This document shows positions 1 through 25,342 of a stretch of 25,342 bases of DNA, one piece after another. The stretch covers positions 1 to 25,342 of the forward strand of contig JBFRWD010000076.1 of NCBI GenBank assembly GCA_051439425.1, written 5' to 3'. This stretch comes from Synechococcus sp. (GTDB lineage Bacteria > Cyanobacteriota > Cyanobacteriia > Thermostichales > PCC-7336). Every line of letters begins with the position of its first letter. Positions within the stretch are counted from its first letter, which is position 1. The position numbers were made by a program, and so were the translations under genes. The notes under the pieces were generated by a model that worked only from the letters and a program-made list of their open reading frames with translations, did not search any database and had not been told where the DNA came from.

Positions 1-22
1 GTTCTAGTGCAGGGTAAAGAGT

Positions 23-238
23 ATGAATGGCCCAGGTTCGCTCAAAATCGAGCAGGAATTTAGATTGAAGACATTGAAAGATGCCCTCGCATCTGCCAAT
101 CACGACCAGTTAGAAGAGTTCTCAATCGAACTAGCCCGTCAGTTGATGCTGAAAGACAACTGGATCCAGCACATGTTTAAAGAGTGCTACCTCCCAGGTT
201 TGCCCAATCAAGGCTTCGGCAGAAAACATCCAGCCTAA
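23..238 (+). CDS. nblA: Phycobilisome degradation adaptor NblA
   Basis: 71 aa with the NblA pattern LKIEQEFRLKTL...NHDQLEEFSIELARQLMLKDN (cf. L.LEQ.F....f...v..ms.eQ....l..l..Q.m.k.n); cyanobacterial context. Confidence 0.85.
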   Translation: MNGPGSLKIEQEFRLKTLKDALASANHDQLEEFSIELARQLMLKDNWIQHMFKECYLPGLPNQGFGRKHPA

Positions 239-256
239 AGGGAATATCTAGCAATT

Positions 257-284
257 TGCCCTCGCATGCGAGGGCATTTCTTTC
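257..284 (+). terminator. Putative intrinsic terminator of nblA
   Basis: Perfect 20-bp palindrome TGCCCTCGCA/TGCGAGGGCA (257-276) followed by TTTCTTTC, 18 nt after the nblA stop. Confidence 0.7.
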
Positions 285-772
285 GTTCATTCGGTGGTTC
301 TGCCTGCGATTTTGCTTGATGAAATAGAAGATGAGGACAGGAAATTCTGAGAAATAATGCTTATTCTATGATGGCGTGCATGGTTAATATTTTGATTTCA
401 AGTCGGAATTACGCGCTAGTAAGTAGAAGGTGGATTGCTAAATTTAGTAGAATAAAGGAAGAGTCTGAGAGCATTATCCGCTAGCTAGGGAAACACTTGT
501 GATCGCCTGGAGATGCTCGATCGAGTGTTGCTTGCAATGATTTTGCAGCAGTTGTGTGGCAGCCTGAGTTCTAATATCTGCCACATATGCGGCATCAGGC
601 GATCGGTTTGTACCCCATTGTGTCGGGGAATGCCATGTGTAGGGGCCTGACTCTACCCCCGTACATGTTTGTGAGTTGAGTGTTATTCCGCCAGTAGTTC
701 GATCGCTCCTGAAATTCGTATCGAGCAGCATTGACTCTGGTATTGAACGTTAAATATTGAGAGGACAGGATC

Positions 773-2398
773 GTGCCACAACTAGCTCCTCACATTTTCG
801 ACCTCATGCATCGTCAGGGGGTGCAACACGCGTTTGGGATTCCGGGAGACTTTGCCCTCACCCTCTACGACGCCTTGGCTGATAGCGAAATTACGCCAGT
901 GGTCATGACTCACGAACCCTGTGCAGGGTTTGCTGCCGATGCCTACTCCCGCATCCGGGGGCTTGGATTGGCGGTAGTCACCTACGGTGTCGGCGGCTTG
1001 AATATGGTCAATTCAGTGGCAGGGGCCTATGCCGAAAAGTCACCGCTGGTTGTGTTGAGTGGTGGCCCGGGGGTAAAGGAACGGCAAGAACGAAAGCTAC
1101 TCCACCACAAAGTCAAGACCTTTGACACCCAGCGGCGAGTTTACGAAGAGGTCACTCTGTATGCTGCAACCCTAGACGATCCGGCCACAGCCGACGCCCA
1201 AATTCACAAGGCGATCGACTACGCCACCACCTTCAAGGGGCCCGTCTACCTGGAAATTCCCCGCGACATGGTTTACGCGGAGATTGAAGAAACTGGTTCT
1301 TCACTATCGCCGCTGAAACAAACCGATGCGGACACGCTGGCCGAAGTCCTAACCGAAACCCTCGATCGGCTGCAGCAAGCTAAATTGCCCGTAATGATGG
1401 TCGGGGCAGAGGTGCATCGGTTTGGCCTGCAAGAACGAGTGCTAGCGATTGCCGAAACCCTCGGACTACCTGTGTGCTCCACAATGCTGGGTAAATCAAC
1501 GTTCCCAGAAGGACACCCTCAATACATCGGAATTTACAACGGCGAGGCTGGGGATCCGTACGTGCGCCATCGGGTGGAGGGCTCGGATTGTCTGTTGATG
1601 TTGGGGGTATTCATGACCGACATCAACCTGGGTATGTTCACCGCTCACCTCGATCCGGTACGCACCATCTCGGCCACCTCTGACGGCGTGGCGATCGCTC
1701 ACCATCACTATTCACAGGTACGATTTGAGGACTTTATTGCCAGCTTGCAACGCCACCCCGATTTACCCAGGCGTCCTTCCAGCGATATTGTGGCCATGCA
1801 TCCGCGCGTTTCGCCGATGACAGGTCCTATTACCACTAGAGGGTTGATCCACGAACTGAACCAGTTTATCGACGGAAATACTCTACTGGTAACCGATGTG
1901 GGGGATACCCTGTTTGCTGCCGACGATATTCGGATGCAGGCGGGAACCTCATTTTTGTGCCCTGCCTTTTACGCCAGCATGGGATTCGCCATTCCCGGTG
2001 TCATTGGAGCCCAATTGGCCGACCCGTTCCGACGGGCGATCGCCCTGGTGGGTGACGGAGCCTTTCAGATGACAGGAATGGAACTGATCACCGCCCACCG
2101 GTTGGGGCTGAAACCGATTGCGATCGTATTGAATAACGGTTCGTTTGCCTCACTGCGATCGATGGGCCACGAGCAGGCGGCATTTGTGAATATCCCTCGC
2201 CTCGACTACGCCCAGCTGGTTGAGGTCTGGGGTGGGCAGGGATTTGTCATCGAAACCGTTCAAGAGTTAACGCAGGCATTGCACGCGGCTCGCGCCAGCG
2301 ACACTTTCAGCATTCTCGATGTGCGGCTGGCTGCCGATGCTGTCTCGCCTGCTTTGCACCATCTAAGTGCTCTGTTTGCCAAGACCCTGAAGGGGTAG
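773..2398 (+). CDS. ipdC: ThDP-dependent 2-oxo-acid decarboxylase, phenylpyruvate/indole-3-pyruvate decarboxylase (IpdC/PPDC) type
   Basis: [18 protein letters not shown] (catalytic Glu), [33 protein letters not shown] and GDGAFQMT...NN ThDP motif; N-terminal half closely resembles Azospirillum PPDC as recalled; GAGAGGA RBS before GTG. Confidence 0.85.
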
Positions 2399-2417
2399 CA
2401 GAGCCAGGAGGTTCCCT

Positions 2418-3884
2418 ATGGTAACTGCATTACAGACGTCGCTCAATCTCGCTCCCTCGCAACTGCTGATCGGCAACAAGTGGGTGGATAGTCTCTCGGG
2501 TAAAACCTTCGAGACCATCAATCCCGCTACTGGAGAAGCCATCGGGAGTATCGCGGAAGCGGGTGCTGCTGATGTCGATCGCGCTGTTGTTGCCGCTCGT
2601 GCTGCCTTCGCGCGGGGGGAATGGGCGAACATGTCTGCTCGGCAGCGGGGGGAACTGTTACGGGCATTGGCCGATCTGATCGAACGGTATCAGACCGAGC
2701 TGGCCGAATTAGAAAGTCTCGACAGTGGCAAGCTCTTCAGCCAAGCGCGGACGGTTGACTTGCCCCTCGCAATCCAATGCTATCGCTACTTTGCAGGATG
2801 GGCCGACAAAATTCAAGGGCGCACGATCCCTGTGGGGGACCCGTACTTCAGCTACACGCGCCACGAGCCGATCGGCGTTGTCGGTCAGATTATCCCCTGG
2901 AATTTTCCATTGCTGTTGCTGGCATGGAAACTGGCTCCAGCTCTGGCGGCGGGCAATACGGTGGTGCTGAAGCCCGCCAGCAACACCCCCCTGACAGCCC
3001 TGCGGGTCGGAGAACTGATCGTAGAGGCTGGATTTCCTCCGGGTGTCGTCAACATTCTGCCTGGCCCCGGATCGGAAACTGGGATGGCTATTGCCCAGCA
3101 TATGGATATCGACAAGGTGGCGTTTACGGGATCGACCGCCGTGGGACACGCGATCGCGGTTGCGGCGGCCAGCAGTAACCTTAAGCGGGTCACGTTGGAA
3201 TTGGGGGGCAAGAGTCCCAATATCGTGTTTGCCGATGCCGATATCCATGCCGCTTTGGAAGGGGCGCATTTAGGGCTGTTCTTCAATCAGGGGCAGTGTT
3301 GCACTGCTGGATCGCGGCTGTTTGTGGAAGAGAGCATCTACGACGAGTTCGTGCTCTGCTGCGTCGATCGCGCTCGGCGGCGGATTGTCGGAGCTCCTTG
3401 CGACCCCGAAACGGAGCAGGGGCCGCTGATCAGCGAGGTTCAGCGCGATCGGGTGATGGATTACATCGAAACGGGTATGCGCGAGGGGGCTCAGTTGATG
3501 TGTGGGGGCAACCGAGTGGGCGATCGCGGCTATTTTGTCGAGCCCACGGTGTTTGCGGATGTTCGCGATGATATGAGGATTGCGCGGGAAGAGATCTTCG
3601 GCCCGGTGATGAGCATCATCAAGTTCAAAGACGTTGATGAAGTGATTCGGCGCGCGAACAGCAGCATTTACGGCCTGGCAGCGGCGGTCTGGACCCGAGA
3701 TTTGTCCAAGGCCCACAACGTCGCCCATGCTCTCAAGGCCGGAACGGTCTGGGTGAATTGCTATGACTTTCTCGATTCTGCCGTCCCCTTTGGTGGGTTC
3801 AAGCAATCGGGGATGGGTCGGGAATTGGGGGAATACGCCCTGCAGGAATACACCGAGGTGAAGGCGGTGACCGTCAAGTTATAG
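2418..3884 (+). CDS. NAD(P)+-dependent aldehyde dehydrogenase (ALDH1/2-like family)
   Basis: [20 protein letters not shown] (catalytic Glu), FFNQGQCC (catalytic Cys), [25 protein letters not shown]; starts 19 nt after the decarboxylase stop. Confidence 0.95.
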
Positions 3885-3927
3885 ACAGCTTCAAACCTAC
3901 TGCTGTCAGATTGCCGAGGAGACTGAA

Positions 3928-5055
3928 ATGGATACGCTATTTCGATTTGCAGACGATTTGGGGCCGGATAAGATTGTCCACCTCTACGATCCTCAGACGG
4001 GATTGAAGGCCATTGTGGCGATCGACAATGTTGCGCTCGGCCCGGCGATTGGGGGGGTGAGGATGGCTCCTGATGTGACGGCGGAGGAGGTGTTTCGGCT
4101 GGCGCGGGCGATGACGCTGAAAAACGCGGTGGCCAACCTGCCGCACGGGGGTGGCAAGGCAGCGATTGTAGCCGATCCGAAACTGCCGCTGGAGCGCAAG
4201 GAGTTGTTGATGCGGTCGTTTGCGCGGGCGATCGCCTCGTTACAGGATTACATTCCCGGCCCGGATATGGGGACGGACGAGCAGTGTATGGCTTGGGTGT
4301 ATGGCGAGATTGGTCGTGCGATTGGGTTACCGGCGGCAATGGGAGGGATTCCGTTGGATGAAATTGGGGCGACGGGGTACGGGTTGGCGATCGCGACGGA
4401 GGTGGCGACTGACTATTGCGATGTCGAGTTAGAGGGGGCTCGCATGGTGGTGCAGGGGTTTGGGTCGGTGGGTCAGCACGCAGCGAAATTCCTGGGGGAG
4501 CGGGGGGCTGTCGTCGTTGGAATTGCTGATTCGGGTGGGACGTTGTTCGATCCGGACGGTATCGATCTAGAGGCTGCGATAGCGCTCAAGTCTGCCGGGC
4601 GCAGCATTGTCGAGCTGGGTCGGGGGACTGTGATGGATCTGGAGGGGGCGATCGCGATTGAATGCGACGTTTGGATTCCGGCGGCGCGTCCGGATGTGGT
4701 GCGTGTCGATAATATCGATCGCCTCAAGACCAAGCTAGTTGTTCAAGGGGCGAATATTCCGTTTACGGCGGAGGCGGAGGAGATCTGTCACGCCCAGAAC
4801 ATTTTGGTAATTCCGGACTTTATTGCCAATGCGGGTGGGGTAATTTGCGGTGCTGTGGAGTATAGTGGCGGGACTCAGACGGATGCGTTTGAGGTAATCT
4901 CCTCAGAGGTGCGGTCCAATACGGCATTGGTGTTGGAGGAGGCGGCGCAAACGGGACAGTTGCCCAGGCATGTGGCGATTGAGCTTGCTCAGTCTCGGAT
5001 TCGGGCCAAACAGACGCAAAGGATTCCTCTCGATGGGACGGCCATCCGTTCGTAA
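3928..5055 (+). CDS. Glu/Leu/Phe/Val-family amino acid dehydrogenase, probably not glutamate-specific
   Basis: GPAIGGVR, AMTLKN, LPHGGGK (catalytic Lys), PGPDMGT, QGFGSVG Rossmann motif, GAN.P, PDFIANAGGV; GAGGAG RBS; 43 nt after the ALDH stop. Confidence 0.9.
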   Translation: MDTLFRFADDLGPDKIVHLYDPQTGLKAIVAIDNVALGPAIGGVRMAPDVTAEEVFRLARAMTLKNAVANLPHGGGKAAIVADPKLPLERKELLMRSFARAIASLQDYIPGPDMGTDEQCMAWVYGEIGRAIGLPAAMGGIPLDEIGATGYGLAIATEVATDYCDVELEGARMVVQGFGSVGQHAAKFLGERGAVVVGIADSGGTLFDPDGIDLEAAIALKSAGRSIVELGRGTVMDLEGAIAIECDVWIPAARPDVVRVDNIDRLKTKLVVQGANIPFTAEAEEICHAQNILVIPDFIANAGGVICGAVEYSGGTQTDAFEVISSEVRSNTALVLEEAAQTGQLPRHVAIELAQSRIRAKQTQRIPLDGTAIRS

Positions 5056-5090
5056 TTCGGCAATTGCGGAGAGTAGTAAACTTCAAATCT

Positions 5091-5129
5091 GGGCGAGGTT
5101 CAATGCAGGGGGCGAGGTTCAATGCTGGG
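5091..5129. repeat. 19-bp-period tandem duplication
   Basis: GGGCGAGGTTCAATGC at 5091-5106 and 5110-5125. Confidence 0.8.
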
Positions 5130-5167
5130 TAACACTCAAGCCGAGGTTTCTCATGCAAATCAGTAGT

Positions 5168-6641
5168 GTTGGCATAGTTTTTGGTCCAAGTTGAAGAGTT
5201 GCCAGGATACTCGATGTTTGACGTATCCCATTCTTCGCCCCGGATGAATTCAGCCCCGTCAGTCGCCGCCAGCTTGTGTCCAAAAATCCGCCAAGAGATC
5301 GCGATTCAAGCCCTCTCAAAATCAGAACCAGTCAGCCATCTGGCAGCCGACTTTCAGGTGAGTCGTAAATTCGTTTATCAGCAAGCTCACCAAGCTCAGC
5401 AAGCCCTGGATGAGTCCTTCAGTTCAGCCGATGATGAATCAGAGGTGCTGTTCCACTTGCCAGTCACAAAGACCTGGCTGTTCCAGCTGATCCTGGCATT
5501 AGTGCTGATCTGCCACTGCTCCTACCGAGGTGTGGTCGAATTGTTTCGCGATCTATTCGATCTGCACATCAGTATTGGAACGATCCACAACCGCCTCCAA
5601 TCAGCAGCGGCGATCGCAACTGAGATCGATGAATCCTAGGAGTTGTCCGGGATCGATGTGGGCTTGCATGACGAAATTTACCAGGGCTCGCAACCGGTAT
5701 TAGCTGGAGTGGATGCGGCATCGACGTATTGCTATTTACTGCAAGGAGTGGAGAAGAGAGATAAGGATACTTGGGGTTGGTATCTCCTTGAGAGTATGGA
5801 GCAAGGGGTTGCTCCCGATTTCACCATCGGGGATGGCGGGCAAGGGTTGAGAGCTGGATAGAAAGCAGTGATGCCCGAGACTCCCTGCCATGGGGATGTG
5901 TTCCACATGCAGCGTCAGTTTGCCACCGTTGCCAAGGCTGTGTCACGACATTTTCGAACTAGCGTGGCCCTCACTGAAGGTACGACAAGAGTTATACGAT
6001 TTCATCATCGTCGAACTCCAGAAGCTAGAGTGTAAGCGACATCCAGCGATTCGCACACTCCGAAAGGTTTTAGGCAAACAACGGGATGATTTGTTGGTGT
6101 TCTCTGGAGTCATCGATCGCAAACTGGACACCATTGCTCGCAGTTTTAACTTGCCACTGCAGACAGTGATAGAGGTCTGTCTGCTGTTCAGGAAACGGCC
6201 GACATCTAATCCCTACTGGGAGTACTGGATCAGTTGCATTTCCAGCTCTCCGGGCAGTTTTATTCAGTGATGAAGGCGGTAGCTGAGGCGCTCAAGCAAA
6301 CTCCGAGAGCCAGCTCGCTGGTGGAGAATCTCAATTCCCGTCTGCGAAACTACTTTTTCCTGCGCAAGAGTTTGAGTAATTCCTATCTGAGCCTGTTGCA
6401 GTTTTTCCTGAATCACCGCCGGTTCATCCGTAGCCAGGTGGCTGAGCGCATAGGGAAGAGCCCCAGGGAACTAATGACTGGTGACGCTCACCCCCACTGG
6501 CTTGAAATGCTGGGATTCCAGCGCTTCCAGAGGGCGCGATCTCCCTACTTTTTTCCCGATTGACCCACTTTAATAGTTGGTCCATTTTTTGCTGCGACTG
6601 TTACCCCAAATGGCCCGTTTTTGAACCACTCCTCTGCCAAC
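5168..6641 (+). mobile_element. Degenerate insertion sequence (~1.47 kb) with imperfect terminal inverted repeats
   Basis: Left end GTTGGCATAGTTTTTGGTCCAA (5168-5189) vs reverse complement of right end GTTGGCAGAGGAGTGGTTCAA (6621-6641); encloses a fragmented transposase. Confidence 0.65.
5181..6563 (+). pseudogene. Fragmented DDE-type transposase of a cyanobacterial IS family
   Basis: N-terminal HTH (VSHLAADFQVSRKFVY), LHDEIYQ, TIGDGGQGLRAG..PCHGDVFH, RASSLVENLNSRLR; in-frame TAG stops at 5637-5639 and 5859-5861, frame changes near 5945 and 6235. Confidence 0.8.
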
Positions 6642-6841
6642 GTGCGAGAAGGGATGGGGATGAGGGCTTTCGAACTCTGGTTGTTCTGCGTTCTGCTCAA
6701 TACGCAGCTTGCCGTGATTCTGCTCCAAATCTACTCCTACTCAGACTGCAGCGGGGTCTACGAAAAAATCCAAAAAGGATGGTACCAACTTCTTGACTTT
6801 TATATGGTCTTATCAAATCAGGGAATGAGCCTTTTATTAAT

Positions 6842-6879
6842 CGTCCGTCCAACCTCACTCAGGCCGGACGCTTTTTTTT
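6842..6879 (+). terminator. Terminator-like hairpin with T-tract
   Basis: CGTCCG (6842-6847) pairs with CGGACG (6865-6870), inner CCT/AGG, followed by C and an 8-T run. Confidence 0.45.
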
Positions 6880-6977
6880 GAGAACAACTCTTCTCTTGCG
6901 GGATTTATTGCGTTTTAGGCACGAACTATTGTCGGACACAATTCTACTGTCGGGCAGGGGCTATTGCTGGGTGCACA

Positions 6978-7286
6978 TTAACGATACCGACGGGTCCGCC
7001 GACGAGACTTGCCCAGTTTCCACCGCATGACTTCTGCTTTATATTTCGTTTCACCATCTCCATGTTCGTAAACCTGTAGCCCAACTGACGTCGATCCGGG
7101 CAACAGTTTCTGCTCTTCAGAGTGCTCTTCACCTTCAAGGGCGACAAAAAATTTGAGTTTGGTTGCCCATTCCAAGACTGACATTGATTTTGAGTCTTCG
7201 GGAACTAAAGCCCCTACCGACAGGTTTGCTTCTCTGCCTTGCCTCAAAACCTGCTTGAGCAGCCCTTTTTGCTGCGATCGCACCAT
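6978..7286 (-). CDS. Hypothetical protein (~102 aa from ATG at 7286), no recognised family
   Basis: Open frame downstream of nblB in the same orientation with protein-like composition and a basic C-terminus (KSRRRTRRYR); start uncertain. Confidence 0.4.
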   Translation of the reverse strand: MVRSQQKGLLKQVLRQGREANLSVGALVPEDSKSMSVLEWATKLKFFVALEGEEHSEEQKLLPGSTSVGLQVYEHGDGETKYKAEVMRWKLGKSRRRTRRYR

Positions 7287-7439
7287 TAGCTTTAATCCCT
7301 TCAACGGGTTCAAACCATAGGTAAACAGGACTGTGTACATACGTGTCCTAGAAATCTCAACACACGGTATCAAGCAAAGTTATCCTAGCATTCCAGCCAG
7401 TGGGGAATCCTGTAGTCGATCGCACTGAAAAGCGTAAGA

Positions 7440-8111
7440 TTAGACCGTTTTCTCGAGTACATCTTTTGCAGTAGCCGCTACCTGCTCTTCCTCGTCTTGG
7501 GCTAGGGACTCTAGGAGAGCGCGAGCAGAATCCCCTCCTATTTTGCCGAGAGAAATGCAGACTCTATGGCGTGTTTGCCAGTCTGAATCGGTGGCCAATG
7601 TCTGCAGGGCTTCTAACCCGCGCTCATCTCCTAGATCCCCCAGTGCACTAGCGGCAGTCGCTCGGATCAAGACGTTGTCATCCGTTGCCGCTGCAAGGAT
7701 GGCATCCATGGCCCCCAGATCGCCCAGCTCTCCTAAAGCTGCGATAATGCTGAGCACCATCAGCCACTCATCTTCACGCTGCAATGCAGCCAGCAAATTT
7801 TGAAGGGTTCCTGGCTGCTTCAAATCCCCAAGCGCAGCAGCGGCAGCAGCTCGAACATCAACTTCTGGATCGGTTTCCAAGCGGTCTTTCAACAGAGAGA
7901 TGGGTTTCTCCCTGTCGCTCAGTTCTAGGGTGCCGATTTGGCTGATGGCCGCGTAACGAACACGTGTGTTGGAATCTGTGGCCAAGCTAGACAGCAGCGG
8001 TAGGGCGTTATCGCCTGACAGCTCGCGCGCCTGGTTGATTGCCTTGATGCGATCGCCCCAGTTCTCAGAACTGGCTAACTGATTGAGTTCCTCTATGGTT
8101 ACGGGGGGCAC
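7440..8111 (-). CDS. nblB: NblB-type PBS-lyase HEAT-repeat protein
   Basis: N-terminus SSENWGDRIKAINQAREL, then HEAT repeats (RVRYAAISQIG, DPEVDVRAAAAAALGDL, SIIAALGELGD, DWQTRHRV) characteristic of NblB. Confidence 0.8.
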   Translation of the reverse strand: MPPVTIEELNQLASSENWGDRIKAINQARELSGDNALPLLSSLATDSNTRVRYAAISQIGTLELSDREKPISLLKDRLETDPEVDVRAAAAAALGDLKQPGTLQNLLAALQREDEWLMVLSIIAALGELGDLGAMDAILAAATDDNVLIRATAASALGDLGDERGLEALQTLATDSDWQTRHRVCISLGKIGGDSARALLESLAQDEEEQVAATAKDVLEKTV

Positions 8112-8342
8112 CGTATCCTCCTGGCTGGATTCAGCCGATTATTCGAAGCTTCTTCGAGGGAAGTGCTGCTAGTCTCTGTGACTTTAACGGCTAAATTGCT
8201 TGTGACAGCATCTATCTAGTAGAGAAGCAGCGAAAACATCTGTCCCACTGCAACTTATTGGAACTTGTACAGCCTTGCACTTGGCTCCGTATTGACGATG
8301 CTGAGGTCTCAAGCGTTAAGCTCGCGTACTGAACACCGTCGC

Positions 8343-8549
8343 CTAATCGATAGAAATAGTTTGGGGGCCACTGCTGGGAGGATCGTTGGAATCATCCGAG
8401 TCATCAGCCGGTACGTCAATACCTTGAGATTCCAGCCACCCTTTTAGAGGATCTTCATTGAGATTGAGGCGTAATGCGCCTGCTGCAAAGCCCCCCAAAA
8501 ACGGGATGGGATTTTTCAACAGCGCCTGCAAAATATCGTTGTTACCCAT
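8343..8549 (-). CDS. Small conserved cyanobacterial/plastid protein (UPF0426-like)
   Basis: PIPFLGGFAAGALRLNLNEDPLKGWL and C-terminal GPQTISID match the recalled family pattern. Confidence 0.75.
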   Translation of the reverse strand: MGNNDILQALLKNPIPFLGGFAAGALRLNLNEDPLKGWLESQGIDVPADDSDDSNDPPSSGPQTISID

Positions 8550-8684
8550 CAGTTCACCCTCATTTCACTTTCGCTCACTGGCTCTACCGATCCTAACAGT
8601 CTGTGAGGGGAATCCAAGCCTGAATTCAAAGCAAAACCGTTTGCTATGCCGTGCCCCGAACAGTTGAGTCTTTCACTACTGCGT

Positions 8685-8798
8685 AAGCCCCAGGTGATTA
8701 ACACATCAAAGTCTTGGCCTGCTAGATTCTCTTAGGCTACTCAGACTCTTTATGTGTCAGAGAAACAGTGATTGGGTGACTCGTTTACCACCGGGCTT
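8685..8798 (-). other. Structured intergenic element (predicted three-way junction)
   Basis: Minus strand: AAGCCC-GGTGGT pairs with ATCACC-(TG)-GGGCTT; AAAC-G-AGT/ACT-GTTT; GACACAT..AGTCT..GCCT/AGGC..AGACT..ATGTGTT. Confidence 0.35.
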
Positions 8799-8862
8799 GC
8801 TGCAATTCATTAGTTCTGTTTGATGGCATCCCCCCAGCAAGCCTGGCCACCTATTCGGACAA

Positions 8863-9852
8863 TTAGCTGTTGGGAACGGAATCGAGAATGCGAATTTGTA
8901 CGTTGGCCACGCCCATCTGATGAACCCCTAATTCGCGGGCTGCTGTTTCGGACAGATCGAGGATTCTGGGGCCAATGTAAGGGCCCCGGTCGTTGACCCG
9001 AACCACAACAGTACGACCTGTATCGGGTGAGGTTACCTGCAGCATGGTGCCCAAGGGTAAGGTTTTATGGGCAGCAGTCATGCTCCCAGGGACAAACAAT
9101 TCCCCCGATGCCGTAGGACGTCCATAAAAATAAGGGCCATACCAAGACGCAAGCCCTTCGAGGTCAATCGGGCCGGAATTGAACTGATTCCGATAAGTGT
9201 TGGCTTCCGTCTCGGACAGAGGACTGCCATCTAATGCAATACGCAGATTGTTGACCCACATCACAGTGAGATCTTCGGGAGTACGGCCGTACCAACGCGC
9301 CGTATCGGAATCAACTGTAAATACAACTTCTCCGTCAACGCTGGCCACTGCCATGTCATTCACGGTGTCGGGGGCCGTACTGTCGGCTGACAACAGGGCA
9401 AGGTCTGCAAGATCGGTCAATCGCTCGGCAATGACTCTAGCCCGATCGCCGTCGTCTTCTCCAAATGAGGCCACAGCAGTGTTGTTAACGAGTACCTGAT
9501 TGCGGGTACTGCCGTCAGCAGCGATCGCCGTATCTACTTCAATCTCCGGCCCTAAAATCGCTGTGAATGCTTCTGAGAAATCAGACTGTCCTCGTTCGTC
9601 AGGATCGACAACAGAGAAGCCGACAATATTCGCTAGAGAGCCGGTCATATAAGATTGCGAGGCATTGCCAACTGCAGCGATCGAGCTGAGGGCAACGCCA
9701 AGAACTCCTAGAGTCGCAAATCGAGCCCTGTGAGTTTGCTTGCGAACGGGATGATTCAGCCCTCTGTGACACCGCAAAGCAATGTAATGCAGCGCACGGG
9801 ATACGCCTGTATAAACTGGTCGAGCCGATTTGCCCGCCTCAATCTTGGCCAT
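8863..9852 (-). CDS. rlpA: Septal ring lytic transglycosylase RlpA family protein
   Basis: C-terminal DPBB domain GLASWYGPYFYGRPTASGE...TAAHKTLPLGT...VRVNDRGPYIGPRILDLS; N-terminal hydrophobic segment; WVNNLRIAL motif seen in cyanobacterial homologues. Confidence 0.9.
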   Translation of the reverse strand: MAKIEAGKSARPVYTGVSRALHYIALRCHRGLNHPVRKQTHRARFATLGVLGVALSSIAAVGNASQSYMTGSLANIVGFSVVDPDERGQSDFSEAFTAILGPEIEVDTAIAADGSTRNQVLVNNTAVASFGEDDGDRARVIAERLTDLADLALLSADSTAPDTVNDMAVASVDGEVVFTVDSDTARWYGRTPEDLTVMWVNNLRIALDGSPLSETEANTYRNQFNSGPIDLEGLASWYGPYFYGRPTASGELFVPGSMTAAHKTLPLGTMLQVTSPDTGRTVVVRVNDRGPYIGPRILDLSETAARELGVHQMGVANVQIRILDSVPNS

Positions 9853-10108
9853 GTCAAGAAATATTACACACCACGGCTAAGCATTATCGCCGAGGAAGTC
9901 GAATAGGTAAATCAGCCTATAGGTAGAGAAGGGAAGGTTAAAAACCACCTCAGCCCAGGTAGTATCGGGTACTGAATGCCGTTGAACACATTCGGCGAAC
10001 TCATGTTTGCAGAGCGAGTAATGTCCGTTGTCTTGTTGTTGCCCTGGCTCGCGTTCTGGCAATGTACGGTTCTGTCAGCATAGGATTCTGATTCTAAATT
10101 GCTTGAGC

Positions 10109-10387
10109 TCAGGCCCAGTCATCGCGATTGCTGAAGCTTTCTTTGTAGGCATCGCCAGTGGCGTGCAGCTGGCGGGTTTTCTCGAACAATTGGTCTTCGC
10201 TGAGTTTCCAGGTCTCCAACATGCGGTCTAAATCTTGCTGGATATCGCGGGCTCCTGGAAACTTGTCGTAGCGAATGCGCAAGCGGGCAACCTCGACCAG
10301 GTTGAGGTCAGTTGGGGTTCCTTCCTTGATGATGGAGGTAAGAAGGGCACGATCTTTGGAGTATTGCGGATGCTTCTGATCGCTCAT
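10109..10387 (-). CDS. DUF3288 family cyanobacterial protein
   Basis: DQKHPQYSKDR...LVEVARLRIRYDKFPGARDIQQDL...W.LSEDQLFEKTR. Confidence 0.8.
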   Translation of the reverse strand: MSDQKHPQYSKDRALLTSIIKEGTPTDLNLVEVARLRIRYDKFPGARDIQQDLDRMLETWKLSEDQLFEKTRQLHATGDAYKESFSNRDDWA

Positions 10388-10536
10388 ACCAGCTTTAGCC
10401 CCTAGCTTTTGGAATTGTGCGAGATTGCAGTGTAACGTTTATCGTTTCGACTTCTGAGAATTTTGTTCGCGCTATAGTGGCTCCGAAAACGATCTACCTC
10501 TACTGACACTCATAGCCTTCATGATTCACAGAACTT

Positions 10537-11451
10537 GTGTTTGAAAAAATTCTATCGGTGTGGCGGTTCTCACGTCCGCATACTATCTACGGCACCACAG
10601 TGAGTGTTATCGGCTTGTATCTCCTTGCCTCAAACCCCTTTGAGGCTGAGCCACTTGGGGTGAAAGCTTTGTCTTTCTCCGCATTCGCTATTGCGTTGGT
10701 GGCTTGTTTGAGTGCCAATGTCTACATTGTCGGGCTCAATCAACTCTTTGATGTAGAGATCGATCGCATCAATAAGCCTCACTTACCCTTGGCATCCAAA
10801 GCCCTGAGCTGGCAGCAAGGATGCTGGATTGTCGCCCTAACAGGGGGGGTGAGTGTTGTCCTATCTGCCATTGCTAACCCCTACCTATTGGCCACAGTCC
10901 TCATCAGCAGCATTATCGGTACGGCATATTCCCTCCCTCCCATCCGTCTCAAACGCTTTCCGGTACTAGCGTCTTTGTGTATTTACACAGTTCGGGGATT
11001 GGTGGTCAATATTGGCTTGTACCTCTACTTTCGATCTGCGGATTCGCTTGCGCCGCAAATATCCCCTGAATTGTGGACGTTAGTGGGATTTGTCCTGGTT
11101 TTTACTCTGGCAATTGCTCTCTTTAAAGACATTCCGGATATGGAGGGCGATCGGCAATTCAACGTCGCTACTGTCTCCATCTTGTTAGGAGCCCGACAAA
11201 CGTTTCACATTTGTTTGTGGTTATTGACGGCAACTTATGTCGTTACAGCAGTAGTTGCCCTATGGCTATCTTCTCTTGATGCGCGCATTCTTGGAATCGG
11301 CCACTCGATTGCTGTCGCTCTTCTTTGGTGGTACCGCTCTCGGCTCAAATCTTGGTCTTCTGTCCGAATGTATGACTACTATCAATTGATTTGGAAATTG
11401 TTTTATGTCGAATATTTGTTATTCCCGCTGGCGTATTTAGCCACTCTATAG
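10537..11451 (+). CDS. hpt: Homogentisate phytyltransferase (tocopherol biosynthesis, UbiA family)
   Basis: WRFSRPHTI.GT, NVYIVGLNQLFDVEIDRINKPHLPLAS, YSLPPIRLKRFP, KDIPDMEGD, YQLIWKLFY.EY. Confidence 0.93.
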   Translation: MFEKILSVWRFSRPHTIYGTTVSVIGLYLLASNPFEAEPLGVKALSFSAFAIALVACLSANVYIVGLNQLFDVEIDRINKPHLPLASKALSWQQGCWIVALTGGVSVVLSAIANPYLLATVLISSIIGTAYSLPPIRLKRFPVLASLCIYTVRGLVVNIGLYLYFRSADSLAPQISPELWTLVGFVLVFTLAIALFKDIPDMEGDRQFNVATVSILLGARQTFHICLWLLTATYVVTAVVALWLSSLDARILGIGHSIAVALLWWYRSRLKSWSSVRMYDYYQLIWKLFYVEYLLFPLAYLATL

Positions 11452-11679
11452 AGACCAACGTTTATGCATGGAAGCTGCCCCGGATTGTGTCATCAAAACT
11501 CAGTCCTCGCGCTTGGCAATACACGGGACTTCTTGCTGACTGCCAGACGGGATGGCAACGTGCGAGAAGGCTCTCTACGCAAGATGTTGAACTCAAGGAA
11601 TATTTAAATACCTGGAGCGATCGGCCCCTCCCGCAGGAGAAGAAGATCGTCCATTGACCTTGGCGTCACTAGCGCGGAT

Positions 11680-13485
<1,806 letters not shown>

Positions 13486-13721
13486 CTAGCACTCGCGAAT
13501 TGGAATGAAACAGAAGATGTAGCGATCGCGTTTGATTGTAAGCAGCCTTTTCTACTGCATTCAAAGTGTTCTACTGGGGGGTAACAATGATTAGGCGCAA
13601 ATAGCTCGCTTACGCGCTGATGATGCTCGGGTATCTCTATTTCAAGCTTAATAATTAGCGCCTGTGAAGTTTGCTGTCTTCAGAATTCAACGTCACCTTC
13701 GGTTTTGCGGCTCTCACTTAG

Positions 13722-13754
13722 AACAAGAAGGCCCACTGCCAAGGAGCAGTGGGC
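13722..13754 (-). terminator. Putative intrinsic terminator downstream of the small basic ORF
   Basis: 9-bp stem GCCCACTGC (13731-13739)/GCAGTGGGC (13746-13754), followed on the minus strand by CTTCTTGTT. Confidence 0.6.
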
Positions 13755-13912
13755 TGTAAAGACAAAAAAGTTGCCGTCTTCTCACCTAACGGTCTGTTAT
13801 CTAACCGTTTACAGGGTGTGGATTGATTGGGAGACCGAAATTTCAAGGTGTCCTTCTCAATTCTGCAAAGTCATCGACACCTTTACTCAGCCAAGTGAAG
13901 ACCTCAGGCAAA

Positions 13913-14050
13913 TTAAGACTTTGCATCACCGCCGTCAGATCCACCCCTACCTCGGCGAGAGTTACGGCTTCTTGCTTCCTGACGCAATTTGCGGGCATAT
14001 TCGCGGTTGCGCTGGGCTTTTTCTTTTTTCAAGTTGCGGCGTTTAGCCAT
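13913..14050 (-). CDS. 45-aa highly basic small protein (MAKRRNLKKEKAQRNREYARK...), absent from the ORF track
   Basis: Translated by hand: MAKRRNLKKEKAQRNREYARKLRQEARSRNSRRGRGGSDGGDAKS*; GAGGA RBS upstream; N-terminus resembles a small cyanobacterial conserved protein recalled from other genomes. Confidence 0.75.
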   Translation of the reverse strand: MAKRRNLKKEKAQRNREYARKLRQEARSRNSRRGRGGSDGGDAKS

Positions 14051-14282
14051 AACGGATTCCTCTGACAGTGCTTGAGCAAACTAGTGTGCTGACGTCGAAA
14101 TAGGGAAGAGGTCGACACGATCTAGCAAAAACTATTGCGGTCTCCGAGCTACTGCCACCCATCGGCAAAGTCAGGGTTGAGAGAAAGCAAGGCGATCGCC
14201 ATCCTAGTCAAAACGGGCAGCCGCCCCAAAGTCAATGAGCTTGCGATCGCTAACAGAAGTAGAAACGGCTGCAAATGGGTGA

Positions 14283-14585
14283 TTAATAACCGGACTGGAA
14301 GGACCGCTCTCCAGCGGGACGGGGGCGAGGTGCACCACCACCAGAACGGGGGCGAGCTTTGTTGACGCGCATTTCGCGACCCAACCACTCGGCTCCATCC
14401 AGATTTTCGATTGCGGTATCTTCTTCAGCGTCGGAGGATAAGTCTACAAATGCGAAACCACGAGGACGACCGGTTTCGCGATCGGTGGGGATGGTGACAT
14501 TTGTTACGGTGCCGTACTCAGCAAAAACTTCTTGAATATCTTCTCTGGTGGCTCTGTAAGACAGATTGCCAACATAAATGGACAT
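14283..14585 (-). CDS. rbp: Cyanobacterial RRM RNA-binding protein (Rbp family), 100 aa
   Basis: MSIYVGNLSY (RNP2), RPRGFAFV (RNP1), LDGAEWLGREMRVNKARPR; true start is ATG at 14585 with GGAG RBS, not the track's 14690. Confidence 0.95.
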   Translation of the reverse strand: MSIYVGNLSYRATREDIQEVFAEYGTVTNVTIPTDRETGRPRGFAFVDLSSDAEEDTAIENLDGAEWLGREMRVNKARPRSGGGAPRPRPAGERSFQSGY

Positions 14586-14763
14586 TTGACTGGATACTCC
14601 AATTTCTAGGGATGCTTTGGGAAAGACTGGGGGTTGGCCCGCTCGAATCGACGGGTTTCTACCTCCGACAAAGCGGATATACTTTAACACGTTTGCCAGG
14701 CCCGTAGAGCCCCATGTCTTGTGGACTTAACATTCCCCACCGATCCCGTCTTAGATGTCGCGG

Positions 14764-14818
14764 AAAAAAGGTGTTTTCACCTGCCGCTTGCCCAAGCAGC
14801 TCGTAGTCCCAACTACGA
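14764..14818 (-). terminator. Three abutting hairpins ending in a U-tract (terminator of the methyltransferase gene or an sRNA 3' end)
   Basis: Minus strand: TCGTAGT-TGGG-ACTACGA, GCTGCTTG-GG-CAAGCGGC, AGGTG-AAAA-CACCT, TTTTT. Confidence 0.55.
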
Positions 14819-14846
14819 AATTCCCCATCAGAGCATGGAGTCTGAA

Positions 14847-15560
14847 TTAACTGGGAAGGGCCAGAGCATAACTAACAAATAATTCTCCAGCTGCCTGTTT
14901 CTTGATTTTTAGTCCGTGCTGCTTAAACGTGCGCTCCCAGTCAGCAAGTGGTGTAAATTCGGGTTCCCCTCCCTTCTCCAGCTCGATTAACCCCCATTCG
15001 TCCGCCCATTCGGATTCGGGATCGACCACATCTAGCACCAAGGTCGATTTGGGCTGAGTGACGCGCAGCAGTTGGCTGATTACTGCGGAGAAATAGTCGG
15101 GTGGATAGTAGTAGAACATGCCGGTAGCGATCGCCATTTGAAACTGCCGCTCGTCGTACATACTCAAATTATGAGCCACCCCTTTGGTCATCTCTTTGAA
15201 AAGCTTTGAGTTGAGCTGGGGGCCGCGTGATTGAACGAATTGCACGGTTTTGGGACTGAGTTCGTGGCCGTGGAAGTAGGCTTCCCAATGCCCCCAGGGG
15301 TAGATGAGGAAGCTGACGCCGCAACCGATATCCAGACAGTTTTCTTTCTTTTTGGGTTGTCGGAGTTCGTGGAACGGTACTCCCAAGCGACTGTCGAGTC
15401 CTTCTGACTGACAGGCTTGCCAGAATTGGGTGGATTGAATATCGTCCGATAGTTCCCACTTGGCTTGGCCCAGTTGTACTTCTACGTCGCGATCGAAGCG
15501 CTTGGCGAGTGGATCGGTGATGGCGGCCCATTCGGTTTTGATGTCGCTGGGAATAGACAT
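14847..15560 (-). CDS. Class I SAM-dependent methyltransferase (cyanobacterial conserved)
   Basis: Motif I CLDIGCGVSFL; FQMAIATG; SRGPQLNSKLFK conserved segment. Confidence 0.8.
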   Translation of the reverse strand: MSIPSDIKTEWAAITDPLAKRFDRDVEVQLGQAKWELSDDIQSTQFWQACQSEGLDSRLGVPFHELRQPKKKENCLDIGCGVSFLIYPWGHWEAYFHGHELSPKTVQFVQSRGPQLNSKLFKEMTKGVAHNLSMYDERQFQMAIATGMFYYYPPDYFSAVISQLLRVTQPKSTLVLDVVDPESEWADEWGLIELEKGGEPEFTPLADWERTFKQHGLKIKKQAAGELFVSYALALPS

Positions 15561-15689
15561 GGCATTCCTTGATTTCTATGGGGACGGCCTCGATCGCAAT
15601 GGGGTCGGCGAGTTTGGATGGCTCAAGTGTAGACAGCACTATAAGGTGCCAGGGAACTCTTAGGGGCGACTGTTGATAGGGCAAAGTGG

Positions 15690-16511
15690 TTACTCGGGCT
15701 GGCATTGGGGGCAATAGTAGCAGCGACGACCTCCTAAGGTTTCTTTCACGATTGGGGTATGGCAGGTGCGGCAGGGTTTGCCTTTGCGGCTGAAGACGTA
15801 AAAACGGTAGTCGCGACGGCGATAGCCTTCGGATTTGAGGGCCAGGGCGGTGTCGAGATCGTTGGTGATGCCTTTGGTTTCGTAAGACTGGCGGGTGATG
15901 GTCAGGATGTTGTCTGCCAAGTTGTCGAGCTGGGTTGGGCTGCAGTCAATAGGGCGTTGGGATGGGTGTAGGCCGCTGACGAATAGGATTTCGCTGCGCA
16001 GGTAGTTACCTAATCCACTGAGGCACTGTTGGTCGAGTAGAAGGGTGCTGAAGCGGCGGCGATGGAACTGCTTTTGCTGGAGGCGATCTCGGACTGTGTC
16101 CACAGTTGTGTGCTCATCTAAGACATCTGGCCCCAGTTTGCGTAAGAACGGATGTTCCACAATATCGCTGTCGGTGAGAACAGAGATGTCAGACGCGCTG
16201 TAGAGCAAGGCGGATTTGTGGGGGGTGTGGATGGCCAGTCGCAGTTGGCGGTTGGTGGCAGGGTAATTGTGGGCTTTGCGAATCATCCAGACGCCGTAGA
16301 GCTGGTTGTGGCTGTAGATGCTGAGGTCGTTGGAGAAGCGGATCAGCATGGCTTTGCCGCGTGGCTTGACGCTGACGACGGTTTCACCGGTCAGTTCTGC
16401 TTCGAAGAGTTTGAGGCGGTCGAAGGCGAAGAAGACGTCTGTGGTTGATTGGTTGAGGAGGGCAGCGGCGATGCGATCGGCTGACTGGCGAATTTCTGGA
16501 CCTTCAGGCAT
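15690..16511 (-). CDS. nei: Endonuclease VIII (Nei) DNA glycosylase/AP lyase
   Basis: N-terminal PEGPE, RGKAML..F..DLSIYSHNQLYGVW, H2TH LLLDQ..LSGLGNYLRSEIL, C-terminal zinc finger CxxC...CPQCQ. Confidence 0.93.
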   Translation of the reverse strand: MPEGPEIRQSADRIAAALLNQSTTDVFFAFDRLKLFEAELTGETVVSVKPRGKAMLIRFSNDLSIYSHNQLYGVWMIRKAHNYPATNRQLRLAIHTPHKSALLYSASDISVLTDSDIVEHPFLRKLGPDVLDEHTTVDTVRDRLQQKQFHRRRFSTLLLDQQCLSGLGNYLRSEILFVSGLHPSQRPIDCSPTQLDNLADNILTITRQSYETKGITNDLDTALALKSEGYRRRDYRFYVFSRKGKPCRTCHTPIVKETLGGRRCYYCPQCQPE

Positions 16512-16786
16512 TGCAAGATGCGAGGTTTAATGTCGATACAACTATCCCGTGCGCTCTCGCTCTAAGTCTAGATTGAGCTAGCAAAGACTTTTTCTCAACA
16601 GCTTTCATTCGCTCACCCCACATCACACCTATCTCAGCAACTAACTCCCTTGGAAGAGAGGTATCTTCAGTTAAAACCTCAAGCTAAACTGCCTTCTTAC
16701 TCCGAATCCACATGAGCACACTTCATTCAAGAACCAGAAGAGTCCTCCAATAATCAAAGCGCCTAGAAGTAGCGATCCAATGTGCG

Positions 16787-17003
16787 CAATTTGGCACCAG
16801 TGTGTTCAACATCTTGATGCTGGGAGTAGCTCACCAAGGTGTTGCCATTCCCTTGGTATGGAGCATGCTGGATAAGCGTGGCAATGCCAACATTCTGGAG
16901 CGGATGAATCTGTTCGCTCGGTTTCTCGAACAGTTTGGGGATGTCCACATTGTTCATCTGTATGGCAATTGAGAGAGTTTATTGGGCGGTTGTGGCTGCG
17001 CAA
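16787..17003 (+). pseudogene. Internal fragment of an IS4-family transposase
   Basis: Hand translation QFGTSVFNILMLGVAHQGVAIPLVWSMLDKRGNANILERMNLFARFLEQFG...GN*, then in a shifted frame REFIGRLWL (cf. NILML..P..W..L.K.GNS...ER and ADREFIG..W motifs). Confidence 0.75.
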
Positions 17004-17276
17004 TCTCGTGTTGGCCTACGACATGGTGGAGTATGGCAAGGCCCGCTACAACTTACTCACGAATGCGGGTCATCGGTTTCCAGGGGGGAAAGCGGAGCAT
17101 GTATCGGCTAGCAAGTTAGCGGAATGTTTGGCCGATAGTTCCCACCGCGATCGCATTCCCGACTATCTCAAAGAAGCTCACGAGTTGTTGAAGGGAGCAG
17201 CCGTCAAGCGGCTTTCTCAAAGTTGATGGATAACCCTCTAGCCATACATCCCAGACCTCTATCGATACAAACATGG

Positions 17277-18752
17277 TTAAAACGGCAAATCATCAACCGA
17301 CCAATCCTCGCTTGACTCAGCCGCCCGTCTCCCACCATGCTTGGGCACCAATTTTAATGGCTTAGCCACTCGCTGCTTCTTCCTATTGCTTCCACGACGC
17401 CGATCGCTCGTCCGCTCCTCCACCGTGTCCTCCGCAATCACCTCGTACAGCACCGCCTGCTTACTGCGATCCGCCCCCTTCCGCAAAATCCGCCCCAGCC
17501 GTTGCACATACTCCCGCGTCGATCCCGTCCCCGACAGCAGAACAGCCACCTTCACCTCCGGCACATCCACCCCCTCATTCAGCACGTGCGACACCACTAA
17601 AGTTTTGTAGGTGCCATCCCGAAAAAACTCCAGCGTCGAATGCCGCTCCTTCACAGGCGTCTGATGAGTAATCGCCGGAATCAAACAGTCTTGCGAGATG
17701 CGATAAACCGTTGCATTGTCGTTCGTAAAAATCAGCACCCGCTCCCCATCGTGCCGCTGCAGCAAGTCAATCAGAATGCGTAACTTTCCCTCTGTCCCCA
17801 ACGCAATCTGCTTCGCCTCCCGATGGGCCAACATCGCCCTGCGCCCCTGAGGCGATCGCGCACTCTCTGTCACAAACCGCTGCCATCCCTGCAAATATCC
17901 CAACCGAATTTTGGAGTCCCTCAGAAACTGGTTCCGCACCTCAATTAAGGACTCGTACCGTTCCCGCTCCTCCGCCGTCAGCTTTACCGCCAGCCGCACA
18001 ATCTCGTAATCTGCCAGCGCCGTGCCTGCCAAATCCTCCGCCGACTTGCGATAGACCTCCGGCCCAATCAACTCCATCAAATCTTCATGCCGCCCATCGC
18101 TGCGCTCCGGCGTCGCCGTCAACCCCAGACGGTAGGGGGCGATCGCGTACTCTGCAATTACCCGATTAAAATCGCTCGGCAAATGGTGGCACTCATCAAA
18201 CACCACCCCGCCATACTTCCCTCCCAACGTCTCCGCATGAATAGCTGCACTATCGTACGTTGCCACCAAAATCGGAGAGCGATCGCGCGAGCCTCCCCCC
18301 AACAAACCGATTTCAGTATTGGGAAACGCCGCTACCAATTGCTCGTACCACTGATGCATCAGATCCAGCGTGGGCACCACAATCAGACAACTGCGCCCCA
18401 TCTCCTGCAACACTAAGTGGGCTAGATAGGTCTTCCCCGATCCCGTTGGCAATACCACTACACCGCGCCCTCCAGCCTGCTTCCAGGCGCTAAGAGCCTC
18501 CCGCTGATGCACGTAAGCCTTGCGTCGCGTTCGGGATTCGAGCGTTAGCTGCTGATATCCCCGCGCCTTATCTTCAAATTCTGTCGGCTCCAAATGCAGC
18601 CGCTCCACCAATTGACGATAATAAATCGCCGGGATGCGAAACCGTTCGATGCGATCGTCCCAAGTGGCAAAATCAATCCAGGCCTTTCCTCTGGGTGGGG
18701 GGTGCAGAATGAGCGTGCCGCGATCGTAGGTGAGGACGGGAAGGCGAGGCAT
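17277..18752 (-). CDS. SF2 helicase, XPB/Rad25 (SSL2)-like
   Basis: LPTGSGKT, FDECHHL, LGLTATPER, VLNEGVDVP, QRLGRILR; N-terminal WDDR...R.PA..Y segment. Confidence 0.9.
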   Translation of the reverse strand: MPRLPVLTYDRGTLILHPPPRGKAWIDFATWDDRIERFRIPAIYYRQLVERLHLEPTEFEDKARGYQQLTLESRTRRKAYVHQREALSAWKQAGGRGVVVLPTGSGKTYLAHLVLQEMGRSCLIVVPTLDLMHQWYEQLVAAFPNTEIGLLGGGSRDRSPILVATYDSAAIHAETLGGKYGGVVFDECHHLPSDFNRVIAEYAIAPYRLGLTATPERSDGRHEDLMELIGPEVYRKSAEDLAGTALADYEIVRLAVKLTAEERERYESLIEVRNQFLRDSKIRLGYLQGWQRFVTESARSPQGRRAMLAHREAKQIALGTEGKLRILIDLLQRHDGERVLIFTNDNATVYRISQDCLIPAITHQTPVKERHSTLEFFRDGTYKTLVVSHVLNEGVDVPEVKVAVLLSGTGSTREYVQRLGRILRKGADRSKQAVLYEVIAEDTVEERTSDRRRGSNRKKQRVAKPLKLVPKHGGRRAAESSEDWSVDDLPF

Positions 18753-18858
18753 TGGCTAGCCGGAACGGGATTCTGCTCATTTTATCGGGGAAGCAGCTAG
18801 TTCTCGCGATCTGCCAGACATACCTTCAAAGATGCAGCAGCTACCTGAAAAGTTTGTC

Positions 18859-20259
18859 CTACGTTTTCCAGACAATGCTCCTGCGAGTCAGCCAGCGTAC
18901 GATCGCTGCTGTCAACCAAACCGTAGCCACGGCATAGGCCACCTGAATCCAGACGGGTAAACCGTTTACCCAGCCATCGATTCCCACCAACGCCAAGATC
19001 GGCACTGCCAAATTCGCTAACGCCACATAAGCAATCATGGGGTTTTGTCCATTGGCGATCGCCAGCGAAAACAGCCGTACCCCCCCCAACTGATGAATCG
19101 CGATCGTGCAAGCAATCAGGAGCAAAACAGCTAACCCAGAACAGACAAAGAAGTAACTGAGCGTCGGTGGATCTTTCTTGATCCCCATCTCGTAGGGCTC
19201 CAAAAACAATCCCGTACCCAGCCAGATCGCGCCCCAGCGGTACCAGTCTGCTATCAGCCGTTCTTTTGTGCCCTCCGGTCGGCTCAGCAGTACCCAGCCA
19301 GCCACTGCCAATCCCGCACACACCAACAGCCACGCGATTCCCCACCGTTCCTGCAATCCCACGACCACTGCAACTGCTAAGATCACCTGCGTTACCGCGA
19401 TCGCCCGCAGTCGCCCATCTCTCCATCTCCTTAGATATTGGAGTTTGTCAAAACTCTGCAGCCAGCGATCGCCCACCAACGTCCCGGGAATCACCAGTGC
19501 CAAATAGGTCAAATACTCCCATCGAAACAGCCAGGGAACTGGCGTCCAACTCCATACCTGCTGCACCCAGCTAGCCTCCGTCCCCCCCAACCGCATCGCC
19601 AACAACAATCCCAAGAACCCCAGCCGTACCGCCGGGCGATCGCGCGTGCACACCCACACCAAGCCCCCAGCCACCGCCGCATTGGTCAACAAAATTAAAA
19701 TGATGTCGCTGCGAGCCAGCGAAAACCCACTGCCATCGGGATAGCGCAATATAGCCAGCAGACCCGCCAGTAGCGCCCAGCCAATACCGCGGACAACCCA
19801 GCGAACCTTCACGGCCATGCGATTGGGCAAGCGGCCAAACGTTGGGAACAGCAAGCAAAAGCCCAGCAATGCGATCCCATATGTAGAGGCAGTCGGAGCG
19901 TCAGATAGAACCAATGGCCGCAGGTGTTGTACCGCGATCGCAAACACCCCTAACGTCACTCCCCGAGCCAGCACCCGTACCCCCAACTGCCAGTCCGAAT
20001 CTCCGCGTTTCACCCGCCGAGACAGTGCCAGCGGAATAGACATCCCCAATGCAAACAGGAAGAAGGGAAAGACCACATCCACCCAGGTAATGCCGGGAAT
20101 CGTGGGGGCAAAGATGTGTTCGGGAGGGGGCACTTGGGCGTGATACATCCAGTCGGGCAGCACGCCGTAAGGGACTGCAGCCGAAAGCAACATGCCTACA
20201 ATGGCGATGCCCCGCAGTGCATCCAGCCCGAGACATCTGCGAGTGGGGGGTGGAGACAT
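18859..20259 (-). CDS. DUF5009/NagX-like (HGSNAT-related) multi-pass membrane protein
   Basis: LDALRGIAI.GM, WMYHAQVPPP, GITWVDVVFPFFLF..G..IP, GIKKDPPTLSY, GQNPMIAY, C-terminal WKT; likely start ATG 20259. Confidence 0.8.
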   Translation of the reverse strand: MSPPPTRRCLGLDALRGIAIVGMLLSAAVPYGVLPDWMYHAQVPPPEHIFAPTIPGITWVDVVFPFFLFALGMSIPLALSRRVKRGDSDWQLGVRVLARGVTLGVFAIAVQHLRPLVLSDAPTASTYGIALLGFCLLFPTFGRLPNRMAVKVRWVVRGIGWALLAGLLAILRYPDGSGFSLARSDIILILLTNAAVAGGLVWVCTRDRPAVRLGFLGLLLAMRLGGTEASWVQQVWSWTPVPWLFRWEYLTYLALVIPGTLVGDRWLQSFDKLQYLRRWRDGRLRAIAVTQVILAVAVVVGLQERWGIAWLLVCAGLAVAGWVLLSRPEGTKERLIADWYRWGAIWLGTGLFLEPYEMGIKKDPPTLSYFFVCSGLAVLLLIACTIAIHQLGGVRLFSLAIANGQNPMIAYVALANLAVPILALVGIDGWVNGLPVWIQVAYAVATVWLTAAIVRWLTRRSIVWKT

Positions 20260-20339
20260 AGTCAGACTAATAAGCAAGGAGAATTAATCCGGGTGTACTG
20301 TTGCTTCTCCATCTGCGCCATAAAAGAAAACTCGAAATC

Positions 20340-21191
20340 TTACGAAGTCCCCTTGCCGTCGGTATCCGTTCCCTTCAATGCGGCTCTCGCTTGCTTCACC
20401 AATTGTTTGAATGTCGCTAGCGTCGGATCCTCAGAACCTGGCTCATCCTTGAGCCACAGCAAAAACTCGATATTGCCCGCTGGCCCCGGTGCCGGAGACC
20501 AGGTAGCGCCCCAATAATGCCAGCCTAAGTCTTGGGCTGAATTCAAGACCTTGGCGATCGCCTCTGCCTGCACATTCGGATCTCTTACCACCCCCTTCTT
20601 GCCAATTCGCTCGCGCCCTGCCTCAAATTGAGGCTTCACTAACAACACTGCTTCCCGTGGTGGTTGCAACAACGACCACAATGCCGGAAGCACCTTGGTT
20701 AGAGAAATAAACGACACATCCACCGTCGTCAGCGTGGGCCATCGATCTGCAGGCAACTCCGAACCATACAACTCCTCAGGGGTGAGATGGCGCAGGTTGG
20801 TGCGCTCCTTCACAGTGACGTGATCGTCGGTTTGCAGCGACCAGGCCACTTGCCCGTACCCCACATCAATGCCGTACACGTGCTGGGCACCGTGCTTTAG
20901 CAGGCAGTCCGTGAATCCTCCAGTGGATATTCCTCCATCCAGACAAATGCGATCGCCCACTTCAATCTCAAATACCTGTAATGCTCCCGCCAGTTTCTCT
21001 CCCCCTCGAGAAACGTACGCCGGTCGCTCCTTTACTCGAACAGTAAAATCGCCCGATACTTGCGTACCGGGCTTATCCATAACACGTTCGTCCAGCAGGA
21101 CTTCCCCAGCTTGAATAGCTCGCTGAGCTTGCTGCCGCGACTGGAAGTAGTTGTGTTCGACTAACCAAACATCAAGTCGTTGCCGGGGCAT
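20340..21191 (-). CDS. tlyA: TlyA family rRNA 2'-O-methyltransferase
   Basis: S4-like RLDVWLVE..SRQQAQRAI.AG.V, YVSRGGEKL, DGGISTGGFTDCLL, DVSFISL, LVKPQFEAG, GNIEFL; likely start ATG 21191. Confidence 0.93.
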   Translation of the reverse strand: MPRQRLDVWLVEHNYFQSRQQAQRAIQAGEVLLDERVMDKPGTQVSGDFTVRVKERPAYVSRGGEKLAGALQVFEIEVGDRICLDGGISTGGFTDCLLKHGAQHVYGIDVGYGQVAWSLQTDDHVTVKERTNLRHLTPEELYGSELPADRWPTLTTVDVSFISLTKVLPALWSLLQPPREAVLLVKPQFEAGRERIGKKGVVRDPNVQAEAIAKVLNSAQDLGWHYWGATWSPAPGPAGNIEFLLWLKDEPGSEDPTLATFKQLVKQARAALKGTDTDGKGTS

Positions 21192-21233
21192 AGGTTCGCC
21201 AGACTCATCGAGAACAGAAGCCCGATAATCGTA

Positions 21234-21289
21234 GCCGAAATCCAGATGCCGAAATCTAGAGGCAAAAAACAAGATGCCGAAATCTAGAG
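21234..21289. repeat. 14-bp-period tandem repeat between apcF and tlyA
   Basis: GCCGAAATCCAGAT / GCCGAAATCTAGAG / GCAAAAAACAAGAT / GCCGAAATCTAGAG; includes the exact 18-mer AGATGCCGAAATCTAGAG at 21244 and 21272. Confidence 0.75.
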
Positions 21290-21296
21290 ACCAGAA

Positions 21297-21800
21297 CTAG
21301 ATATTGGTCTCGCTTAGCTCCGCAGCCATATATTCAAACGGTGCTGCCACAACCGTTACATCGGCACCTTCATCCAAGAGCGCAATAACTTCGTCCTTCA
21401 TGCGCTCGATGCTTTGAACGATCGGGCCTAGAGGTACACCCAAAGAATTGTAGGTCTCGCGCAGGCCAGCCAGTACGCGCACATCCAGAACATCGTTGCT
21501 ACCCGACACCAGGGCGTAAGTAGCGTAGCGCAAGAAGTAATCCATATCGCGCAGGCAAGCGGCGTAGCGGCGAGTGGTGTAGGCATTTCCGCCGGGACGC
21601 AGCAGGTCGGGAACGTCGGTGAACAACTGCGCTGCAGCACCTTTAACGATGGCAGTGGCATTCAGATTAATGGCTCGCACCGCCTGGATGCGGGTGGTAC
21701 CGGATTGAAAGTAGGACTTTAGAGAGTCAATCGCAGCGGAGTCGAGGTAACGACCAACGCGATCGTAATTCTGAACAATAGTGGCGACAGCATCGCGCAT
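21297..21800 (-). CDS. apcF: Allophycocyanin beta-18 subunit
   Basis: MRDAV...YD..GRYLD, LLRPGGNAYTTRRYAACLRDMDYFLRYA (chromophore Cys), GLRETYNSLGVP; MRDAV start and PGGNAY typical of ApcF. Confidence 0.92.
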   Translation of the reverse strand: MRDAVATIVQNYDRVGRYLDSAAIDSLKSYFQSGTTRIQAVRAINLNATAIVKGAAAQLFTDVPDLLRPGGNAYTTRRYAACLRDMDYFLRYATYALVSGSNDVLDVRVLAGLRETYNSLGVPLGPIVQSIERMKDEVIALLDEGADVTVVAAPFEYMAAELSETNI

Positions 21801-22025
21801 GTCTCGGTATCTCCCAGCTTTTTATCGGTTGTGGCGCTTTAAAAAGGCTGCGCAGATGGCTTAGCAACCTGCTAAACAAATCCAGTCGCAACCACAGTAA
21901 ATTTGCCTCAAAGTCTATCACGGGGGTGAGACGGCTTCTGATGACTGTTACGAGAGTTTGCGAAATCAGCGATCGCCCCAGCCGATCTTCCACATGGTAG
22001 ATACCCCCATACCCCCCTGCAAGAC

Positions 22026-22871
22026 TCAGGGGGACGCCTTTATTTCAGAAAGAAAGCTGGCGACCGTCTCAAACACAATCTCCCGTTCGACATCGAGGGG
22101 AATGATGTGGTCGGATTCAGGCAACCAGACGAGTTCTTTCTCCGCAGACGCGAGTGTGTCATATAGATATCGAGCGCCAGAGGGATCGACAACGCGATCG
22201 CGCTCGGCCTGCATAATCAGCGTCGGTATCGTGATGTTCGGTATAGCAGGTTTGGTGTGGGTTTCGATCAGCTCGATCGCGCTGCGAACGGCGAACATAT
22301 TAAAGCTTTGGAAGAACGCTGCTTGGGATGCGGCCCGTTCCATCTGGCGATCGCGGATGGGTAGCGACAGGCGGGGCACCTGTTCAATGACTCGTCCGAT
22401 GGTTTGGACGTAGGTTTCTAGTGGAAAGCCGTAGTACCAGTGGTAGCGAATGGTGAGGTAGGGGCTGAGCATTACCAAGCGATCGATGACAGCTTCAGAG
22501 GGCCCGACATCAGAGGGATCCACTTCAGTTTGCGTTTGGTTCGCTAAGTGCAGCGCCAGCGGACAGCCGGTGGAGAAACTAACCACCGAGATGGATGAGT
22601 AGGAACGGGCCAAGTCACGATAGGTGTCGAGAATATGGCCGTACCATTCTTGCCAGGTGGAGCGCGGCATGAACATGGCGGGGCGATCGTGGCCGGGGTA
22701 GTTAATCCCGCAAACGGTTAACCCTTGTTGGTATAAGACATCGGCGATTAGCTGCATTTCGTAAACGCCCCCACCCAATCCGTGCAGAAGTAAGCAGGCA
22801 CGAGATCCGGGCTGGGTACGCAAGAAGGGCTCGTTTTTAAGGGCGATCGCGGTCATGGCAGCCATCTCCAA
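22026..22871 (-). CDS. Alpha/beta-hydrolase, carboxylesterase/monoacylglycerol lipase-like
   Basis: LLLHGLGG, YPGH, nucleophile elbow SFSTG, PTLIMQAERDRVV (Asp), SDHII (His); start may be a few codons downstream. Confidence 0.85.
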   Translation of the reverse strand: MEMAAMTAIALKNEPFLRTQPGSRACLLLHGLGGGVYEMQLIADVLYQQGLTVCGINYPGHDRPAMFMPRSTWQEWYGHILDTYRDLARSYSSISVVSFSTGCPLALHLANQTQTEVDPSDVGPSEAVIDRLVMLSPYLTIRYHWYYGFPLETYVQTIGRVIEQVPRLSLPIRDRQMERAASQAAFFQSFNMFAVRSAIELIETHTKPAIPNITIPTLIMQAERDRVVDPSGARYLYDTLASAEKELVWLPESDHIIPLDVEREIVFETVASFLSEIKASP

Positions 22872-22912
22872 ACAACATTTGCGCTTCCCTGTCGCAATTC
22901 GATCTAGAGCTG

Positions 22913-23004
22913 TAGCAATCCGCTGTAAGGTCTAGAGTCGGCTACAGCTCAAAGCCTTAATCTACAAGGAGAAATGATTGGATAATTCTCCAAAGGGGAT
23001 TGCT
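22913..23004. repeat. MITE-like small dispersed repeat, copy 1
   Basis: TAGCAATCCGCTGTAAGG...ACAGCTCAAAGCCTTAAT...TCTCCAAAGGGGATTGCT; termini inverted (AGCAATCC/GGATTGCT); homologous to 24037-24127. Confidence 0.75.
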
Positions 23005-23020
23005 TAAGGTTATCGACTGG

Positions 23021-23944
23021 CTAATCCAGACCTCTTCCAGTCAATTGCATGAAGATATCTTCTAGGTTGGATGGTCGCACCATCAAACCGGTTTTGTCCG
23101 TCTGGGCTTCCATGTACGTTGTTGCTGCCACCAGAGTGGGGAAGAATGTGTGTTCGGTGGCGGTTACTTGCGAGCCCATCTTGTCGGCCAATCCATTACC
23201 GATGACCTGACGTTCGACAATGGCTTCCCCCTGCTGTTGCCGCAGCTCGGTAGGAGAACCTACCGCGATCAACTGCCCGCGATCCATAATGCCAATCCGA
23301 TCGCAGAGAGTTTCTGCTTCTTCCATGTAGTGGGTGGTAAGCAGGATGGTCATGCCCCGCGAATTCAAATTGCGAATGATATCCCACAACAGTCGGCGGG
23401 CCTGGGGGTCGAGTCCAACAGTGGGTTCGTCCAAAAACAAAATATCGGGATCGTGCAGTAAAGCCCGAGCAATTTGCAGGCGACGTTTCATCCCCCCCGA
23501 CAGTGTTTTCACCAAGTCGTCGCGTCTTTCGGACAGTTCGACATAGCTCAACCAGCGATCGATGCCTTCCTGCCGGGTTTGTCGCGGAATATGATGCAGC
23601 CGCCCGTGAAATTCTAGGTTCTCCCAGACGGTGCGATCGCTATTCAGGCTAATGGGCTGCACCACGACGCCAATCGCTGCCCGCACTTGAATCTGCTGGC
23701 GCACGATGTCCATCCCCTGAATGTGGATTGCTCCCGAACTGGGCTTTGTCAGAGTGGTTAGCATCCGTACGGTTGTCGACTTGCCCGCACCGTTTGGTCC
23801 CAGCAGGCCAAAGAGTTCTCCAGTACGGATGGACAAGCTTAAATCCTTCACCACCGGTTGCTCTCCAAACCGCTTTTCAACACGATCCAGAGCAATTGCT
23901 GTTGTGACTTGGGTGGAGGACGGACGGGCTGAGGTGACAGACAC
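23021..23944 (-). CDS. ABC transporter ATP-binding protein (DrrA/NodI-like exporter type)
   Basis: GPNGAGKST, LSGGMKRRL, LFLDEPT.GLDP, TTHYMEEA, NLEDIFMQLTG. Confidence 0.93.
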   Translation of the reverse strand: MSVTSARPSSTQVTTAIALDRVEKRFGEQPVVKDLSLSIRTGELFGLLGPNGAGKSTTVRMLTTLTKPSSGAIHIQGMDIVRQQIQVRAAIGVVVQPISLNSDRTVWENLEFHGRLHHIPRQTRQEGIDRWLSYVELSERRDDLVKTLSGGMKRRLQIARALLHDPDILFLDEPTVGLDPQARRLLWDIIRNLNSRGMTILLTTHYMEEAETLCDRIGIMDRGQLIAVGSPTELRQQQGEAIVERQVIGNGLADKMGSQVTATEHTFFPTLVAATTYMEAQTDKTGLMVRPSNLEDIFMQLTGRGLD

Positions 23945-24036
23945 TGGCAGATTGGGGATGAACGGCGATCGCCGGAGAGAGTGTTTTGACGAACGGGGGC
24001 TTGACCACCCAACTCAAAACTATCTACGACTATTTA

Positions 24037-24127
24037 TAGCAATCCGCTGTAAGGCCTGGAGTGTGGAGACAGCTGAAAGCCTTGATACAAAACAAAAGTG
24101 GTTCGGAAAGTCTCCATAGCGGATTGC
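24037..24127. repeat. MITE-like small dispersed repeat, copy 2
   Basis: TAGCAATCCGCTGTAAGG...ACAGCTGAAAGCCTTGAT...TCTCCATAGCGGATTGC; TIR GCAATCCGCTGT vs ATAGCGGATTGC (11/12 complementary). Confidence 0.8.
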
Positions 24128-24274
24128 CGAATGCTATCTCTACGACTATTCCAGATGAGCGAGTGTTTTGTCAGACTGATGTATGGGACAACGTTGCTCG
24201 ACTAGAGCCAAATCCCTTTTGCAGCTCATCCTTCATGCAGCCCGCTACCTAGCGTTTACGGGAGCTAGTAAGAT

Positions 24275-24826
24275 TTACGCTCCCTCTACGTCATCCATCG
24301 GTTCTTCCAGCTCAGTGCTGTCAGTTTCCCCCTGGCGACCCTCTAGCGACAGGGCTAATTGAGTGTCATCCAGCCGATCCACTTCATAATATTGATGAAA
24401 CTTATCCGTCACCCTCAACACGGATGAACGACTTGTTGGCTGTCGTTGCTTGCTGACAAAGCCTTTGCGCACCAATTCGATGACGTGTTGATAGGCCCCT
24501 CCCCCTCGCAACTCGACCAACTCGGATTGTAGGAGCGGGCCGCGCAGGGCGATCGCCGCCAGTGTCCGGGTTGCCGCCAAGCCAATTTCGGGAGGCAAGA
24601 TATCCGTCACCATTGACATAAACGGATCGCGCAGTTGCAAGGCAAACCCGTTCTCGACTTCCAAGACTTCCAGGGCCGAATCTCGGTGGGCGTAATCCTC
24701 CATGAGTTCCAGCAGGGCGTCGTAGGCATCCTCGCGATCGCAGGCTGCTGTGTCGGCAATTTCCGTTAGCGTCAACGGACGGCCTTTCAAATACAAAATG
24801 GCTTCAATTTGGTTTTTTATTGCCAT
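24275..24826 (-). CDS. scpB: SMC-Scp complex subunit ScpB
   Basis: IEAILYLKGRPLTL.EI, L...Y..RDSALE, RTLAAIALRGP..QSELVELRG.GAY.HV.ELV..GFV, VTDKF..Y. Confidence 0.92.
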   Translation of the reverse strand: MAIKNQIEAILYLKGRPLTLTEIADTAACDREDAYDALLELMEDYAHRDSALEVLEVENGFALQLRDPFMSMVTDILPPEIGLAATRTLAAIALRGPLLQSELVELRGGGAYQHVIELVRKGFVSKQRQPTSRSSVLRVTDKFHQYYEVDRLDDTQLALSLEGRQGETDSTELEEPMDDVEGA

Positions 24827-24848
24827 TACCTAGACTCATCACCCCACC

Positions 24849-25057
24849 CAATCACAGGCCACCACTACCGCCACCTTGCTATTCCAGCATGGCCATACGC
24901 TCTCTGTGGCCCCAATGGGGATGAGCACGCTCCATCTGGACTAACACTGACTGCCTCAACATTGGTTCCCAACGACTGGCTCGACTCGGTTGGCGTTGCT
25001 AACCGCTGAGGCTCGTTCGAAGCGTTACCGAAAAGAAGGCGATAGTGCCTACTGTCA
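24849..25057 (-). ncRNA. Candidate 6S RNA (ssaA/ssrS-like) with an extra multibranched domain
   Basis: Minus-strand pairing by hand: closing stem CACUAUCGCC/GGCGGUAGUG (10 bp) plus UAGG/CCUG; unpaired 5' bubble; apical rod GCCUCAGC-GGUU...CCAA..CGA/UCG-UUGG-GAACC-GUUGAGGC; GCGGUU...GGAACCA and GGCGGUA motifs recall 6S; TAAAAT -10 just upstream. Confidence 0.55.
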
Positions 25058-25060
25058 GCG

Positions 25061-25066
25061 ATTTTA
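25061..25066 (-). promoter_or_regulatory. Putative -10 box (TAAAAT) for the structured RNA
   Basis: TAAAAT preceded by TGTGTT, about 6-7 nt before the first paired nucleotides of the predicted RNA. Confidence 0.45.
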
Positions 25067-25342
25067 AACACAAGTTACTGTGGCTGGCATTTCTCTAACT
25101 AAACTCAAGCCAGTCTGCGCTGAACGAGTTAAGTAAACTCGCAACATAAATCAACAGAAGCTTGCGCCAGCGATCGAGAAGCTCAGTGGTTATCGACATT
25201 CCTTTTTCTGGTTTTATAACCTTTCAATCAAAAGTAGTAGCGGCTTGCTTCTCATCAGAATTTTGCTTTTCTTTATGCTTGCAATTCGAGCGTATTCTGC
25301 TTTGCGGTCATTGTGACTATTCGCTCGTCTATGTATCTCTAC

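Follow-up and report, generated by a model that had tools for sequence, protein, structure and literature searches.

Several described systems join the deamination of an amino acid to the decarboxylation of the resulting 2-oxo acid. In operons of the Bacillus bkd type, the gene for an ELFV dehydrogenase accompanies those for the enzyme that acts next and decarboxylates the 2-oxo acid, while scytonemin synthesis uses ScyA, an acyloin-forming enzyme of the acetolactate-synthase type. The indole-3-pyruvate route begins with an aminotransferase, according to a study of Nostoc OS-1, which also reports that an ipdC knock-out lowers indole-3-acetate (IAA) (PMC4318279). The decarboxylase MaKDC (MAE36750) of Microcystis aeruginosa acts on 2-ketoisocaproate, 2-ketoisovalerate and phenylpyruvate, favouring branched-chain oxo acids and barely taking indolepyruvate (PMC4103566). 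Here we describe a cyanobacterial gene cluster in which entry by a dehydrogenase would replace the aminotransferase usual in such routes. Our analysis suggests, with moderate confidence, that it turns a hydrophobic L-amino acid into the acid one carbon shorter, the likeliest substrates being aromatic (Phe, Trp or Tyr).

The window, a stretch of 25,342 nucleotides from Synechococcus sp., carries three genes on its + strand in the order decarboxylase (773–2398; 541 residues, GTG start), aldehyde dehydrogenase (ALDH; 2418–3884; 488 residues) and ELFV dehydrogenase (ELFV1; 3928–5055; 375 residues). The first-pass annotation had listed the dehydrogenase first, followed by the decarboxylase and the ALDH, an order that we correct here; the three enzyme identities that it named match the Pfam domains found. 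Its description of three co-oriented genes with gaps of 19 nt (2399–2417) and 43 nt (3885–3927) agrees exactly with the open reading frames. A ribosome-binding site ahead of every gene, also claimed there, can be read off the sequence: a Shine-Dalgarno-like GAGGA (761–765, +) lies 7 nt 5' of the decarboxylase GTG, a Shine-Dalgarno AGGAGG (2406–2411, +) 6 nt 5' of the ALDH ATG, and a GAGGAG resembling it (3916–3921, +) 6 nt 5' of the dehydrogenase ATG.

A scan of the region revealed no terminator-like site behind either internal stop codon or behind the last stop; terminator-like matches numbered 6 against 4.1 expected, and three weak hairpin-plus-T matches lie within coding sequences. The sole promoter-like match on the + strand (731–758) is no better than chance, with 2 such matches found against 2.7 expected, and it lies so near the start codon that it would cut into the ribosome-binding site. 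A single contig from an RNA library covers positions 713–1020 only. No NtcA-type GTAN8TAC site was detected near the operon. The nblA gene is located just upstream of the cluster in the window and in two further loci, L001 and L002.

HIP1 (GCGATCGC) occurs 36 times in the window against 0.58 expected. Sites had been noticed in all three genes, and we count 2 in the decarboxylase, 2 in the ALDH and 3 in the dehydrogenase gene, giving densities of 1.6 per kb for the operon and 1.4 per kb elsewhere in the window. This density fits the long residence in a cyanobacterial lineage that had been proposed from these sites, but the cluster has a patchy distribution, occurring in roughly 1 of every 100 genomes in a phylum-wide sample, and transposase genes flank many of its copies.

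The product of the first gene can be assigned as an AbPPDC-type ThDP-dependent 2-oxo acid decarboxylase. The Pfam domains TPP_enzyme_N, M and C all score above their cut-offs, and the ThDP cofactor motif GDGAFQ...NNG (GDG...NN) is visible in the translation. Its best solved relative is the A. brasilense phenylpyruvate decarboxylase (AbPPDC; 2nxw, 355.5 bits over residues 5–525), with lower scores for KivD/KdcA (241–246 bits), pyruvate decarboxylases (182–208) and the indolepyruvate decarboxylase of E. cloacae (EcIPDC; 189); the equivalog cut-off of TIGR03394 is missed (459.8 against 554.5 bits). The HH motif, active-site Asp and cofactor-activating Glu are shared by the window decarboxylase and all 30 aligned homologues, with one class of exceptions, five homologues of the 43–45% tier in which the first Asp is replaced by Glu. 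The residue aligned with the catalytic Glu468 of EcIPDC is Leu in the window decarboxylase, whose SFASLRS aligns with SWEMLRT of AbPPDC, and in 9 of 9 orthologues examined, against a retained Glu in 16 of 16 cyanobacterial homologues examined that are 34–44% identical. In a published account, AbPPDC alone has Leu/Ala at this position (PMC9045302). An orthologue of the decarboxylase is expressed: the C. fritschii protein WP_016877391, which falls in the 90% cluster of P0177, itself 72% identical to the window decarboxylase, is reported to be up under UV-B (log2 fold change 3.93; PMC7693272).

ELFV1 can be assigned as an ELFV-family L-amino-acid dehydrogenase with a backbone like that of glutamate dehydrogenases (GDHs) and a hydrophobic side-chain pocket. 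It contains ELFV_dehydrog_N and ELFV_dehydrog (Pfam), and its top matches by score among NCBIfam models and solved structures are GDHs (200 bits, against 137 for leucine dehydrogenase, LeuDH, in the PDB alignment). In that alignment, GPAIGG of ELFV1 stands against GPAKGG of GDHs and GGVICG against GGVTVS, and Lys89 and Ser380 (C. symbiosum GDH numbering) correspond to Ile41 and Gly308. These two GDH residues bind the gamma-carboxylate of glutamate, as described in two sources (PMC2723916, PMC8784811). With Gly111 and Val305, Ile41 and Gly308 form the hydrophobic pocket of ELFV1, the meaning of the positions being taken from the LeuDH/TrpDH alignment and from PMC2723916. At LeuDH positions 40/113/291/294, ELFV1 has I/G/V/G, with smaller residues than L40/A113/V291/V294 of LeuDH at two of the four. 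Among 120 ELFV1 relatives, none has Lys at position 40, 119 carry Gly at 113, and 119 carry Ala or Gly at 294; a second, TrpDH-like subfamily, ELFV2, shares the Gly at 113. The catalytic Lys, alpha-carboxyl Lys and catalytic Asp (Lys65, Lys77 and Asp113) are all present in ELFV1. All 120 relatives keep both lysines, and 92 of them keep the Asp. ELFV1 misses the cut-off of the ScyB model NF035922 (130.8 against 600), and no member of its subfamily bears a specific name among the 120 best database hits.

The high GDH scores would suit a bypass from glutamate through 2-oxoglutarate and succinic semialdehyde to succinate, in which a GDH, a 2-oxoglutarate decarboxylase and a succinic semialdehyde dehydrogenase (SSADH) act as in the cyanobacterial TCA shunt. 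A decarboxylase paired with an ALDH follows the known logic of that shunt, as given in PMC10418658, and no other ELFV protein was found in the window's genome at E<=1e-40. We nevertheless consider this bypass scarcely credible, and it is largely refuted by the residues of ELFV1: the first-pass annotation had named glutamate specificity as an objection to an aromatic pathway, and the glutamate-binding Lys and Ser are both replaced. It had raised specificity for 2-oxoglutarate likewise, and the decarboxylase proved to be of the PDC/PPDC type. Elsewhere the genome encodes an acetolactate-synthase-like protein that scores above the PRK08322 threshold (751.5 bits) and is a candidate of the type to which the cyanobacterial 2-oxoglutarate decarboxylase belongs. 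The ALDH also misses the cut-off of the SSADH model TIGR01780 (403.4 against 646.35).

The product of the second gene can be assigned as an NAD(P)+ aldehyde dehydrogenase of class 1/2 type, with Aldedh matching at 630 bits over residues 22–484, its full length (Pfam), and with human and bovine ALDH2 scoring 674–680 bits and ALDH1A up to 674. Its best NCBIfam model is that of phenylacetaldehyde dehydrogenase StyD (NF045736; 609.8 bits, below the cut-off of 800), which we count in favour of an aromatic-acid pathway; the betaine-aldehyde dehydrogenase model scores nearly as high (596.8).

Outside the cyanobacteria, subunits of 2-oxoacid:ferredoxin oxidoreductases (OFORs) are encoded downstream of ELFV1 relatives in about 12 of the 25 loci whose flanks were scanned. 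In L008 the upstream genes encode E1 alpha, E1 beta and E2, and in L030 they encode E1 alpha and E2. These neighbours indicate that, throughout the family, what ELFV1 produces is passed on to an enzyme that decarboxylates 2-oxo acids. The OFOR neighbours score above the cut-offs of TIGR02175 and TIGR02179 (pyruvate/2-ketoisovalerate subfamily), the best models being PorA/PorC/PorD, and an E1 alpha exceeds the cut-off of TIGR03181, a pyruvate dehydrogenase model (459.6 against 411). Together with the Val kept at position 291, this suggests that the ancestral substrate may be aliphatic or small. The same Por-type and E1 alpha neighbours would fit a route from alanine through pyruvate and acetaldehyde to acetate, with ELFV1 as an ELFV-type alanine dehydrogenase, which we think very improbable, as a pocket of Gly, Gly, Val and Ile exceeds the need of alanine. 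When the decarboxylase is aligned with KivD, its Ile, Leu and Ser occupy the positions of Ser286, Phe381 and Val461 of KdcA, which correspond to Tyr290, Trp392 and Ile472 of pyruvate decarboxylase. AbPPDC, its nearest solved relative, is not known to use pyruvate. The Microcystis homologue, MaKDC, gave no activity with this substrate (PMC4103566).

A lack of conserved linkage had been named as an objection to the pathway; linkage is conserved for the dehydrogenase and the decarboxylase. In a census that started from the decarboxylase and covered 389 genomes of one cyanobacterial family (f8), where the 20 genomes with a match represent 11 genera and related genomes are not independent, 18 genomes carry an intact decarboxylase orthologue, and an ELFV dehydrogenase adjoins 15 of these 18. 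The neighbour is ELFV1 in 12, two of which have ELFV2 as well, and ELFV2 alone in 3, one of them split; the other 3 are without an ELFV neighbour. Beyond the window's own genome, ELFV1 orthologues occur in 2 genomes of a 400-genome phylum sample, both adjoining the decarboxylase. Outside family f8, the same cluster is found in the window, L001, L002 and L004, three of which were retrieved with ELFV1 as the query and so are not independent of it. A cultured carrier, Synechococcus sp. PCC 7336, encodes both the decarboxylase (WP_017325114) and ELFV1 (WP_017325112). ELFV1 and ELFV2 are 26–31% identical; against the model for the tryptophan dehydrogenase ScyB, ELFV2 reaches 503–533 bits, under the cut-off of 600, and it scores 443.7 bits with the solved Nostoc TrpDH 5b37. 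Intact ELFV2 genes adjoin decarboxylase orthologues in G020, G370, G506/L003, L004 and G524, and are split or broken in G680 and G071. The recurrent adjacency strongly backs a functional coupling of dehydrogenase and decarboxylase, and the drawing of the neighbour from two ELFV subfamilies argues for function and not merely common ancestry. In two loci, a PanE/ApbA-type reductase lies between decarboxylase and ELFV1; members of this family can reduce 2-oxo acids, so its presence would fit a shared 2-oxo-acid intermediate. Neither the operon nor any of the 22 clusters contains an aminotransferase gene; the sole example seen, of class III, lies about 2.3 kb upstream in L001, beyond a second gene and nblA.

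The ALDH gene is present in 5 of the 22 clusters (window, L001, L002, L004 and G524); the ALDH is an accessory part, and the full trio is not the conserved unit. Its absence from the other 17, the three decarboxylase orthologues without a dehydrogenase and the transposase genes beside many of the clusters could mean that these neighbours share no pathway, or that the aldehyde is the real product, destined for an alcohol or a natural product, with the ALDH only detoxifying. We regard this as quite improbable in view of the close gene spacing with ribosome-binding sites, the lack of a terminator-like site after the two internal stop codons, the recurrent pairing with either of two dehydrogenase subfamilies and the recurrence of the trio in five loci.

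The logic of a pathway from amino acid to 2-oxo acid, aldehyde and acid is supported. ELFV1 would oxidatively deaminate the amino acid to the 2-oxo acid, NH4+ and NAD(P)H; the AbPPDC-type ThDP enzyme would irreversibly remove CO2 to give the aldehyde; and the class 1/2 ALDH would oxidise the aldehyde, yielding another NAD(P)H and phenylacetate, indole-3-acetate or 4-hydroxyphenylacetate. Amino-acid dehydrogenase equilibria favour amination, so an irreversible decarboxylase, together with the ALDH, would pull the first step forward, which gives grounds for the retention of dehydrogenase and decarboxylase as a pair. We infer the direction of flux, the identity of the substrate, co-transcription and the physiological role of the module.

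The same chemistry could act on Leu, Ile, Val or Met (Ehrlich-type), giving isovalerate and similar acids and serving chiefly as a source of ammonium and reducing power. The Val at position 291 of ELFV1 and the hydrophobic residue at 40 are consistent with such substrates, as are the subfamily of the relatives' OFOR neighbours, the preference of cyanobacterial MaKDC for 2-ketoisocaproate and the rank of KivD/KdcA as second-best solved relatives of the decarboxylase; nblA upstream of three clusters hints at a nitrogen-starvation context. Aliphatic substrates seem unlikely to us, however: the decarboxylase is clearly nearer AbPPDC and shares its Glu-to-Leu change, at least 5 genomes pair one of its orthologues with a TrpDH-like enzyme, and Gly at 113 and 294 would give ELFV1 a larger pocket than the Ala and Val of LeuDH. 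The linkage to nblA is limited to three close relatives, and the operon has no NtcA-type site nearby. Residues and neighbours make aromatic specificity likely. Candidate roles for the module are an auxin-type signal, which in a marine sediment lineage is speculative, or nitrogen salvage.

Compared with AbPPDC (PDB 2nxw, 2q5j-2q5q), the window decarboxylase is alike in its three ThDP domains, its HH motif and the Leu at the catalytic-Glu position, next to which Met of AbPPDC is Ser in the window protein. Experimental data are available for the cyanobacterial ThDP 2-oxo-acid decarboxylases MaKDC and Nostoc OS-1 'ipdC', which are compared here by description only; published Nostoc ipdC primers match no locus, even with up to 4 mismatches allowed, which leaves no basis for assigning this gene to the orthologue group of the window decarboxylase. 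ELFV1 shares its fold and catalytic lysines with LeuDH and phenylalanine dehydrogenase (PheDH) (1leh, 6acf, 1c1d) and with hexameric GDHs (8kao, 2tmg, 1b26). Its pocket is hydrophobic, like those of LeuDH and PheDH, but its I/G/V/G matches neither K/A/V/S of GDHs nor L/A/V/V of LeuDH. GDH alignments begin at residue 33 of 375, indicating that ELFV1 is without about 30 N-terminal residues present in GDHs.

ScyB, like the Nostoc punctiforme TrpDH (5b37), is likewise an ELFV dehydrogenase that supplies an arylpyruvate to an adjacent ThDP enzyme, ScyA. ScyB belongs to another subfamily than ELFV1, and the ThDP partner in the window is a PPDC-type decarboxylase instead of ScyA; no other ThDP enzyme or aromatic amino-acid biosynthesis gene was found beside the pair in the loci scanned. 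The relatives of ELFV1 show a bkd-like arrangement of a dehydrogenase with a 2-oxo-acid decarboxylating enzyme. Those bkd and oxidoreductase units carry out oxidative decarboxylation to acyl-CoA, whereas the cyanobacterial cluster, which unlike the dehydrogenase–oxidoreductase units has no ferredoxin-linked enzyme, would yield a free acid through a non-oxidative decarboxylase and an ALDH. The indole-3-pyruvate route to IAA and phenylacetate likewise proceeds by arylpyruvate decarboxylation and then aldehyde oxidation, the sequence predicted here from the genes; it starts with an aminotransferase, where the window operon has a dehydrogenase gene instead.

The window comprises one entire contig from an assembly of 4.8 Mb with 96% completeness, and it carries three co-oriented genes on the forward strand, encoding a ThDP 2-oxo acid decarboxylase (773–2398, 541 amino acids), an aldehyde dehydrogenase (ALDH; 2418–3884, 488 amino acids) and a dehydrogenase, here called ELFV1 (3928–5055, 375 amino acids). 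The genes are separated by gaps of 19 nt (2399–2417) and 43 nt (3885–3927), and each is preceded by a purine-rich ribosome-binding site read from the sequence (GAGGA at 761–765, AGGAGG at 2406–2411 and GAGGAG at 3916–3921, all on the forward strand). The open reading frames and the sequence thus bear out the compact arrangement described in the first-pass annotation, with the gene order in its title corrected to decarboxylase, ALDH, dehydrogenase. A terminator scan detected no terminator-like hairpin after either internal stop or after the last stop, and its three weak forward-strand matches in 773–5055 all lie within coding sequences. The only forward-strand match in a promoter scan, at 731–758, is not above chance and is poorly positioned, and an Rfam search of 1–7500 at E ≤ 0.1, which included the 500-nt leader, returned no riboswitch or known RNA. 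The HIP1 motif (GCGATCGC) occurs 36 times in the window against 0.58 expected, marking the contig as cyanobacterial; seven of these sites are spread over all three operon genes at a density similar to that in the remainder of the contig, and the G+C content of the operon (0.55–0.60) is somewhat above that of the remainder (about 0.49–0.58).

The decarboxylase contains all three ThDP-enzyme domains (Pfam), and of the solved structures it matches the phenylpyruvate decarboxylase of Azospirillum brasilense (AbPPDC, 2nxw) best by a wide margin, with 355.5 bits compared to 241–246 for KivD/KdcA, 182–208 for pyruvate decarboxylases and 189 for the Enterobacter IPDC. Among NCBIfam models it scores highest on TIGR03394 (indolepyruvate/phenylpyruvate decarboxylase), with 459.8 bits against a cut-off of 554.5. 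According to one study, AbPPDC is alone among HH-motif decarboxylases in having Leu/Ala in place of the catalytic Glu (Glu468 of EcIPDC) (PMC9045302). The SFASLRS segment of the window enzyme aligns with SWEMLRT of AbPPDC and YTVEREI of KivD, and our alignment places Leu at the catalytic-Glu position in the window enzyme, in nine of nine close orthologues and in five homologues of 43–45% identity; Glu occupies the same position in all 16 homologues of the 34–44% tier, with motifs of the NDGYTIER or NGGYVTER type. The 43–45%-identical homologues at loci L077–L081, from genomes of ~2 Mb in another class of the phylum (G355, G126, G153, G359 and G165), share this Leu but have Glu in place of the first active-site Asp, and no ELFV gene was found within 1.5 kb of them. 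At the positions that, by the KivD alignment, probably correspond to the pocket-shaping KdcA residues Ser286, Phe381, Val461, Met538 and Phe542, the window enzyme has Ile, Leu, Ser, Leu and Phe, and these positions hold no bulky Tyr/Trp of the kind that narrows pyruvate decarboxylase. The operon may instead serve a branched-chain Ehrlich route, given that the characterised Microcystis decarboxylase MaKDC prefers 2-ketoisocaproate; the relative activity of MaKDC is 65% on phenylpyruvate and only 0.3% on indolepyruvate (PMC4103566).

ELFV1 has both ELFV dehydrogenase domains (Pfam). By score, the structures closest to it are those of hexameric glutamate dehydrogenases (GDHs; 200 bits over residues 33–315), and it aligns over its full length with leucine dehydrogenases (LeuDHs) at up to 137 bits. 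Specificity across the superfamily is set, as a previous study describes, by LeuDH positions 40, 113, 291 and 294, of which 40 and 294 correspond to Lys89 and Ser380 of GDH, and 113 and 291 to positions altered in phenylalanine dehydrogenase (PMC2723916); the GDH Lys and Ser bind the γ-carboxylate of 2-oxoglutarate (PMC8784811). Alignment of ELFV1 with GDH pairs GPAIGG with GPAKGG, GGVICG with GGVTVS and PGPD with PAPD, giving Ile, Gly, Val and Gly at positions 40, 113, 291 and 294 of ELFV1. Among its best 120 database relatives, position 40 is Ile in 104, Met in 12, Leu in two and Val in two, never Lys; position 113 is Gly in 119, at position 294 there is Ala in 67 sequences or Gly in 52, and the catalytic and binding lysines are invariant. 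Since the GDH-type Lys and Ser are missing from the specificity positions, ELFV1 is not a glutamate dehydrogenase, and the residues found there predict a hydrophobic pocket with more room than in LeuDH. None of the best 120 database hits bears a specific enzyme name; the names are generic, no assayed member of the subfamily was found, and the open-access literature searched contained no description of it. In 28 of the 120 relatives the catalytic Asp (PGPDMG; residue 113 of the window protein) is Asn (PGPNMG), and copies with this change may have altered or reduced activity. One of the 28 is that of the Xenococcaceae locus (L004:5013–6176, protein P0007), which in addition carries ELFV2, a paralogue resembling the tryptophan dehydrogenase (TrpDH) ScyB.

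The ALDH is a full-length class 1/2 aldehyde dehydrogenase that scores 674–680 bits against ALDH2 structures, and its best NCBIfam model is the phenylacetaldehyde dehydrogenase StyD (609.8 bits, under the cut-off of 800). Its 403 bits on the succinate-semialdehyde dehydrogenase model are among the observations that lead us to disfavour a shunt from glutamate through 2-oxoglutarate to succinate. Such a shunt is further at odds with the ELFV1 specificity positions, which lack the Lys and Ser of GDH, and with the decarboxylase, which is of the pyruvate decarboxylase type rather than the acetolactate-synthase type; a separate acetolactate-synthase-like protein in the same genome passes PRK08322.

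Linkage was assessed from both genes. A search with ELFV1 as the query, covering one genome per prokaryote species, yielded 68 loci: all six cyanobacterial ones have a 73–97%-identical orthologue of the decarboxylase adjoining the dehydrogenase, and no such orthologue lies beside ELFV1 in the 62 non-cyanobacterial loci, one of which (L049) has two 27–31%-identical ThDP-enzyme homologues on the opposite strand. With the decarboxylase as the query, close orthologues (at least 63% identity) were detected in only six of 400 evenly sampled genomes of the phylum, four intact and two broken, with an ELFV gene directly downstream of all four intact copies and of one broken copy. This neighbour is ELFV1 (63% identical) in two genomes and ELFV2 in the others; ELFV2 shares 26–31% identity with ELFV1, and its scores are 503–533 bits for the ScyB model of tryptophan dehydrogenase, whose cut-off is 600, and 443.7 bits for the Nostoc TrpDH structure 5b37. 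In the reverse check, ELFV1 orthologues were present in the same 400 genomes only in the two with the decarboxylase–ELFV1 pair, the remaining hits being ordinary GDHs of 31–41% identity in frames of ~413–506 amino acids (a few longer).

A census of 389 genomes of the cyanobacterial family with most carriers detected the decarboxylase in 20 genomes from 11 genera, which are related and hence not independent counts; 18 copies are intact, one is cut by a contig end and one is broken. ELFV1 adjoins 12 of the 18 intact copies (two of these clusters also carry ELFV2, and ELFV1 is short in one of the two), ELFV2 is the sole ELFV neighbour of three (in one case split into two reading frames), and the flanks fetched for the other three contain unrelated neighbours and no ELFV gene. 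Unless they have a function in common, it is difficult to see why two distantly related dehydrogenases occupy one slot. The nine cyanobacterial ELFV1 sequences form a single, weakly supported group in a quick maximum-likelihood tree (SH-aLRT 80), and we found no description of the decarboxylase–dehydrogenase linkage in the open-access literature searched. When the 18 intact family clusters are counted together with four outside the family, the ALDH is present in five of 22 (the window, L001, L002, L004 and G524) and the dehydrogenase neighbour recurs, so the conserved unit is the decarboxylase plus a dehydrogenase. The linked trio proposed from the sequence alone therefore holds across cyanobacteria for the pair, with the ALDH confined to this minority of clusters.

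The unit is rare and patchy in cyanobacteria, and probably mobile there; transposase genes lie within a few kb of the cluster at L003, L006, G370, G071 and G524. Further genes recur beside the pair in genomes of the Nostoc type: a PanE/ApbA-family reductase between decarboxylase and ELFV1 in G506/L003 and G443 (L003:2913–3797 and L148:2161–3042), a YbdK-type carboxylate-amine ligase upstream in several Nostoc-type loci (L006:3766–4929, L007:3879–5042), and a gamma-glutamyltranspeptidase near the pair in two (L003:7602–9155, L103:10667–12229). Several clusters are decaying, with in-frame stops in the decarboxylase (L105 of G071 and L106 of G101), a split ELFV2 (two reading frames; L164 of G680) or a short ELFV1 of 291 amino acids (L163:98–973 of G524). 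In the window, a decayed repeated element directly follows the operon (5150–6600; reading frames 5181–5639, 5890–6270 and 6234–6563). Other contigs of this genome contain 16 matches to the element (65–89% identity), and multi-copy genes annotated ‘hypothetical protein’ on Acaryochloris plasmids are ~70% identical to it in nucleotide sequence. Its reading frames have no Pfam, NCBIfam or PHROGs match, and the element probably represents a broken transposase of a type not yet described. Elsewhere on the contig, a reverse-strand gene (17277–18752) encodes an XPB/Rad25-like helicase whose XPB damage-recognition domain (PF18458) scores 88.6 bits. This gene is located two reading frames downstream from the gene of an Fpg-type DNA glycosylase (15690–16511) and just downstream of a gene for a DUF5009 protein (18859–20277).

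Outside cyanobacteria, we scanned the flanks of 25 ELFV1 loci from Proteobacteria, Desulfobacterota, Nitrospinota and other phyla. In about 12 of them the genes that follow encode a 2-oxoacid:ferredoxin oxidoreductase (OFOR), namely its gamma/delta and alpha subunits, and components of a 2-oxo-acid dehydrogenase complex are encoded upstream of ELFV1 at L008 (E1 alpha, E1 beta and E2) and at L030 (E1 alpha and E2). Two proteobacterial loci have a LonC-like protease gene upstream on the opposite strand (L014:4357–6789, L019:4331–6775), with ELFV1 followed by OFOR subunit genes in L019 and by an AMP-binding enzyme gene in L014. Throughout the subfamily, ELFV1 is paired with an enzyme that would decarboxylate its product, and the cyanobacterial ELFV1 differs in that this partner is a non-oxidative decarboxylase, a switch that may be related to oxygen tolerance. 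The best models for the OFOR and E1 partners are of the pyruvate or 2-ketoisovalerate type, which is the main ground on which aliphatic or small substrates of ELFV1 are kept as rivals to aromatic ones.

One of 17 sequencing runs was RNA, and a 308-nt metatranscriptome contig from it matches 713–1020 perfectly, beginning 60 nt 5′ of the decarboxylase start codon; it spans neither gap and may reflect DNA carry-over, and elsewhere in the window the same run gave only short, imperfect, partial matches. The decarboxylase orthologue of Chlorogloeopsis fritschii (WP_016877391) belongs to the 90% cluster whose protein P0177 shares 72% identity with the window decarboxylase; it is called IpdC in a study that reports its increase under UV-B (log2 fold change 3.93; PMC7693272). 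In other marine sediment and marine metagenomes, DNA contigs span the decarboxylase–ALDH junction (100% and about 95% identity).

The gene immediately preceding the operon is nblA (23–238, forward strand), which encodes a 71-residue phycobilisome degradation protein (PF04485, 50.7 bits) and is followed by a terminator-like hairpin at 257–276. This order recurs in the two closest relatives (L001, L002) and in none of ten other cyanobacterial loci tested. A scan of the window for the NtcA site GTAN8TAC found none upstream of the operon or nblA; the four matches (1.96 expected) include none before position 5726. One possible role of the operon is the production of an arylacetate signal or antimicrobial (IAA, PAA). 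Another is the salvage of nitrogen and reductant from amino acids, at which the neighbouring nblA hints; against this stand the restriction of the nblA linkage to one lineage and the lack of an NtcA site. Further upstream of nblA and the operon, the closest relative has genes for a class-III aminotransferase and an HglS-like 2-oxoadipate dioxygenase/decarboxylase (L001:183–2440), and the window contig ends before the matching region.

Auxin production by cyanobacteria has been reported repeatedly. Its first step is assumed to be an unidentified aminotransferase (PMC10575698, PMC4318279), and a knock-out of ‘ipdC’ in Nostoc is reported to have lowered IAA (PMC4318279). The published primers do not link this ipdC of Nostoc OS-1 to the present orthologue group: they have no exact match in 106 loci, and with up to four mismatches give a single chance hit, at a proteobacterial locus. 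The conserved dehydrogenase–decarboxylase pair provides a concrete gene set for the auxin question, and its cultured carriers include Synechococcus sp. PCC 7336 (decarboxylase WP_017325114, ELFV1 WP_017325112) as well as, judging from names in the database, several strains of Nostoc and Calothrix. There is also interest in ELFV dehydrogenases as biocatalysts for chiral amino acids and amines, and our finding points to a large, generically named subfamily of them.

Taken together, the genes of the amino acid-to-acid operon postulated in the first-pass annotation are real, and the observed linkage gives good support to its pathway logic; an aromatic substrate and a role in auxin formation are plausible. 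It is conceivable, if on balance doubtful, that ELFV1 represents an uncharacterised class of aromatic or broad hydrophobic L-amino-acid dehydrogenases on a GDH backbone, which in anaerobes and facultative bacteria would feed ferredoxin- or lipoamide-linked 2-oxo-acid oxidoreductases. On this tentative reading, cyanobacteria would have rewired ELFV1 to a PPDC-type decarboxylase that works non-oxidatively, in some cases together with the ALDH, producing a small, horizontally mobile, aminotransferase-independent cassette that converts amino acids to arylacetates (PAA, IAA) and ammonium, and in which ELFV1 and the ScyB-type TrpDH paralogue would be interchangeable at the dehydrogenase slot. If true, the cassette would be the genetic basis of the long-reported and poorly assigned tryptophan-dependent auxin production in cyanobacteria. 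The swapping of dehydrogenase subfamilies at one slot, together with the change from an oxidative to a non-oxidative partner, makes a clear case of pathway rewiring. Compared with known systems, the operon is best read as an indole-3-pyruvate or Ehrlich route entered through a dehydrogenase, one that belongs to the generically named ELFV1 subfamily.
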